Of a stretch of DNA of 64,000 nt, positions 1-64,000 are shown one piece after another. Under the pieces are notes generated by a model. It was not told where the DNA came from, did not search any database, and saw only the letters and a program-made list of their open reading frames with translations. Both the position numbers and the translations under genes were made by a program. Position 1 is the stretch's first letter. Each line of letters starts with the position of its first letter. Source of the DNA: an uncultured Bacillota bacterium (lineage in GTDB: Bacteria; Bacillota; Limnochordia; Limnochordales; ZCTH02-B6); contig CALJUZ010000131.1 of the NCBI GenBank assembly GCA_937975235.1, positions 23,821 to 87,820 of the forward strand. Reading direction: 5' to 3'.

Positions 1-27
1 CTGGGGCTCGAATCGTTCCATAGGCAT
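1..27 (-). CDS. 5' end of an unidentified CDS running off the window (MPMERFEPQ...)
   Basis: Minus-strand ATG at 27 (in-frame ATG also at 21), with GGGGGA 4 nt upstream. Only 9 codons are visible, so no identification is possible. Confidence 0.25.
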
Positions 28-54
28 AAGATCCCCCGTTCACCGACGTCCAGC

Positions 55-82
55 AAAAAGGGCACCCGACTGGCGGGTGCCC
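55..82 (-). terminator. intrinsic terminator after the S1-domain gene
   Basis: 9-bp stem GGGCACCCG/CGGGTGCCC (60-68 / 74-82) with a 5-nt loop. On the minus strand it is followed by TTTTT (55-59). Confidence 0.7.
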
Positions 83-124
83 TGGCGTTCCACATGCCGG
101 TGTCAAGCGGCGTTCTCTATTATA

Positions 125-526
125 TCAAAAAGCTCGGCGTGTGCCCCGGCCCCCTCGTTTCGCATCCATGCTCTTGCGCAGATGAGCCTGGCGCTCGTCG
201 CTCTCCCGCAGGAAGCGGGACAGTTTGTCCTCGAACGAGCGCGACGTACGAGCCCGGCCGCGGGCAGGCCGACCGGCAGCGGGAGACGGATCGGGATTGT
301 TCACCTGGCGGATCGAAAGACCGATCTTGCCGTCGCGCACGTTGAGCACCTTCACCTTGACGATGTCGTCAGGCTTCAAGTACTCATTGATGTCGTGGAC
401 GTACGTGTCCGCGACCTCCGAGATGTGCACCAGGCCGGTCTTTCCCTCACCCAACTCGACGAAGGCGCCGAAGTTGGTAATGCCGGTGACCCTCCCCTCC
501 ACGATGCTGCCAACTTCAATGGACAT
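125..526 (-). CDS. yabR: S1 RNA-binding domain protein (YabR-like)
   Basis: MSIEVGSIVEGRVTGITNFGAFVELGEGKTGLVHISEVAD... is a typical S1 fold motif. ATG at 526 is preceded by GGAGG. It sits next to divIC/yabQ/yabP as in Bacillus. The ORF-track start at 694 is judged an upstream extension. Confidence 0.85.
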   Translation of the reverse strand: MSIEVGSIVEGRVTGITNFGAFVELGEGKTGLVHISEVADTYVHDINEYLKPDDIVKVKVLNVRDGKIGLSIRQVNNPDPSPAAGRPARGRARTSRSFEDKLSRFLRESDERQAHLRKSMDAKRGGRGTRRAF

Positions 527-680
527 ACGGAAACAAATTCCTCCCCTAAAATGTTGCCCTGCGGGAACCGCCGTCCCGTGCGGAGACCTCGGTCCCCAGG
601 GTATCCTCATTATACGTGTTGAGAATATTTGTGTCAATCGATACGAAGCGAAGCGGGCGAGAAAGGGACGAACGTCACCG

Positions 681-1019
681 TCAGCGGTCCGCATTGTCCT
701 CGGCCGGGGCCTCGATGACGATGACCGGCCGCTCGCCGGGCGTCACCAGCCGCAGCTGTTCCCTGGCGATGCGCTCGATGACCTCGTCGTTGTCGTACTC
801 CAGCAGCTGCGCCTCCAGCTGGGCGTTGAGCGTTTGCAGCTCCGCGATTTGGCGCCGGACTTCCTCGATTTCCGCGGTGAGCGCGCGCATGCGCAGGAAA
901 CCGCTGACGTACCCGTAGACCGCGTAAGTGACGAGAAGGAACAGCGTGACGATGACGAAGAAGCGCGGCCGCACCCGGATGCGCTTGCCGGCTTGGGATC
1001 CGGTTTCCGCTCTCTGCAT
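681..1019 (-). CDS. divIC: septum formation initiator DivIC/FtsB family
   Basis: One N-terminal TM segment followed by a coiled coil (EIEEVRRQIAELQTLNAQLEAQL...EVIERIAREQLRLV). GGGAGGTG RBS. Conserved position after yabQ. Confidence 0.85.
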   Translation of the reverse strand: MQRAETGSQAGKRIRVRPRFFVIVTLFLLVTYAVYGYVSGFLRMRALTAEIEEVRRQIAELQTLNAQLEAQLLEYDNDEVIERIAREQLRLVTPGERPVIVIEAPAEDNADR

Positions 1020-1161
1020 AGGACACCTCCCGTCGGGCGGCGTGCGTGATCATGTTCGACGCGGCGCCGCCGCTTCCTGCGCCGCAGGCCGGGAGGCTCC
1101 CGGCGCAGCGCCGCGGCGCCGGCGCCGCGCTCCGGGAGGCGTCAGGCACGGGACCGCATCC

Positions 1162-1674
1162 TCAGCGCCGCCGCCAGGCGGGGCCCGGGCGCCAGACCGC
1201 AGGCGGCCGCCACGGCGGCCGCAGCCACGCGGGCCAGCCGGCCTGAAACAGCCGGGCCCGGTCCGCGGCCCGAACCCGCCAGGCGTAGGCCAGCCGCCGG
1301 CCCAGCATAACGGGCCCCGCGGCCGCGTACAAAATGAGGTGCGCGGTCCAGGACACGACGCCGGCCACGGCGCGGAAAAGCAGGCGCAGCGTCTCCAGAA
1401 CGAACGGGCTGAGCGCGGCGAAGTACACGGTCAAGCCGATGACGACGCCCAGCACGACGTACAGCCGCAGCTGGCCGCCGTTGGCGTGCAGCAGCAGGCC
1501 CGCCGTCAGCGGCGTCACGGACAGCCAGTACAGCATGTCGCTGATCCAAGCGACGGCGCCGCGGGGACGGGCCGTGCCGCGCAGCGCCCGGAACAGGTCG
1601 AACACGGCGCCCATGGCCGCGCCGGCGGCGATGGTCACGCCGAAGGCGTACAGCTGCTCCACGAGGGACGCCAA
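1162..1674 (-). CDS. yabQ: spore cortex biosynthesis membrane protein YabQ
   Basis: Multi-TM protein immediately downstream of yabP. TTG start at 1674 with GGGGGTG RBS. Arg/Pro/Trp-rich C-terminal tail. Confidence 0.75.
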   Translation of the reverse strand: MASLVEQLYAFGVTIAAGAAMGAVFDLFRALRGTARPRGAVAWISDMLYWLSVTPLTAGLLLHANGGQLRLYVVLGVVIGLTVYFAALSPFVLETLRLLFRAVAGVVSWTAHLILYAAAGPVMLGRRLAYAWRVRAADRARLFQAGWPAWLRPPWRPPAVWRPGPAWRRR

Positions 1675-1792
1675 CGGGCTTCACCCCCAGAGGCAAAGCT
1701 GGGCCCGCGGGAGCGCCCGCGGACCGGACCTGGCCAGCGTATGCGCGCGGCGTCCGGGGCGTGCGCCGGGCGCCTCTCCGGGGCCGCGCGGT

Positions 1793-2086
1793 TCACTTGA
1801 AAAGCCGGCCCAGAAGCCCGCGCGCCTTTTTGGCCGGCCCGTCCCCCGCGTACTCCAGCGCGTGCACCTGGCCCGTCAGCTGGAGCGATCCCGTCTCCAG
1901 GTTGAGCTCCTTGATGTGGAGCTGCTCGCCCCGCACGAACAGCACGCCGGCGTCCGTTTCCACCACGACTTCCGTGTCGTCGAAACTTTCCACGTTGAGG
2001 ACGCCTTCCACCCCCAGCGCCTCCCGGTGGCGCAGCGACAGCGCGTGCTTTCTGCGCGCGGGCGCCGCCTGCTTCGCTTCGGCCAC
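1793..2086 (-). CDS. yabP: sporulation protein YabP
   Basis: The pattern LSLRHREALGVEGVLNVESFDDTEVVVETDAGVLFVRGEQLHIKELNLETGSLQLTG is YabP/YqfC-like. GTG start with GGAGGG RBS. Confidence 0.85.
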   Translation of the reverse strand: MAEAKQAAPARRKHALSLRHREALGVEGVLNVESFDDTEVVVETDAGVLFVRGEQLHIKELNLETGSLQLTGQVHALEYAGDGPAKKARGLLGRLFK

Positions 2087-2218
2087 CGCCGCCGCCCTCC
2101 TTTCCGCCCCGGCCTGTCCGGGACCGCGTCGGTAACATATATGCCGGGACGGACAAGGGCATGACCGGGCCGCGGCGCCCGGCGAAACCCGCGCTGCCGG
2201 CGCGGCGGCCGCCGGCCG

Positions 2219-3271
2219 TCACTCCCAGAGTTTCCGTATCTCGATGCCGTCGAAGAAGAACTGGACGATCTCCTCCGGCGAGCGGCCTTCCCGGGCCATT
2301 TTGTACGCGTCCCACTGGCTGAGGCCCACGCCGTGGCCGAAACCCCGGCCCCGGGCCCGCAGCCGTCCGTCTTCCACCTCGAACTCCTCGATGAGGGTGG
2401 ACTTCAGCCGGTCCGCGCCGACGGCCAGGCGGAAGTCGTTGCCGCCCACCGCTTCGCGCCCGGCGGGGCCGTCCACTTCAAACACCGTCACCCGCTCCGA
2501 AGGGCCCCGCTCTTTGATGCGTACGTCGGCGACGGGCCCCACGTCCACGTCTATCTCGGCCAGCTTCCGGCGCACCTCGTCCAGATCCATCTCGAACTCC
2601 CAGTCCGTCACGTCCTCAGGCGCGAACTCGTTCTCGCCCACCCGCACGCTCTTGATGTAGGGCGGATCCTCCTCGTGGCCCAGCCCCTCACGCGCCGTGG
2701 CCGTGCGGCCGCCGCTGTAGGAGTGGAACCACGCCCGCACCAGCCGGCCTTCGTGCATCATGACCTGGCCGCGCGTCATCTCCACGCCCCGCTCGATGGC
2801 CGGGAAAATGTTGCCGGGATTGTACGCCTGGGCCTGCTCGTGCTCGGCGGGGATTTCATTGCCGCCGCTCTCCTCCAGGTATTGCATGGCGAAGCTGCGG
2901 GCCAGAATGGCCTGGGCCGCGTACGCCTCCACCGGCCAGTCGGCTTCCTCGGTCTCGCCCCGGGCCGGCAGCCGCCCCATCTCGCCGGCCACCACGCCCG
3001 CCACGTAGCGCTCCATGGGCAGCTCCTCCCGCCGCCCGTCCGGATGGACCACGACCACCGACGGCTCCTCCCGCATGCCGCGGGCCGAGCCGTCGGGCCC
3101 GCCGTCGTCGGACCCTTCCCGGCCCCGGGCGAAAAACAGTGCTCCCAGAGCCAGCAGCAGCACCACCGCCCACAGCACGATCCGCCTCGTTCCTGCGCCG
3201 TCCAACGAATCCGCCTCCCCGTTCCGGGGCCGCGCCGACGGGCGGCCGCGCTCCCGGAGGAATTTGTGCAT
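2219..3271 (-). CDS. spoIID: SpoIID/LytB-domain protein (stage II sporulation protein D-like lytic transglycosylase)
   Basis: N-terminal membrane anchor. The C-terminal motif [20 protein letters not shown] and [12 protein letters not shown] are characteristic of SpoIID. No clear SD before the ATG at 3271. Confidence 0.8.
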
Positions 3272-3384
3272 TTTCTAGTGTGCAACGAGGTGAAATCGCC
3301 TATGCTAAGCATCCCAAAAGGAGGAATTCTAAAGGTGTCCCCGAAATAACGGGTACGAAAAACTTCCCAAAGGAGGAACGTTCT

Positions 3385-3663
3385 GTGAACAAAACGGAGC
3401 TTATTGCGCGGGTCGCCGAAAAGACGAGCCTGACGAAGAAAGCCGCCGGCGACGCGGTCGAGGCCGTGTTGGATACCATCAGCGAGGCGCTGGCCTCGGG
3501 GGAGAAGGTCACCATCGTGGGCTTCGGCACCTTTGAGGTGCGGGATCGGGCCGCCCGCCGCGGCGTCAACCCGGCCACGGGCGAAGCCATCGAGATTCCC
3601 GCCAGCCGCGTGCCGGCCTTCAAGGCGGGCAAGTCGCTGAAGGAAAAGGTCAGCGCCAAGTAA
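3385..3663 (+). CDS. hup: DNA-binding protein HU
   Basis: (V/M)[35 protein letters not shown]...[47 protein letters not shown] at 3385 lies 5 nt after AGGAGGAA. Confidence 0.95.
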
Positions 3664-3666
3664 GGG

Positions 3667-4512
3667 ATGGCGGAGACCAACGGGCGCGAGCCCGCGGGGA
3701 CCGATCTGGGCCCGCTGCTGGCCGTCATGGCCCGGCTCCGCTCGCCCGACGGCTGTCCATGGGACCGGCAGCAGACCCACGAGAGTCTGAAGCCGTACCT
3801 GATCGAGGAAGCGTACGAGCTGCTGGACGCGATCGACGCGGGTGACGACGCCGCACTCATCGAAGAACTAGGCGACGTCTTGCTCCAGGTCGTCTTCCAC
3901 GTGACCATCGCGGCCGAAACCGGCCGCTTCACCATGCAGGACGTGGTCGACGGTCTCACGGCCAAACTGATCCGGCGGCACCCGCACGTGTTCGGCGACG
4001 CCGAGGCAAAAGACGCAGCCGACGTCGCGCGCCTCTGGGCTCAGATAAAGCAACGCGAAGCCGCGCCGGGCGGGGCCGAACCGCCCGGCGTCCGTTCTCT
4101 TCTGGACGGCCTGGCCAAAGGGCTGCCGGCCCTCATGGAAGCCGAGAAGCTGCAGCGCCGGGCGGCCCGAGTGGGCTTCGAGTGGGACGACGTGGACGGC
4201 GCCTGGCAAAAAGTCCGGGAAGAGCTGGACGAGCTGCGGGAGGCGGTGTCCCGCCACGGGCAAGACCCGTCCGCGCCGGCGCGGGCGGAGCTGGAGGAAG
4301 AGCTGGGCGACGTCCTGTTCGCCTTGGTCAACGTGGCCCGCTACGTCCAGGTGGATCCCGAGCAGAGCCTGCGGGCGGCCAACGCGAAGTTTCGCCGCCG
4401 CTTCCGCTACATCGAAGCCCGGGCGGCGGAGCTCGGCAAAGACCTGAGCGAGATGAGCCTGGCCGAGATGGACGCCCTGTGGGATGAGGCCAAAGAAAAC
4501 GGCGGTGGGTAA
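3667..4512 (+). CDS. mazG: MazG nucleoside triphosphate pyrophosphohydrolase (tandem MazG domains)
   Basis: CPWDRQQTHESLKPYLIEEAYELLDAI...EELGDVLLQV, with a second EELGDVLFALVNVAR repeat. Confidence 0.9.
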   Translation: MAETNGREPAGTDLGPLLAVMARLRSPDGCPWDRQQTHESLKPYLIEEAYELLDAIDAGDDAALIEELGDVLLQVVFHVTIAAETGRFTMQDVVDGLTAKLIRRHPHVFGDAEAKDAADVARLWAQIKQREAAPGGAEPPGVRSLLDGLAKGLPALMEAEKLQRRAARVGFEWDDVDGAWQKVREELDELREAVSRHGQDPSAPARAELEEELGDVLFALVNVARYVQVDPEQSLRAANAKFRRRFRYIEARAAELGKDLSEMSLAEMDALWDEAKENGGG

Positions 4513-4576
4513 AGCCCACCGCCTGTAAATGGGCCCTGTCGTCGCCTGCGCGCCTTGCCGGGGCCGCCGCGCGGGG

Positions 4577-5128
4577 CTACTGTTCCATCTGCTTGGCCAA
4601 AAAGCCGGCCGCGGTTTCGGCCAGCTTCAGCTCCAGCTCGCCCATTTTCCGGTGCGGGTCGTTGGTGGCGATGATGACCGCGCCGATGGGATCGCCTTCG
4701 GCGATGATGGGCGCGACGGCCTGGGCGGCAAAGGCCCACGCTTCATCGTCGTCCTCGTCCAAAGCCGGTCCTTCGCCGGGACCGGACACCAGCAGCGAGC
4801 GGCGGTTTTCCATGAGCTCCTCCACGATGGAAGGCACCCGCTTGTCGAGCCACTGCTTCTTCGGCGCGCCGGCCACCGCAATGACGGCGTCGCGGTCGGT
4901 AATCAAGGCGATGTGCTCGGTGGTCTCGTGCAGCGATTCCGCGTACTCCTGGGCGAAATCCCCCAGCTCGCCGATGGGCGAGTACTTTTTCAGGATGACC
5001 TCGCCGTCGCGGTCCACAAAAATTTCCAGCGGATCGCCTTCGCGGATGCGCAGGGTGCGGCGGATTTCTTTGGGGATCACGACGCGGCCCAGATCATCTA
5101 TGCGACGCACGATTCCGGTAGCTTTCAC
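4577..5128 (-). CDS. spoVT: stage V sporulation protein T (AbrB-family regulator)
   Basis: MKATGIVRRIDDLGRVVIPKEIRRTLRIREGDPLEIFVDRDGEVILKKY (SpoVT/AbrB swapped-hairpin N-domain) plus a GAF-like C-domain. AGGAGGG RBS. Next to mfd. Confidence 0.92.
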   Translation of the reverse strand: MKATGIVRRIDDLGRVVIPKEIRRTLRIREGDPLEIFVDRDGEVILKKYSPIGELGDFAQEYAESLHETTEHIALITDRDAVIAVAGAPKKQWLDKRVPSIVEELMENRRSLLVSGPGEGPALDEDDDEAWAFAAQAVAPIIAEGDPIGAVIIATNDPHRKMGELELKLAETAAGFLAKQMEQ

Positions 5129-5191
5129 TCTCGCAGCCCTCCTTAAGCCTTGTTTGCCCGCGTCGGCCGTTTTCCATGTATCCGGCTGCCG

Positions 5192-8100
5192 TCATTCGCG
5201 GCCGGCGGCCACGGGGCGGGGCCCCTCCCGCTCTTCGGCCACGGGCCACGACGCCTGCATTTCCTCGAGCACCTGCTCCAGCAGCGCCAGCATATCCCGT
5301 TCGCCCAAGCCTCGCCGCCGCAGCCGCACCGGCGCCGACCGCGCCGCGGACAGGAGAATCCGGCCCCGGAAGCGCCGGCTCAACTCGTACGCCGTCTGCC
5401 TGGGCAGCACGACCCCCTGCAGGAACCGGATAACCACCTCGTCCGGCGTGCCGCTGACCGACTCGACGCCCACCTCTTTGGCCAGCGCCTTGATACGGGC
5501 CACGGCCAGCAAGTTTTTCACCGGCGGCGGCGCCGGGCCGAACCGGTCCTCCAGCTCCTCCTGCAGGTCCGTCACGTCCACGACGGAGCGCACCGCGGCC
5601 ACCCGCTTGTATACTTCCACCTTCTGCTGCGGATCCGCCACGTAGTCGTCCGACACGTACGCATCCACGCTGAGGTCGATGACGGGTTCCGGCGGCGCCT
5701 GCGTCCGCTCGCCCTTCACTTCCCGCACGGCCTCTTCCAGCAGCTGGCAGTACAGCTCGAAGCCGACGGAGGCGATGAACCCGTGCTGCTCCGGTCCGAG
5801 CAGATTGCCGGCGCCCCGGATCTCCAAGTCGCGCATGGCGATCTTGAAGCCTGAACCGAGCTCGGTAAACTCCTTGATGGCTTGCAGGCGCTTCTCCGCG
5901 TCTTCGCTGAGTATTTTGTCCCTGCGGTAGGTGAAATACGCGTACGCGACCCGGTTGGTGCGGCCCACCCGGCCCCGCAGCTGATAGAGCTGGGCCAGGC
6001 CCATGCGGTCCGCGTCGCTGACGATGAGCGTGTTGACGTTGGCGATGTCCATGCCGGTCTCGATGATGGTGGTGCACACCAGAACGTCGATTTCGTGGTT
6101 CAGAAAGTCCACCATCACCTGCTCCAGCAAGTCCTCGTTCATCTGCCCGTGGGCCACCGCGATGCGCACCTCGGGCACCAGCTGCCGCAGCCGCTCCGCC
6201 ACGCGGTCGATGTTTTGCACGCGGTTGTGGACGTAGTACACCTGCCCGCCGCGGCCCACCTCGCGCAAAATGGCCTCCCGCACCAAGTCCTCGTCGTACT
6301 CGCTGACGTAGGTGCGGATGGGGAAGCGGTCCTCCGGGGGCGTTTCGATGACGCTCATGTCCCGCAGCCCCACCAGCGCCATGTGCAGCGTGCGCGGAAT
6401 GGGCGTCGCGGTCAGGGTCAGCACGTCCACCGTGCGCCGCAGCTCCTTGAGCCGCTCTTTCTGGGCCACGCCGAAGCGCTGCTCCTCGTCGATGACGACG
6501 ATGCCCAGATCCTTGAACGCCACGTCCTTGGACAGCAAGCGATGAGTGCCGATGACGATGTCCACCGTGCCGTCGGCCAGGCCCTTGATGATTTTCGCCT
6601 GCTCCGCCGGCGACTGGAAGCGGCTCAGCGCCTCGATGCGCACCGGGTACGGCGCGAAGCGCTCCCGGAACGTGCGCAGGTGCTGGTGGGCCAAAATGGT
6701 GGTGGGCACCAGCACGGCCACCTGGCGCGCGTCCATGACGGCCTTGAAGGCGGCCCGCATGGCCACCTCCGTCTTGCCGAAGCCGACGTCGCCGCACAAA
6801 AGCCGGTCCATCGGCCGCGGCCGCTCCATGTCGGCCTTGATTTCCGCGATGGCCCGCTTCTGGTCCGGCGTCTCCTCGAAAGGAAACCCGTCCTCGAACT
6901 GCTGCTGCCACACCGTATCCGGCGAAAACGCGTAGCCGGGCAGCGCCTCCCGCTCCGCGTACAGCTTGAGCAAATCCTGGGCCAGCTCGCGCACCGACTG
7001 CTGCACCCGCTGCTTGGCCCGGGTCCACTCGCTGCCGCCCAGCCGGTTCAGCCGGGGCGTCTGGCCTTCGACGCCGATGTACTTTTGCAGCAGATGGACC
7101 TGGTCCGTCGGCACGTACAGCTTGTCGTCGCCCGCGTACTCCACCAGCAGGTAGTCTTTGTGCGCGCCGCCGATGACCAGCGTCTCGACGCCTTGGTAGC
7201 GGCCGACGCCGTGGTTGACGTGGACCACCAGGTCGCCGACCTTCAGGTCGTCCATGCGGGTGGCCGCGCCGGCCCGCCGGCGGGGCCGCTGCCGCTGCTT
7301 CTGCTGTCCGAACACTTCCAGCTCGGTCAGCACCAAAAGCTTCTCGTCGGGCAGCTCGCAGCCCACGTGCAGCTCCGCGGCGGCCACCGCCACCGCGCCC
7401 GCGGGCAGCGCGCCCTCTAGATCCCGGGCGTGGCGAGCGGGGATTTCCTCGTCCTGCAGCACTTCCTGGATGCGGGCCGCGCGGGCGTCGGTGGAGGCGA
7501 TGATGACGGTGCGCCAGCCTTCCCGCCGCCGGCGGCGGACCGCCGACACGAACTGCTCCAGCCGCCCGTGGAACGTCTCGGGCGGCCGGGACTTGACCGC
7601 CGTCTCCGGCAGGCCCTCCATGCCCGGCACCCGCTGGGGCAGCCCCGACACGAACAGGGCCGGGCGGCGCCGCACCGCGGCCGCCAAATCGTCCCAGTCC
7701 GCGAACAGCGCCTGCTGCTCGGGCAAGACCCGGCCCCGCTCCAGCAAATCCGCGTGGGTTTCCGCGAACTCGGTCATCATCAGCTGCAGCTGCTCGCGCG
7801 TGCGGGCCGGCTCGTCGACGATGACCGTCGCGTCCGGGCCGGCGTAGTCCAGCAGCGTCTCCAGTTCGGGGAACAGGAATGGCTTGTACTGCTCCAGGCC
7901 CGGCGCCCAGCGGCGGCCCGCCAGGTGGTCCAGGTGCGTGCGGGCCCGCTGGGCCAGCGCATCCGCGCCCGCGCCGGCGCCGGCTTGCCGCAGCGTCTCC
8001 ACCTGCCGGGCCACGGCCTCCTGAATGCGCGCCAGCGCCGCCTCGTCGTCCACCGGCGGCACTTCCCGCGCCGGGCCGATGCGGACCCGCTCCACGTCTT

Positions 8101-8752
8101 CCACCGAGCGCTGCGTTTCGGGATCGAAGACCCGGATGGAATCGATCTCGTCGTCGAAAAAGTCGATGCGGTACGGCGCCGGGGCCGAGGGCGGAAACAC
8201 GTCCAAGAGCCCGCCCCGCACGCTGAACTGGCCGCGGCCTTCGACCATGGCCGCCCGCTCGTACCCGTCGCGGACCAGCGCTTCGGCCAGCTGTTCCATG
8301 GGCAGGATGTGGCCCACGGCCACGGTGCGCACCCGCTCCCGCAGCGCCGCCCGGGGCGCGAGCCGCTCGGCCGCGGCCTGGATGGGCGCGATGACGAGGG
8401 CCGGCTCCCCGGTGACCAGCCGCTCCAGGACGGCCAGGCGGGCCGAGGCGATGGCTTCGGGCACGTGCAGCTCTTCGTGGGGCCACACTTCGCGGGCCGG
8501 AAACACCAGCACGTCTTCGTCCGGCAGCAGCGACGACAGCTGCTGCGCCAGGCGCTGGGCGTGCCCGGGGCCCACCGTCAGCACCAGCGTGGTGCGGCGG
8601 CCCGGCTGCGGCCAGCCGCGCGCGTGCCACGCGGCGATGGCCAGCGTCTTGTGGCCGGCCGCGAAGCCGTGTATGTAAGCGGCGGGCGCGGGCTGCGAGG
8701 CGCCTGCCCGCACCTTTGGTGTGACTAGTGGGAAAATTATATCATTGACCAA
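5192..8752 (-). CDS. mfd: transcription-repair coupling factor Mfd
   Basis: Helicase motifs ([43 protein letters not shown]) and the TRCF domain. Start chosen at TTG 8752 (RBS AGAGGG 8 nt upstream), giving 1186 aa. The ORF-track start at 8926 is probably an extension. Confidence 0.93.
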
Positions 8753-8924
8753 AATAAAACACCCTCTTTCGCCGCGGTCGAGCGCGCGTCGGGTGCACCA
8801 ACCGGTGCGGCACCGCCTGGCTCGGAAACACGCACCCCTCACCGGGGCGCGCGTCGGATGCGCGGGAGACCGACGCTCCCGGACATGCGCCGTGAACGAG
8901 CAGAAAGTCGGATGGTGCAACAAC

Positions 8925-8954
8925 ATTATAGGTGCGGGCGCGGGCCGAGATCAA
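8925..8954 (-). promoter_or_regulatory. sigma-A-type promoter upstream of mfd
   Basis: Minus strand reads TTGATC (8954-8949), 18-nt spacer, TATAAT (8930-8925). It lies about 170 nt upstream of the mfd start. Confidence 0.5.
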
Positions 8955-9047
8955 CCCTGCGGCCCCGAGGCGGCGCGCGCCCGGGGCCCGGCCGGACCGG
9001 GCTCCGCCGGCCGTGCGGCCCCCTCGCGGCGCCCGATTACGGGCGTA

Positions 9048-9623
9048 TTATGGCATCGCCCGATTGTACTTATTCATGGCCGCTTCCACGCCTTCCAGCA
9101 CCCACGTCCTGACCGCCTCGGCGGCGCGCCGGATGACGTCTTCGTAAAGCGCGAACTCGTCGCGGCCCATGATCTGCAGAACATACTCCGCGGCCGTCAG
9201 CGGATGGGGCGGCCGGCCGATGCCGATGCGGATGCGGGCGAACTGATTGGAACCGAGCGCGGTGATGATGGACTGCATGCCGCGGTGGCCGCCGGCGCCG
9301 CCGGACGGACGCACGCGCATCTGGCCCGGCGGCAGATCCAGGTCGTCGTAGACGACCAGAAGATCTTCGGGGCCGCAGCGGTAGTAGCGCAGAAGCGGCT
9401 GGACGGCCTCGCCGCTCAGATTCATGTACGTCATCGGCTTGACCAGATACAGCTGCCGGCCGTCCAGCTTCGCTTTGGCCACGGAGCTGCCCATCCAGCG
9501 CCGCCAGCCGTCCGCGCCCAAATCCCGGGCCAGCTCGTCCACGACCAGGAAGCCCATGTTGTGGCGGGTGCGCTCGTAGCGGGCGCCGGGATTGCCCAAG
9601 CCGACGATGAATTTCAGCGACAT
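9048..9623 (-). CDS. pth: peptidyl-tRNA hydrolase
   Basis: MSLKFIVGLGNPGARYERTRHNMGF...; overlaps the ctc stop by 1 nt (TAATG). Confidence 0.95.
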   Translation of the reverse strand: MSLKFIVGLGNPGARYERTRHNMGFLVVDELARDLGADGWRRWMGSSVAKAKLDGRQLYLVKPMTYMNLSGEAVQPLLRYYRCGPEDLLVVYDDLDLPPGQMRVRPSGGAGGHRGMQSIITALGSNQFARIRIGIGRPPHPLTAAEYVLQIMGRDEFALYEDVIRRAAEAVRTWVLEGVEAAMNKYNRAMP

Positions 9624-10249
9624 TACTCCTCGCCGCCGCCGCCTTCGTCCGCCTCACCGGCTTCTTCGCCGGCCGGCTCTTCCTCGGCCAGGCGCGGGGC
9701 GCTGACCGTCACCACGGTCTCCTCCGGGTCGGTCAAAATGGCCACGCCCGGCGGCGGGGTCAGCTGGCCCACGGTGACCACGTCGCCCACGGCCAGCCCG
9801 GACACGTCCACGGTGATGGCTTCCGGAATATCCGTGGGCAGGCACGAGATCTGGATTTCCCGCAGCACCAGCTGCACGATGCCGTCGTCGGCGCGGGCGT
9901 CCTCGCCCTCCAGCGCCACCGGCACGGTGGTCTGGATCTCCTGGTCCAGCGCGACCGCATGAAAGTCCACGTGCACGAACTCGTCCCGCACGGGGTCCTG
10001 CTGAACTTCCTTGATGAGCACCTTGTGCCGGCCGCCGTTGCCGCCTCCGGCGATGTGCAGGTCCACCAGGCTGTGGGTGCCCGCGATCTGCAGCGTCCGG
10101 AACAGCTCCCGCTCCGGCACAGCGACGTGAATGGCCTGCGGGCCGGTGCCGTACACGACGCCGGGCACGAGGCCGCTCCGTCGCAGCCGGCGGGCGGCGC
10201 CCTTGCCCAGCGCCTCCCGGACCTGGACCGTCAGAGAAGTCTCGGTCAT
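9623..10249 (-). CDS. rplY: 50S ribosomal protein L25 / general stress protein Ctc
   Basis: GKGAARRLRRSGLVPGVVYG... plus a Ctc-type C-domain and an acidic tail. Conserved prs-ctc-pth order. Confidence 0.92.
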   Translation of the reverse strand: MTETSLTVQVREALGKGAARRLRRSGLVPGVVYGTGPQAIHVAVPERELFRTLQIAGTHSLVDLHIAGGGNGGRHKVLIKEVQQDPVRDEFVHVDFHAVALDQEIQTTVPVALEGEDARADDGIVQLVLREIQISCLPTDIPEAITVDVSGLAVGDVVTVGQLTPPPGVAILTDPEETVVTVSAPRLAEEEPAGEEAGEADEGGGGEE

Positions 10250-10288
10250 GATCCGCCCTCCTTCGAACTCGATCCAGCCTCTACCTTA

Positions 10289-11248
<960 letters not shown>

Positions 11249-11363
11249 CTCGTTCCATGAGCCTCCCGTGGCATACTGCGAGGACACGTCCATGCTCCGC
11301 CGCTTCCCGTCTTTCTAGGTTGACCGAAGGCCGGGGCGGTTCCTCCCCGGGCTCCGGCACGAT

Positions 11364-11396
11364 GCGACCCGCGCCGCCGTGTCCGGCGCGGGTCGC
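11364..11396 (-). terminator. strong GC hairpin directly after the glmU stop (terminator or RNA-stabilising hairpin; no U-tract)
   Basis: 13-bp perfect stem GCGACCCGCGCCG/CGGCGCGGGTCGC with a 7-nt loop. No T-run on either side. Confidence 0.35.
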
Positions 11397-11399
11397 TGG

Positions 11400-12893
11400 T
11401 CAGCTGGTCCCTTTATCTCCGCCCGGGCCGTCCGCGGGCGGGCTTTCGTCCGCGCCGGCGCCGGGCGCGCCCGCGCGGCCGGCGGCCGTTTTCTCCGCCT
11501 CGGCCCGCTGCCGCCGCCGCACCGCCCAGCCTTCGATGTTGCGCTGCTCGGCCCGCTCGATGGCCAGCGCGTCCGCCGGCACGTCTTTGGCGATGCTGGA
11601 GCCGGCGCCGGTAAACGCGCCCTTGCCGATGCGCACCGGCGCGATGAGATTGGTGTTGCTGCCGATGCGGGCGCCGTCCTCGATGACGGTCTCGTATTTG
11701 TTGAACCCGTCCCAGTTGCACGTGATGGTGCCGGCGCCGAGGTTGACGTCGCGGCCCAGGACCGCGTCGCCCACGTACGACAGGTGGGGCACCTTGCTTT
11801 CGGGGCCGATGCGAGACTTCTTGACTTCGACGAACGAGCCGACGCGAGCCCGCTCCTCCATGACGGTGCCGGGCCGCAAGTACGCGTACGGGCCCACGGC
11901 GCACCCCGGGCCGATGCGGCTTCCTTTGACGACGGCCCGCTCCACCGCCGCGCCCCGCTCGACGACGCTGTCGGCGATGTCCGCGTGGGGCCCGATGCGG
12001 CAGTCTTCCTCGATGCGCGTGTTTCCGCGGATGAACGTAAACGGCAGCACGGTGACGTCCGGCGCCAGGGAGACGTCGGCGTCGATGTACACCGTGTCCG
12101 GGTCGACGATGGTGACGCCTTGCAGCATCCAATGCTCGACGATGCGGCGGCGGTACACGGCCTCGGCCCGGGCCAGCTCGACGCGGGTGTTGACGCCGAG
12201 AATTTCGTCGGCGTCCGGGGCGATCACGGCCTGCACGAAGCCCCCGCCTTGGGCCAGTACGTGCACCGCGTCGGGCAGGTAGTACTCGCCCTGCGCGTTG
12301 TCGGGCCGCACGGCCCGCAGCGCTTCAAACAGGCGGCCGCCGTCGAAGCAGTAGGTGCCGCTGTTGACCTCGCGGATGGCCCGCTCCTCGGGGGACGCGT
12401 CGGCGTGCTCGACGATCCGGATCAGGCGCCCAGGCTCCGCGGCCGCAGGGGCCTGGGCCCGCACGACGCGGCCGTAGCCCGTCGGATCGTCGACCATCGC
12501 GCTCAGAACGGTGGCCGCGGCGCCGCGCGCCACGTGGGTTTCCACCAGCTGGGCCACGGTTTCCGGGCGCAGCAAGGGCACGTCGCCGCACGTGACGACC
12601 ACGGGGCCGCCGTGGCCCGCCAGCAGCGGCTCGGCCTGCATGACCGCGTGGCCCGTGCCCAGCTGCTCCTCCTGGACGGCGAACTCCACGTTCATGTCCC
12701 CAAGGGCCGCGCGCACGCCGTCCGCGCCGTGGCCGACGACGACGACGATTCTCTGGATGCCCGCGCCCCGCAGCGCCTCCACCACGTGCCGCACCATGGG
12801 GCGGCCCGCGACCTCGTGCAGCACTTTCGGGCGCTTGGACTTCATACGCGTGCCTTGGCCGGCGGCCAAGACCAGCGCCGCAGGCGTTGTCAT
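11400..12893 (-). CDS. glmU: bifunctional UDP-N-acetylglucosamine pyrophosphorylase / glucosamine-1-phosphate N-acetyltransferase
   Basis: MTTPAALVLAAGQGTRMKSKRPKVLHEVAGRPM... plus C-terminal left-handed beta-helix hexapeptide repeats. ATG 12893 has a GAGGGTG RBS. The 772-aa ORF-track entry is an upstream extension. Ala/Gly/Pro-rich C-terminal tail. Confidence 0.93.
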   Translation of the reverse strand: MTTPAALVLAAGQGTRMKSKRPKVLHEVAGRPMVRHVVEALRGAGIQRIVVVVGHGADGVRAALGDMNVEFAVQEEQLGTGHAVMQAEPLLAGHGGPVVVTCGDVPLLRPETVAQLVETHVARGAAATVLSAMVDDPTGYGRVVRAQAPAAAEPGRLIRIVEHADASPEERAIREVNSGTYCFDGGRLFEALRAVRPDNAQGEYYLPDAVHVLAQGGGFVQAVIAPDADEILGVNTRVELARAEAVYRRRIVEHWMLQGVTIVDPDTVYIDADVSLAPDVTVLPFTFIRGNTRIEEDCRIGPHADIADSVVERGAAVERAVVKGSRIGPGCAVGPYAYLRPGTVMEERARVGSFVEVKKSRIGPESKVPHLSYVGDAVLGRDVNLGAGTITCNWDGFNKYETVIEDGARIGSNTNLIAPVRIGKGAFTGAGSSIAKDVPADALAIERAEQRNIEGWAVRRRQRAEAEKTAAGRAGAPGAGADESPPADGPGGDKGTS

Positions 12894-12967
12894 GGGCTTT
12901 GCACCCTCACACGGGGAAAAGTTTGTGCCTTGTTTCACCTTCGGCGCCGCGACGGGCATTCCTGCGT

Positions 12968-13582
12968 CTACAGCTGCAACAAACCGATCAAGATGAGGAT
13001 GGCGCCGGGCGCGTAGGATCCTTTGCCGCCCAGCCACCCGGCCCCCCAGCGGCGGCCCAGGTGCAGGCCCACCCACGTCAAGAGCACCTGGGCCGCCGCC
13101 ACCAGCGCCACGGCGTAGGCGCCGAAGCCGATGAACGCCGCGCCCAGGCCCGCGGCCAGCGCGTCCAGACCCAGGGCCACGCCCAGCACTACCGCTTCGC
13201 CCGCGTCGATGGCGCCCGAGCCGTCCACGTCGGCGCGGCCCGGCTCTTTGAGCACCTGAATGACGATGCCCGGACCCGGCAGGCGGATGCAAAGGAGCGT
13301 GGCCGCCTCGTCGCGGCTCTCGGCCCAGCCTTTGGCCATGTTCCATGCGCCCAGCGCCACGAACACGGCCGCGCCCGCGACGTTCGGGGCGCGCCAGACG
13401 CCCGCGCCGGCCAGCGCCGCCCCGGCCGTCATCGCGGCGGCGAAACACGCCGCGCTGCACACGCCGATGACCAGAAGCGACCGCGCGGGCACCTGAATGC
13501 GCCGCAGGCCGTAGGCCGCGCCGACGGCCAGGCCGTCGGCGCCCAGCGCCAGCGCCACTGCGGCGGCGGACCAAATTTCCAT
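12968..13582 (-). CDS. ytaF: sporulation membrane protein YtaF (MntP-like family)
   Basis: Aligns by eye with B. subtilis YtaF, e.g. GIVIQVLKEPGRADVDGSGAIDAGEAVVLGVALGLDALAAGLGAAFIGF. Multi-TM. AGGGGG RBS. Confidence 0.75.
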   Translation of the reverse strand: MEIWSAAAVALALGADGLAVGAAYGLRRIQVPARSLLVIGVCSAACFAAAMTAGAALAGAGVWRAPNVAGAAVFVALGAWNMAKGWAESRDEAATLLCIRLPGPGIVIQVLKEPGRADVDGSGAIDAGEAVVLGVALGLDALAAGLGAAFIGFGAYAVALVAAAQVLLTWVGLHLGRRWGAGWLGGKGSYAPGAILILIGLLQL

Positions 13583-13696
13583 GGGCGGCCCCCTCAGCCG
13601 TCAATCCGTCCCAAGCTATGAGCCAGACTATGAGGGGAGCCGGGATGTTGACCGCCGCGCGGCGCGAAGGCCGTCGCGCTCGCCGGGGCGGCGCGT

Positions 13697-13726
13697 TTGA
13701 CACGATCCCCGCGTACACGGTATAAT
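13697..13726 (+). promoter_or_regulatory. consensus sigma-A promoter of tRNA-Gln
   Basis: TTGACA (13697-13702), 18-nt spacer, TATAAT (13721-13726). It lies about 40 nt upstream of the tRNA 5' end. Confidence 0.75.
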
Positions 13727-13768
13727 TTTTGTGCGTGGGCCGGCGAATTCGCTGGCTATTGTTTTCTT

Positions 13769-13842
13769 TGGGGCGTGGGGTAAGGGCAGCCCGCGAGACT
13801 TTGGATCTCGTTGTCTAGGTTCGAATCCTAGCGCCCCAGCCA
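13769..13842 (+). tRNA. tRNA-Gln (anticodon UUG), CCA encoded
   Basis: Manual cloverleaf. Acceptor UGGGGCG/CGCCCCA. D-stem GGGU/GCCC. Anticodon stem CGAGA/UCUCG with loop CUUUGGA. T-arm CUAGG-UUCGAAU-CCUAG. Discriminator G followed by CCA. 74 nt. Confidence 0.9.
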
Positions 13843-13843
13843 G

Positions 13844-13873
13844 AAGCCGCTGCAGAGCGGCTTTTTCCTTTTG
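13844..13873 (+). terminator. intrinsic terminator after tRNA-Gln
   Basis: Stem AAGCCGC/GCGGCTT (13844-13850 / 13857-13863) followed by the T-rich tract TTTTCCTTTT. Confidence 0.7.
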
Positions 13874-13933
13874 GGGCGCCCGGCCGCCCGCATGGCGGCC
13901 ACGGGGCGCCGGCGGCCGCGGCCGGCGCCCCGC

Positions 13934-14749
13934 TCATACGCCGGCCAGCCAGGCGCTGGGCCGGACCACCACTTCCCTGGGCCGCTCGCGCACCGCCTCC
14001 AGCACCACCAGCGACGTGTAGTCGTCCACCAGCTTTTCCTCCGGCGCAGCCGTTTCGATGAGGACGCCGATGCCGGCCACTTCCGCGTCGAACTCGCCCA
14101 TCAAGTCCACCAGGCCCCGGGCGGTGCCGCCGGCTTTCATGAAGTCGTCGATGATGAGCACCCGGGAGCCCGCCGGGACGGCCCGGCGCGACAGCGACAT
14201 GGTCTCAATCCGCTGCGCGGAGCCCGAGACGTAGTTCATCGTCACCACGGTGCCGTCGCCCAGGCGGCTGCTGCGGCGCACGATGGCCAGCGGCACGTTC
14301 AGCGCCCGGGCGGTCATCATGGCGATGGGGATGCCGCGGGTCTCCACCGTCACCACCACGTCCGGCTCCCGGTCGTAAAAGCGCGTCGCGAACAGCTCGC
14401 CGATTTGCGCCAAAAGCTGCGGCGCCGCCACGATGTCGTTCACGTACAGAAAGCCGCCGGGCAGGATGCGCTCCGGGTCGGACAGCGCCTCCACCAGGCC
14501 GCCCACCACCGCGCGCATTTGGGCGCCCGACAACAGCGGCGCGTAGCGCACGCCGCCCGCGGCGCCGGCGATGGTCTCCACCCGGCCCAGCTCCAGCCGG
14601 GCGAAGGTCTCCCGGATGATGGCGATGTCTTCGCTGAGGGTGGACTTGGCCGCGCCCAGCAGCTCGCTCAAATGGGTCAGTGTAATGGTCTGGTACGGGC
14701 GGTCTACGAGCAGTTTCGTCACCGCCGCGATGCGTGCGCTCCTTCGCAA
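13934..14749 (-). CDS. purR: pur operon repressor PurR
   Basis: The N-terminus (M)RRSARIAAVTKLLVDRPYQTITL aligns with B. subtilis MKFRRSGRLVDLTNYLL. The PRT-type C-domain carries VLIIDDFMKAGGT. TTG start at 14749 lies 9 nt after GGAGGGAGG. The ORF-track start at 14890 is an extension. Confidence 0.9.
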   Translation of the reverse strand: MRRSARIAAVTKLLVDRPYQTITLTHLSELLGAAKSTLSEDIAIIRETFARLELGRVETIAGAAGGVRYAPLLSGAQMRAVVGGLVEALSDPERILPGGFLYVNDIVAAPQLLAQIGELFATRFYDREPDVVVTVETRGIPIAMMTARALNVPLAIVRRSSRLGDGTVVTMNYVSGSAQRIETMSLSRRAVPAGSRVLIIDDFMKAGGTARGLVDLMGEFDAEVAGIGVLIETAAPEEKLVDDYTSLVVLEAVRERPREVVVRPSAWLAGV

Positions 14750-14831
14750 CGCCCGCGACCTCCCTCCGTTGCCTTCCGGGCGCATCCGGGAAGGCCGGTG
14801 CCGCCGGAACGCCTCGGTTTCGGCCGGGGCG

Positions 14832-15647
14832 TCAGCGGCCGCCCAGCTCCGCCGCGGCGATGGCCAGGTCGCCGGGCTTGTCCACGTCAAACCCGACCTC
14901 CGCGTGGGGCACCTCGATGACGGCGCCGTGGATGCCCAGCTTCTCCCGCACGATGCGCTCGATGTCCCCGGCCGAAAGCCGCCGGAGCAAGAAGTTGACG
15001 ATGAAGCCGAGCCCGAGAATCCGGGCCATGCCGAGAGGGTCTTTGCGCAGCGCCACCACCCGGTCGAACAGGTAGCGGCGTTCGAGGACCATGTCCGGGT
15101 TGAGCAGCACGAAGTTGCCGCCGGTGAACTGCCCGTCCCGCAGGCCGACGTACGTGCGGCGCACGCCCGGGAAACGGGCTTCGCTGGTCTCCCGCCGGAC
15201 CATGGGGTAGTACGCGTCCGGTTCCGGCGCGTCCGGGGGCGCGGACGCCCGCCGCTCCCGGCACCGCTGCAGGAACAGCTCCAGCGCTTCCACGGTGACC
15301 AGCGGAATGTCCGACGTCACCACCAGCAGGTGGCCCGTGTGGCCGGCGGCTTGCAGCGCCCGGGCGCCCCGCTCCAGGTTGTCCAGCATGGCGCCGCCGG
15401 GTTCAATCAACAGTTCGTCCTGCCGCACGTGGCCCCGCAGCCCCGCGGGCCCGACGACGCCCACGGCGCCCACCGACGGCGCGGCCCGCAGCACGTCCAG
15501 CACGTATTCGATCATCGGCCGCCCGCCGATGCGGATCAGCGCTTCGTACGGCGCGTCGTCCGCTTCCTTGAGGGGGCCGTCGTTGGGCGCGCCGGCCATC
15601 ACCAGCGCCGCCACGGGGGAATAGACTCGTCCTTCGCTGCTCGTCAC
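14832..15647 (-). CDS. nucleotidyltransferase family protein (MobA-like NTP-transferase fold)
   Basis: VAALVMAGAPNDGPLKEADDAPYEALIRIGGRPMIEYVLDVL... is a typical N-terminal NTP_transf_3-like pattern. GTG 15647 overlaps the ispE stop (GTGA). The 464-aa ORF-track entry is an extension through ispE in another frame. Confidence 0.6.
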   Translation of the reverse strand: MTSSEGRVYSPVAALVMAGAPNDGPLKEADDAPYEALIRIGGRPMIEYVLDVLRAAPSVGAVGVVGPAGLRGHVRQDELLIEPGGAMLDNLERGARALQAAGHTGHLLVVTSDIPLVTVEALELFLQRCRERRASAPPDAPEPDAYYPMVRRETSEARFPGVRRTYVGLRDGQFTGGNFVLLNPDMVLERRYLFDRVVALRKDPLGMARILGLGFIVNFLLRRLSAGDIERIVREKLGIHGAVIEVPHAEVGFDVDKPGDLAIAAAELGGR

Positions 15648-16606
15648 GGGCGCCGCCCCTTTTCCAAAATGCGGTGACCCCGGCCGATGAAGCGGCACGC
15701 CGCGACGAACAGACCGGGCCGGCGCAGGCGCCGGGCCAAGTCCGCCGCGTGGTCCTCGTCCTCGGCCAGACCGAACACGCTGGGGCCGCTGCCGCACATG
15801 ACCGCGCCCAGCGCTCCGGCCGCCGCCATTTGCCGCCGCAGCTGGCCCACCTCGGGATACAGGCGGGTGGTGACGGGCTCCAGCGCGTTGTGCAGCAGCG
15901 ACGCGACTTCGCGGGCGTCGCCGCGGCGCAGCGCGGCCGTCATCGCGTCGGTGCGCCGCCGGGCCCGCTCCTCCGCCTCGCCGTCGTCCGCCGGCCTCGG
16001 CTGCGTGGCGCGCCACTGGTCGTACATTCTGTACACCAGCGCGGTGGACACGGGAAAATCGGGCGTGGCCACCACGCCGGCCAGGGGCGGCGCGTCGGGC
16101 AGCGGCGTCAGCCGCTCGCCGATGCCGCGCGCCACGGCGGTGCCGCCCAGCAGGCAAAAGGGCACGTCCGCGCCCAGGCGCACGCCGATGTCGGCCAGCC
16201 GCCCGATGTCCAGCCCCAGCGCCCACAGCTCGTTGGCACCCACCAGGGCCGCCGCGGCGTTGGCGCTGCCGCCGCCGAGGCCCGCCGCCACGGGAATGTG
16301 CTTGTCGATTTGGATCGCTAGATCCGGCATGGCCTCCGGCGCGCGCCCCGCCTCCAGCATGGCCTCCCGCAGCGCGCGGACGGCCCGCCGGGCCAGATTG
16401 GATTCGTCGGTGGGCACGGCCGCGGCGTTGACGCCGTTGCCGTTGAGAACGACGCGGGCGTCATCGCCACCCAGCGGCGTCAGCGTCACGAAGTCGCTCA
16501 GGTCGATGGATTGCATGACGCTTTCCAGCAGATGGTAGCCGTCGGCGCGGCGCCCGACGACGTCCAGCGTCAAGTTGATTTTGGCCGGTGAACGGACGAT
16601 GAGCAA
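15644..16606 (-). CDS. ispE: 4-diphosphocytidyl-2-C-methyl-D-erythritol kinase
   Basis: MLIVRSPAKINLTLDVVGRRADGYHLLESVMQSIDL...IPVAAGLGGGSANAAAAL (GHMP kinase motif). TTG start with GGGAG RBS. Confidence 0.93.
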   Translation of the reverse strand: MLIVRSPAKINLTLDVVGRRADGYHLLESVMQSIDLSDFVTLTPLGGDDARVVLNGNGVNAAAVPTDESNLARRAVRALREAMLEAGRAPEAMPDLAIQIDKHIPVAAGLGGGSANAAAALVGANELWALGLDIGRLADIGVRLGADVPFCLLGGTAVARGIGERLTPLPDAPPLAGVVATPDFPVSTALVYRMYDQWRATQPRPADDGEAEERARRRTDAMTAALRRGDAREVASLLHNALEPVTTRLYPEVGQLRRQMAAAGALGAVMCGSGPSVFGLAEDEDHAADLARRLRRPGLFVAACRFIGRGHRILEKGRRP

Positions 16607-16616
16607 GGCCGGCTCC

Positions 16617-17894
16617 CTACTGTCCGCCGGAGAACGCGTCGCGGATCCAGCGCCACGTCCGGACGAAGAAGTTGGCCCGCCCCACGTCGGCCGCCGCCAG
16701 CGCCGGCACCCGGGCCAGTTCCTGATCGCCCAGGTAGGCCACCACCTCGCCCACCACCTCGTTGACGGCGATGGGCGCCTTCAGGTCCGCCCTGGGCACC
16801 ACCCGGTACCGCACCGCGTCCGCGTCGAAGCGGTGCACGAACACCCGCAAGTCGGCCCCGGCCCGCACGGGCACGTCCTCCCGGGCCGCATCGGGCACGG
16901 GCACCGTGCCCGCGGACTGGCCCTGCGGCAGCACCGTGTGCCAGCGGAAATTGTCGAAGCCGTAGTCCATGAGCCGGACGGTCTGCGCGGCCCGGGCCTG
17001 CTCGCTGTCGGTGCGCAGCACCACCGAGATGAGCCGGATGCCGTTGCGCTCCGCGGTGGCCACCAGGTTGTAGCCGGCGTTGTTGGTCCAGCCCGTCTTC
17101 AGGCCGTCGGCGCCTTCGTAGGCCCGCAGGAACGGCCGGTTGGTGTTGATCAGGTCAAACGCGGGCCGGGTGGCCGTGGGCTGACGGAGCCGGTAGGAGT
17201 CCATGGACGTCAGTTCCAGCACTTCCGGATACTTCGTGATCAGCTCCCGGGTCAGAATGGCCATGTCGCGCGCCGTCGTCTGGTTCGGCGGCTGCCCCTC
17301 CGGCGCGGGCAGGCCGTCGCTGTTGACGAAGCGCGTGTTGGTCATGCCCAGCTGCTGCGCCCGCAGGTTCATGGCCTCGACGAAGGCCGCTTCACTGGCC
17401 GCCAGATGCTCCGCCACGGCCACCGTCGCGTCGTTGGCCGAATGAATCGCGATGGCCAGCATCATCTCCCGCAGCGTGAACGACTCGCCCGCCGCCAGCA
17501 GCGCGCTGGAGCCGCCGATGCTGGCCGCGTACGGGCTGACGATGACCCGGTCGTTCCACGACGCGATGCCGCGGTCCACGGCTTCGTACGTCAGCAGCAT
17601 GACCATAATCTTGGCCAGGCTGGCCGGCTCGGTAATCATGTCGGGATTTTTCGCCCACAAAATCTGCCCGGTGCCCGCCTCCATCAGCAGCGCGGACTCC
17701 GCGGGAATGTCGAACTGCAAAACGCCCTGGGCCGATGCCGCGGCCGGCCCCAGGAAAAGCATGGACAATATCAGCAAGACAACAGCCACAGTACTGCGCC
17801 TGCGCACGATGACGCCTCCGCCTCCGAACGGGCGCCGCACCCGGATGGCGCGCCCGGGTTGATGGTCCCATTTCGCGCCCGCGAGAATCCCCAT
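16617..17894 (-). CDS. D-alanyl-D-alanine carboxypeptidase (S11, PBP5/DacB-type)
   Basis: SxxK (PASLAKIM), SxN (HSANDA) and KTG (LKTGWT) motifs. Signal peptide RRRSTVAVVLLILSMLFLGPAAASAQ. The start is uncertain (ATG 17894 chosen; the ORF extends to 17993). Confidence 0.85.
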   Translation of the reverse strand: MGILAGAKWDHQPGRAIRVRRPFGGGGVIVRRRSTVAVVLLILSMLFLGPAAASAQGVLQFDIPAESALLMEAGTGQILWAKNPDMITEPASLAKIMVMLLTYEAVDRGIASWNDRVIVSPYAASIGGSSALLAAGESFTLREMMLAIAIHSANDATVAVAEHLAASEAAFVEAMNLRAQQLGMTNTRFVNSDGLPAPEGQPPNQTTARDMAILTRELITKYPEVLELTSMDSYRLRQPTATRPAFDLINTNRPFLRAYEGADGLKTGWTNNAGYNLVATAERNGIRLISVVLRTDSEQARAAQTVRLMDYGFDNFRWHTVLPQGQSAGTVPVPDAAREDVPVRAGADLRVFVHRFDADAVRYRVVPRADLKAPIAVNEVVGEVVAYLGDQELARVPALAAADVGRANFFVRTWRWIRDAFSGGQ

Positions 17895-18046
17895 GGTTGT
17901 TCCGCGCGGGCGGGCGAGATCCTGCTCCGGGAAAATGGAGATTGTTGCCGGTTTTCCCGGCGGCACGAAGCCCTTAGAAACATCATACACCAATAGGAGC
18001 CCGCGGATCCGCCGTCTTCACACAATTGCGGGAGGGATCGGACTTC

Positions 18047-18757
18047 GTGTGGTTCGACCGCGTCGTCCTGCGCCCCGGCGCCGCCGGCCCGGCCGTGGCG
18101 GAAGCGCGCCGGCGCCTGCGCAAGCTGGGCTTCATCTTCCCGCCCGGCAGCGACGCCCGGCCGTACGACGAGGCGCTGGCCGCCGCCGTGGCCCGGTTTC
18201 AGGCCGCCTGCGGCCTCCGTCCCGACGGCGTGGTGGGCCCGGCCACGTGGCGCCGCCTCCTGGAAGACCGCCTCGGCCCGGCCGGCCGGTGCCGCGGGGC
18301 CGGACCGGAGACGCCGCCTTCGCCCGGGGAAGAGGCCGCGCCGTGGGCGCCGCCGGCCGGAGACGCGGCTTCGCCGTGGGCGCCGGCCGCCGGGGCCGCG
18401 GCCGCGGGCGCGTCCATTCACGTCTCGCTGGCGGAGCGCCGCCTGACCCTGCGCTGGCGGCCTCCGGGCACCGATGAGGCGGACGCCCGCGAGTTGTCGT
18501 TTCCGGTGGCCGTAGGACGGGCCGCCTCGCCCACACCGGCGGGCCGCTACGAGGTCAGCGAGCTGATCCTCCACCCGGGCCCGCCCCTGGGCACCCGCTG
18601 GATTCGCCTGCGGCCCGGCGCCTGCTCCATCCACGGCACGGATGAGCCGTGGACCGTAGGACAAGCGGCCACGCCCGGCTGCATCCGCATGTACAACAAG
18701 GACGTGGAGTTCGTTTTTCACCGCCTCGCGCCCGGGGCCCCGGCCTTGATCGCATAG
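18047..18757 (+). CDS. L,D-transpeptidase (YkuD domain) with N-terminal PG_binding_1 domain
   Basis: PG-binding repeat (YDEALAAAVARFQAACGLRPDGVVGPATWRRL). Catalytic SIHGTDEPWTVGQAATPGCIRMYNKDV. GTG 18047 lies 10 nt after GGAGGG. Confidence 0.85.
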   Translation: MWFDRVVLRPGAAGPAVAEARRRLRKLGFIFPPGSDARPYDEALAAAVARFQAACGLRPDGVVGPATWRRLLEDRLGPAGRCRGAGPETPPSPGEEAAPWAPPAGDAASPWAPAAGAAAAGASIHVSLAERRLTLRWRPPGTDEADARELSFPVAVGRAASPTPAGRYEVSELILHPGPPLGTRWIRLRPGACSIHGTDEPWTVGQAATPGCIRMYNKDVEFVFHRLAPGAPALIA

Positions 18758-18877
18758 CCGCCCGGCCCGCCCGCGCCGGCGCCTGCGGCCCTTGCAGGAA
18801 CCGTCTCGCCCGCCGGGGAAAATTAGATGAAAGCGATTGTATCGAGCGAATCGCCAGGCCGAAGGGGGACGAGCGCA

Positions 18878-19870
18878 ATGGCCGTAACGATGGGCAAGCT
18901 GCGCGGATTGCAGCAGCTGTCGACCGAAGAGGGCATTTTCACCATTCTCGCCTGCGATCAGCGCGGCGCCATGGAACGCATGATGAAGGCCGCCGGACGC
19001 GCCGTCGACCACGCCTCCGTCGTGCAGATGAAAATCGACATCGTCGCGCCCCTGGCCAAAATGGCCAGCGGCGTTCTCCTCGATCCGGACTACGCGGCCG
19101 CCCACCTCATCGCGGCCGATGCCATGCCCGGGCGCACGGGCTTGGTGGTGTCCCTCGAAGAGACGGGCTACGCGCAGCGCGACGGCGACCGCCTGACCCG
19201 TCTGCTCGAAAACTGGGGCGTCGACAAGATCAAAGCCATGGGCGCGTCGGCGGTGAAGCTGCTGGTCTACTACAACCCCCGGCGGGAAGCGGCCGCGGAG
19301 CATCAACGCCGCATCGTCGAGGAAGTGGCCCGGCAGTGCCAGGCCTACGACATTCCGTTCATGCTGGAGCCGCTGGTTTATCCGACGAAAGACGGCGACC
19401 AGGAGGCGTTTGTCCGGGAAAAGCCGGACCTGGTGGTGGAAACGGCCCGGCACATGAGCGAGTACGCGGTGGACCTGCTCAAGATGGAGTTTCCCGTGCA
19501 CCCTTCCGTGACCGACGAAGGGCAGTGGCGGGAGCAGTGCCGGCGGCTGGACGAGGCGTGCCGCGTGCCGTGGGCCCTGTTGTCCGCCGGCGTCGGCTTC
19601 GAGGAGTACAGCCGGCAGCTGCAGATCGCCTGCGAAGCCGGCGCGTCGGGCTTCGTCGCGGGCCGCGCGATTTGGCGCGAAGCGGTGGAACTCACCGACG
19701 AGACCAAGCGCCGGCAGTTCCTGGACGAAACGATGCCGGGCCGGCTGCAGACGCTCATCGACATCGCGGTGTCCACGGGCACGTCGTGGAAAGAACGGCC
19801 CTCGCACGCCTACTCCATGGCCGACGTGCCGGAAGACTGGTACGCGCAGTACAAAGGCTTCCAGATCTGA
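18878..19870 (+). CDS. tagatose-1,6-bisphosphate aldolase family protein (LacD-like class I aldolase)
   Basis: Aligns along its length with LacD (LSTEEGIFTILACDQRGAMERMM...SGVLLDPDYA...AVKLLVYYNP...DIPFMLEPLVY...LLKMEFPV...LSAGV). ATG 18878 lies 8 nt after GGGGGA. Confidence 0.8.
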   Translation: MAVTMGKLRGLQQLSTEEGIFTILACDQRGAMERMMKAAGRAVDHASVVQMKIDIVAPLAKMASGVLLDPDYAAAHLIAADAMPGRTGLVVSLEETGYAQRDGDRLTRLLENWGVDKIKAMGASAVKLLVYYNPRREAAAEHQRRIVEEVARQCQAYDIPFMLEPLVYPTKDGDQEAFVREKPDLVVETARHMSEYAVDLLKMEFPVHPSVTDEGQWREQCRRLDEACRVPWALLSAGVGFEEYSRQLQIACEAGASGFVAGRAIWREAVELTDETKRRQFLDETMPGRLQTLIDIAVSTGTSWKERPSHAYSMADVPEDWYAQYKGFQI

Positions 19871-19905
19871 GAAAGGCGCGGCGGCCCGAGCGGCGGCCGG
19901 ACGCC

Positions 19906-19953
19906 AAAAGGTGCTCCGCGGCGCACGCTGGCGCGGAGCACCTTTTGTTGTTT
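19906..19953. terminator. bidirectional intrinsic terminator between convergent genes
   Basis: 15-bp stem AAAAGGTGCTCCGCG/CGCGGAGCACCTTTT, with an A-run upstream and TTTTGTTGTTT downstream. Confidence 0.8.
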
Positions 19954-20023
19954 CGCCGGCGGCTGCGTCCGGCGCCCCTCCGCCCGGCCCCCGGCCGCCG
20001 GCGGCCGCCCCGCTCCGCCGCCT

Positions 20024-21760
20024 CTATCCGGCTCCGGCCTGCGCCACGGGCCGCCGGCGCGGCACGCACAGCTTCCTTCCGGGCGGCAGCGGTCCCTCCC
20101 CGCCGTCCTCCAGCCACGGGTTGACCCGCAAAATTTCGTCCAGGTCCGCGTGGTAGCGGCGGCTCAGCTTCCACAAAGTGTCCCCCGGCTGGATGACGAC
20201 GAACGTAAACGTGGGCGGGTCCTCTTCCGGCGGCGGCACGGCCACCGCCTCCACGATGGCTTCCCGCTCCACCGGCCGGGTCAGCTTGGCCCGCACTTCA
20301 ACCCGCACGTCCGCCTCCACCGCCTCGCGGCTGAGCAGGTCCAGCTCGACGGAGGCCACTTCGGCGTCGACTTCCGCCTCCATGCCGGGCTCCGCCCCGG
20401 CCAGCGGCACCTCGGCCTCCAGCGGCACCGCCCGGCGCCACGCGGCGAAGTGCACCGGCTGCCCTTCCGTCCTGGCCACGTACAGCACGCCCACGTCCAC
20501 GTACCCTTCGGCAATGATTTTGTCGCCCAGCACGAGGACGTCTTCGACCGCCGCGTGGGCTTCGGCGGCCAGCAGCCGATCGACGGGCGGGTGGCCCGGC
20601 GGCAGCTCCAGCGTCTGCTGCAGCCGCTCGTCGGCCGTACCCTCCCCGATCCATTCCTCCAAGCCGAAGGTGGCGGTGCGGTAGTGAATCTCGGTGCCTT
20701 CGGGTCCCGCCAGGCCCACCAGCAGCGGCAGCCGCAGCACCGCCGCGGCCTGCACCGTCAGCTCCACGTCGGCGAACAGCTCCACCTGGCGGCCCCCGCC
20801 CACGACGAACGCGTCCACGCCGCTGACGCGGGCAACCGCCGTCAAGCCGGCGCCTGAGCGCCCCCCGGAGACCGCTTCCGGGCCGCCGCCGGCGGCTCCT
20901 TCTTCCAGTTCGAAGCGGTACGTAAAGGGCGTCTCGCCGTGCCACTCCACGGTGACCAAGTCGCCGTTCTCGTCGACGCACAGGGCGCGGTAATCCACGG
21001 AGCCGGAAACGACGACGCGGCGGGCTTCGCCCGCGGCGCCGGGGTTTTCCCATTCGGCCGACGCCCGGGCCGCGGCCCAAACGTCCACGACGCGGGCCAG
21101 CGGCACGTCGGCGTCCACCGGCAGCGTGCCCTGCACCGAGAGATGCGTGGCGCCGCCGCCCCGCACGTGCTCCACTGCGGTTTCCTGTACGTCCGCCTCC
21201 GCGTCCTGCGGCAGCGCCTCGCCCCGCACGAACACTTCCGCCTGCTGGTACTCCTTCACCCGGCCCCTGACCGACACGATGACTTCCACGTCCACCCCGC
21301 GGCCGTCGTGGTGCAGCTGCACGTCCATGTCTTCGGGAAAGGCCGCGACCTCCACCGCCGCGCCGGGATGCGCGCCGGGAACGTCCAGCACCGCTTCAAA
21401 CACGCCGCCCCGCCGCCAGCGGTGCCGGTACAGCACTTCCCGGTACTCCACCGGATCAAAAGCGGCCGACACGTCGTCGTCCAGGCCGTAGCCCGGCTCG
21501 GCTTCGATGTCGCGGGCCTCGGCCCGCTCCTCCCGCTCGTGGGCGTAGATGATGACAAAGTCCACCGCGCCCTGCACCACCACCTCGTCGTCGCCGGCCT
21601 CCCAGCCGGTGACGACGGGCCGGGCCGCGACGCGCACCACGCGCGCGATGTCAGGCAGCGCGGCGGGCAGCTCCAGCGTCGCCTCGGCCACCGCCTGCCG
21701 GCTGGCCGTCCCGATGAGCCGTGCCATCCGCACCGCCTGCCGCTGCAAAGTGACGTCCAC
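20024..21760 (-). CDS. SipL/SpoVID-like spore-coat morphogenetic protein candidate (DUF3794/SPOCS-type repeats + C-terminal LysM)
   Basis: The C-terminus FTFVVIQPGDTLWKLSRRYHADLDEILRVNPWL...GRKLCVP is a LysM domain. The N-terminal and central regions show the repeated pattern LELP..LPDIARVV.V.A.P.V...E...D.V.V.G.....V.Y typical of DUF3794. GTG 21760 lies 5 nt after GGGGGAG. The 1063-aa ORF-track entry is an artefactual extension. Confidence 0.7.
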   Translation of the reverse strand: MDVTLQRQAVRMARLIGTASRQAVAEATLELPAALPDIARVVRVAARPVVTGWEAGDDEVVVQGAVDFVIIYAHEREERAEARDIEAEPGYGLDDDVSAAFDPVEYREVLYRHRWRRGGVFEAVLDVPGAHPGAAVEVAAFPEDMDVQLHHDGRGVDVEVIVSVRGRVKEYQQAEVFVRGEALPQDAEADVQETAVEHVRGGGATHLSVQGTLPVDADVPLARVVDVWAAARASAEWENPGAAGEARRVVVSGSVDYRALCVDENGDLVTVEWHGETPFTYRFELEEGAAGGGPEAVSGGRSGAGLTAVARVSGVDAFVVGGGRQVELFADVELTVQAAAVLRLPLLVGLAGPEGTEIHYRTATFGLEEWIGEGTADERLQQTLELPPGHPPVDRLLAAEAHAAVEDVLVLGDKIIAEGYVDVGVLYVARTEGQPVHFAAWRRAVPLEAEVPLAGAEPGMEAEVDAEVASVELDLLSREAVEADVRVEVRAKLTRPVEREAIVEAVAVPPPEEDPPTFTFVVIQPGDTLWKLSRRYHADLDEILRVNPWLEDGGEGPLPPGRKLCVPRRRPVAQAGAG

Positions 21761-21945
21761 GCCTGCTCCCCCTTTCGCCCCGTTGGCCGCTGCCTTGGCC
21801 GGCATGTCCGCCGGACCGCCGGGCCGGCCCCGTCTCACCCCGCGGACCGCCCCCGGGCCGTTCTCTCGGCTTAACGGTATTCGGCCGGACGAGGAAACAT
21901 GCTCCCGTGCCGCGGCGCACCCGGCCGGCCGGCGCCGGACAGCCG

Positions 21946-23187
21946 TCACCCTGACGCCGTGCCTCGGGCGGCGGAGCCCTCCCGCAGGACGCGCCACAGA
22001 CGCTGGTCTTCCGCGCCCACGCCGGCCAAATAGGCGCCCGCCAGCCGGTACCGGCGAATGATGCTGATCCGGGCGGCCAAGGACGCGGCGGTTTCCAGCC
22101 ACACCACCGCGTCGCCCTGGTCCAGACGGGCCGAAAACACCGGCCGCCCGGCGGCCTCGTCCCCTTCGGGCCGGACCCGGGCGCGGTACGCCGCCGCCAT
22201 GGCCTGCGCATAGGGCAAAAAGCGGGCCGAATCCCCGGACAAAGCCACCGCTGCGACGCCGACGGCCAGCAGGCACCGCCACGGCGGCAGCCGCCGGACG
22301 GCGGCCCGCACCCACGGGCCCAGCTCCCGGGGCGCCGGCGGGCGCAGGCGGCCGCCGGCCCGGATGAAAGCGGGAGGCGTCAGCACGATGCGATGCGCGA
22401 GGCGGCCCACGGCGGCGTAGTCCAGATCGTTGGTCAGGCGGGACCAGGGGCGGTCCAGATCCCGCAGCGGCAGCGACACCGCCAGCCTCCGTCCGGCGGC
22501 CGCGGCCAGGCGGGCCCCGCGCCGGACGGCCCGCAAGAACTGCGCACCGTCGCCCCACCTCGGCGTCCCCAAATCCAGGTGAAGCACGTCCGCGTCGGCA
22601 GCGGCCGCCGCCTCCAGCCGCTGCTCCAGGAGCCGCCGGCCCGCCCGCGTGTGCAGCAGCGCCTGCAGGGACGCGGGGCCTTCCCGCTGGCAATGCCCGG
22701 GGACGCCCGCCCGCCGGTTGTGCAGCACAATCCACCTGGCCGTGTCCGGCGCGCCGGACGGTGCCGGGGCCTGGTCGTCCCCGACGGGCCACGGCCGCGC
22801 GACGGCGGCCAGCACCTTCCTTTGCCGCTCCACAGCGCGAGCCGCCGCCCGGCCCGCGTCCGCAGCGGGTTCCGCCACCAGTTCGAGGCCGCGGTGAAGG
22901 TCCAAATCTTGATCGAAGAGCGCGTCCACGGTGCGCCGCCCGGCCACGCCGTCGGGGCCGAGGCCGCAGGCGCGCTGAAAATCGCGCACGGCCCCCATGG
23001 TCAGGCAGCCGTACACACCGTCCACCGGACCCGGATCGAAACCAAGTGACCGCAGCCGTTCCTGCAGCCTCCGCACGGCTTCGCCTTTGCTTCCCGGCCG
23101 CAGCACGGATCCGCGGCGCCATTCCCGGATGGCTCGCCCACGCAACGGCCCCACCCCGCCGCGCCCTTCGCGCCGTGTCCCCGTCAA
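21946..23187 (-). CDS. PG_binding_1 domain protein with a GH18-like (YaaH/YdhD-like) C-terminal domain, catalytic motif apparently degenerate
   Basis: N-terminal LRPGSKGEAVRRLQERLRSLGFDPGPVDGVYGCLTMGAVRDFQRACGLGPDGVAG. The downstream layout resembles GH18 (…ADVLHLDLG…FLRAV…RLAVSLP…DYAAVGRLAHRIVL), but LHLDLG replaces the DxDxE-type motif. Confidence 0.55.
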   Translation of the reverse strand: MTGTRREGRGGVGPLRGRAIREWRRGSVLRPGSKGEAVRRLQERLRSLGFDPGPVDGVYGCLTMGAVRDFQRACGLGPDGVAGRRTVDALFDQDLDLHRGLELVAEPAADAGRAAARAVERQRKVLAAVARPWPVGDDQAPAPSGAPDTARWIVLHNRRAGVPGHCQREGPASLQALLHTRAGRRLLEQRLEAAAAADADVLHLDLGTPRWGDGAQFLRAVRRGARLAAAAGRRLAVSLPLRDLDRPWSRLTNDLDYAAVGRLAHRIVLTPPAFIRAGGRLRPPAPRELGPWVRAAVRRLPPWRCLLAVGVAAVALSGDSARFLPYAQAMAAAYRARVRPEGDEAAGRPVFSARLDQGDAVVWLETAASLAARISIIRRYRLAGAYLAGVGAEDQRLWRVLREGSAARGTASG

Positions 23188-23278
23188 CGGATTCGTATGC
23201 GGAACGACCCGGCAAAACGCCCGGGCGGCGCGGATTCGTCAGCGGGACGCTGCGGCGAAACAGCCGCTCCGTACCGCG

Positions 23279-24337
23279 TCAAAAGCGAACGCCCAGTGCC
23301 TCGCACACCGCCTGAATGCGGTTGCACAGGCTGGCCCGGGCGGAGCCGGCGAACAGCAGGCCCACCGCCCGCCGCCGCTCGTCCACAACCAGCGAGCCGC
23401 TGTCGCCCGGCTCCGCCAGCGGCGACGTGACGACCTGGTCGGCAAAGCGGGCGATGACGCCGCCGCCCAGACCGACGTTCATCGTCGCGCCCAAAGCCAG
23501 CACGCGGCCCCACGTCACGCCGCTGGTGCGCCCGCTCTTGCCTACGCGCATGCCGACCTCCGCCTCGGCCACGCCCCGGACCCGCCCCAGGCCGACGATG
23601 CGATCCGTGATCATATCGTCCTGCACCGGCTTGACGAGGGCCGCGTCCACCACGTTGTCCTCCTCGGCCCGGCGAAACAGCCGCAGCTCGTAGCGGGGCC
23701 AGGCCAGCCGCAGGAGGCGGTTGAGGACGGCCTCCGCGGCGCGCGCGGTGCCGCACTGCGGCAGCGTCACCGCCGGGCGCATGGGCACGAACCGGGCCAA
23801 GTGCCCGATGACGTCGCGCTCGGGCGTGCCGTCGTCGAAAGGGCCGGGCTGCAGCACCGGATCCCCCGGGCGGGCCCGCCCGTCCCGGCCGTCGGTCTGA
23901 TTGGCCAGCACGTGGTTGTTGGACAGGATGTAGGGCTCGCCCGTGGCCGCATCTCGTACGACAGCGCCGAACGTGCCCGCGGTCACGTGCACGTGCCCGA
24001 TGCTGACGCCCGGCGGCGCGGGCCGCAGCCGCGCCGTGCGGTCCACGCCGGGCTCGCGGCTTTGGCGCTCGCCGGACTCGTGGCCGACGGCCCCCAGCAG
24101 CACCACGTCCCCCACTTCCAGCACGTCCGTTTCGACGCCGGCCAGCCGCGCCGGGACGCAGTCTGTGCTCTTGAGCTCCGACGGAGGCAGCTTTTTCCGG
24201 ACGAACACCACCAGGCCCTCCCGCCCGGTGTCCCGCCCCCGCACCTGCTTGCGTCCCCAGCCGCAGCCGATGACATTGGCCAGCGGCAGCACCCGCTCTT
24301 GGTGCCGCCGCACCCATTGAGCCCGTTCCGAAAGCAT
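23279..24337 (-). CDS. trypsin-like (S1 family) serine protease
   Basis: Catalytic triad context: SNNHVLAN (His), VVDAALV (Asp), EPGDSGSLVV (Ser). ATG 24337 lies 5 nt after AGGGGGG. Confidence 0.75.
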   Translation of the reverse strand: MLSERAQWVRRHQERVLPLANVIGCGWGRKQVRGRDTGREGLVVFVRKKLPPSELKSTDCVPARLAGVETDVLEVGDVVLLGAVGHESGERQSREPGVDRTARLRPAPPGVSIGHVHVTAGTFGAVVRDAATGEPYILSNNHVLANQTDGRDGRARPGDPVLQPGPFDDGTPERDVIGHLARFVPMRPAVTLPQCGTARAAEAVLNRLLRLAWPRYELRLFRRAEEDNVVDAALVKPVQDDMITDRIVGLGRVRGVAEAEVGMRVGKSGRTSGVTWGRVLALGATMNVGLGGGVIARFADQVVTSPLAEPGDSGSLVVDERRRAVGLLFAGSARASLCNRIQAVCEALGVRF

Positions 24338-24409
24338 GGGCGCCCCCCTTTGCACACGTCCCCAAAGGTGACGTATGCAGAGGGCGCCGCGCCGGTGCAG
24401 GCCGCCTCA

Positions 24410-24439
24410 TAGACAGACCCTTCGATGTTTCCTTATAAT
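24410..24439 (+). promoter_or_regulatory. sigma-A-type promoter for the HTH gene
   Basis: TAGACA (24410-24415), 18-nt spacer, TATAAT (24434-24439). It is followed by the leader hairpin GTGAGA...TCTCAC (about 24443-24477), which abuts the SD. Confidence 0.5.
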
Positions 24440-24482
24440 GAGGTGAGAGACCGATTAATCCGGAGAATGCGTCTCACAGGAG

Positions 24483-25109
24483 ATGGAACCGTTGCATGCG
24501 GAACGAAGACGCCGCTGGCTGACTTTGTCCGATGTGGCCGACATGCTGGGCGTGCACGAAGGCACCGTCCGTCGGTGGGCCGACACGGGCAAGCTCCCGT
24601 CGTATCGTACGCCGGGCGGCCATCGCCGTTTTCTGAGCGAGGACGTCATCCAGTTCCTGGCGCAGCGCCGCGGGGCGAGCGGCCGGGACTTGCAGGTTTT
24701 GGAAAGCCGGGTGCTGCGCAAAGCCCATGAGGAAGTGGCCACCCACGTCCACGGGCAGCCGTGGTACGCGTTTTACGACGAGCGGCGCTCGTCGCGGCGG
24801 CGGGAGACGGGCCAGCGGCTTCTGGCCATGCTCTTGCACTACACGTCCCGCAGCGACGACGGCGACGTCTATCTGCAGGAAGCCAAAGCCTTGATGCGCG
24901 AGTACGGCCGGGAAGCCTACACGCTGGGCATGAGCCTGCACGACACGGCCCAGGCGTACCTGTTCTTCCGGCGCTCCCTCATCGACGTGGTGGCCCGCGG
25001 CGTCCAGGTGGCCGATCCGGACAGCGCCCGGCTGCTCGAGCGGCTGCACAACTTCTGGGACGACTTGCTCCTGGCCATGATCGACGGCTACACCGAAGCC
25101 TCCGCTTGA
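24483..25109 (+). CDS. excisionase/MerR-type HTH DNA-binding protein with helical C-terminal domain
   Basis: WLTLSDVADMLGVHEGTVRRWADTGKLPSYRTPGGHRRF is an excisionase-family HTH. The start is uncertain: the ATG at 24483 abuts AGGAG, and the TTG at 24492 has better spacing. Confidence 0.65.
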   Translation: MEPLHAERRRRWLTLSDVADMLGVHEGTVRRWADTGKLPSYRTPGGHRRFLSEDVIQFLAQRRGASGRDLQVLESRVLRKAHEEVATHVHGQPWYAFYDERRSSRRRETGQRLLAMLLHYTSRSDDGDVYLQEAKALMREYGREAYTLGMSLHDTAQAYLFFRRSLIDVVARGVQVADPDSARLLERLHNFWDDLLLAMIDGYTEASA

Positions 25110-25169
25110 GCCGGAGCCTGGTCCCGGCACGCCCGGGCGCCCGCCTGCACGAACACGGCGAGAGACACG

Positions 25170-25196
25170 AAAAAAGCCCGGAGCTTTGCTCCGGGC
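25170..25196 (-). terminator. intrinsic terminator downstream of veg
   Basis: Stem GCCCGGAGC/GCTCCGGGC (25176-84 / 25188-96) with a 3-nt loop, followed on the minus strand by TTTTTT (25170-75). Confidence 0.75.
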
Positions 25197-25272
25197 CATG
25201 CCACGGCTCCGGCGGCGTCCGCCGGGTCCTGTTCGCAGCGTTCACGGAACGGGCATCCGACCCGTCCGCCGA

Positions 25273-25548
25273 TCAGAAATTGGCCACCCCAATTTGCTTG
25301 TCGTCGACGCTCACTTCCACCGTCGACGTCAAGACGTCGGCGTACGAGTATGACATGCGATTGACGGTGCCGCGCTTGTCCACCCGGATGACGAACACCC
25401 GCGGGTACGTCTTCTCCAAGATGCCCTCTTCCTCGATGTACCGGCGACGACCGCGGTTGGCCCGCAGCCGCACGCGGCGACCTACGTAGTTCTCCAGGTC
25501 GCGCTTGATCTCTTCCAGGGTCTTGGGGTTCGCAGCCACCTGCATCAC
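25273..25548 (-). CDS. veg: Veg protein
   Basis: KTLEEIKRDLENYVGRRVRLRANRGRRRYIEEEGILEKTYPRVFVIRV...MSYSYADVLTSTVEV aligns with B. subtilis Veg. Start is GTG 25548 or ATG 25545. Confidence 0.92.
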   Translation of the reverse strand: MMQVAANPKTLEEIKRDLENYVGRRVRLRANRGRRRYIEEEGILEKTYPRVFVIRVDKRGTVNRMSYSYADVLTSTVEVSVDDKQIGVANF

Positions 25549-25575
25549 CTCGCTTGCACTCTTGTCACATCAAGC

Positions 25576-25604
25576 ATTTTAACACGATTACCGGTCTCTG
25601 TCAA
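25576..25604 (-). promoter_or_regulatory. veg promoter, proximal
   Basis: Minus strand reads TTGACA (25604-25599), 17-nt spacer, TAAAAT (25581-25576). Confidence 0.65.
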
Positions 25605-25616
25605 GTAAAAGAATTG

Positions 25617-25646
25617 ATTATAGCAAAGGCCTCGAAACGTTGTCAA
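25617..25646 (-). promoter_or_regulatory. veg promoter, distal (perfect consensus)
   Basis: Minus strand reads TTGACA (25646-25641), 18-nt spacer, TATAAT (25622-25617). Confidence 0.7.
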
Positions 25647-25680
25647 GCGCCGTTTTCGGGGAAATTTCGGCCGGAATGTG

Positions 25681-25703
25681 AAAAAACCCGGCCGCAGGCC
25701 GGG
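25681..25703 (-). terminator. intrinsic terminator after the DUF458 gene
   Basis: Stem CCCGGCC/GGCCGGG with a 3-nt loop, followed on the minus strand by TTTTTT (25686-25681). A second U-tract-less hairpin, GCGGAAAACC/GGTTTTTCCGC, lies at 25740-25769. Confidence 0.75.
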
Positions 25704-25770
25704 CGTGTTGACAGTATTGCCGCATCGCTGGCTTTTTATGCGGAAAACCGGCTGGGCTGGTTTTTCCGCA

Positions 25771-26241
25771 TCACTTCGTGTACTTGTCCGCCACCGTCAT
25801 AGCGCCGTACGAGTCGGGCTTGATGCGCGCGTCGAAGCCCGAGCCCACCACCATGCCCACCACTTCCCGGATCAGGTCCCGGGTCCGGCCGTTTTCGCCC
25901 ACGTCCAGGTGAATCTCGACGTTCAGGTCCGCATAGCCGTTTTCGGCCAGCTTGTCGGCGATGCGGCCGGCGATCTCCAGGCTGCGGGCCGTCTCGTAAA
26001 AGATGCGCTGGCGGAGAGAGCGCTGGGTGCGTTCTCGCTCCCGCGTGTAATAATAGCGGGCGCCCTTCCCCTCCCGGTGCACCACGACGGCGGTGACGAA
26101 GCACGTTTCCTCGCCCAGCTGCGAGTCGGTGCCGATGATGACCCGGTGGCGGGCGTCAGGAACCGCCCCGATGTACGCCACCATGTCCTCGAACACCTCG
26201 TCGAAGGAGAGGCGCCCTCTGGACGGGCTGATGAAGTCCAT
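25771..26241 (-). CDS. RNase H-like YkuK family protein (DUF458)
   Basis: MDFISPSRGRLSFDEVFEDMVAYI...HRVIIGTDSQ...CFVTAVVVHREGKGARYYY...IHLDVGENGRT fits the DUF458 pattern. ATG 26241 lies 5 nt after GGAGG. Confidence 0.7.
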   Translation of the reverse strand: MDFISPSRGRLSFDEVFEDMVAYIGAVPDARHRVIIGTDSQLGEETCFVTAVVVHREGKGARYYYTRERERTQRSLRQRIFYETARSLEIAGRIADKLAENGYADLNVEIHLDVGENGRTRDLIREVVGMVVGSGFDARIKPDSYGAMTVADKYTK

Positions 26242-26264
26242 GAATGCCTCCACCTTTCGGAGAC

Positions 26265-26293
26265 ATTATACCATTCGAACAAATGTGCCTCAA
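26265..26293 (-). promoter_or_regulatory. sigma-A-type promoter of the DUF458 gene
   Basis: Minus strand reads TTGAGG (26293-26288), 17-nt spacer, TATAAT (26270-26265). Confidence 0.6.
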
Positions 26294-26425
26294 CAGCCGG
26301 AGGATGCGTCCGGACGCGGACGGGCGAGAAAGCGCGCGCACGAGCGAATTTGGCGGGCGGCGTCATGGGCGGGCGGCCCTTGGCCGGCCCGCGGCCCGGG
26401 CGGCAAAATGGCCCCCGGCCGGGTC

Positions 26426-27421
26426 TTATCCGGACCGCGCGGCCAGCGCGTTGGCCAGCCGCACGAACTCGGCCGGCGACAGCGTCTCGCCCCGCCGGGC
26501 GCCGTCGATGCCGGCCGCGGCCAGCGCGTCCTCCACGGCCCTGTCCGGCCACGGCGCCCCGGTTTCGCCGGGCCCCTCCCCGCGGCCCCGGCGCCGCGGC
26601 GAAGGGGCCGCCTCCGACGCCGGTCCGCCGGACGCCTTGGCCGCGGCCCGCAGCGCGTTGCGCAGCGTCTTGCGGCGCTGGCCGAACGCGGCCCGCACCA
26701 CGGCGAACAGCACCGCCTCGTCCAGCACGTCCCCGGGCAGAGGCCGCAGCTTCAGGCGCACCACGGCCGACTCCACGGCGGGCTTGGGGAAAAACACGTG
26801 GGGCGACACGACGCCCACCGTTTCCACGTCGGCCCGCAGCTGCACCGCCACCGACAAGGCGCCGTAGTCTTTCGTGCCCGGCCGGGCCGTCAGGCGCTGC
26901 GCGACTTCCCGCTGGACCATGACCACCATGCTGTCCAGCGGCGGCCCTTCCTCCAGAAACCGCATGAGCAGCGGCGTGGTGATGTAGTAGGGCAAATTGG
27001 CGATGACTTTGCCCGTGCCGCCCGGTCCCGGGGGATGCTCCGCGAGCAAGGCGTGAAAGTCCACCTCCAGCGCGTCGGCGTGGACCAGGCGCACGTTGTC
27101 CCGCGCCCGCAGCAGCCGCTCCAGCCAGCGCACCAAGCCCGCGTCCACTTCCACGGCGATGACGGTGCGGACCGCGTCGGCCAGAGCCCACGTCAGCACG
27201 CCCAGCCCGGGGCCGATCTCGATGACGGTGTCTTCAGGAGTGAGCCGCGCCGCGTCGATGATGCGCCGCAGCACGTTGCGGTCCACGAGAAAGTTTTGGC
27301 CCAGGCCTTTGCGCGGCGCCAGGCCGCAGCGCTCCAGCACGGCCGCCACGCCCGACGGCGTGGCCAGGCGCTCCGGGTCCAAAACGTCATGTTCATCGGC
27401 AGGGTCAAAGTGTTGTGTCAT
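26426..27421 (-). CDS. rsmA: 16S rRNA (adenine1518/1519-N6)-dimethyltransferase RsmA/KsgA
   Basis: GQNFLVDRNVLRRII...VIEIGPGLGVLT...NLPYYITTPLL...FFPKPAVESAVV...AFGQRRKTL. ATG 27421. Carries a Pro/Gly/Arg-rich insertion near the C-terminus. The 651-aa ORF-track entry is an extension. Confidence 0.92.
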   Translation of the reverse strand: MTQHFDPADEHDVLDPERLATPSGVAAVLERCGLAPRKGLGQNFLVDRNVLRRIIDAARLTPEDTVIEIGPGLGVLTWALADAVRTVIAVEVDAGLVRWLERLLRARDNVRLVHADALEVDFHALLAEHPPGPGGTGKVIANLPYYITTPLLMRFLEEGPPLDSMVVMVQREVAQRLTARPGTKDYGALSVAVQLRADVETVGVVSPHVFFPKPAVESAVVRLKLRPLPGDVLDEAVLFAVVRAAFGQRRKTLRNALRAAAKASGGPASEAAPSPRRRGRGEGPGETGAPWPDRAVEDALAAAGIDGARRGETLSPAEFVRLANALAARSG

Positions 27422-27459
27422 AATCTCCCGGACGTTGGCTGGCTTCGCGCCCGTTCCCT

Positions 27460-28461
27460 TCATTCGGACGCCAAAATGTACACCTTCACCCGCTGGCGCC
27501 CGAAATGCATGGCTTCGCGGTACGTGTCGAAGGCCAGGTCGATAATGTTCCCTTTGATCGCGCCGCCCACGTCGCCCGCGACGGCGATGCCGTAGCCGGG
27601 AATGTAGACGCGCGTGCCCAGCGGAATGACCGACGGATCCACCGCGATGACGCCGTGCCCCGCCTTGAGCCCGGTGGCCGTGTAGCCGTCGGCCCACACG
27701 CCGGTGCTTTCCGGCCCGGGGTAGTACGCGGTGGCCTCCATGTCCAGCACGTCGGTGTACCGGATGAGCCCGGCGGGCGTCTGCATTTCCCGCACGACGA
27801 TGCGGGTGCCGATGCCGATAATCTCCGCCCGGGGCTCCTCCACGGTCTCCCGGTCCACCACCAGCTGGTGCACCAGCCGGCCGTCCTCGTACGTGGCCAG
27901 GACGGTGCGCCGCTCCAGGCCCTCCCGGCCTTCCCGCAAAATGCCGGTGCGGCCCCGCTCCCATGTGGGCTCGGCCCAGCGCCACGTCTCGTACGGAATG
28001 GGCGCCTCGGTCACGTACTCCTCCTGGCGCACCCGCACGACGCGGATGACCGTGTCGTCGGCGACGGGCGCGTCCAGAGGCGGCGTCACCCGGTCCAGGG
28101 GCCCCAGCTCCACGCCCGCGTCGGCCAGCAACTCGCCCACCGTCCGGCCCGGCGCCCGGTGCGACGTCTGGCGTCCGTCCACGGCGATGACCACGCCCAC
28201 GCCCCGCTGGATGGCCACCGTCATGCCCGGCCGCACCGCGGCCTCGGGCGGCGGCGTGATGCGGTCGCCGCCGTTGACCGGCACGTTGAGCTGCTGCAGC
28301 GCGTCGGCCACCGTGCCGCGGAACGTCTCCGCGTGCACCACCTGCTGGCCGTCCACCACGGTCAGGGCCGTGATGACCCACGACGGCGACGCCATGACCA
28401 GCGCCCCGATGACCGCCAGAAACAGCACCGCCCGCACCCGCTCATCAAAGATCAGCCGCAT
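27460..28461 (-). CDS. yabE: YabE-like protein (DUF348 x2, G5, 3D domains)
   Basis: N-terminal anchor. The DUF348-like repeats have the form (V..DG......T...TV.ELL...G..L...D.V.P). G5 region (ETWRWAEPTWERGRTGILREGREGLERRTV). The 3D domain is ATAYYPGPESTG...GVIAVDPSVIPLGTRVYIPGYG..VAGDVGGAIKGN.IDL. GAGGAGG RBS. Confidence 0.88.
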   Translation of the reverse strand: MRLIFDERVRAVLFLAVIGALVMASPSWVITALTVVDGQQVVHAETFRGTVADALQQLNVPVNGGDRITPPPEAAVRPGMTVAIQRGVGVVIAVDGRQTSHRAPGRTVGELLADAGVELGPLDRVTPPLDAPVADDTVIRVVRVRQEEYVTEAPIPYETWRWAEPTWERGRTGILREGREGLERRTVLATYEDGRLVHQLVVDRETVEEPRAEIIGIGTRIVVREMQTPAGLIRYTDVLDMEATAYYPGPESTGVWADGYTATGLKAGHGVIAVDPSVIPLGTRVYIPGYGIAVAGDVGGAIKGNIIDLAFDTYREAMHFGRQRVKVYILASE

Positions 28462-28642
28462 CGCCAGCCTCCTCGATGAAGCGGCCCAGCCTGGCCCGGA
28501 TCTCCTCCTCGCTCAGCTCATCGAGCCGGTCCACCAGATCGATCATTTCCGCGAGCTCGTCCTCGGACAGCACGCCTTTGCGGTGCAGCCCCTCGAACAC
28601 GCTCAAAAACTTCAGCTTCAGGCGCTCCATATGCTCGAACAC
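28445..28642 (-). CDS. hypothetical small acidic helical protein (65 aa)
   Basis: The ORF fills the dnaB-yabE gap exactly. It starts 5 nt after the dnaB stop, and its 3' end overlaps the yabE start by 17 nt and contains the yabE RBS. Third codon positions are GC-rich. No recognisable family and a weak RBS. Confidence 0.45.
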   Translation of the reverse strand: MFEHMERLKLKFLSVFEGLHRKGVLSEDELAEMIDLVDRLDELSEEEIRARLGRFIEEAGDAADL

Positions 28643-28646
28643 GGGT

Positions 28647-30026
28647 TTACACCGTCACTTCGTCCACGAACTTGGTGTACTCCTTGTAGAAGCGCAGCCG
28701 CACGCTGCCCGTCTCGCCTTTGCGCTGCTTGGCGAAGATGACTTCCACCACGCCCTCGGTGCCCTCCTCCCGGGCCCGCTCGGGATAGTAGTAATCGTCG
28801 CGGTAGAGGAAGATGACGACGTCGGCGAACTCCTCGATGTTGCCGCTGTCGCGCAGGTCCGACATGACGGGGCGCTTGTTGTCGCGGCTCTCCACCGAGC
28901 GGTTCAGCTGCGACAGCAAAATGATGGGCAAATCCAGCTCGCCCGCCAGATCCCGCAGCTCCCGCACGATGTCGCCCACCACCAGCGCCCAGTTTTTCGA
29001 CGTGTTGGCCGGCGGCTTGATGAGCTGCAGGTAGTCGATGACGATGAGGCCCAGATTGGGCTCCTCCGCCTTGACCTTGCGGGCCTGGGCCCGGATTTCC
29101 GACACCGTCATGCCCCGCCGGTCCACGATCTTGATGGGCAGCTGGTACAGCTCGTTGAAAATCGACTCGGTGCGGGCGAACTTCTCGTCGTCCATCCTGG
29201 TCTGGTAGTCGCGGGCCGTCACTTCCGCCGCGCCGTTTTCCTGCTTGTAGCGGAACAGCTCGCTGATGACCAGGCGGTCGCCGATCTGCACGTCGTCCAT
29301 CTCCAGGCTGAAGATGAGCACCGGCGTGCGCTCCCTGGACTTGGCCACGTTGACGGCCCAGTTGAGGACCAGCGACGTCTTGCCCATGGACGGCCGGGCC
29401 GCCAAAATGATGAGGTCGCCCTTCTTGAAGCCCGTCGTCATCATGTCGATGGAAGGATATTTCACCAACAGTCCCGACGGCCGGCGGCCCTCCCGGCGCT
29501 CCAGGAGCTCCAGATAGCATTTGCGCAGCACGTCCACCAAGTCTTTGATGTCGTCGCGCGTGTCGGCCTTGGCCGTCGCGGCGAAAATGAGCTCCTGGGC
29601 CCGGGCCTGGATGCGCTCGATGGGCTCGGTGTGCTCCAGCAGCACCATCTGCTGGATTTCCTCCACCGCCTGCATAATGCGGCGCCGGGCCAGCCGTTCG
29701 TTCAGCGAATCGACGCTGGGCCCCAGCTCCAGCTCGCTGACGAAAGACTCGGTGACGGCCATCAGCGCGTTGTTCCAGTCCACGCCTTCCACGCCGCGCA
29801 GCCGGTTGTACACTTGCGTGTACGAAATGCGGCCGCCCTGGTTGTACAAGTCCACCACGGCCTCGAACATTTGCCGGTAGACGGGATCAAAGAAGTGGTC
29901 CGGCGACAGCCGGTGCATCACCGTGTCCACGGTGTGGGGGTGCTTGATCAAAATGCCGATGACGCGGCGTTCCGCGTCGACGTCGGCCAGCCCGGGGTGC
30001 CGACGCGCGTCAGCCGTCGTATTCAT
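28647..30026 (-). CDS. dnaB: replicative DNA helicase DnaB (DnaC of B. subtilis)
   Basis: N-terminal domain (AERRVIGILIKHPH). Walker A GDLIILAARPSMGKTS. IVIDYLQLI. LSQLNRSVESR. Conserved rplI...dnaB neighbourhood. Confidence 0.95.
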   Translation of the reverse strand: MNTTADARRHPGLADVDAERRVIGILIKHPHTVDTVMHRLSPDHFFDPVYRQMFEAVVDLYNQGGRISYTQVYNRLRGVEGVDWNNALMAVTESFVSELELGPSVDSLNERLARRRIMQAVEEIQQMVLLEHTEPIERIQARAQELIFAATAKADTRDDIKDLVDVLRKCYLELLERREGRRPSGLLVKYPSIDMMTTGFKKGDLIILAARPSMGKTSLVLNWAVNVAKSRERTPVLIFSLEMDDVQIGDRLVISELFRYKQENGAAEVTARDYQTRMDDEKFARTESIFNELYQLPIKIVDRRGMTVSEIRAQARKVKAEEPNLGLIVIDYLQLIKPPANTSKNWALVVGDIVRELRDLAGELDLPIILLSQLNRSVESRDNKRPVMSDLRDSGNIEEFADVVIFLYRDDYYYPERAREEGTEGVVEVIFAKQRKGETGSVRLRFYKEYTKFVDEVTV

Positions 30027-30864
30027 CGGCGTACATCTCCTTCCAGCGGCGCACCGCGTCCGGGTCCACCGAGTCGTACGCGGCCGCGTTGGGCGCGCCC
30101 TCGCTGCGCTGCGGCAGCGCCGACGCGCGCGACTGGCGGCTGCGCTGCAGGTCGGCCACCGTGCGCACGCCGTCGTTGTACCAGTTGCGCAGCACCGCCT
30201 CCAGGTAGTTCATGCGCGGCGTCTTGGCGTTTTGCACCGTCTCCTCGATGGCCAGCGCGATGACGTCGGGCGACATGCCCATCTCCTCCAGCCAAAAGCG
30301 CAGCTTCTCGAACTGGGACGGGCCCAGCAGGCCGATGCGCTGGTGATAAAAAGCCACCACCGCCTCCAGGCCCGAGTCCGGGGCCGGAGGGGCCGTGCCG
30401 CCGTCGGCCGCGCCCCCGGCGACAGGCGGCGCGGCCCCGCCGGCCTCGGCCGTCTCCTCCGAGACCGTCGCTTCGGCCGCCGCGGCCGTCTGCGCCGCCG
30501 CGGTCAGCGCCGCTCCCGCGGGCGCCTCCGCGCCGGCCGGCGGGGCCGCGTCCGGCGGCGGCATGCACAGCGCCACGGCTTGTCCGCGCCGGACCAGAAG
30601 CCCGGCCCGCTCCAAATCGTCCAGAATGTGCTCCAGGCCCGCCGCGTCCACGCCCAGCCGCCGGGCCGTTTCGGCCACGGCGTCGCCGCGGAAGCCGGGC
30701 CGGCTCGCGAGCTCGTACAAGTTCAGCCAAGCCAGCACGGCCGGTCCGCCCACGACCGGCTGGTACACGGTGAACAGCTCCCGGGGCACGGCCAGCGGCC
30801 ACTCCCGCCCTCCTTCCGCCGTCACCGTCCATTGGACGGGCGCAGCAGCGCCTTCCGTGGTCAT
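30010..30864 (-). CDS. DnaD-domain protein (replication initiation / helicase-loading accessory, DnaB_2 C-terminal domain)
   Basis: The C-terminal region AFYHQRIGLLGPSQFEKLRFWLEEMGMSPDVIALAIEETVQNAKTPRMNYLEAVLRNWYNDGVRTVADL matches the DnaD/DnaB_2 repeat. N-terminal winged-helix-like region. Long Ala/Pro/Gly linker. Its stop overlaps the dnaB start by 17 nt. The start is uncertain (ATG 30864 or GTG 30897). Confidence 0.75.
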   Translation of the reverse strand: MTTEGAAAPVQWTVTAEGGREWPLAVPRELFTVYQPVVGGPAVLAWLNLYELASRPGFRGDAVAETARRLGVDAAGLEHILDDLERAGLLVRRGQAVALCMPPPDAAPPAGAEAPAGAALTAAAQTAAAAEATVSEETAEAGGAAPPVAGGAADGGTAPPAPDSGLEAVVAFYHQRIGLLGPSQFEKLRFWLEEMGMSPDVIALAIEETVQNAKTPRMNYLEAVLRNWYNDGVRTVADLQRSRQSRASALPQRSEGAPNAAAYDSVDPDAVRRWKEMYADEYDG

Positions 30865-30874
30865 ATCGCAGATC

Positions 30875-32011
30875 CTACCTCCCGGAAACGTGGTCACCCG
30901 CGGCCGCCTCGCGCCGGCGGCGCCGCTCGTGCCGCTCCAAGCCCAGCTGGATCAGACGGTCGATCAGTTCCGGGTACGGCAGGCCGGTGGCTTCCCACAG
31001 CTTGGGGAACATGCTGATGCGCGTGAAGCCGGGCATGGTGTTGATCTCATTCACCCAGACGGTCTCCGTCTCCTTGTGCACGAAAAAGTCCACGCGGGCC
31101 AGCCCGCTCCCGTCCACCGCCTGAAACGCGGCCACGGCCATGCGGCGCACCTGCTCCGCGGCGGCCTCGCTGATGCGGGCGGGAATAATCAGCTCGGACT
31201 CACCCGACACGTATTTGGCTTCGTAATCGTAAAAGTCGCCCGCGGGCACGATTTCGCCCGGAATGGACGCCTCGGGGCGGTCGTTGCCCAGAACGCTGAC
31301 TTCCACTTCGCGGCACTCCAGCGCCGCCCGCTCCACGATGACTTTGCGGTCGTGGCGCAGCGCCTCCTGCACCGCCGCGTCCAGCCCCTCCGGCGCCGCG
31401 ACGCGGCTGACGCCGACGCTGGACCCCAGATTGGCCGGCTTGACGAAACACGGATAGCCCAGCTCGTCGCTGATGCGCTCGCGCAGCCGCGCGGCGTCCT
31501 CGGCCCACTGCGCGTCGGTGAAAACGATGTAATCCAGCACCGGCAAGCCCGCGTGCCGGAAGGCCATTTTCATGAAGGCTTTGTCCATGGCCACGGCCGA
31601 GGCCGCCACGCCGGCGCCGACGTAGGGGACGCCGGCCAAGTCGAACAAGCCCTGGATGGTTCCGTCCTCGCCGTAGGGTCCGTGCAGCACGGGAAAGAAA
31701 ATGTCCGCGGACGCCAGCGCCGCGGCCGGACCGCTTTCCACGGGCGCGCCGGGCGCGGCCGCCCGCGCCGGCAGGCCGCCGCCCGCCACCAGGGAGCGGG
31801 GCGGGACGGCCCCGTCGGGCACGCGGCCTTCCATGAGGGTCTTGAGCGGATCGCCCCCCACCAGCCAGCGCCCGTCTTTGGCGATGCCCACGGGGATGAC
31901 TTCGTACCGCTCCTTGTCGATGGCGCTGATGATGCTTTGCGCCGACATGAGCGACACTTCGTGCTCGCCGGAGCGGCCGCCGAAGACGACGGCGACGCGC
32001 AGTTTGCCCAC
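30875..32011 (-). CDS. ddl: D-alanine--D-alanine ligase
   Basis: KLRVAVVFGGRSGEHEVSLMSA...HGPYGEDGTIQGLFDLAGVPYVG...EINTMPGFT. GTG 32011 lies 5 nt after GGAGTGG (the ORF-track start at 32020 is also possible). Confidence 0.93.
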   Translation of the reverse strand: MGKLRVAVVFGGRSGEHEVSLMSAQSIISAIDKERYEVIPVGIAKDGRWLVGGDPLKTLMEGRVPDGAVPPRSLVAGGGLPARAAAPGAPVESGPAAALASADIFFPVLHGPYGEDGTIQGLFDLAGVPYVGAGVAASAVAMDKAFMKMAFRHAGLPVLDYIVFTDAQWAEDAARLRERISDELGYPCFVKPANLGSSVGVSRVAAPEGLDAAVQEALRHDRKVIVERAALECREVEVSVLGNDRPEASIPGEIVPAGDFYDYEAKYVSGESELIIPARISEAAAEQVRRMAVAAFQAVDGSGLARVDFFVHKETETVWVNEINTMPGFTRISMFPKLWEATGLPYPELIDRLIQLGLERHERRRRREAAAGDHVSGR

Positions 32012-32096
32012 CGTTACCACTCCTAATAAAGGCCTCAGACTGCTACACCATATTCACGCGGGCGGGCGCTGCGCCGTCGGCCGGCATCCGTCCCGC

Positions 32097-33301
<1,205 letters not shown>

Positions 33302-33305
<4 letters not shown>

Positions 33306-34174
33306 GCCTCCGCCTCCTTGCCTCGCAAAGCTTCCAGCAGCGCCTCGCGCATCACGTTCGCGGGCGCCGGCGTGCCCGTCCAGCACTCAAAGGCCTCCAC
33401 GCCCTGGTACAGCAACATGCCCCAGCCCGGCAGCGTGCGGCAGCCCCGGGCCTCGGCCGCCCGGAGCAGCGGCGTTTTCAGCGGCGTGTAGACGATGTCG
33501 GCCACCAGGTGCCGCGGCGCCAGCAAATCCGGATCCAGGGGCAGCGAAGGGTCGCCCGCCATGCCGACGGATGTGGTCTGCACCACCGCGTCCGCGGCCC
33601 GCAGCTCCGCGGCCAAAGGTTCCCGGGCCAGGGACAAACCGGCCGACGACGCGCCGTGCCGCGCGACGTCCTCCGCCAGCCGCCGAGCTTTGCTTTCCGT
33701 GCGGTTGGCCACGGCCACCCGCTCGGCCCCGGCCCGCGCCAGCGCGATGGCCACGGCCCGGGCCGCGCCGCCCGCGCCGAGCACCAGCACGCGGGCGCCA
33801 TGCGGGTCAAACCCCGCCACTTCCCGCAGCGAGCGCACGAAGCCGGAGCCGTCGGTGTTGTGGCCCACCAGCCGGCCGCTGTCGTTGACGATGGTATTGA
33901 CCGCGCCCATGGCGGCCGCCTCGGGCGTCAGCTCGTCCAAAAACGGAATGACCGCCGTCTTGTGGGGCACGGTGACGTTGACGCCCCGGATGGACAGCGC
34001 TTTGACGCCCGCCAGCGCGGCGCTCACCGCGTCGTCCGCCACTTCAAAGGGCACGTACACCCAGTCCATGCCCAAGTGGGCGAAGGCGCGGTTGTGCATG
34101 CGCGGCGAGAGCGAATGGGCCACCGGCCGGCCGATGAGGCCCACCACGGCCGCGGCCCCCGTCAGCTCCGTCAC
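33302..34174 (-). CDS. aroE: shikimate dehydrogenase
   Basis: [21 protein letters not shown]...GVNVTVPHK...NTDGSGF...[14 protein letters not shown] start with GGGAGGG RBS. Confidence 0.92.
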
Positions 34175-34207
34175 GCCCGTCCCTCCCGCTTCCCGACCGC
34201 GCGGCGC

Positions 34208-34657
34208 TTACTTGTCCTCGACCAAATCCACCTTCAGCTGCGCCTGCACGCCCGGGTACAGCCGCACCGTCACCGTGTGGGCGCCCACGGTTTTCAGCGG
34301 CTCGTCCAGCTCGATGCGGCGCTTGTCCACGCGGACGCCCAGCTGCTTCTCCACGTGCTCCGCGATGTCGCCCGACGTCACCGAGCCGAACAGGCGGCCG
34401 CCCTCGCCGGCTTTCACCTTAATGACCAGCGTTCCCCGGGCCAGCTTGTCCGCGGCCTCCCGGGCTTCCGCCTCCTCCCGGGCCTGCTTGGCCGCGGCGC
34501 GCTTTTGCCGCTGCTCGTGCTGCTTCAAGTTGGCGCCCGTGGCCTCCACGGCCAGGCCCCGGGGAATCAGGAAGTTGCGCGCGTACCCTTCGGCCACGTC
34601 CACGACTTCGTCTTTGCGGCCGATGTTTTTCACGTCCTGAAGCAAAATGACTTTCAA
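34208..34657 (-). CDS. rplI: 50S ribosomal protein L9
   Basis: (M)[42 protein letters not shown] 34657 lies 6 nt after GGAGGAG. The ORF-track start at 34726 is an extension. Confidence 0.95.
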
Positions 34658-34679
34658 CAAAATCTCCTCCCGTCGCCCG

Positions 34680-35753
34680 TCACACCGCGCCCGGGGGCGC
34701 CTCCCCGCCGCCGGCGTTCCCGGCACCGCCTTCGTCGCCGCTTTCCCGGGGCAGCCGACGGAAGTTGAGCCACGTGTCCAGCGCGCCGATCCACGTCAGG
34801 ACGAAGGGCGCCAGCCAGTACACGGCCACCAGCAAGATGACGGCCAGCGGCCGGCCGAGACCGCCCCGGCGCAGCCAGTGCCAGCCCACCGCCGCCCCCT
34901 GCACGGCGAACAAGGGGTTGAACACGATGAGCAAGTTGTGGCCGATGACGCCCGCGGCGCCGTCGCCGGATCCGAAAAACACCAGCAAGTGGCCGGCCAG
35001 GAAGCCCAGGGCGAAGGTCCACGGCCAGCGCCACCGGGCGAAGGGCGGAAAGGCCGGCACCGCGTCGCCCAGCCGCCGCAGGGCCAGGCCGGCAAAGGTG
35101 GTGTTGATGAACGCGCCGAAGAGCGCGCCCGCGGAAATCAAGCCGGGAAACAGGGGCCGCATCAGTGTGAAGCTCAGCTCCACATCGGCCACGGCCTGCT
35201 GCAGCGCCCGCATCGTCTCCGCGTCGGCGCCGCCCCGCTGGGCTTCCGACACGACGCCCCGCATCATCTCCAGCAAGTACTCGATGGACACGGCGAACAC
35301 GTCCACGCCCTGCAGCAGCAGCGCGCCCGCCCACACGGCGAAGCCCGGCAGCACCGCAGCCGCAAAGGCCAGCCAAAAGGCCTGCCACCACGACGCGCCC
35401 TCGCGCCAGGCGCCGCCGATGACCATGCCGACGAGGCCCAAGGTCACCAGGGCGATCATCGTCGCGACGGAATACGACTGCAGCGCCTCATCGGAGACGA
35501 CCGCCGGCACGTCGGCGAACATGCTGCGCTGGGCGAAGGCCACCAGCACCAGCGTCGCCACCGCCACCACGGTGCCGGGCCGGTAGCCTTCCCGGTACAC
35601 CAAAACGGCCAGCGGCACGGGTGCCAGGAACAGCAGCGGCACCATGAAAAACGCCCCGGCCAGGGCCAGCAGCATCGTCGAAGCGCCGAGCGCGAAGCGG
35701 CCGCCGCCATGCCGCCCTTCCTCAGGCGGCCGCGGTTCGTGCACGGCCCTCAC
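34680..35753 (-). CDS. yybS: DUF2232 (YybS-like) membrane protein
   Basis: Polytopic membrane protein in the conserved rpsR...yybS...rplI position. GTG 35753 overlaps the upstream stop (GTGA). Confidence 0.7.
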
Positions 35754-36070
35754 CCCGCCCCGTGGCGCATATATTCCAAGAGCTCGGAACAGTCACCAAA
35801 CCATTGCTCCGCTTCGTGCCCCTGCTCCACCATGGCCTGCAGCCGTCGCCCGATGGCCTCGTCCAGGCCCGCGTAGGAGATGCCCAGCCGTTTGCTGAGG
35901 GCGAACGCGCTGACGACCATGGCGGCCAGTGCGTCCTCGATGGCTTGTTGGTCGTTGCGGTACATGCTGTCGTACAGAGCGGCGACGCCGGCGGCGGCAT
36001 CGGCCTTGAGACGTTCGATGGCTTGCAGGTTGCGCGCTACGTCCGTCCTGGCTCCTCCGGCCGCGATCAC
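35750..36070 (-). CDS. small helical protein, possibly MazG-like NTP pyrophosphohydrolase fold
   Basis: QQAIEDALAAMVVSAFALSKRLGIS resembles the E..D helix of small MazG-like proteins (e.g. YpjD). GTG 36070 lies 9 nt after GGAGG. The ORF-track start at 36169 would run through the rpsR terminator hairpin. Confidence 0.45.
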   Translation of the reverse strand: MIAAGGARTDVARNLQAIERLKADAAAGVAALYDSMYRNDQQAIEDALAAMVVSAFALSKRLGISYAGLDEAIGRRLQAMVEQGHEAEQWFGDCSELLEYMRHGAG

Positions 36071-36138
36071 GGCCCACCACCTCCGTCCGTACCTCCCGGA
36101 CTTCGTCGCGGTCCCGAACCTATCCTGCCCTGGCCGCC

Positions 36139-36171
36139 GGAGACGACAAGGGTGGACCCGAAAGCCCACCC
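36139..36171 (-). terminator. candidate terminator after rpsR
   Basis: Minus strand reads GGGTGG-GCTTTCGGGT-CCACCC followed by TTGTCGTCT (a weak U-tract). Confidence 0.35.
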
Positions 36172-36240
36172 TGTGCTGAAACCGATATGGATTCCGCCCG
36201 CGTGCGCGGGCGTGCGAGCGTGCGCCTCCCGGCGCGCCCC

Positions 36241-36465
36241 TCAGTCCGTCGTGTAAGGCAGCAGCGCAACCTGCCGGGCCCGCTTGATGGCCACGGTCAG
36301 CTGGCGCTGGTGCCGGGCGCAGTTGCCGGTGATGCGCCGCGGCAGCATCTTGGCCCGCTCGGTCAGGAAGCGGCGCAAGCGGCCGGTTTCCTTATAATCG
36401 ATGCGGTCGATTTTGTCGACGCAGAACGCGCAAACCTTTCTTCTGCGCCTCCGTTCCCGCCGCAC
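36241..36465 (-). CDS. rpsR: 30S ribosomal protein S18
   Basis: [67 protein letters not shown] 36465 lies 6 nt after GGGAGGA. The upstream in-frame ATGs at 36471 and 36480 contain that SD. Confidence 0.93.
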
Positions 36466-36525
36466 AAGCATTCCTCCCATCCTGCAAACCGCCGGCCGCG
36501 GACGGAGGCGTCCGCGGCGGCGCGT

Positions 36526-36921
36526 TTAAAAGGGAACTTCGTCTTCTTCAAAGCCCGGGAAAGGGTCGGCCGCCGGGCCCGTGCCTTCGGACGGGCCGTC
36601 TTTCGGCCAATCCAGAAAGCGCACGTTGTCGGCCACCACTTCGGTAATCCAGCGGGTGCCGCCGTCCTGGGCCTGGTACGAGCGGGTCTGCAGGCGGCCT
36701 TCCACGGCCACCAGCCGCCCTTTGCCCAGGTTGTGCGCGCACACCTCCGCGAGCTTGCGCCACGTGACGACGGTGAAAAAGTCCGTCTCGCGCTCGCCCT
36801 GCTGGTTCTTGAACGGCCGATCCACAGCGATGCGGAAGTTGGTCACCGGAACGCCCGTCTGGGTGTACCGCAGCTCGGGATCCGTGGCCAGGCGCCCGAT
36901 TAGAATTACCCGGTTCAGCAA
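36526..36921 (-). CDS. ssb: single-stranded DNA-binding protein
   Basis: MLNRVILIGRLATDPELRYTQTGVPVTNFRIAV... with the C-terminal acidic tip EEDEVPF. TTG start 8 nt after GGAGGAGG. Confidence 0.95.
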   Translation of the reverse strand: MLNRVILIGRLATDPELRYTQTGVPVTNFRIAVDRPFKNQQGERETDFFTVVTWRKLAEVCAHNLGKGRLVAVEGRLQTRSYQAQDGGTRWITEVVADNVRFLDWPKDGPSEGTGPAADPFPGFEEDEVPF

Positions 36922-36945
36922 CGTCAGACCCTCCTCCGCGCTCGC

Positions 36946-37500
36946 TTACGACTCCTGCTTCCCGGCCGCTTCGTCGGCATCGTCGCCGGCTTCGGCGGAA
37001 GCCTTGGCTTCCTCTTCGGCGTCGGCGCCGGCTTCGGCTTCGGCGGGAGCGTCGGTTTCGGCTGCCGCTTCCGCTTCGGCGCCCGCTTCCTCCGCCGCCT
37101 CCGTCTCCGCCGCGTCGCCCGCGCCTTCATCGCCTTCGGACGGCTCCTCGGCCGGCTTTTCCTCGGCCTTCACGGACTCCGGCGCCGCGGCCGCGGACTT
37201 CGGCACGGCCGTGGGGAATTCGTCCCGCACGACGAGGAAGCGCATGACTGCGTCGGTAATGCGCATGATGCGCTCCAGTTCCGTGGTGATGCCGGGTTGG
37301 CCTTGGAACTTGATGACGACGTAGTAGCCTTCGGTGTGGCCGTCGATCTCGTAAGCGAGCCGACGCTTGCCCCAGGGGTCGACGTGGGTGATCTGGCCGC
37401 CTTGGTCGGTGATGACGTCGGTCAGGCGGTTGATGACCGCGTCCAGCGCGTCCTGTTCCAGGTTCGGCCGGAGGACGACCATCGCCTCATACGGTCGCAC
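36946..37500 (-). CDS. rpsF: 30S ribosomal protein S6 with a roughly 85-aa acidic Ala/Glu-rich C-terminal extension
   Basis: MRPYEAMVVLRPNLEQDALDAVINRL...GKRRLAYEIDGHTEGYYVVIKF core. GTG start 7 nt after GGAGGTG. Confidence 0.95.
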   Translation of the reverse strand: MRPYEAMVVLRPNLEQDALDAVINRLTDVITDQGGQITHVDPWGKRRLAYEIDGHTEGYYVVIKFQGQPGITTELERIMRITDAVMRFLVVRDEFPTAVPKSAAAAPESVKAEEKPAEEPSEGDEGAGDAAETEAAEEAGAEAEAAAETDAPAEAEAGADAEEEAKASAEAGDDADEAAGKQES

Positions 37501-37590
37501 GCGGCTTCACCTCCTCCCTATGGACTTTGGCCGCAAGCAGCGGCCACGGCCCCGGATCCAAAACGTCCGGAGCAGGGATACCGCCCCAGT

Positions 37591-37619
37591 ATTATACACC
37601 GCCCTCGGCGCCGCGGCAA
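37591..37619 (-). promoter_or_regulatory. candidate promoter of rpsF-ssb-rpsR
   Basis: Minus strand reads TTGCCG (37619-37614), 17-nt spacer, TATAAT (37596-37591). Confidence 0.5.
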
Positions 37620-37642
37620 TAGACGCCGCGCCCGCCCCCGCT

Positions 37643-37858
37643 TTACGGCGTCGCGCCGGTTTCTTCATCATAAACGCGGTGAACCACGGCCTTCACCTGC
37701 TTCTCAAACTTGCGCCGGGGCAGCATGACGACGCGGCCGCAGCCGAGGCACTTGATGCGGAAGTCCATGCCCGTTCGCAGCACCTCCCAGCGGTCGTCGC
37801 CGCACGGGTGCGGCTTGCGCATCTGCACGACGTCGCCCAGATAAAACTTGGCCGGCAA
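37643..37858 (-). CDS. DUF951 family small protein
   Basis: (M)PAKFYLGDVVQMRKPHPCGDDRWEVLRTGMDFRIKCLGCGRVVMLPRRKFEK is a typical DUF951 Zn-ribbon-like pattern found upstream of rpsF. TTG 37858 lies 9 nt after GGAGG. The 362-aa ORF-track entry is an extension antisense to rpsD. Confidence 0.75.
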   Translation of the reverse strand: MPAKFYLGDVVQMRKPHPCGDDRWEVLRTGMDFRIKCLGCGRVVMLPRRKFEKQVKAVVHRVYDEETGATP

Positions 37859-37984
37859 GGCCAACCGCCTCCTTGACGGAAAAATACTTGATCGGTGCTG
37901 GACAAAAGTATATCTTATTAGGAGTGAAACCCCGTAAGTTGCCAAGGCTGCTGGCGACCATTTTTGTTGGAGGATGGATGTGGC

Positions 37985-38590
37985 ATGGCAAGACAGACCG
38001 GACCTAAGCACCGCATTTGCCGGCGCGTCGGCGAACCGGTATGCGGCTCGCCCAAGTGCCCGGCGCTCAAGCGTCCCTACCCGCCCGGCCAGCACGGCAA
38101 GTCGCCGCGGCGCCGGGTGTCGGAGTATGGCCGCCAGCTGCTGGAGAAGCAAAAGATTCGCGCCATTTACGGCGTCTCGGAGACGTACCTGCGCAACACC
38201 TTCAAGAAGGCGGCGCGCTCCCGGGGCCGCACGGGTGAAATCGCCCTGCAGATGCTGGAGACGCGGCTGGACAACCTGGTCTACCGCATGGGCTTCGCCC
38301 CGACGCTGCCGGGCGCCCGCCAGCTGGTGACCCACGGGCACATCCTGGTGGACGGCCGCAAGGTGAACATTCCGTCCTACCTGGTCCAGCCCGGCCAGGT
38401 CATCTCCGTGTCCGAGCGGGCCCGCAACCTGCCCATCGTGGCCGCCACGCTGGAGGCCGGGCCGCCCCACGTGCCCTACGTCGAGGTGGACGTGGAGAGC
38501 CGCTCGGGCCGGCTGCTGAACATTCCGGCGCGCGAGGAGATTCCGATCAAGGTCAATGAGACCCTCGTGGTCGAGTTCTACGCCCGCTGA
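37985..38590 (+). CDS. rpsD: 30S ribosomal protein S4
   Basis: MARQTGPKHRICRRVGEPVCGS...YGRQLLEKQKIRAIYGV...LETRLDNLVYRMGFA...ARQLVTHGHILVDGRKVNIPSY. GGAGGATGG RBS. Confidence 0.95.
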   Translation: MARQTGPKHRICRRVGEPVCGSPKCPALKRPYPPGQHGKSPRRRVSEYGRQLLEKQKIRAIYGVSETYLRNTFKKAARSRGRTGEIALQMLETRLDNLVYRMGFAPTLPGARQLVTHGHILVDGRKVNIPSYLVQPGQVISVSERARNLPIVAATLEAGPPHVPYVEVDVESRSGRLLNIPAREEIPIKVNETLVVEFYAR

Positions 38591-38636
38591 TCGCACGGTT
38601 CTAAGAAAATCGTCCGGTGGGAAACCGGCGTCGGGA

Positions 38637-41114
38637 ATGCTGCTAGGAGCAATGGTGCTGCTGCTCCAGGCAGCATTTCCCTTTTTTGGGGCGGAGGCCC
38701 GCCCGGCGGCCACGCTTTCCATACAAAACACCCCGCGTCACGACAAAGTGATCATGCTGATCGTCGACACGCTGACGGTGGAGGAGCTCACCGGCGGTGC
38801 CATGCCGCACGTGCACGCGGTGGCGGGCCACGGCGCCGTCGGGCTCATGAGCACCCGCACCGGCGGACCGCACACGCCGGCGGCGGCCCACCTGACCATC
38901 GGCGCCGGCGCCCGGGCCCGGGCCGGTCCGCTCAGCGGTCTGGTCCTCGATGGGGACGAGCGCTTCCTGGGCCGCCCGGCCGCAGCCATTTTCGCGGCCC
39001 TGGCGGGCGAGCCCGCCGGAGAGGCCGCGGCCTTTTTTCTGGGCGGCGCCCAGCTGCAGGAGCTGGACGGCGGAGCCGGGGGCGGTTTTGCGCCCGGCGC
39101 GCTGGCCGGGGCCCTGGCCGCGGCCGGCGTGCAGACCGCCGCCGTGGGCAACGCCGATGCCTTTGCGCCCGGCGCCGCGCCGCCCTGGCCCGCCCACGGC
39201 CACGCCGGCGGCTTCGTGCACCCGCGCCGCCACGGGGCCCTCATCGCCATGGACGAAACCGGGCGCATCCGCCACGGCACGGTGGGACCGGGCACGCTGC
39301 TGGACGATGAAGCGTGGCCCTTCGGACTCCGCACGGACTACGACGCGCTGTGGGAAGCGCTGGCCGAGGCTTTGGACGCGGCGGACTTCATCGTCGTCGA
39401 GCTGGGCGATCTGGCCCGGCTGGACGCGTACGCCGACTGGCTGACGCCGGAGCGTCTGCGCGGCCTGCGCCGGGAGACGCTGCGGCGCATGGACGACTTT
39501 GTCGGGCGGCTGCGGACTTGGCCCGGAGCGGCCGGCGCCCTTCTGCTGCTGGTCAGCCCGTCGCCGCCGGCGGCGGCCTCGCGGCAAGGATTGTTGCTGG
39601 CGCCCATCCTGGTGGCCCCTCTAAGCGGGGCAGCGGAAAACCAGCGGGCGGGGGAAACAGAACCGACGGCAGCACACGCCGACGCGGCCCGGCGGCCGGC
39701 GGCCTCCGCGGGCAGCGGGCCGCGGCTGGTCACGTCGGCCACCACGCGCCGGGCGGGCATCGTGACCAATCTGGACGTGGCCCCCACGGTCCTGGCGGCG
39801 CTGGGCGGGGACGCCACCTCCTTTGCGGGCGCTTCCATCACCTCCGTGCCCGTGGCCGCGGCCGCGAAAGACGCACCCTACGGGGCGCCCGTCAGCGACG
39901 ATGCCTGGGCCGCGGTGCGGCACATTTACGAGCGGACGGTGCAGACCAACCGCCTGCGGGGACCGGTGGTGCGCGGCTTTATCTTGTTTTGCATCGTTGT
40001 CTTCTTGGGCTGGGCCGGCTGGATGGCGTACGCCGCGGTTTCGGGCGCACCCGGGCCTGAAAGCCGCGCGGCCCTGTGGCGGTGGGTGCTGCTGCTGCTC
40101 TCGTCGGCGCCGCTGGCCATCCTCACCTTGCCGATGGTCATCCAGGCCTTGCCGCTGTCCATGCCGGCCTCGCCGTCGCCCATCCCGGATTTGCCGCTGG
40201 CGCGCCTGTCCGGCGACGCCACGGCCACGCTCGCGCTGGGCGCGCTCGCGGCGGCCGCCGCGACCATCGCGTACGCCGCTTTTCCGCGCCGGCCCGCCGA
40301 CGCGTTCGTCGCCCTCTCGCTCATCACCGCGGCGGTGCTGGTGCTGGACGTGGCCGCGGGCGCGCGCCTCATCAAAAACTCCATTCTCGGCTACGATCCC
40401 ATCGTCGCCGCCCGGTTCTACGGCATCGGCAACGAATACATGGGCGTGCTCATCGGCACCACCCTCATCGGCACCACCGGACTGCTGGACCGCTTCAGCG
40501 GCCGGCCCGCCGCTGTGCGGGCGTGGCGCCCGGCCGTCACGCTGGCATACGCGGCGGTCATCTTCATCCTGGCCTCGCCGGGCCTGGGAGCGAACGCGGG
40601 CGGCACCGTGGCCGCGGTGGCCGGTTTCGGCACGACGCTGCTGCTGCTGTCCGGCCGCCGGTGGTCGTGGCGCACGATCCCGCTGCTGGCCGGGGCCGCG
40701 GCCCTGGTGCTGGGCGCAGCAGCGGTAATCGATCTGGCCCTGCCCGGCGGGCCGCCGTCGCACTTCGGCCGGACGCTGGCCGCGTTCCTGGACCGGGGGT
40801 GGGCGCCCGTCGCGGCCGTAGCCGCCCGCAAAGCGGCCATGAACGTGGCCCTCTTGCGCTGGACCATTTGGGCGCAAGTGTTCGTCGTCAGCCTGGCCAT
40901 CACCGCGGTGGCGCTGTATCGTCCGGGTCTCGCGGTGCGCCGGGCCGACGAAGCGCACCCGCACCTGCTGAACGGGATCCGGGGCGCGGCGGCCGGCGCA
41001 CTGGCCGCGCTGGCGGCCAACGATTCGGGCGTCGTCGCGGCCGCGACGTTGATGATTCCGGTGACGGCCGCGCTCATGTACATCTTGCTGCTCCGGCGCC
41101 AAGCCGCGGCGTAG
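38637..41114 (+). CDS. large membrane protein of unknown function: N-terminal signal/anchor, roughly 450-aa extracytoplasmic domain (possibly alkaline-phosphatase-superfamily-like), C-terminal polytopic domain with at least 10 TM segments
   Basis: Long uninterrupted ORF with GC-rich third codon positions. Hydrophobic N-terminus MLLGAMVLLLQAAF. IMLIVDTLTVEEL resembles the first metal-ligand strand of AlkP-fold enzymes (weak). Many TM segments after about residue 470 (e.g. GFILFCIVVFLGWAGWMAYAAV). ARFYGIGNEYMGVLIG motif. The start is uncertain (38637 or 38652). Confidence 0.6.
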   Translation: MLLGAMVLLLQAAFPFFGAEARPAATLSIQNTPRHDKVIMLIVDTLTVEELTGGAMPHVHAVAGHGAVGLMSTRTGGPHTPAAAHLTIGAGARARAGPLSGLVLDGDERFLGRPAAAIFAALAGEPAGEAAAFFLGGAQLQELDGGAGGGFAPGALAGALAAAGVQTAAVGNADAFAPGAAPPWPAHGHAGGFVHPRRHGALIAMDETGRIRHGTVGPGTLLDDEAWPFGLRTDYDALWEALAEALDAADFIVVELGDLARLDAYADWLTPERLRGLRRETLRRMDDFVGRLRTWPGAAGALLLLVSPSPPAAASRQGLLLAPILVAPLSGAAENQRAGETEPTAAHADAARRPAASAGSGPRLVTSATTRRAGIVTNLDVAPTVLAALGGDATSFAGASITSVPVAAAAKDAPYGAPVSDDAWAAVRHIYERTVQTNRLRGPVVRGFILFCIVVFLGWAGWMAYAAVSGAPGPESRAALWRWVLLLLSSAPLAILTLPMVIQALPLSMPASPSPIPDLPLARLSGDATATLALGALAAAAATIAYAAFPRRPADAFVALSLITAAVLVLDVAAGARLIKNSILGYDPIVAARFYGIGNEYMGVLIGTTLIGTTGLLDRFSGRPAAVRAWRPAVTLAYAAVIFILASPGLGANAGGTVAAVAGFGTTLLLLSGRRWSWRTIPLLAGAAALVLGAAAVIDLALPGGPPSHFGRTLAAFLDRGWAPVAAVAARKAAMNVALLRWTIWAQVFVVSLAITAVALYRPGLAVRRADEAHPHLLNGIRGAAAGALAALAANDSGVVAAATLMIPVTAALMYILLLRRQAAA

Positions 41115-41143
41115 GCCATGCGCCCGCCAAAAAGAGTGAAACT

Positions 41144-41173
41144 TTGCTCCTATGCTTCGTTTCCTGATATACT
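41144..41173 (+). promoter_or_regulatory. candidate promoter of the Cys-rich gene
   Basis: TTGCTC (41144-49), 18-nt spacer, TATACT (41168-73). Confidence 0.4.
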
Positions 41174-41212
41174 GGGTCCGAACCCGAACCGGTCGGTCAA
41201 GGGGGCTCATTC

Positions 41213-41689
41213 ATGGCGTCAGCCGATTACATAAACACGGCGTCGGCGTACCAGCCGAGGCCGGGCGACATCGTCAGCCGCTGCGGGCTTTTGTGCAACA
41301 CATGCTCCGCCTACATCGCCGGCGCTTGTCCCGGCTGCCCCAGCCTGGAGACGGGCGAGTGCGTCATCCGGGACTGCGCCGAGCTGAAAGGCACCAGCTG
41401 CCTGGACTGCCAGGCCGACTCCTGCTACCACTTCGAGGCGTACGTCTGGCGGCGCAAAACGATGAATGCCGTGGCGAAACGGTTTTTCCGCCTGACACGG
41501 CAGGGAGGCGCCGCCGCGGCGGGTGCGGCGGGCGCGGCCGCTGCGGGGCGTGCGGCCGGTGCTTGCGGCACCGGCGGGTGCGGCGGATGCGGCACGGGCG
41601 GCGGCAGCACAGGCGGCTGCGGCGGCTGCAGCCTCAAGAACGGCGGCTGTCCCGCGGCCCGGTGGGCGGAAACGCTCGCGGCAGTGTAA
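41213..41689 (+). CDS. Cys-rich protein: DUF3795-like N-terminal domain plus Ala/Gly/Cys-rich C-terminal tail
   Basis: CGLLCNTCSAYIAGACPGCPSLETGECVIRDCAELKGTSCLDCQADSCYHFE fits the DUF3795 Cys pattern. The tail is GACGTGGCGGCGTGGGSTGGCGGCSLKNGGCPA. ATG lies 7 nt after GGGGG. The 3' end overlaps the convergent pheA tail by 56 nt. Confidence 0.6.
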   Translation: MASADYINTASAYQPRPGDIVSRCGLLCNTCSAYIAGACPGCPSLETGECVIRDCAELKGTSCLDCQADSCYHFEAYVWRRKTMNAVAKRFFRLTRQGGAAAAGAAGAAAAGRAAGACGTGGCGGCGTGGGSTGGCGGCSLKNGGCPAARWAETLAAV

Positions 41690-42764
41690 CCCCGGCGTAG
41701 TCGGCCTTCGGATACGAGCCGAGCACTTTCATGTACGCGCAGCGGCGCGCCAGCGCGTCCAGCGCCTCCGCCACCCGCGCGTCCAGCGCGTGCCCGTCCA
41801 GGTCCGCGAAGAACAAGTAGTGTCCCAGCGCGCGCTTGGTGGGCCGCGACTCCAGCTTGCTCAAGTTGATGCCCCGGTTGGCGAACTCGCCCAAGGCGTG
41901 GTACAGGTTGCCGGGCGCGTCGACGGCAAAGCCGAAGACGATGGTCGTTTTGTCCCGGCCCGTCGGGCTTGTGGCGACGGCGAAACGCTCGTCCGGCGCG
42001 GCACCCGAAAGGTCCGCCCCGGCACCCGACGGGCCCGCCCCGGCGCTTGGTGGGGCAGCGCTTTTCTTCACGACAAAAAACCGGGTCGCGTTGTCCGACG
42101 CGTCCTGAATGTCTTGGGCCGCCACGGCCAAACCGTACAGCTCGGCCGACAGCTCGGTGCCCACGGCGGCCATGGTCCCGGGAGCGGCCTGCGCGACTTC
42201 CCGGGCCGCGGCGGCGGTGCTGAGGGCGGGCCGCAGCTCGGCGCCGGGAAAGTGCTGCTGCAAGTAGCGCCGGCACTGCGCCAGCGCCTGGGGATGGGAC
42301 ACGACGATCTTCACCGAGCGGCGCGCCGCTTCCAGAAGCCCGCTGCCGGGCTTCCCTTGCTCGTCGGCCGCGGCCCCTTCGCCCGGCGGGCGCACCAGCA
42401 AGTGATGCCTCACGGGAATGACAATCTCGCCGACGATCGTCAGGTCCACTTCGTGCACAAACATGTCCAGCGTGACGACGACGGTGCCCTCGATGGCGTT
42501 TTCCGCGGGCACGACGCCCACCGCGACCCGGCCGCGGTCCACCGCCGCCAGAAGCTCCGGAATGTCCCGAAACGGCACCAGCTCCGCCGTCGCCGCCGCC
42601 GAGGGGCCTTGGGCGCCGCTGCCTATGCCCCCGCCGGTGCCGCCGACGGCCGCCGCCGACGGATGAAGACCCGACACCTTTGCGGCGTAATCCCGCGCCG
42701 CCTGTTCGCTGAACGTCCCCGCCGGCCCGAGATAACCGACGGCGTATGTCTGCGAGCCTTCCAC
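41634..42764 (-). CDS. pheA: prephenate dehydratase (PDT + ACT domains) with low-complexity insertions
   Basis: VGYLGPAGTFSEQAA...VVPAENAIEGTV...SHPQALAQCRRYL...TRFFVV...GNLYHALGEFANRGINLSKLESRPTK...YLFFADLDGH...KVLGSYP. GTG 42764 lies 6 nt after GGGGTG (the ORF-track start at 42773 is also possible). Confidence 0.9.
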   Translation of the reverse strand: MEGSQTYAVGYLGPAGTFSEQAARDYAAKVSGLHPSAAAVGGTGGGIGSGAQGPSAAATAELVPFRDIPELLAAVDRGRVAVGVVPAENAIEGTVVVTLDMFVHEVDLTIVGEIVIPVRHHLLVRPPGEGAAADEQGKPGSGLLEAARRSVKIVVSHPQALAQCRRYLQQHFPGAELRPALSTAAAAREVAQAAPGTMAAVGTELSAELYGLAVAAQDIQDASDNATRFFVVKKSAAPPSAGAGPSGAGADLSGAAPDERFAVATSPTGRDKTTIVFGFAVDAPGNLYHALGEFANRGINLSKLESRPTKRALGHYLFFADLDGHALDARVAEALDALARRCAYMKVLGSYPKADYAGVTLPRAFPPTGPRDSRRS

Positions 42765-42861
42765 GTGCGTCACCCCTGGTGCAGCAGCAAATCCAGTGCG
42801 CCATCAAACGCTCTGCGCAATCAAACGTTCCGCGTTCTTAATGAAACGCCGGCGTGGTTGG

Positions 42862-42933
42862 TTACTGGAACGAGCACCCTTGCTGGAACGTGGGCCGTTG
42901 CTAGAACGCGGGCCCTTGCTGGACCCTCGACAA
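42862..42933. repeat. 4 x 18-bp head-to-tail tandem repeat
   Basis: Units are TTACTGGAACGAGCACCC, TTGCTGGAACGTGGGCCG, TTGCTAGAACGCGGGCCC and TTGCTGGACCCTCGACAA. Looser AAACG-containing copies lie at 42804-42861. Confidence 0.85.
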
Positions 42934-42977
42934 GCGACGGCGTGTACATACATCCGCGTTCCGTACAACGACCGAGT

Positions 42978-43266
42978 GGTCAGGCCACTGGACCGCACTT
43001 TTGCAACGCCGCCGCGAGGACGACGCGTTCGCAAACGCTGTTCCGGAGCCCGTTTTGACCGATTCGCCATGGAGGCGAAACGTCCTTGCGCCTGGTCCGG
43101 TGGTCGGACCGGATTTCGGGGTATGCGCAAATTGGTCCGGCCACTGGACCAGACGCTCGAACGTGGGCGCGGAGCGCCTGAGCAGCGGAAACGCCGTCGC
43201 AGCCGCCGTTTCCGCCGTTAGCCCCGGGCAAGCCGCATGCCGGCAAAGTGGTCCGGTGGTCGGACC
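42978..43266. repeat. two diverged 156-bp tandem units, each bounded by inverted 17-nt palindromic motifs (REP/BIME- or MITE-like)
   Basis: GGTCAGGCCACTGGACC (42978-94) and GGTCCGGCCACTGGACC (43134-50) are in one orientation. GGTCCGGTGGTCGGACC (43094-110 and 43250-66) is in the inverse orientation. Both internal segments are exactly 99 nt. Confidence 0.8.
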
Positions 43267-43311
43267 AAACGCGCGATCGGCAAACGCGCGCATATGACTC
43301 CCGCGCGACGG

Positions 43312-43355
43312 CCGAACAAACAACGCCTTGCAGGCAAGGCTTGCCGCCCGCAAGG
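43312..43355 (-). terminator. candidate gcv-operon terminator within overlapping palindromes
   Basis: Minus strand reads CCTTGCgggcgGCAAG, then GCCTTGC-ct-GCAAGGC, followed by GTTGTTTGTT. The four GCAAG/CTTGC segments allow mutually exclusive pairings. Confidence 0.4.
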
Positions 43356-43467
43356 CGCTGCGTCAGCCAAGACGGAGAGGGCAGCAGGGCTGCGGGGCCA
43401 CGAAGCAGTGTGGCAGCGGGCGCGCGAAGCCGCCGGGGCCGCCGGGGCCACGGGGCCGGGGAGCGCC

Positions 43468-44973
43468 TTACTCCCCGGCGGCGCCTTCCACCGGCGGGCA
43501 CCAGCACAAGTTGGGCTGGCGAGCCGCCCGGGCCTCGTCCAGCCGGCGCACCGGCGTGTTGTGGGGCGCGTTGCGCACCAGATCCGGATCTTCCTCGATC
43601 TCCCGCACGATCCGGAGCATGATGTCGACGAACTCGTCCAGCGTCTCCTTGCTCTCGGTCTCCGTGGGCTCGATCATGATGGCCTCGTCGACGATGAGCG
43701 GGAAGTAGATGGTGGGCGCGTGGACGCCGTAGTCCAAAAGGCGCTTGGCGATGTCCAGCGTGCGCACGCCCTGCTTCTTCTGGCGCACGCCCGACAGCAC
43801 GAACTCGTGCATGCAGTGGCGGTCGTAAGGCAGCTCGAAGTGGCCGGCCAGCCGCCGCATCAAATAGTTGGCATTGATGACGGCCCGCTCGCTGACGCGG
43901 CGCAGGCCCTCCGGCCCGTGGGTGCGGATGTACGTGTACGCCCGCACCAGCATGCCGAAGTTGCCGTAAAACGCCTTGATGCGGCCGACGGCGTCGGGAC
44001 GGTCGTAGTCGAGATAGAAGCGGTCGCCGTCCTTCTCCACCATGGGCACCGGCAAAAACCGCACCAGATCCTCCCGCACCGCGATGGGCCCCGCGCCGGG
44101 CCCGCCGCCGCCGTGGGGCGTGGAGAATGTCTTGTGCAGGTTGAAGTGCACGATGTCGAAGCCCATATCGCCGGGCCGGGCCCGGCCCAAAATCGCGTTG
44201 GCGTTGGCGCCGTCGTAGTACAAAAGCCCGCCCGCCTCGTGCACGATGTGCGCGATCTCGAGGATGTCCTCCTCGAACAAGCCCAGCGTGTTGGGGTTGG
44301 TCAGCATGAGGCCCGCGGTGTTGGGCCCGACCAACGCCCGCAGCTGCTCCACGTCCACGCTGCCCCGCTCGTTGGAGCCCACCTGCACCACTTTGTAGCC
44401 GCACATGGCCGCGCTGGCCGGATTCGTGCCGTGGGCCGAGTCGGGCACGATGACCTCCACCCGGTGGTGGTCGCCCCGGCTCTCATGGTATGCCTTCATC
44501 ACCATGAGGCCCAGCAGCTCCCCGTGGGCGCCCGCGGCGGGTTGCAGCGTCGCGCGGCTCAGCCCCGCGATTTCGCACAAGTACTTCTCCAGGTTGTACA
44601 TGAGCTCCAGGGCGCCTTGCACCGTCTCCTCGGGCTGGTACGGATGGACGTGCGCGAAGCCCGGCAGCGACGCCATGAGCTCGTTCACTTTCGGGTTGTA
44701 CTTCATCGTGCACGAGCCCAGCGGGTAAAAGCCCACGTCCACGCCGTAGTTGCGGCGGGACAGCGCGATGAAGTGCCGCACCGCCTCCAGCTCGCTGACC
44801 TCGGGCAGCGGCGCGTCCTGCTGCCGCTGGTGCTCCGGCGGGATCAGCTCGTCCAGCGGCAGCTCGTCTACGTCCAGCTCCGGCAGGCGATACCCGCGCC
44901 GGCCCGGCGCTCCCTTTTCGAAAATGAGCGGCACGCTGCCTTCCAAGTGATAGCCGCTGATGGCCCGGGTCAT
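43468..44973 (-). CDS. gcvPB: glycine dehydrogenase (decarboxylating) subunit 2
   Basis: [28 protein letters not shown]...[14 protein letters not shown]...[21 protein letters not shown] 44973 overlaps the gcvPA stop (ATGA), with GGAGGG RBS. The 801-aa ORF-track entry is an extension. Confidence 0.95.
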
Positions 44974-46313
44974 GTCAATCCCTCCAGTGCCGCCACGAGC
45001 CGGTCGATTTCTTCCTTCGTGCGGGCTTCGGTGACGCAGAACAAAATCGCGTCGGACAGCTCCGGGTAGAAGCGGCCCAGCGGCAGCCCGCCGATGATCT
45101 GATAGTCCAGCAGCCGCTGCACCAGCTCCTCGGGGTCGGCGCTGGTGCGCACGACGAACTCGTGGAAGAAGGGCCGCTCCCACGCCGCGCTGAAGCCCGG
45201 CAGCGCGGTGATGGCCCGCTGCGCGTAATGCGCCTTCTGCAGCGACTGATACGCCACGTCCTTCACGCCCTGCTTGCCCAGCAGCGTCAGGTACACGGCC
45301 GCGGTCAGGGCGTTCAGGCCCTGGTTCGTGCAGATGTTGGACGTGGCCCGCTCGCGGCGGATGTGCTGCTCCCGGGTCTGCAGGGTCAGCACGTAGCCGG
45401 TGTTGCCGTCTTTGTCCACCGTCGCGCCGACGATGCGGCCCGGAATGCGCCGCACCAGCTCGTCCCGGGCGGCGAAAAAGCCCAGGTACGGGCCGCCGAA
45501 GCTGAGGGGATTGCCCAAAGGCTGCCCTTCGCCCACCGCGAGGTGCGCGCCGTAGGCGCCCGGCGCCTCCAACACGCCCAGCGTCAAAGGATCGGCAATG
45601 GCCGCGATGAGCAGCGCGCCGTGCTTTTCCGCCAGCCGGCCGAAGCCGCGGGTGTCCTCCAGGACGCCGAAAAAGTTGGGCTGCTGCACGACCACGGCCG
45701 CGACGGTGTCGTCCACCATCTCCGCCAGCGTTTCCATGTCGGTGGCGCCGTCTTTGTACGGCACCTCCACCACTTCCAGGTTCTGATGGCGCAAATACGT
45801 GTGCACCACCTGGCGGTACTCGGGATGCACCGTCTGCGGGATCAGCACTTTCTCCCGCCGGGTTTGGTTGCACGCGACCAGCGCCGCCTCGGCCAGGGCC
45901 GTCGCGCCGTCGTAGATGGACGCGTTGGCCATGTCCATGCCCGTCAGCTGGGCGATGAGCGTCTGGTACTCGTAGGTGGCCTGGAGCACGCCTTGCGTAA
46001 TCTCCGGCTGGTACGGCGTATACGACGTGTAAAACTCCGAGCGGGAGACCAGCTGCGGCACGGCCGCGGGGATCAGGTGGTCGTACGCGCCCGCGCCCAA
46101 AAAGCAGGCGTATTGGGTGACGTCCGCGTTTTTCGCCGCGAGGGCGCCCACGTGCCGGCGCACCTCCGCCTCGGCCATCCCTTTCGGCAGGTTCAGCGGC
46201 CGGGTCAGGCGGATGGATTCGGGTATGTCCGCGAACAGCTCATCCGCCGACTCCACGCCGATCACTTTCAGCATTGCCTGCTTGTCCGCCTCGGTCATAG
46301 ACGTGTAAGGCAA
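44970..46313 (-). CDS. gcvPA: glycine dehydrogenase (decarboxylating) subunit 1
   Basis: [19 protein letters not shown]...FLGAGAYDH...[20 protein letters not shown] start 8 nt after AGGAGG. Confidence 0.95.
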
Positions 46314-46340
46314 CGCGACATCCTCCTTTCAGCGGGAGGC

Positions 46341-46718
46341 TCAGCCTTCCACCATCTTTCTGTAGCCTTCCGCATCCAGCAGACCGTCCAGTTCGGACGG
46401 GTCGTCCATCTCGAACACGGCGATCCAGCCTTCGCCGTACGGGTCTTCATTGATGAGTTCGGGCCGGTCCGCCAGAGCCTCGTTGACCTCCACGACGCGG
46501 CCGCTGACCGGCGCGAAGATGTCGGACACGGCTTTCACCGACTCCACGGCCGCAAACGCTTCGCCGGCCTGGAACGTGCTGCCCGGCTCCGGCAAGTCCA
46601 CGAAGACCACGTCGCCCAGCTCTTCCTGCGCGTAATGGGTGATGCCGATGCGGGCCCGTCCGTTTTCGCGCCGCACCCACTCGTGTTCCTTGTTGTAACG
46701 CAGATCCTCCGGATACAT
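46341..46718 (-). CDS. gcvH: glycine cleavage system protein H
   Basis: LRYNKEHEWVRRENGRARIGITHYAQEELGDVVFVDLPEPG...AVESVKAVSDIFAPVSG (lipoyl-Lys motif). ATG 46718 lies 6 nt after GGAGGAGG. Confidence 0.95.
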   Translation of the reverse strand: MYPEDLRYNKEHEWVRRENGRARIGITHYAQEELGDVVFVDLPEPGSTFQAGEAFAAVESVKAVSDIFAPVSGRVVEVNEALADRPELINEDPYGEGWIAVFEMDDPSELDGLLDAEGYRKMVEG

Positions 46719-46801
46719 GGAAGGCCTCCTCCTTGGCACTGCCGTTTTCTATGGCACCGGACCCGGTCCGGCCGAAGTCCCGGCCGGCCGCGCCGCGGCC
46801 G

Positions 46802-47941
46802 CTACCGTTCCACGAACCGCCCTTCCACGACGCGAGCGGGAATGCGCCGGCCGCGCATCTCCATCTCCAAAAGGGTCCCCGGCTCGGCGCAGGCCGCCTC
46901 CACGTAGCCCATGCCCACGGGCTCGCCCAAAGACGGCGACATGGAGCCGCTGGTGACGCGGCCCACCTCCCGGCCGCCGGCGAACAGCGGGTAGCCCTGC
47001 CGCGGGATGCCCCGCCCCTCCAGCTTGAAGCCCACCAGCCGCCGGGGCACGCCCTGGTCGCGCTGCCGCTCCAGCGCCTCTTTGCCGACGAACCCTTCTT
47101 TGTCGAACTTGACGACGAAATCCAGGCCCGCCTCCAGCGGCGTCGTGGTCTCGTCGATGTCGTTGCCGTACAATGGAAAGCGCATTTCCAGCCGCAGCGT
47201 GTCGCGCGCGCCCAGCCCCACCGGCACCAGGCCATCGGGCCCGCCCGCTTCCAGCAGCGCCCGCCACAGGGGCACCGCCGCCTCGGGGGCGATGTACAGC
47301 TCGAAGCCGTCCTCGCCGGTGTAGCCCGTCCGGGAGATGAGCGCCCGGTGGCCCGCGACCCGGTCCTCCACGAAGCGGAAGGGCCTCACGGCGCTGAGGT
47401 CGGCGCCGGTTAGCCGGGCCAGTACGGCTTCGGAGCGGGGCCCCTGGATCGCGATGAGAGCGGTCTCGTCGGACAAATCCCGGATGACCACGTCCTCGGG
47501 ATTGACGGGCGGGCCGCCCTCGCCCGGCCACGACCGGCGCAGGTAGTCCAGCCACGCCACGTCTTTCTCGATGTTGGCCGCGTTGGCGACGATGAGAAAA
47601 TCGTCGGCGCGTCGGTAGACCACCACGTCGTCCACGATGCCGCCGTCGGGCTTGCAGATGACCGCGTAGCGGGCCTGCCCTTCCTTCATGTTGGCCACTT
47701 TGTTGGTGACGGCCCACTCCATGAAGGCGGCCGCGCCGGGCCCGGACACCGAAAATTCCCCCATGTGCGACAAATCAAACAATCCGGCCGCGCTGCGCAC
47801 CGTCTTGTGCTCGGCGATAATGCCGCTGTACTCCACGGGCATGGCAAATCCCGCGAACTCGATCATGCGGGCGCCGGCGGCCACGTGCTCGTCGTAGAGC
47901 GGAGTGCGCTTCGGCGTCCGCCCTGCCGCGGAATCGGTCAT
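46802..47941 (-). CDS. gcvT: aminomethyltransferase (glycine cleavage T protein)
   Basis: KRTPLYDEHVAAGARMIEFAGFAMPVEYSGIIAEHKTVRSAAGLFDLSHMGEF. GGAGGAGGG RBS. Confidence 0.95.
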   Translation of the reverse strand: MTDSAAGRTPKRTPLYDEHVAAGARMIEFAGFAMPVEYSGIIAEHKTVRSAAGLFDLSHMGEFSVSGPGAAAFMEWAVTNKVANMKEGQARYAVICKPDGGIVDDVVVYRRADDFLIVANAANIEKDVAWLDYLRRSWPGEGGPPVNPEDVVIRDLSDETALIAIQGPRSEAVLARLTGADLSAVRPFRFVEDRVAGHRALISRTGYTGEDGFELYIAPEAAVPLWRALLEAGGPDGLVPVGLGARDTLRLEMRFPLYGNDIDETTTPLEAGLDFVVKFDKEGFVGKEALERQRDQGVPRRLVGFKLEGRGIPRQGYPLFAGGREVGRVTSGSMSPSLGEPVGMGYVEAACAEPGTLLEMEMRGRRIPARVVEGRFVER

Positions 47942-48219
47942 GAGGAAGCCCTCCTCCTTGAATGACGACTCGGCTACATTATTCTACCTTCCAGCCTATG
48001 GATTCCTTCGTCGGGGCGCGCCGGGCGGGCGGAGCGGTCCGGGCGGCGCCGGCCCGGGCGACCCCGGCCGCGGCAGGGTGCACGCACCGGGCCCTCGCCG
48101 GGCGCAGGCCGGAGGCGGGGCGCAAATGCAACAAAAGACGACGAAGAGGAAAGTTCCGCGCCTTTGCGAAATGGTTCCATGAGACTTCAACCCCACCATG
48201 CAGGCAGGAGGCTATGCTG

Positions 48220-49725
48220 ATGTCGACTCAAGCTACCGCCGGCGCCGACGCCCCGGTCCTGGAAAGCTGGATCGGCGGCCGGTCGGTACCGGGCAGCACG
48301 GGCCAGTTCTACCCGGACATCAACCCCGCCACGGGCGAGCTTTTGGGGCGGACGTCCGTCGCGGGGGCCGCGGAAGTGGACCTGGCCGCGCGCACGGCGT
48401 ACGAAGCCTTCAAGAAGTGGCGGCTGACCCCTGCGCCCAGGCGCGGAGAAATCCTCTACCGCATCGCCCAGCTCATCCAGGAGCGCAAGGAAGAGCTGGC
48501 GCGGCTCATGTCCCGGGAAATGGGCAAGGTGCTGTTTGAAGCCCGGGGCGACGTGCAGGAAGCCATCGACGAGTTTTACTACATGGCCGGCGAAGGCCGC
48601 CGCTTGTTCGGCTTCACCACGCCTTCGGAGATGCCGAACAAGTTCGCGTACACGGTGCGGGATCCCGTCGGCGTCGTTGGCCTCATCACGCCGTGGAACT
48701 TCCCCATTGCGGTGCCGTCGTGGAAGCTGGCGCCGGCCCTCATCGCGGGCAACGCGGTAGTCTGGAAGCCCGCGGAGGATACGCCCCTCGTTTCCCTGGA
48801 GTTCGTCAAGCTCATGGAGGAAGCGGGCCTGCCGCCGGGCGTCGTCAACGTGGTTCTGGGCCCCGGCAAGCAGACGGGCGTGCCGGTGGTGGAGCACCCG
48901 CTCATCCGGGTCATCTCGTTCACCGGCTCCACGCAGACGGGCCGCGCCATTTCGGTGGAGGCCGCGCGCCTGGGCAAGCGCGTCACGCTGGAGATGGGCG
49001 GCAAGAACGCCATTACCGTCATGGACGACGCCAACCTGGACCTGGCCACGGAAGCCATTTTGTGGAGCGCCTTCGGCACCACGGGCCAGCGCTGCACCGC
49101 GGCCAGCCGGCTGCTGGTGCACGAGGCCGTCGTGGACGAGCTGCAGGAGCGGCTGGTGGAAGGCGTCCAGAAGCTGCGCCTGGGCAACCCGCTGGATGAA
49201 GACACCAACGTGGGCCCCATCGTCAACGAGAAGCAGCTGACCCGGGTGCACGGCTACGTGGAAGTCGGCCGGCAGGAAGGCGCGCAGCTGCTGACCGGCG
49301 GCGAGACGGTGCAGGAGGGCGAACTGGCCCAAGGGTACTTCTACCGCCCGACCATCTTCACCCGGGTGAGCCCCGACATGCGCATCGCCCGGGAGGAGAT
49401 TTTCGGCCCCGTGGCGGTCATCATCCCCGTGAAGAGCCTGGAGGAGGCCATCGAGATCAACAACGACTCGGAGTACGGCCTGTCCAGCTCCATCTTCACC
49501 CAGGACGTCAACAAGGCCATGCAGGCGGCCCGGGACCTGACCACGGGCATCGTCTACATCAACCACGGCACCACCGGCGCCGAGGTGCACCTGCCCTTCG
49601 GCGGCACCCGGGGCACGGGCAACGGCCACCGCGAGGCGTCGGTGCAGGCGCTGGACAGCTTCACCGAGTGGAAGACGGTGTACATCGACTACTCCGGCAG
49701 GCTGCAGCGGGCGCAGATCGACTGA
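48220..49725 (+). CDS. NAD(P)-dependent aldehyde dehydrogenase family protein
   Basis: ITPWNFPIAV...WKPAEDTPL...LEMGGKNA (Glu)...GQRCTAASR (Cys)...EEIFGPV...PFGG. ATG 48220 lies 9 nt after AGGAGG (an ATG at 48214 is also in frame). Confidence 0.9.
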   Translation: MSTQATAGADAPVLESWIGGRSVPGSTGQFYPDINPATGELLGRTSVAGAAEVDLAARTAYEAFKKWRLTPAPRRGEILYRIAQLIQERKEELARLMSREMGKVLFEARGDVQEAIDEFYYMAGEGRRLFGFTTPSEMPNKFAYTVRDPVGVVGLITPWNFPIAVPSWKLAPALIAGNAVVWKPAEDTPLVSLEFVKLMEEAGLPPGVVNVVLGPGKQTGVPVVEHPLIRVISFTGSTQTGRAISVEAARLGKRVTLEMGGKNAITVMDDANLDLATEAILWSAFGTTGQRCTAASRLLVHEAVVDELQERLVEGVQKLRLGNPLDEDTNVGPIVNEKQLTRVHGYVEVGRQEGAQLLTGGETVQEGELAQGYFYRPTIFTRVSPDMRIAREEIFGPVAVIIPVKSLEEAIEINNDSEYGLSSSIFTQDVNKAMQAARDLTTGIVYINHGTTGAEVHLPFGGTRGTGNGHREASVQALDSFTEWKTVYIDYSGRLQRAQID

Positions 49726-49733
49726 CGCACACA

Positions 49734-49803
49734 ATCGCCCCCCGCCGATATACTGGTTTAGCCGACAAGCCGACGGCTCAAACCGGTTTCAGCGGGGGGC
49801 GAT
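49734..49803 (+). other. 70-nt extended imperfect hairpin (about 25 bp in three helices) just after the aldehyde dehydrogenase stop
   Basis: Helix 1 is ATCGCCCCCCGC/GCGGGGGGCGAT (12 bp). Helix 2 is ACTGGTTT/AAACCGGT (8 bp, one G-U). Helix 3 is AGCCG/CGGCT (5 bp) with a 9-nt loop. No U-tract. Confidence 0.6.
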
Positions 49804-49903
49804 GCCTTTGCTGTGCCGCATCGTTCAGGCGCTGGTGAATCCGCTGCTCAAGCGGCGCGGCCGCACGGTGCTGCTCGTTTGGCGCCGCTCGCGCGCGGCC
49901 TAG
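49802..49903 (+). CDS. speculative 33-aa basic/hydrophobic small ORF ([33 protein letters not shown])
   Basis: The ATG lies inside the 3' arm of the preceding hairpin, 2 nt after a G6 run. The ORF is followed by a plus-strand terminator. It is below the ORF-track cut-off and has no family recognised. Confidence 0.2.
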
Positions 49904-49920
49904 CGCCCGGCGGGCTGCTT

Positions 49921-49965
49921 CGGCGCCCGGGAACCGTCCGGCCCCCGGGGCGCCGCATCCTTTTT
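49921..49965 (+). terminator. intrinsic terminator (plus orientation), abutting the sucD stop
   Basis: Stem CGGCGCCCGGG / CCCGGGGCGCCG (one bulge) followed by CATCCTTTTT. Confidence 0.6.
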
Positions 49966-49967
49966 GC

Positions 49968-50837
49968 TTATTTCTTCAAAATGCCGGCCACGTGGTCCAC
50001 GATCTCGCTGATGGTGTTGGCCACCGGCACGCCGGCCGCTTCCAGCGCCGCCACTTTCGACTGGGCGGTGCCGCGGCCGCCGGAGATGATGGCGCCCGCG
50101 TGGCCCATGCGCTTGCCCTCCGGCGCGGTGCGGCCGGAGATGAAGCTGACCACCGGCGTTTTCATGGTCTTGATGTACTCGGCCGCCTCCTCTTCGTCGG
50201 AGCCGCCGATTTCGCCGATCATGACCACGACTTCCGTCTGCGGGTCTTCCTCAAACATCTGCAGCACGTCGATGAAGCGGGTGCCGATGATGGGGTCGCC
50301 GCCAATGCCGACCACCGTGGACTGGCCGATGTCCCGGGCCGACAGGCCGGCCACCACTTCGTACGTCAGCGTGCCGCTGCGGGACACCATGCCCACGGGC
50401 CCTTCCTTGAAAATGCGGCCGGGCAAAATGCCCACCAGCGCCTTCTCCGCGCTGATGAGGCCCGGGCAGTTGGGGCCGATGAGGCGCACGCCCTGGCTGC
50501 GGACGTACTGCACCGTCTCGATCATGTCCTGGACCGGAATGCCTTCGGTGATGGCCACGATAAGCTCGATGCCGTTTTCCGCGGCTTCGAGAATGGCCTC
50601 GGCCGCGAAGGCCGGGGGGACGAAAATGATGGAGGCGTTGGGCCGGACGGTCTCCACCGCTTCCCGGACCGTGTTGAAGACGGGCACGCCGTGCACTTCT
50701 TGGCCGCCGCGGCCCGGCGTGACGCCGCCCACCACGTTGGTGCCGTAGGCCAGCATCTGGCCCGCGTGGAAGGCGCCTTCCCGCCCCGTAATCCCCTGCA
50801 CGATGAGTCGCGTGTTTTTGTCAACGAGAATGCTCAT
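49968..50837 (-). CDS. sucD: succinate--CoA ligase subunit alpha
   Basis: [45 protein letters not shown]...[14 protein letters not shown]. Confidence 0.95.
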
Positions 50838-50858
50838 TTGCTGCCGTTATCCTCCTCG

Positions 50859-51992
50859 TCAGGCGCTGGCGGCTTCCACCGCTTTGCGGGCCGCCTCTTC
50901 AAACGTGTCCGCGGGCGTCAGCGGCGAGCCTTGGAGCAGCGCCAGGCCCTCTTCGGCGTTGGTGCCGGCCAGCCGCACGACGATGGGCACCTTGATCTCC
51001 AGCGTGCTGATGGCGTCCAGAAGCCCCCGGGCCACCTCGTCGCCCCGGGTGATGCCGCCGAACACGTTGATGAGCACCGACTTCACGTCCGGGTCGGACA
51101 GAACCAGCTCCAGCGCGTTGCGCACGACCTCCGCGCGGGCGCCGCCGCCGATGTCGAGGAAGTTGGCCGCCTTGCCGCCGCTGCGCTGGATCATGTCCAG
51201 CGTCGTCATGACCAGGCCGGCGCCGTTGCCGATGACGCCCACGTGGCCGTCCAGCTTGACGTAGGCCAGGCCCCGGCGGGCCGCCTCCTTCTCCAGCGGA
51301 TGCTCTCCCTCTTCACGCTTGTCCGCGGCGATGTCCTGCTGGCGGAACAGCGCGTTGTCGTCAATCTGCATCTTGCCGTCCAAGGCCACGATGCGGCCGT
51401 CCTCGAGCAGGGCGAGGGGGTTGATTTCCACCAGCATGGCGTCCTTGGCCCGCAAAATGCCGTACATGGTGTGCAAAACGGGAGCCAGCTGCTTCAGCAC
51501 GTCCGTCGACACGCCGGCTTGAAAGGCGATGTCGCGGATGTGGTAGTCGCGCAGGCCCAACCCGGCGTCAATCCAGTACTTGATGACTTTTTCCGGCGTC
51601 TTTTCGGCGACTTCCTCGATGTCCACGCCGCCTTCGGTGGAGAAGATGACGACGTTGGCCTGGCGGTCGCGGTCGGTGGTGATGCTGAGGTAGAACTCCT
51701 GCTGGATGGCGGCGGCTTCTTCCACGAGCACCTGCTCGACTTTGAAGCCTTTCAGGTCCATGCCCAGAATTTGCCGCGCCTGTTCGTAGGCGCCGTCCGG
51801 GCCGTCGGCCAGCTGGATGCCGCCGGCCTTGCCCCGGCCGCCGATGGGCACCTGGGCTTTGACCACCACGCGCCCGCCGATTTCAGCGGCGATGTCCCGG
51901 ACTTCCTCGGGCGTGGCGGCCAGCCGGCCGCGCGGCACGGGAATGCCCGCCGCGGCGAAGATGGCTTTGGCTTGACTTTCAATGAGATTCAA
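50859..51992 (-). CDS. sucC: succinate--CoA ligase subunit beta
   Basis: MNLIESQAKAIFAAAGIPVPRG...ATP-grasp...NFLDIGGGA...INVFGGITR. TTG start. Confidence 0.95.
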   Translation of the reverse strand: MNLIESQAKAIFAAAGIPVPRGRLAATPEEVRDIAAEIGGRVVVKAQVPIGGRGKAGGIQLADGPDGAYEQARQILGMDLKGFKVEQVLVEEAAAIQQEFYLSITTDRDRQANVVIFSTEGGVDIEEVAEKTPEKVIKYWIDAGLGLRDYHIRDIAFQAGVSTDVLKQLAPVLHTMYGILRAKDAMLVEINPLALLEDGRIVALDGKMQIDDNALFRQQDIAADKREEGEHPLEKEAARRGLAYVKLDGHVGVIGNGAGLVMTTLDMIQRSGGKAANFLDIGGGARAEVVRNALELVLSDPDVKSVLINVFGGITRGDEVARGLLDAISTLEIKVPIVVRLAGTNAEEGLALLQGSPLTPADTFEEAARKAVEAASA

Positions 51993-52041
51993 TTGTGTGG
52001 GACCCCCTCACCTTCGCGAGTCAGCGTGTTACCCAACGGAA

Positions 52042-52070
52042 ATTATACCCAAGGGCGGAGGAAAAGGAAA
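52042..52070 (-). promoter_or_regulatory. possible sucCD promoter (-10 only convincing)
   Basis: Minus strand has TATAAT (52047-52042). The -35 is weak (TTTCCT). Confidence 0.3.
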
Positions 52071-52090
52071 CCGCGCCGCCCCCGCGGCCT

Positions 52091-52645
52091 TCAGCGCAAC
52101 AGCAAGAAGACGACGACGGCTGCCAGCGCGATCCAAATCCACGTCGCGTACGACGGCGCGCCGGCCCGCCCGCGGCGCACCTGGTCCCGCATGTGCAGCT
52201 TCTCCAGCCGGTTGGCCCGCTTCCAGTGGCTGACGGCCTCGCTGATCTTTCCCTGGCGCCGGTACAAGACGCCCAGGTTGTGGTGGGCAATGTAGTAGTC
52301 CGGATCGTGCCGCAGCGCCTGCAAATAGGCGGCCATCGCGTCGTCCAGCCGCCCGGCCTCCAGGTGCAGGCTGCCCATGTTGGTGTGGGCCGGCGCGTAG
52401 GTCGGGTCGAGGGACAGCGCCTGCTGAAAAGCCGCGCGCGCGTCCTCCCGCATCCCCAGCCGCGCGTAGCAAACGCCCAGCTTGTTGTGGAAGACGGCCG
52501 AGGCGGGCTCCAGCCGCACGCACTCCAGCAGCAGCTCCTTGGCCTCTTCGAAACGGCCCGTGTCCAGCAGACGCTCCCCTTCGGCGAACAGCCGGCTGGC
52601 CCGCTGTTTCGCCTCGGGCTGGTGAGCATCGAGGTCAGAGCTCAT
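52091..52645 (-). CDS. TPR-repeat protein with C-terminal membrane anchor
   Basis: At least four TPR units (e.g. AVFHNKLGVCYARLGMREDARAAFQQALSLDP, APAHTNMGSLHLEAGRLDDAMAAYLQALRHDP). The C-terminus is WIWIALAAVVVFLLLR. ATG 52645 lies 7 nt after GAGGGGGA. Confidence 0.75.
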   Translation of the reverse strand: MSSDLDAHQPEAKQRASRLFAEGERLLDTGRFEEAKELLLECVRLEPASAVFHNKLGVCYARLGMREDARAAFQQALSLDPTYAPAHTNMGSLHLEAGRLDDAMAAYLQALRHDPDYYIAHHNLGVLYRRQGKISEAVSHWKRANRLEKLHMRDQVRRGRAGAPSYATWIWIALAAVVVFLLLR

Positions 52646-52875
52646 GGCGGAATCCCCCTCGTGGTGAACATTCCCTGAAAGCGCCCGCAACGGACGGCGG
52701 CCGGTATTTCCCGGGCAATAATCGCCGGAACGGGAAATGCTTCCGTGCGCCGGCACGAGTTCCTGCCGCCGGCCCGAAAGGGACGCGCCTCCCGTATAGG
52801 CCCGCCGCCGCCTTCATATACTGTTTCTGCCCGCGCGGCCCGGAAAGGACGCCGGCGGAAACGGAGTGACGCTCA

Positions 52876-53508
52876 GTGTGGCAGCGGCTGTCGCAAGCGC
52901 TGGAGAAAACGCGCCGCCCCGCGCCGTCCCTGCACCGCGTGCACGTGGACGACCGCTGGGCCGCCCGGTCGTTGTCCTGGGCCGTGGCCGAGCATTTGGC
53001 CTCGGCCGGCGGCGACGCCCGGATCACCGTGGTCTGCATCGGCACCGATCGTTCCACCGGCGACGCGCTGGGCCCGCTGGTGGGCGCCCGGCTGGCCAAG
53101 CGAGCCGGCAAAGACGTACGGGTGCTGGGAACGCTGGATGAACCCGTCCATGCCGCCAACTTGCACGAAGTGCTGCGGGAGCTGTACGACAACCCGTCGG
53201 CTCCGCCGGGCACCGTCATCGCCGTAGACGCGTGCCTGGGCAAGAGCGAAAGCGTCGGCTGCATCTCCGTCAAGCCGGGTCCGCTCTACCCCGGCACCGG
53301 CGTCAACAAGCACTTGCCGCCCGTGGGCCGGTTTCATGTCGTCGGCATCGTCAACGTGGGCGGCTTCATGGAGTATTTCGTGCTGCAAAACACTCGGCTC
53401 AGCCTGGTCATGCGCATGGCCCGGGTCATCGCGGACGGCCTGACCCTGGGCTTCGCGCACTGGCGGGCCGCCCGGGAAGCGGCGGTCAGCCGCCCTGAGC
53501 CCCGTTGA
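52876..53508 (+). CDS. yyaC: spore protease YyaC
   Basis: ITVVCIGTDRSTGDALGPLVG...HAANL...VIAVDACLG...GCISV..GPL.PGTGVNK.LPPVG...VGIVNVGGFMEYFVLQNTRLSLV matches YyaC. It sits in the conserved position near spo0J. Confidence 0.88.
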   Translation: MWQRLSQALEKTRRPAPSLHRVHVDDRWAARSLSWAVAEHLASAGGDARITVVCIGTDRSTGDALGPLVGARLAKRAGKDVRVLGTLDEPVHAANLHEVLRELYDNPSAPPGTVIAVDACLGKSESVGCISVKPGPLYPGTGVNKHLPPVGRFHVVGIVNVGGFMEYFVLQNTRLSLVMRMARVIADGLTLGFAHWRAAREAAVSRPEPR

Positions 53509-53890
53509 GCACTTCCGCGGGCCGCGGCTGCTCCTCCCGGTCCATCCGGCACGTGCCTTCCAGCACGCCTCCCTGCTCGACGATGAGCGTCTGCATGACC
53601 GCGTCGCCGTACAGTCTTCCCGTGGCCATGAGCTCCAGGCGGCCCGACGCCTGGACCCGGCCGGTCACTTCGCCGGCGATGATGACGTTGGCCGCGGTGA
53701 TGCCGGCCCGCACCCGGCCCGACTCGCCCACCACGACGTCGCCCTCGGCCTGAATTTCCCCGTCCACGTGGCCGTCGATGCGCAGCGAGCCCGCGGCGGC
53801 CACCGTCCCTTCCAGCTTCGTATCCGGTCCGATGTACGTCTCCATCGTCCGGCCCCCCGAGCCGTTGCTTTGCTGCCTGCGACCGAGCAT
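53486..53890 (-). CDS. bactofilin (polymer-forming cytoskeletal protein, DUF583)
   Basis: IGPDTKLEGTVAAAGSLRIDGHVDGEIQAEGDVVVGESGRVRAGITAANVIIAGEVTGRVQASGRLELMATGRLYGDAVMQTLIVEQGGVLEGTC is a beta-helical bactofilin repeat pattern. ATG 53890 lies 5 nt after GGAGG. Confidence 0.85.
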   Translation of the reverse strand: MLGRRQQSNGSGGRTMETYIGPDTKLEGTVAAAGSLRIDGHVDGEIQAEGDVVVGESGRVRAGITAANVIIAGEVTGRVQASGRLELMATGRLYGDAVMQTLIVEQGGVLEGTCRMDREEQPRPAEVLNGAQGG

Positions 53891-53940
53891 GAGTACCTCC
53901 AGTGCTGCTAGCGCCGATGAACTCGGCGTAATGTCCGCCG

Positions 53941-54897
53941 TCAAGGATTGCGCGTCGGCAGGTACGCCCGCGGGTTGACGGCTTCACCGTTCCGGTGCAC
54001 TTCGTAGTGCACGTGCGGGCCCGTGCTGAGGCCGGTGCTGCCCACCGCCGCGATGACGTCGCCCCGTTCCACCACGTCGCCTTCGGCCACGTACAAGCGG
54101 GAATTGTGGGCGTACAGCGTCTGCAGCCCGTAGCCGTGGTCGATGACGACCGTGAGTCCGTAGCCGCCGCGGTTGCCCGCGAAGACCACCCGGCCCGCCG
54201 CGGTGGCGTGCACGGGCGTCCCCGTGGGCGCGGCGATGTCGATGCCTTGGTGCAGCTGCACCTGTCCGGAAATCGGGTGGCGCCGCATGCCGTATTCCGA
54301 CGACACCCGCCCCGACGCCGGCCAGATGGAGGGGGTGTGGGCCATGCGGTGGTTGTAGGCCAGCACGGTCTCCCGCAGTGTTTCCAGTTCCTGGAACCGC
54401 GCCGGCAACTCCCGGGCCAAAGTGTGGACCGTGGCCAGCGCCGCGCTGACCACGTCGCCGTCAAAGGCGTCGTCGGGACCGCCCCGGCCCAAATCCGCCG
54501 TGGAGACGCCGCCGGGCGGGCCTTCGTATCCCAGCAGCCGCCAAATCTCCTCGCCCAGGCTTTCCAGCTCCTGCACCCGCTGGGCCAGGCGCTCCGCCTC
54601 CAGCGCCAGTGCGACCAGCTGCGCCTCTTGCTCCGCGGCGGCCTCCAGCAAGGCCTGGTGCCGCTGGGCCAGGGACTGCAGCTGGGCTTTGTGCAAGGCC
54701 AGCTCCATTCCCCGCGCCCCGCTGAGGGACAAAAGGCCCACAATGAAAAACACGTTGGCGGCCAGCAGCGCCGCCGCGGCCGTCAGCAGCCACTGCGGCA
54801 CGGCCCAGCGCTGCACGGGTCCGCCGCCCCGGGCCGCAACGAGCACGTCATAGCCTTGGCGGCGGGGACGACGAGTACGGCGTTTTGGGAGCGGCAC
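53941..54897 (-). CDS. M23 family metallopeptidase (LytM/EnvC-like: TM anchor, coiled coil, M23 domain)
   Basis: HQGIDIAAPTGTPVHATAAGRVVFAG...GYGLTVVIDHGYGLQTLYAHNS...STGPHVHYEVH. GTG 54897 lies 8 nt after GGAGGAGG (the ORF-track start at 55047 overlaps the upstream gene). Confidence 0.88.
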   Translation of the reverse strand: MPLPKRRTRRPRRQGYDVLVAARGGGPVQRWAVPQWLLTAAAALLAANVFFIVGLLSLSGARGMELALHKAQLQSLAQRHQALLEAAAEQEAQLVALALEAERLAQRVQELESLGEEIWRLLGYEGPPGGVSTADLGRGGPDDAFDGDVVSAALATVHTLARELPARFQELETLRETVLAYNHRMAHTPSIWPASGRVSSEYGMRRHPISGQVQLHQGIDIAAPTGTPVHATAAGRVVFAGNRGGYGLTVVIDHGYGLQTLYAHNSRLYVAEGDVVERGDVIAAVGSTGLSTGPHVHYEVHRNGEAVNPRAYLPTRNP

Positions 54898-54917
54898 GCG
54901 ACGAACCTCCTCCAACG

Positions 54918-56093
54918 TCAGCGGGCGAACAGCCGCCGAATCCTGTGCAGAAAAGACGGCCGGACTTCCGCCTCCGCGTCGGCAAAGGCGGCGCCGTCCT
55001 CCCCGGACAGCTCCCGGTGCAGCGCAGCCGCGATGGCTTGGACGCACCCCGCGGCGCGACTTCTCGGGGCGGCCGTCAGCAAATCTTGCTGGCGCCGGAT
55101 GGCGCGGCCCACGGCCGCGTCCTCCACCACCCAGCCCAGATAATCCAGCTCCGTGTCGAGAAACTTCCGGCTCGCGAAGGACATTTTCCTCGCGATGTCC
55201 CGGGCTTCTCCTTCATCCTGCGCTCGGTTGACCACCAGACGCAGCCGCAGCGGCCCGGGCCGCTGCGACGCGACCTTGATCAGGGCGTACGCGTCGGTAA
55301 TCGCGTGGGGCTCGGGCGTCGTCACCAAAATCGTTTCATCGGCCGCGTGGACGAAGTTGGTCACCGACTTGGCCAGACCGCTGCCGGTGTCCAGCAGCAT
55401 GACGTCCACGAACCGCTCCAGCTGGTGAAACTGGGCCAGAAGCTTGCCGAAGCGGCGATCGTCCAGCGCCGTCAGCTCCTGCAGGCCCGAGCCGCCCGGC
55501 AGCACCACCAAGCCGCGGGGGCCTTGGACCAGCACGTCGAAAATGTTCTTCTCCCCGCTGATGACGTGGGACAAGTTCCAGCGCGGCGTCATGTTCAGCA
55601 GCACGTCCACGTTGGCCGTACCCAGGTCCGCGTCGACGACGCACACCCGCCGCCCCAGGGCCGCCAGCGCCACGCCCAGGTTGACGGCCAAGGCCGTCTT
55701 GCCCACGCCCCCTTTGCCGCTGGTCACCGCGATGGTGCGGCACAGGGCCGGACCGCTGCGGGCCTGCAAGTATTCGGGGGGCTTGGGCTCGGGCCCCAGC
55801 AGCAGGCTCCGCTCCCGGCCGCTGCGGCGGTCCACCACCTGCGCCCGCACGGAAACGATGCCCGCCGGCGTGCGCCCTTCCACCGACACGATGGTGCCCA
55901 CGGGCACCAGCACCAGCTTGCCGTTTTCCATGGGCATGGACACACGCAGGCGGTCGGCGGTGCGATCCAGCACCGCACACTCGTAGTCGCCTTTATGAAG
56001 CGACGAATGGGCTCGCAGAGTCACCGACCGGCCGGGCTCCAGGGCGGTCCAGTCGGTCAGGAGGGTTGCTTGGTCTTTCGGTTCGGTGGACAC
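54918..56093 (-). CDS. ParA/MinD-family P-loop ATPase (FlhG/MinD-like) with a roughly 115-aa N-terminal beta-rich extension (PilZ-like by pattern only)
   Basis: Deviant Walker A IAVTSGKGGVGKTALAVNLG. DADLGTANV. LLDTGSG. The N-terminal pattern is G.SV.L......Y.C.VLD...D.L.V..P...G..V.V..G..V.V. GTG start 5 nt after GGGAGGGG. Confidence 0.8.
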   Translation of the reverse strand: MSTEPKDQATLLTDWTALEPGRSVTLRAHSSLHKGDYECAVLDRTADRLRVSMPMENGKLVLVPVGTIVSVEGRTPAGIVSVRAQVVDRRSGRERSLLLGPEPKPPEYLQARSGPALCRTIAVTSGKGGVGKTALAVNLGVALAALGRRVCVVDADLGTANVDVLLNMTPRWNLSHVISGEKNIFDVLVQGPRGLVVLPGGSGLQELTALDDRRFGKLLAQFHQLERFVDVMLLDTGSGLAKSVTNFVHAADETILVTTPEPHAITDAYALIKVASQRPGPLRLRLVVNRAQDEGEARDIARKMSFASRKFLDTELDYLGWVVEDAAVGRAIRRQQDLLTAAPRSRAAGCVQAIAAALHRELSGEDGAAFADAEAEVRPSFLHRIRRLFAR

Positions 56094-56107
56094 GGCGTCC
56101 CCTCCCG

Positions 56108-56977
56108 TTATGTTCCACGTGGAACAATCAACTCCAACAAGCGCCCGATATCCTCTTGGTCGTAAAACTCAATGACGATGCGCCCGCCCTTGCCCTGCGG
56201 CTGTACCTTCACTTTCGTCCCCAGCGCCTCGGACAGCCGCTCCTCAAAATCCAGCCAGACGGGATCCCGCGGCGCCCGGCCCGACGCGGCCACCCGCCGC
56301 CGGGGCGGCTTGTCGGGGCCCGCCGCCAGGCCGCGTACCAGCTCTTCGGTTTGCCGCACCGTCAGCTGTTCCGACAGCACCCGCTGCAGCACCGCCTGCC
56401 GCTGCACCGGGTTGGTGACGCCCAAGAGTACCTTGGCATGGCCCACACTGAGCTCGCCGCTGCTGATCAGCGCCTGCACGCTTTCCGGCAGTGTCAGCAG
56501 CCGCAGGCTGTTGGCCACCGCCGATCGGCTGCGCCCCACTTGCGCGGCCACTTCCTCCTGGGTCATGTTCAGTTCCAGCAGTCGTTTGAAGGCTTTGGCC
56601 TCTTCGATGGGGTTCAGGTCTTCGCGCTGCAAGTTCTCCACCAGCGCGACGACGGCCGCCTCCTGGTCCGTCATGGTGCGCACCACCGACGGAATTTCCG
56701 TCAGGCCCGCCTGCTGCGCGGCCCGCCAGCGGCGCTCGCCCACCACCAGCTCGTAACGGCTGTCCACGGGCCGCACGATGATGGGCTCCAGCACCCCGTG
56801 GGTGCGGATGGACTCGGCCAGCTCCGCCAGGGCCTTGGGATCCATCTCCCGGCGGGGCTGGTACGGGTTGGGGTCGATTTGATCGACGGGCACCAGCCGG
56901 GCGTCCAGCGTCGCTTCCGCGTCCACCGGCAGCAGCGAGCCCAGGCCGCGGCCCAGCCCCCGCCTGCGACGGCTCAT
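56108..56977 (-). CDS. parB: chromosome partitioning protein ParB/Spo0J
   Basis: [12 protein letters not shown]...[13 protein letters not shown]...[10 protein letters not shown]...[13 protein letters not shown]...[27 protein letters not shown]. Confidence 0.93.
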
Positions 56978-57765
56978 CCCGCCTTCACCTCCCGGGCCAG
57001 CTCCTCATAGGCCTGCGCCCCCCGCGAGCGCGGGTCGTACAAGACGATGGGCTGGCCGAAACTGGGCGCCTCGCTCAGGCGCACGTTCCTCGGAATGATC
57101 GCGGAAAACACCCGCACCTCCTCCGGGATGTAGCGCCGCGCTTCGGCCGAAGAGAAAAAGGCCCGCACGTCTTCGATGACTTGCTGCCCCAGATTGGTGC
57201 GGGCGTCGTACATGGTCATGAGGACCCCTTCGACCCGCAGGTCCGGATTCAGGTGGTCGCGCACCAGCTTCAGCGTGCGCACCAGCTGGCTCAGCCCCTC
57301 CAGCGCGTAATACTCGCACTGGATGGGCACCAGCGCCGAATCCGCGGCCGTCAGGCTGTTGAGCGTCAAAAGGCCCAAGGACGGCGGCGAATCGATAATG
57401 ACGTAATCGTACGCGTCCCGCGCGGGCTCCAGCATGCGGCGCAGGCGGAACTCCCGGGACATGGCCGTCACCAGCTCGATCTCGGCCCCGGCCAGCTCGA
57501 TGGTGGCCGGCGCGACGGAGAGCGTCTTGATCTCCGTCCCCTGGCACACTTCGGCCAGCGGCACCTCGTGCACCAGCACGTCGTACATGCACTGGTCCAG
57601 CGCCGCCTTGTCCACGCCCACGCCGCTGGTCGCGTTGCCCTGGGGATCGAGGTCAATCAGGAGAACCCGCGCGCCGTCGACGGCCAAATACGCGGCCAAG
57701 TTCACCGCGGTGGTGCTCTTCCCCACGCCGCCCTTTTGATTCACGATCGCGATGACCCGTGCCAT
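56974..57765 (-). CDS. soj: chromosome partitioning ATPase ParA/Soj
   Basis: [28 protein letters not shown]...DLDPQGNAT...[12 protein letters not shown] 57765 lies 5 nt after GGAGTGG. Confidence 0.93.
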
Positions 57766-57776
57766 GGAACCCACTC

Positions 57777-58685
57777 CTACTCCTTCACACGGCGCACGGT
57801 CAGCCGAATCTCCCAGCTGTCGGCGGAGGCATCCGAATCCACCGCCTCTTCCACCTCGACTTTAAGGCCCGTCCGCTCCATGTCCTTGACGACCGACAGG
57901 ATGCTGTTGCGAAAAAGGCGCATGTCCTTGAACACCCGCACGACGCGGCGGCTCGGCCGGGCCGGCCGCTCTTCGTCGCCGCTGCCGGGCAAGTGCCGCT
58001 CCACCCGCCGCTCCAGCTCCTGCACCGTCCAGCCCCGCGCCTCGGCCTCCTCGGCCAGTTTCACCTGCAGCTCTGGGTCCTCCAGGCGCAGCAGGGCCCG
58101 CGCGTGACGCTCCGTCAGGGCCTGCCGCACCACCCGCTCCTGCACCGGCTCGGGCAGGCGCAGCAGGCGTAGCTTGTTGGCGATGGTGCTTTGGCTCTTG
58201 CCCACCCGCCGGGCCAGCTCGCCCTGGGTCCAGTTGAACCGCTCCAGCAGCTTGCGGTAGCCTTCGGCTTCTTCCACCGCGCTCAAGTCTTCGCGCTGCA
58301 GGTTCTCGATCATAGCCAGCGCGGCGGCTTCCTCGTCGGTCAGCTCCCGCACGATGGCCGGAATGTCGGTCCATCCCAAAAGACGGCCGGCCCGCCAGCG
58401 CCGCTCGCCGGTGACCAGCTCAAATCCTTCGCCCCGCGGCCGCACGACGATGGGCTGCAGCAGGCCGCTCTCCTTAATGGAAGCCGCCAGCTCCTGCAGC
58501 GCCCCTTCGTCCACCCGCATCCGGGGCTGATAGGGCGACGGCGCGATGGCGTCGATGGCGATGCGCCGGATTTGATCTTCGCCGCCGGCCGCCGCCGCAG
58601 CCGCCTCGGGCGGCGCGGGCTTCTCGTCCTTCGGCTCGCCTTCCAGGCCCGCGGCCCGGCGCCTGAGCAATCCGCCTAAACGCAA
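57777..58685 (-). CDS. noc: nucleoid occlusion protein Noc (ParB paralogue)
   Basis: ParB-box GERRWRA and the [26 protein letters not shown]. Noc-type C-terminus [30 protein letters not shown]-terminal amphipathic (M)[16 protein letters not shown] 58685 lies 4 nt after GGGGAAGG. Confidence 0.85.
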
Positions 58686-58764
58686 TGAACCTTCCCCGCT
58701 TCCTTGTGGGCAAGTGTTCTTTCTCTTCGAGGGCCGCGCCAAAGGCTCCTGCCTTGACGGCACG

Positions 58765-59427
58765 TCACCCGGCCCCGGTGCGCTCCACGATGACGATGGA
58801 CCGCCGGCCCGCGCCTTCGGGCAAAGCCAGCCGCTCCACCTTCACCAGCCGCCCGCCGCCCGCGGCCAGCGCCCCCGCGGCCTCCTTCAGCTCCTCGGCC
58901 ACGTCGGGCCCTTTCATGGCCACCAGCCGCCCGCCCGGCCGCAGCAAGGGCAAACACCAGTTCGCCAGCGCGTCCAGCTTGGCCACCGCCCGCGCGACCA
59001 CCAGGTCGAACGTGCCCGCCCACTTCGGATCGGCCGCCAGCGCCTCGGCCCGCGCGTGCACCGCCTCCACGTCGTCCCAGCCCAGAAGGCGGATGACCGA
59101 GCGCAAAAACCGCACTCGTTTCAGCGTCGAGTCGATGAGCACCAGCTGCAGGTCGGGACGGGCGATTTTCAGCGGCACCCCCGGGAAGCCCGCGCCGGTG
59201 CCCACGTCGGCCACCCGCGCCCCGGGCCCGAACACGCCCGTAGGCAGCACGCTCAGCGAATCGATGAAATGTTTGAGCGTCGCTTCCTTGTCGTCGGTAA
59301 TGCGGGTTAGATTCGTGTGACGGTTGGTCTCCAGCACCGCGGCCCAGTACGTCCGCATGGCCTGCGCCTGCTCGTCCGACAGCGGCACCCCGATTTGCGC
59401 GGCGTACTGCTGCAGTCCCTCCAGCAT
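58765..59427 (-). CDS. rsmG: 16S rRNA (guanine527-N7)-methyltransferase RsmG/GidB
   Basis: TNRHTNLTRITDDKEATLKHFIDSL...VADVGTGAGFPGVPLKI...DSTLKRVRFL...ARAV. ATG 59427 follows GAGAGGGGA. Confidence 0.92.
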   Translation of the reverse strand: MLEGLQQYAAQIGVPLSDEQAQAMRTYWAAVLETNRHTNLTRITDDKEATLKHFIDSLSVLPTGVFGPGARVADVGTGAGFPGVPLKIARPDLQLVLIDSTLKRVRFLRSVIRLLGWDDVEAVHARAEALAADPKWAGTFDLVVARAVAKLDALANWCLPLLRPGGRLVAMKGPDVAEELKEAAGALAAGGGRLVKVERLALPEGAGRRSIVIVERTGAG

Positions 59428-59453
59428 GGCTTTTCCCCTCTCGGTCCGGGTAC

Positions 59454-59483
59454 AAAAAAGCGCGGCACCTTGCGGTCCCGCGC
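59454..59483 (-). terminator. intrinsic terminator after jag
   Basis: Minus strand reads GCGCGG-GACCGCAAGGTG-CCGCGC followed by TTTTTT (59459-59454). Confidence 0.7.
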
Positions 59484-59564
59484 CCGTTGTCAACGTCTTT
59501 CCAAGGCCGTCCAGCCCCGGGGCCCTCCCCGGGCCCGCCTTAGCCGCCGGCGGCGCCGCGGGCG

Positions 59565-60377
59565 CTACGCGTCCCGCGGCACGATGACGACCCGCCGGTC
59601 CGGATCCTCTCCTTCGCTGTACGTCTCCACGCCGGGCATATCGGCCAGCGCCAGGTGAACGATGCGCCGCTCCAGCGCGTTCATGGGCTCCAGCGTCACC
59701 TTGCGCCGCTCGCGGCGGGCCTTGCCGGCCATGCGGCGGGCCAGCGCCGCCAGCGCCTCGGCCCGGCGCTCCCGGTAGCCTTCCGCGTCCAGCACGATGC
59801 GCACGCGGTGGCCGCCCGCCTTGTTGGCCACTTGATTGACCAAAAACTGCAGCGCGTCCAGCGTCTGCCCGCGGCGGCCGATGACGAGGCCCAAATCGTC
59901 GCCGGCCATGTTGATGACAACGATGTCGTCTTCGTCCATGCGCGTCTCCAGCGCCGCCTCCACGCCCATGCGCTTCAGCACCCCGGTGAGAAACTCCTCC
60001 GCCGCGGCCAGCTTGCGCTCCACCACGGCCTTCTCCTCCGCGGACAAGCGCTTGGCCGGCGCCGCGTCGGGGGGCGCCAGCGTTTCCGCCGCCTCCGGCG
60101 CGTCGGGCGCGCCGGCGCCCGCGTCCTCCCCGGCTTCCAGCGCAGCCCGGGTTTCGCTGTCCTCCGTCTCCGGCGGTTCCGCCGCCGGAGCCGGCTGCAC
60201 TCCCGGCTTCAGCTCCACCCGGACCCGGGCCCTTCTCGCGCCCAAAAGCCCGAACAGGCCTTTGCTGCCTTCTTCCAGCACCTCGATTTCGACGTCCTGA
60301 CGCGTCGCGCCGAGCTGCTTGAGGGCTTCCTGAATGGCTTCATCCACCGTGCGGCCGACTTTCTCAACGACCCGCAT
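59565..60377 (-). CDS. jag: RNA-binding protein Jag/KhpB (Jag_N, KH, R3H)
   Basis: [46 protein letters not shown]...[20 protein letters not shown]...[19 protein letters not shown] 60377 overlaps the yidC stop (ATGA). Confidence 0.9.
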
Positions 60378-61039
60378 CAGCCCGCTCCTTCTCCTTTCTT
60401 CGCAGCCGCCAGTTGCCGGTTGATCGCGTATTGCTGCGCGATGGAGAACACGTTGGTGACGACCCAGTACAGCACGAGCCCGGACGGAAACTGGGTGCTG
60501 ATGTACGTCAGGAAAATCGGCATGATCATCATCATCATGCGCTGGCTCGGGTCCGAGGTCGACGTCAGCGACATCTGGAAGTACGTCGTGAGCCCCGACA
60601 GAAGCGGCAGAATCAGATACGCGAAACTCATGCCCGCTTCGGCGGCGGAGACGGACAGGTTCCAAATGAGAAACGTCGTCTCCTCCTCGCCCACCAGGTT
60701 GGGCAGGTCCCGCAGGACGTAAAACAGCGCCCACAAGAACGGAAGCTGGACCAGGATGGGCAAGCACCCGCCCAAGGGGTTGACTTTGTGCTCCTGATAC
60801 AGCTCCAGCATCTTGCGCTGATACTCTTCCGGCTTGTTCTTGTACTTCTTCTGCAGCTCCTGCAGCTTGGGCTGCAGCTCGCGCATGGCGGCCAGCGACC
60901 TGGACTGGCTCAAAGTCAGCGGGTAGAGGGCCAGCCGGATGGCGATGGTCAGCAAAATGATGCCCATGCCCAGGCTGCCGCTGATTTGGGAGAAAAACAG
61001 GAGAATCTGTCCGAACATATCTTTCAGGAAATCAAACAA
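60377..61039 (-). CDS. yidC: membrane protein insertase YidC/SpoIIIJ
   Basis: GMGIILLTIAIRLALYPLTLSQSRS...MRELQPKLQELQKKYK...NPLGGCLPILVQLPFLWALF...GLVLYWVVTNVFSIAQQ. Confidence 0.93.
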   Translation of the reverse strand: MFDFLKDMFGQILLFFSQISGSLGMGIILLTIAIRLALYPLTLSQSRSLAAMRELQPKLQELQKKYKNKPEEYQRKMLELYQEHKVNPLGGCLPILVQLPFLWALFYVLRDLPNLVGEEETTFLIWNLSVSAAEAGMSFAYLILPLLSGLTTYFQMSLTSTSDPSQRMMMMIMPIFLTYISTQFPSGLVLYWVVTNVFSIAQQYAINRQLAAAKKGEGAG

Positions 61040-61069
61040 TCATCAGCCGCCCCCGTATCTGAAAAGCGT

Positions 61070-61282
61070 TTACTCCACCGGATCGTAGCCGCCCGGATGC
61101 CACGGGTGGCATTTGCTGATGCGCCGCACGGCCATCCAGCCCCCGCGCACGACCCCGTGCCGCTCCAGCGCCTGCACGGCGTAGGTGGAGCAGGTGGGGT
61201 AAAACCGGCAGCTCGGCGGAAACAAAGGAGAAATCGCTTTCTGGTACAGCCTGATCAGCCCGATCAGCAGCTTGCGAATCAC
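61070..61282 (-). CDS. yidD: membrane protein insertion efficiency factor YidD
   Basis: [35 protein letters not shown]...[17 protein letters not shown]. Confidence 0.93.
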
Positions 61283-61285
61283 GGC

Positions 61286-61645
61286 TCAGCGGGCTCCTTC
61301 TTCGGCGGCCGACGGCTGCGGCTGCAGCAGGCCGGCCCGGGACAGCAGGTCGCCGACCGCGGCTTTCACCGCGTGAAAATCGGCCTCTCGCGCGGCTGCC
61401 CGGGCGGACACCACCAGGTGAACTCCCGGGACCAGTTGAGGCGCATAATACCGCATGCTTTCACGCAGCCAGCGCTTGACCCGGTTGCGGGTCACGGCTT
61501 TGCCCAGCTTTTTGCTGACCGAAAAGCCGACACGCGTCACGCCGTCGGGTGACTTCATGGCATGCAACACCGCCAGACGGTTCCTGCGCACGCTTCCATG
61601 CCGATAGCACTGCTGGAAGTCGTGCGCCCGCTTCATCCGCTCCAA
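61286..61645 (-). CDS. rnpA: ribonuclease P protein component
   Basis: RVGFSVSKKLGKAVTRNRVKRWLRE. Start is TTG 61645 or ATG 61636. Confidence 0.9.
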   Translation of the reverse strand: MERMKRAHDFQQCYRHGSVRRNRLAVLHAMKSPDGVTRVGFSVSKKLGKAVTRNRVKRWLRESMRYYAPQLVPGVHLVVSARAAAREADFHAVKAAVGDLLSRAGLLQPQPSAAEEGAR

Positions 61646-61650
61646 CGGCT

Positions 61651-61785
61651 TTACACCGCCAGGCGATGCCGCCCCTTCGCCCGTCGACGCTTCAGCACCC
61701 GCCGGCCTCCCGGCGTGGACATTCTACGCAAAAAGCCGTGCACCCGGCGGCGCTTGCGGCGGTTCGGTTGATAGGTGCGTTTCAC
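61651..61785 (-). CDS. rpmH: 50S ribosomal protein L34 (not in the ORF track; 44 aa)
   Basis: Manual translation gives (M)[46 protein letters not shown] 61785 lies 5 nt after GGAAGGGTGA. Confidence 0.95.
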
Positions 61786-61814
61786 GTCGTTCACCCTTCC
61801 TGAAAACTGGATCG

Positions 61815-61844
61815 ATTATAGACCACGCCGGGATCGAGCGTCAA
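61815..61844 (-). promoter_or_regulatory. rpmH promoter
   Basis: Minus strand reads TTGACG (61844-61839), 18-nt spacer, TATAAT (61820-61815). Confidence 0.7.
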
Positions 61845-61880
61845 GCGCCGCACCTTCACGCAGCGCGATTTTCCCGGACG

Positions 61881-62181
61881 GGCAAAAATAATTTTGCCGC
61901 GTTCTCTGTGGATAATTATGTGGATAACGGTCCGCGGGTTTCCCACACAGTCTTGTCGCGGTCGGGAAAATCGCCCTTCTCATGGGCGCGCGGGCGCAAA
62001 AGCCCAGCTACAGGCGCTTCCAAGGGCCCGCGGCAGGTGCCAGAAATCGACGCGCGCCAGCTAGAAGCAGGTTTTCCACCGTGTGGACAACCTGTGGAAT
62101 AGCGAAAGCCCAGCTAAAGGGGGCTCAAGGCCGAAAATCGGTCAACCATGCCGTGTACGCCTGTGGACAACCTGTGGAAAG
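61881..62181. other. oriC part 1: DnaA-box cluster between rpmH and dnaA
   Basis: Perfect TGTGGATAA boxes at 61907-15 and 61919-27. One-mismatch TGTGGACAA boxes at 62082-90 and 62162-70. Weaker boxes at 61939-47, 62072-80, 62093-101 and 62173-81. AT-rich palindrome GGCAAAA-ATAA-TTTTGCC at 61881-98. Confidence 0.85.
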
Positions 62182-62319
62182 CGGTGGATGGAGGCCGGTT
62201 TGAGACCGGCAGGAGTTGCCGCCGAAAGCCCAGAATAGAAGGTTCCTACACGACCCGACGACCAACCCGCGCGCGAAGGAGGCAGCGCAGGCCCCTGCTG
62301 TGTTGTGCCTGCACACCCC

Positions 62320-63729
62320 ATGATCGAGCAGTTGACACCCCTGTGGTCCGAGGCGGTCCGAAAACTCGTCAGAGATTCCAATGACGACAGTCTCGCCGCG
62401 TGGATGAAGGAAGCGCGGCCCGTCTCCGTCGACGACGACTGCCTCATCGTCCAAGTGCCGAACAAATTTACCCGCGACTGGGTGAGCATGCGCTACGGCG
62501 CGGCCCTCCGCAGCACGCTGGAACAGTTGTCCGGGCGTATGCGAGACGTCCGCTTCGTGCTGCCCGACGCGGCCCCGGTTCCGGCCCCGCGAGAGGCGTC
62601 TCCCGCGGGCGCGCCCGCGGCGCCTTCACCCGCCGTGCCGGCGCCACAGGCCCCAAACCCGGCCGCCGCGCGGGCCGCCGCGGTGCTGAACGATCCGCAG
62701 CCGCTGGTGCTGAACCCCCGGTATACGTTCGAGACGTTCGTCGTGGGGCCCAGCAACCGCTTCGCCCACGCGGCGTGCCTGGCGGTGGCGGAAGCGCCGG
62801 CGGAGGCGTACAACCCGCTGTTCATCTACGGCGGCGTGGGCCTGGGCAAGACCCACCTGATGCAGGCCATCGCGCACCACAGCCTGGTCAACTATCCCAT
62901 GCGGCGCATCGTGTACGTCTCTTCCGAGACGTTTACCAACGAGCTCATCAACGCGCTGCAGCACAAGGCCATGCCGGCGTTCCGGGCCAAGTACCGGTCG
63001 GTGGACATTTTGCTCATCGACGACATTCAGTTCATCGCCGGGAAGGAAAGCACCCAGGAGGAATTTTTCCATACATTTAATGCGCTGTTCGAAGTGAACA
63101 AACAGATCGTCATCTCCAGCGACCGGCCGCCGCGGGAGATCCCGCACCTGGAGGAGCGGCTGCGTTCCCGCTTTGAATGGGGCCTGGCCGCGGACATTCA
63201 GGCGCCCGACTTCGAGACCCGTACTGCAATTATTCGGAAAAAAGCCGCCGACGAAGGTCTGCAGGTGTCGCAGGACGTTTTGACCTACATCGCCGAGCAG
63301 GCCCGCTCCAACATCCGGGAGCTGGAAGGGGCGCTGACCCGGGTGGTGGCCTACGCCCGCACCGTCGGATCGCCGCTGACGGTGGAGCTGGCCGCGGAGG
63401 CGCTGAAAGACTTCATCGCCGCGCAGCGGCCGCAGCCGGTGTCCATCGCCAAAATCCAGGACTGCGTGGCCCGCTATTTCGGCCTGCGTCCGGCGGATCT
63501 CATCTCGCGCTCCCGCTCGCGCAACATCGCGTTTCCGCGGCAGATCGCCATGTACTTGGCCCGCACCATGACCGACTTGTCGCTGCCGGCCATCGGCGAG
63601 GAATTCGGCGGCCGCGACCACACCACCGTGCTGCACGGGTACGAAAAGGTGCGGGAGCAGATGGCGGCCGACCGCGCGTTGGCGGCCACGGTGGAGGAGC
63701 TCAAGCAGCTCATCTCGAACAGTGGATAG
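62320..63729 (+). CDS. dnaA: chromosomal replication initiator protein DnaA
   Basis: The N-terminus MIEQLTPLWSEAVRKL...VPNKFTRDWVSMRY aligns with Bacillus DnaA. AAA+ motif LFIYGGVGLGKTHL. Box VII and sensor motifs. C-terminal HTH IAMYLARTMTDLSLPAIGEEFGGRDHTTVLH. The GTG at 62305 is an alternative start. Confidence 0.95.
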   Translation: MIEQLTPLWSEAVRKLVRDSNDDSLAAWMKEARPVSVDDDCLIVQVPNKFTRDWVSMRYGAALRSTLEQLSGRMRDVRFVLPDAAPVPAPREASPAGAPAAPSPAVPAPQAPNPAAARAAAVLNDPQPLVLNPRYTFETFVVGPSNRFAHAACLAVAEAPAEAYNPLFIYGGVGLGKTHLMQAIAHHSLVNYPMRRIVYVSSETFTNELINALQHKAMPAFRAKYRSVDILLIDDIQFIAGKESTQEEFFHTFNALFEVNKQIVISSDRPPREIPHLEERLRSRFEWGLAADIQAPDFETRTAIIRKKAADEGLQVSQDVLTYIAEQARSNIRELEGALTRVVAYARTVGSPLTVELAAEALKDFIAAQRPQPVSIAKIQDCVARYFGLRPADLISRSRSRNIAFPRQIAMYLARTMTDLSLPAIGEEFGGRDHTTVLHGYEKVREQMAADRALAATVEELKQLISNSG

Positions 63730-63804
63730 GGCTGTGCATTTCCTGGGCACAGTCTTGGGAAGGCCCGTGCACGGCGCGGGACAAGACGGGCCCGCGGGGG
63801 ACAA

Positions 63805-63952
63805 TGTGGACAGCGCGCGCGGGCGGCTCCACACGTTGTCCCCACCGCGAAAGGGCGCAGTGGCGGGCTTTGCGCGGGATATCCCCGCCATGCACACCGC
63901 CTACTGATACGACGACGACCAACAAAATCCGATTAATTTCTTAGAAGTTCTA
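63805..63952. other. oriC part 2 (dnaA-dnaN spacer): degenerate DnaA boxes and a short AT-rich stretch (candidate unwinding element)
   Basis: TGTGGACAG at 63805-13 and TTGTCCCCA at 63836-44. AT-rich AACAAAATCCGATTAATTTCTTAGAAGTTCTAA at about 63921-52. Confidence 0.45.
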
Positions 63953-63967
63953 AGGAGTGCGTGGGCG

Positions 63968-64000
63968 ATGCGTTTTGCGTGCAACCGTGAGCAGCTGGCC
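63968..64000 (+). CDS. dnaN: DNA polymerase III beta subunit, 5' end (runs off the window)
   Basis: MRFACNREQLA... begins 10 nt after AGGAG, in the position directly after dnaA. Only 11 codons are visible. Confidence 0.7.
   Translation, partial: MRFACNREQLA

Follow-up and report, generated by a model that had tools for sequence, protein, structure and literature searches.

The window analysed here, 64,000 nucleotides in length, comes from an uncultured, high-GC, spore-forming Limnochordales bacterium of thermophilic compost-type metagenomes. In it, the glycine dehydrogenase gene gcvPB and the prephenate dehydratase gene pheA are separated by a spacer that holds a cluster of short palindromes. 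The features of the locus are listed below.

41634..42764, minus strand: pheA, prephenate dehydratase (PDT and ACT domains), the downstream neighbour
42774..43467, unstranded: gcvPB-pheA spacer holding the repeat cluster, lineage-specific and non-coding
42865..42923, unstranded: tandem repeat of an 18-nt unit in 3.3 copies, lying between the cluster and the start of pheA; outside the repeat family and without similarity to it
42978..42994, plus strand: palindromic unit A1, GGTCAGGCCACTGGACC, a singlet in 'A' orientation, one position off the family core
42995..43093, unstranded: long linker 1 (A1 to B1), 99 nt, with small internal hairpins
43080..43164, unstranded: extended hairpin enclosing the B1/A2 doublet, arms of 31 nt that are 81% complementary
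43094..43150, unstranded: REPIN-like inverted doublet B1-23 nt-A2, GGTCCGGTGGTCGGACC / GGATTTCGGGGTATGCGCAAATT / GGTCCGGCCACTGGACC
43094-43110: unit B1, GGTCCGGTGGTCGGACC, first half of the inverted doublet
43134-43150: unit A2, GGTCCGGCCACTGGACC, second half of the inverted doublet
43151..43249, unstranded: long linker 2 (A2 to B2), 99 nt, holding a 12-nt inverted repeat (43185-43196 / 43204-43215)
43250..43266, minus strand: unit B2, GGTCCGGTGGTCGGACC, a 'B'-orientation singlet (equivalent to an A unit read on the minus strand), the same sequence as B1
43321..43360, minus strand: GC-rich hairpin resembling a terminator, with GTTGTTTGTT after it, downstream of gcvPB; outside the repeat family and without similarity to it
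43468..44973, minus strand: gcvPB, glycine dehydrogenase subunit 2, the upstream neighbour

The spacer measures 704 bp by the gene calls of ten contigs with an identical gcvPB protein, and no gene is called inside it. Its GC content is 0.60-0.67 versus roughly 0.69 for the window. An earlier note on this DNA had described a lower-GC, ORF-poor spacer between the two genes. ORFs in the spacer had a GC3 of 0.58-0.69, compared with 0.78-0.94 in genes, and none had a Pfam match. The spacer is non-coding. Small-protein genes, namely a 108-aa ORF (42804-43130, minus strand) and three other spacer ORFs, were rejected as candidates: they lack Pfam matches, their GC is flat across codon positions and no gene was ever called for them. 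The spacer also showed no similarity to the rest of the window (blastn, tblastx), and a sigma-70 promoter scan of it found none. Searching the repeat region against Rfam 15 returned nothing at the gathering score, merely sub-threshold look-alikes of miRNA hairpins; the sole Rfam match to reach threshold was a tRNA elsewhere in the window. The whole spacer, taken here as 727 bp, is bracketed by two copies of a 9-bp direct repeat, GTGGAAGGC.

Among the ten contigs, the spacer was near-identical, with a few single-base differences. The same contigs revealed no inversion, excision or copy change at the gcvPB-pheA locus. We also considered an invertible segment; the contigs differ by scattered point changes alone, and since no inversion was seen among them, this reading is without support.

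The cluster comprises four copies of a 17-nt palindrome, starting at 42978, 43094, 43134 and 43250, in strictly alternating orientation. The orientation of each 17-mer can be read from its centre, which is either CCAC or GTGG. The start-to-start spacing is 116/40/116, the two inner segments are 99 nt each and the short linker is 23 nt, giving a layout of singlet A1, 99 nt, doublet B1/A2, 99 nt and singlet B2. Given the base composition, chance alone should yield 0.0003 exact matches in both strands of 64 kb, or 0.014 if up to one mismatch is allowed; the observed tally, within 289 bp, is three exact copies plus one that has a single mismatch. There was no further copy in the window at up to two mismatches. 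A three-mismatch match at 53641 and a relaxed match at 4767 both lie in coding sequence and look like chance. The palindrome sequences and coordinates given in the earlier note are exact, as are its spacings and 99-nt segments, and its claim that the motif occurs nowhere else in the window holds up to two mismatches.

We found further members of the family by a paired-motif scan of JGI metagenomes and by protein look-ups. The scan recovered the gcvPB-pheA locus itself (L134, 99.75% identical over 4850 bp), together with L132, L138, L142 and L143 from the same sample and L139, each with 4-17 palindrome copies. Contigs L132, L138, L142 and L143 belong to the species of the window: their flanking proteins (allantoinase, cupin, MenH, DUF1992 and uridine kinase were looked up) fall into the same three NCBI accession series as the PheA of the window (REJ3xxxx/DIU83, MFS852xxxx and MFS858xxxx). 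The window locus and these four loci co-occur in ENA sample ERZ794971 at similar coverage, 5.2x versus 5.6x. In total, at least 53 copies were counted in five intergenic clusters of one species. These lie at CotF|autotransporter, ADH|cupin, menH|menB, DUF1992|GntR and gcvPB|pheA, all between ordinary genes. They are often inside operons, such as menH|menB in the men operon, and some are between convergent genes. Uniqueness of the motif to this locus, which had been named beforehand as the result that would count against a repeat family, was not what we found: besides gcvPB|pheA, the family occupies at least four intergenic loci of the same Limnochordales species, in both orientations. Outside this lineage, a 17-mer scan of a genome contig collection gave at least 117 chance singletons in unrelated high-GC genomes, and scans of viral contigs matched an unrelated palindrome family alone.

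The family takes three forms. Inverted doublets 22-23 nt apart fold into single hairpins of about 56 nt; doublets are repeated with linkers of 58-99 nt; and head-to-tail arrays with a 39-bp period reach up to 17 copies, their copy number depending on the assembly. The commonest repeating entity is the 17-mer with a 22-nt linker, which gives the 39-bp period. The doublet with a 22-nt linker between B and A is conserved across loci, and the ends of its linker pair (AGTTTG...CAAATT). A-to-B linkers are 58-61, 79-81 or 99 nt long, with homology from one locus to another in some cases (z up to 8.4). Spacing in the men cluster, 39/98/39/39/97/39, parallels the 116/40/116 of the window. By blastn, the family matches around A1 span 42971-42998 (in L132, L138, L139, L143, L150, L162 and L164) and those around B2 span 43239-43275. 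Over 57 nt, the B1/A2 doublet shares 84% identity with one of the menH|menB cluster (L142, 2659-2714); it is 72-79% identical to doublets or adjacent copy pairs in the same seven contigs that match around A1. Between assemblies, arrays differ by exactly 78 bp (with 0 mismatches elsewhere over 820 bp) and also by 39 bp; these differences in copy number were read from short-read assemblies, where collapsed repeats could have produced them artefactually. Gene calls inside the arrays, of 129 aa and 267 aa, are spurious.

Considering all copies, the unit is an imperfect palindrome of 17-19 bp with a 7-bp stem, a 3-nt loop of CCA or TGG and oriented flanks, and the family consensus reads AAAYT-GGTCCRGCCAYYGGACC-RC. 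Stem pairs 1-5 are near-invariant, while standard or wobble pairing was found at positions 6-12 in 41/47 copies and at 7-11 in 43/47. Position counts over 43 oriented copies gave A-A-A-Y-T on the 5' side and R-C on the 3' side; the GTAG or CGTC end tag was absent from them. At the locus of the window, the single-stranded DNA of 43080-43164 folds at -26.8 kcal/mol on the plus strand (z -5.2) and at -25.8 kcal/mol on the minus strand (z -5.4). The doublets of the window, L138 and L142 all fold as single long hairpins of single-stranded DNA (z -3.7 to -6.9). On the plus strand, the whole region folds with A1:B2 enclosing B1:A2 (-169 kcal/mol, z -5.6); for the minus strand, z was -3.9. Mismatched stem positions, read in the orientation of each unit, were G.T in 26 cases versus A.C in 8 (binomial p = 0.003), on either chromosome strand. 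This bias hints at a single-strand function. A strand bias argued from the gcvPB-pheA locus alone, where every A:B pairing gives G.U on the plus strand, was set aside, the independent changes being too few. Stem covariation, which the earlier note had proposed as a check, was not significant at two variable pairs (Fisher p 0.51 and 0.18).

Related lineages have the same genes without the cluster. In one relative (L129), gcvPB and pheA overlap and there is no spacer; in two others (L130 and L131), pheA also overlaps its upstream gene, which is cut there. In a fourth (L128), a 111-bp spacer without the motif precedes pheA. In a sister species, ADH and cupin overlap and the 798-bp array-bearing segment is cleanly missing; at the insertion ends, a direct repeat amounts to at most a 3-bp GGA. 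Neither 20.5 kb of sister-species sequence nor 10 kb of L129 contained a family copy. At the orthologous gcvPB|pheA and ADH|cupin junctions, relatives lack the clusters together with their spacers, a lineage-specific distribution.

The two 99-nt interiors bear on whether the second half of the cluster is a copy of the first. They are identical in register at 40/99 positions, versus 27 +/- 4.3 when shuffled, a value reached by 16/5000 shuffles and also by 0.4% of all 99-mers of the window. B1 and B2 are the same, both with a rare T at position 11, and A1 and A2 have G6/T12 in common. A local gapped alignment of the interiors was not significant (p ~0.16), and Tandem Repeats Finder did not report a 156-bp period. 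Linker 1 is weakly similar to a long linker of another locus (L132b; z 2.4, p ~0.02), and because of this resemblance the similarity between the linkers may partly be family consensus. In favour of the duplicated and diverged 156-bp unit of the earlier note are the in-register identity and the rare T of B1 and B2; against it are the negative gapped alignment and tandem repeat search. These comparisons weakly suggest homology of the interiors and lend weak support to a duplication of the 156-bp unit.

Taken together, the four motifs are most probably a small cluster of species-specific repetitive extragenic palindromes, organised like REP/BIME elements and REPIN doublets. This is supported because the motif family is present at other loci and the spacer is lineage-specific and non-coding. 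The REP/BIME reading put forward in the earlier note stands, with a palindrome family at least at four other intergenic loci, in both orientations, with 22-nt and 58-99-nt linkers. The family has the broad attributes of REP and BIME elements, namely a GC-rich stem-loop palindrome, alternating clusters with recurrent linkers and a lineage-specific distribution, and, as in REPINs, an inverted doublet forms one long hairpin. The end tag of the GTAG/CGTC-tagged REP superfamilies is lacking, which places the family outside them.

BIME-2 arrays of E. coli consist of Y-s-Z2-l repeated in tandem. The Limnochordales repeats resemble E. coli BIMEs in their alternating orientation, in having one short and one long linker class and in the tandem repetition of a doublet-plus-linker module. 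Like enterobacterial REPs, they are short, GC-rich, imperfect palindromes that are extragenic, often between co-transcribed genes, and lineage-specific (PMC3733652, PMC3337134). They differ from E. coli REPs in their shorter palindrome (17-19 bp versus about 20-40 bp) and the lack of a GTAG tag, and from E. coli REP/BIME elements in their long 39-bp head-to-tail arrays and their host, which is a Bacillota (Limnochordales) and not a proteobacterium. An end tag, GTAG or CGTC, marks most described REP families and in E. coli is the site of RAYT cleavage (PMC3733652). As in the REPINs of P. fluorescens SBW25 (Bertels & Rainey; PMC3116915, PMC3337134), two inverted palindromes of about 16-20 nt form one long hairpin, and an asymmetric centre sets the orientation (TT/AA in SBW25, CCA/TGG in Limnochordales). 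Several discrete spacings, both doublet configurations, singlets beside doublets and 'highly structured tandemly repeated REPINs' are also common to the two. Unlike in SBW25, the commonest doublet spacing is just 22 nt, and the copy number is apparently lower, the roughly 74 kb surrounding the replication origin containing a single cluster (gcvPB|pheA). Stem-loop singlets, head-head or tail-tail dimers 20-100 bp apart, clusters, complementary spacer ends and species-specific abundance are shared with the GTAG/CGTC superfamilies (Di Nocera et al. 2013, PMC3733652). The untagged AAAYT/RC flanks are not, and head-to-tail dimers, which are rare in the superfamilies, dominate some arrays here. Group 1 RAYTs have been reported in Clostridia (PMC5581495).

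Two other kinds of element are partly similar. The Limnochordales repeats resemble MIRUs, which are tandem units of about 40-100 bp, intergenic within operons, whose copy number varies between strains. MIRUs are not palindromic and in many cases contain small ORFs overlapping the neighbouring genes, unlike these repeats, which are palindromic and without coding signal. With Neisseria Correia elements and hairpin MITEs the family has in common units of about 100-150 bp with inverted-repeat ends, located between genes. In Correia elements the interior is conserved, the terminal repeats are 26 bp long and the target duplication is TA; none of these three features was seen here. Correia elements and hairpin MITEs are transcribed into hairpin RNA. 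In CRISPR arrays, direct repeats of 23-50 nt alternate with unique spacers of about the same length, and cas genes are usually present. A CRISPR array was rejected on the 39-bp period with semi-conserved 22-nt linkers, the mixed orientations and the lack of cas genes nearby.

The earlier note had also offered a 133-bp MITE with 17-bp terminal inverted repeats. We regard as very improbable a pair of adjacent 133-bp MITEs with terminal inverted repeats of 17-20 bp, moved by a repeat-recognising DDE transposase. Each 99-nt interior does lie between an A and a B copy, the inverted repeat of A2/B2 can be lengthened to 20 nt at 90%, and the spacer, which as a whole is inserted in comparison with relatives, is surrounded by the 9-bp direct repeat. 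Against this, A-to-B interiors at other loci vary among the three length classes and are poorly conserved, and no 133-bp element recurs, since between loci merely the 17-mers and the B-22-A doublet match. The commonest arrangement, a 39-bp head-to-tail array, is not a product of MITE transposition. Target-site duplications are lacking: individual A...B units have no flanking direct repeats, and the ADH|cupin insertion offers the GGA at best. No transposase with matching ends was seen in the Pfam lists covering about 135 kb of this species. Marginally less probable still is an operator array controlling pheA, bound by a dimeric transcription factor (e.g. of GntR/FadR type) or a nucleoid or architectural protein. 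GntR/FadR-type sites resemble TGGT-N-ACCA, TGGTCC-N7-GGACCA makes a good dyad, a spacing of 116 bp corresponds to about 11 helical turns, the interiors drift while the palindromes are kept, and a gene for a GntR/FCD regulator adjoins one array. Operators would hardly be expected in up to 17 head-to-tail copies at unrelated loci that include convergent genes and the men operon, with a number that differs between assemblies, or to be missing from the same junctions in relatives that retain the genes. The asymmetric centre, the oriented flanks and the excess of G.T over A.C also fit a single-stranded hairpin better than a duplex dyad. A host protein may nevertheless bind the repeats secondarily; IHF and gyrase bind E. 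coli BIMEs.

To a purely local origin without mobility, in which slippage or tandem duplication at this junction alone copied a 156-bp segment that includes a hairpin, we assign a lower probability again. The identity of B1 and B2 down to the rare T, the common G6/T12 of A1 and A2, the in-register match of the interiors and the local change of arrays by whole units all favour it. Yet the palindrome, its flanks and the doublet linker recur at a minimum of four other loci of the species, and therefore the sequence did not arise at gcvPB-pheA. Local duplication explains the second unit at most, not the presence of the family, and is refuted as a complete explanation. The least probable reading of all, and barely credible, is a structured non-coding RNA (a pheA leader or attenuator, or a small RNA) or a small basic protein encoded by the 108-aa ORF. 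The strong folding of the region on both strands, its position upstream of pheA and the SSKGPR-like 6-residue repeats of that ORF speak for it. The fold is accounted for by the repeat palindromes themselves, no Rfam family reaches threshold, the spacer is missing in relatives that have pheA directly behind gcvPB, and the spacer ORFs have neither GC3 enrichment nor Pfam matches and are uncalled in ten contigs.

For the REP/BIME-like family, spread between loci would involve a transposase acting on single-stranded hairpin DNA; the only precedent known to us for such an enzyme is a RAYT-like HUH-Y1 transposase, whose gene (PF01797) in REPIN-RAYT systems is usually single-copy and flanked by the REPs. 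Against the reading as a whole, no transposase of any kind was seen in the Pfam lists for about 135 kb of this species, the end tag is absent and stem covariation was not significant. Clusters would, after spreading, expand and contract in place through slippage or unequal recombination. The cluster would have reached gcvPB-pheA after the lineage split from relatives in which the two genes overlap. It lies on the path of the gcv-pheA transcript. Its effect, if any, would probably be that of a stable RNA or DNA hairpin block, as a partial terminator or 3'-end protector, which uncouples pheA from gcvPB. A more speculative proposal, which we consider rather unlikely, is an untagged REPIN-like system in Bacillota that works without a classical GTAG-cleaving RAYT, through another hairpin-recognising enzyme or replication-based copying. 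It would land or expand preferentially at overlapping stop/start junctions in operons and separate translationally coupled pairs. Overlap in relatives was seen at gcvPB|pheA and ADH|cupin; menH|menB was noted just as lying inside the men operon.

REP, BIME and REPIN elements have so far been characterised almost wholly in Proteobacteria, and a few other phyla have been surveyed. The text of one REP survey does not mention Firmicutes (PMC3733652), and our literature search returned nothing specific on REP or RAYT in Limnochordia or Firmicutes. The family is apparently a modest, undescribed example of REP/BIME-like repeats in this bacterial group. Its untagged, shorter palindromes and long 39-bp head-to-tail arrays widen the range of REP-like elements, and it offers a test case for whether RAYT-type enzymes are the sole route to such families. 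Several contigs end near the array, just after CotF, and for this reason short-read assembly of this abundant compost lineage may be interrupted at the arrays; they could also act as VNTR-type strain markers. At gcvPB-pheA, the cluster would record that pheA was recently parted from the glycine-cleavage operon.

Four copies of a 17-nt palindrome lie in strictly alternating orientation (A and B) within 289 bp, inside the 704-bp intergenic spacer that separates gcvPB from pheA:

41634-42764, minus strand, pheA
42978, start of 17-mer A1
43094, start of 17-mer B1
43134, start of 17-mer A2
43250, start of 17-mer B2
43468-44973, minus strand, gcvPB

Each 17-mer has a 7-bp stem and a 3-nt loop, and its orientation is set by an asymmetric centre, CCAC or GTGG. 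Start-to-start distances are 116, 40 and 116 nt, leaving two interiors of 99 nt each and a short linker of 23 nt. The layout is A1 - 99 - [B1 - 23 - A2] - 99 - B2, one full doublet between two singlets. Three of the 17-mers are exact and one carries a single mismatch; the chance expectation under window base composition (64 kb, both strands) is 0.0003 for exact matches and 0.014 with at most one mismatch. The sequences, positions, spacing and interior lengths in an earlier note on this DNA were all exact. Its statement that the motif occurs nowhere else in the window holds at up to two mismatches. Relaxed matches at 4767 and 53641, both in coding sequence, are coincidences.

The earlier note had also proposed that a 156-bp unit was duplicated here. 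In register, the two 99-nt interiors are identical at 40 of 99 positions versus 27 ± 4.3 expected (p ~0.003), which favors duplication. However, local gapped alignment of the interiors was not significant and Tandem Repeats Finder detected no 156-bp period. On balance, homology of the two units is plausible but weak.

The spacer is almost identical in 10 contigs encoding the same GcvPB protein, and no genes are called inside it. Its ORFs have a GC3 of 0.58-0.69 versus 0.78-0.94 in real genes, and it has neither Pfam or Rfam family matches nor similarity to the remainder of the window. One relative (L129, PheA 61% identical) has a four-base overlap between gcvPB and pheA. In two others (L130 and L131), pheA likewise overlaps the gene upstream of it, which is cut at the contig end. 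The closest relative (L128, 70% identical) has a 111-bp spacer without the motif. Since the relatives have overlapping genes or a short motif-free spacer, the comparison indicates that roughly 700 bp of spacer arose after the split from these lineages.

Other features mark this spacer. A 9-bp direct repeat, GTGGAAGGC, occurs at both ends (43483-43491 and 42756-42764, 727 bp apart), as V-E-G codons near the GcvPB C-terminus and as the PheA GTG start plus two codons (M-E-G). A rough estimate of the chance of such a match between two ~40-bp junction zones is ~0.01, and the repeat could be a footprint of spacer origin (junction duplication) or a coincidence. An 18-nt tandem repeat of 3.3 copies (consensus CTGGAACGAGGGCCCTTG, 42865-42923) lies directly 5' of the pheA ribosome-binding site and shows no likeness to the palindrome family. 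On the minus strand, ~110 nt 3' of the gcvPB stop, a GC-rich terminator-like hairpin followed by GTTGTTTGTT (43321-43360) belongs to the lineage-specific spacer.

Scanning a genome collection with the bare 17-mer returned only chance singletons among the matches listed. JGI metagenomes were scanned for two motifs 10-40 nt apart, a pairing that chance cannot produce, and 16 loci were found. One of these (L134) is the window locus itself, at 99.75% identity. Four loci from the same sample (L132, L138, L142 and L143), as well as L139, carry 4-17 copies each of the same palindrome. The proteins beside the four same-sample clusters include allantoinase, cupin, MenH, DUF1992 and uridine kinase. Since the flanking proteins share three NCBI accession series with the window's PheA and co-occur with matching coverage in one ENA sample, we take these four loci to belong to the window species. 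The motif is thus not unique to one locus, with at least 53 copies in five clusters, all five intergenic:

CotF / autotransporter junction
ADH / cupin junction
menH / menB junction, inside the menaquinone operon
DUF1992 / GntR junction
gcvPB / pheA junction (window)

The consensus of the oriented copies is AAAYT-GGTCC(G/A)GCCA(C/T)(T/C)GGACC-RC, and they occur in three arrangements. In inverted doublets, B and A are 22 nt apart and the linker ends (AGTTTG...CAAATT) also pair; doublet and linker, 56-60 nt in total, are predicted to fold as a single hairpin. In a second arrangement, doublets are strung together by A-to-B linkers 58-61, 79-81 or 99 nt long; across loci, some of these linkers show clear homology, in either orientation (z up to 8.4). 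Head-to-tail arrays have a 39-bp period and up to 17 copies. The window's B1/A2 doublet, linker included, shares 84% identity with a doublet of the men cluster, whose 39/98/39/39/97/39 spacing follows the same plan as that of the window. Matches to other loci are limited to the four palindromes and the doublet; the window's long linkers, terminator-like hairpin and 18-nt repeat have none. Two called 'genes' inside palindrome arrays, of 129 aa (L149 5515-5904) and 267 aa (L162 11591-12394), have no Pfam match and are likely spurious ORFs made by the repeats.

At two variable stem pairs, read in the unit's own orientation, the non-Watson-Crick cases are 26 G.T and 8 A.C (p = 0.003); stem covariation was not significant. 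Chromosome-strand mutation bias is an unlikely source of this excess because both unit orientations sit side by side. Selection on a one-sense single-stranded hairpin, or inheritance of an imperfect master sequence, is more likely.

In a sister species with ~78% nucleotide identity in the flanking genes, ADH and cupin overlap, and the 798-bp array-bearing segment (L132 934-1731) is cleanly missing (L165 9987-9989). No family copies occur in 20.5 kb of this species. After gcvPB/pheA, ADH/cupin is the second cluster located at a stop/start junction that overlaps in relatives. The insertion shortens the ADH C-terminus from MEAGDDA-stop to MD-stop; the cupin's old GGAGG ribosome-binding site is kept, with GGA at both edges. 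Between same-species assemblies, a length change of exactly 78 bp in the CotF array is the sole difference across 820 bp, and the DUF1992 array varies by 39 bp. The arrays appear to change by whole units, though repeat collapse in these short-read assemblies might also produce such differences. Several contigs terminate near the CotF array, just after CotF.

The exact GcvPB protein was found in metagenome contigs only, from ENA and Logan. PheA's best named relatives are from MAGs labelled Limnochordales or Bacillota bacterium, and protein cluster members carry NCBI accessions from three MAGs. The window spans the replication-origin region (61600-63729), with dnaA on the plus strand (62305-63729), rnpA, yidC, jag, gidB, noc, soj and spo0J on the minus strand, and sporulation genes. 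Just past the window, gyrB has an intein domain (PF14890) in one same-species assembly (L161; L160/L161). Rfam detected no glycine riboswitch upstream of gcvT (47942-48220) at gathering or E-value threshold, an unusual absence for a gcvT operon in Bacillota.

Among possible readings, the MITE alternative raised in the earlier note fails, as the interior is not conserved, the length is not constant and there is no target duplication. Four further readings (CRISPR, operator array, small RNA and small protein) were weighed and also rejected. Directly beside the DUF1992 array is a GntR/FCD (FadR-type) regulator gene (L162 10689-11552). The palindrome contains TGGT-N-ACCA, the pattern that FadR-type operators resemble, probably by coincidence. 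The note's REP/BIME interpretation, conversely, is supported by a lineage-specific family of palindromes whose clusters are dispersed and, at the five loci, extragenic, with doublets that form long hairpins. The family is built like REP/BIME clusters and REPIN doublets: its palindromes are short, imperfect and asymmetric at the centre, doublets come in both configurations and can be repeated in tandem, spacers fall into discrete classes, and singlets are probably remnants (PMC3337134). However, it carries neither the GTAG nor the CGTC tag by which the two described REP superfamilies are defined (PMC3733652), its palindrome is shorter than in described REPs, and it forms long head-to-tail arrays, which are rare in the PMC3733652 survey. 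The host phylum is absent from the text of PMC3733652. Group 1 RAYTs occur in Clostridia (PMC5581495).

Other repeats were encountered. In another high-GC organism, three copies of the identical 17-mer, GGTCCGGTGGTCGGACC (L141 1-330, L147 980-1330), adjoin 30-bp tandem units starting with GTAG (GTAGCGGTCTGCTCATCGGACCGC...); this has the look of a classical GTAG-tagged REP family whose stem is related. A 93-kb metagenome contig and a viral-classed IMG/VR contig (L133 1560-1780, L148 5950-6200) carry palindromes of a different family, CTAGAGGTCCGGTTTTCGGACCCCTG and GGTCCGGTGACCGGACC, spaced 35-69 bp apart. Six GGTCC-N7-GGACC palindromes in two groups with ~72-bp spacing in a Chloroflexia MAG (L083 6255-7301) look like a CRISPR array unrelated to the window family.

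Spread between loci might involve an enzyme acting on single-stranded hairpins, a tentative proposal for which RAYT/IS200-type HUH transposases are the sole known precedent (PMC3337134, PMC3733652). No transposases were seen in ~135 kb of same-species sequence. Local array growth would probably occur by slippage or unequal recombination. The window cluster, downstream of the weak terminator-like hairpin, would be crossed by any gcv-to-pheA transcript. Its most likely effect, if any, would be that of a stable hairpin block ending or protecting the gcv message and uncoupling pheA, a role for which REPs in E. coli operons are the model. The element represents a familiar class of bacterial repeat in variant form, from a lineage that has received little study. 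Its significance would be greater if a complete genome proves RAYT-free, or if overlapping gene junctions turn out to be a systematic target of the family.
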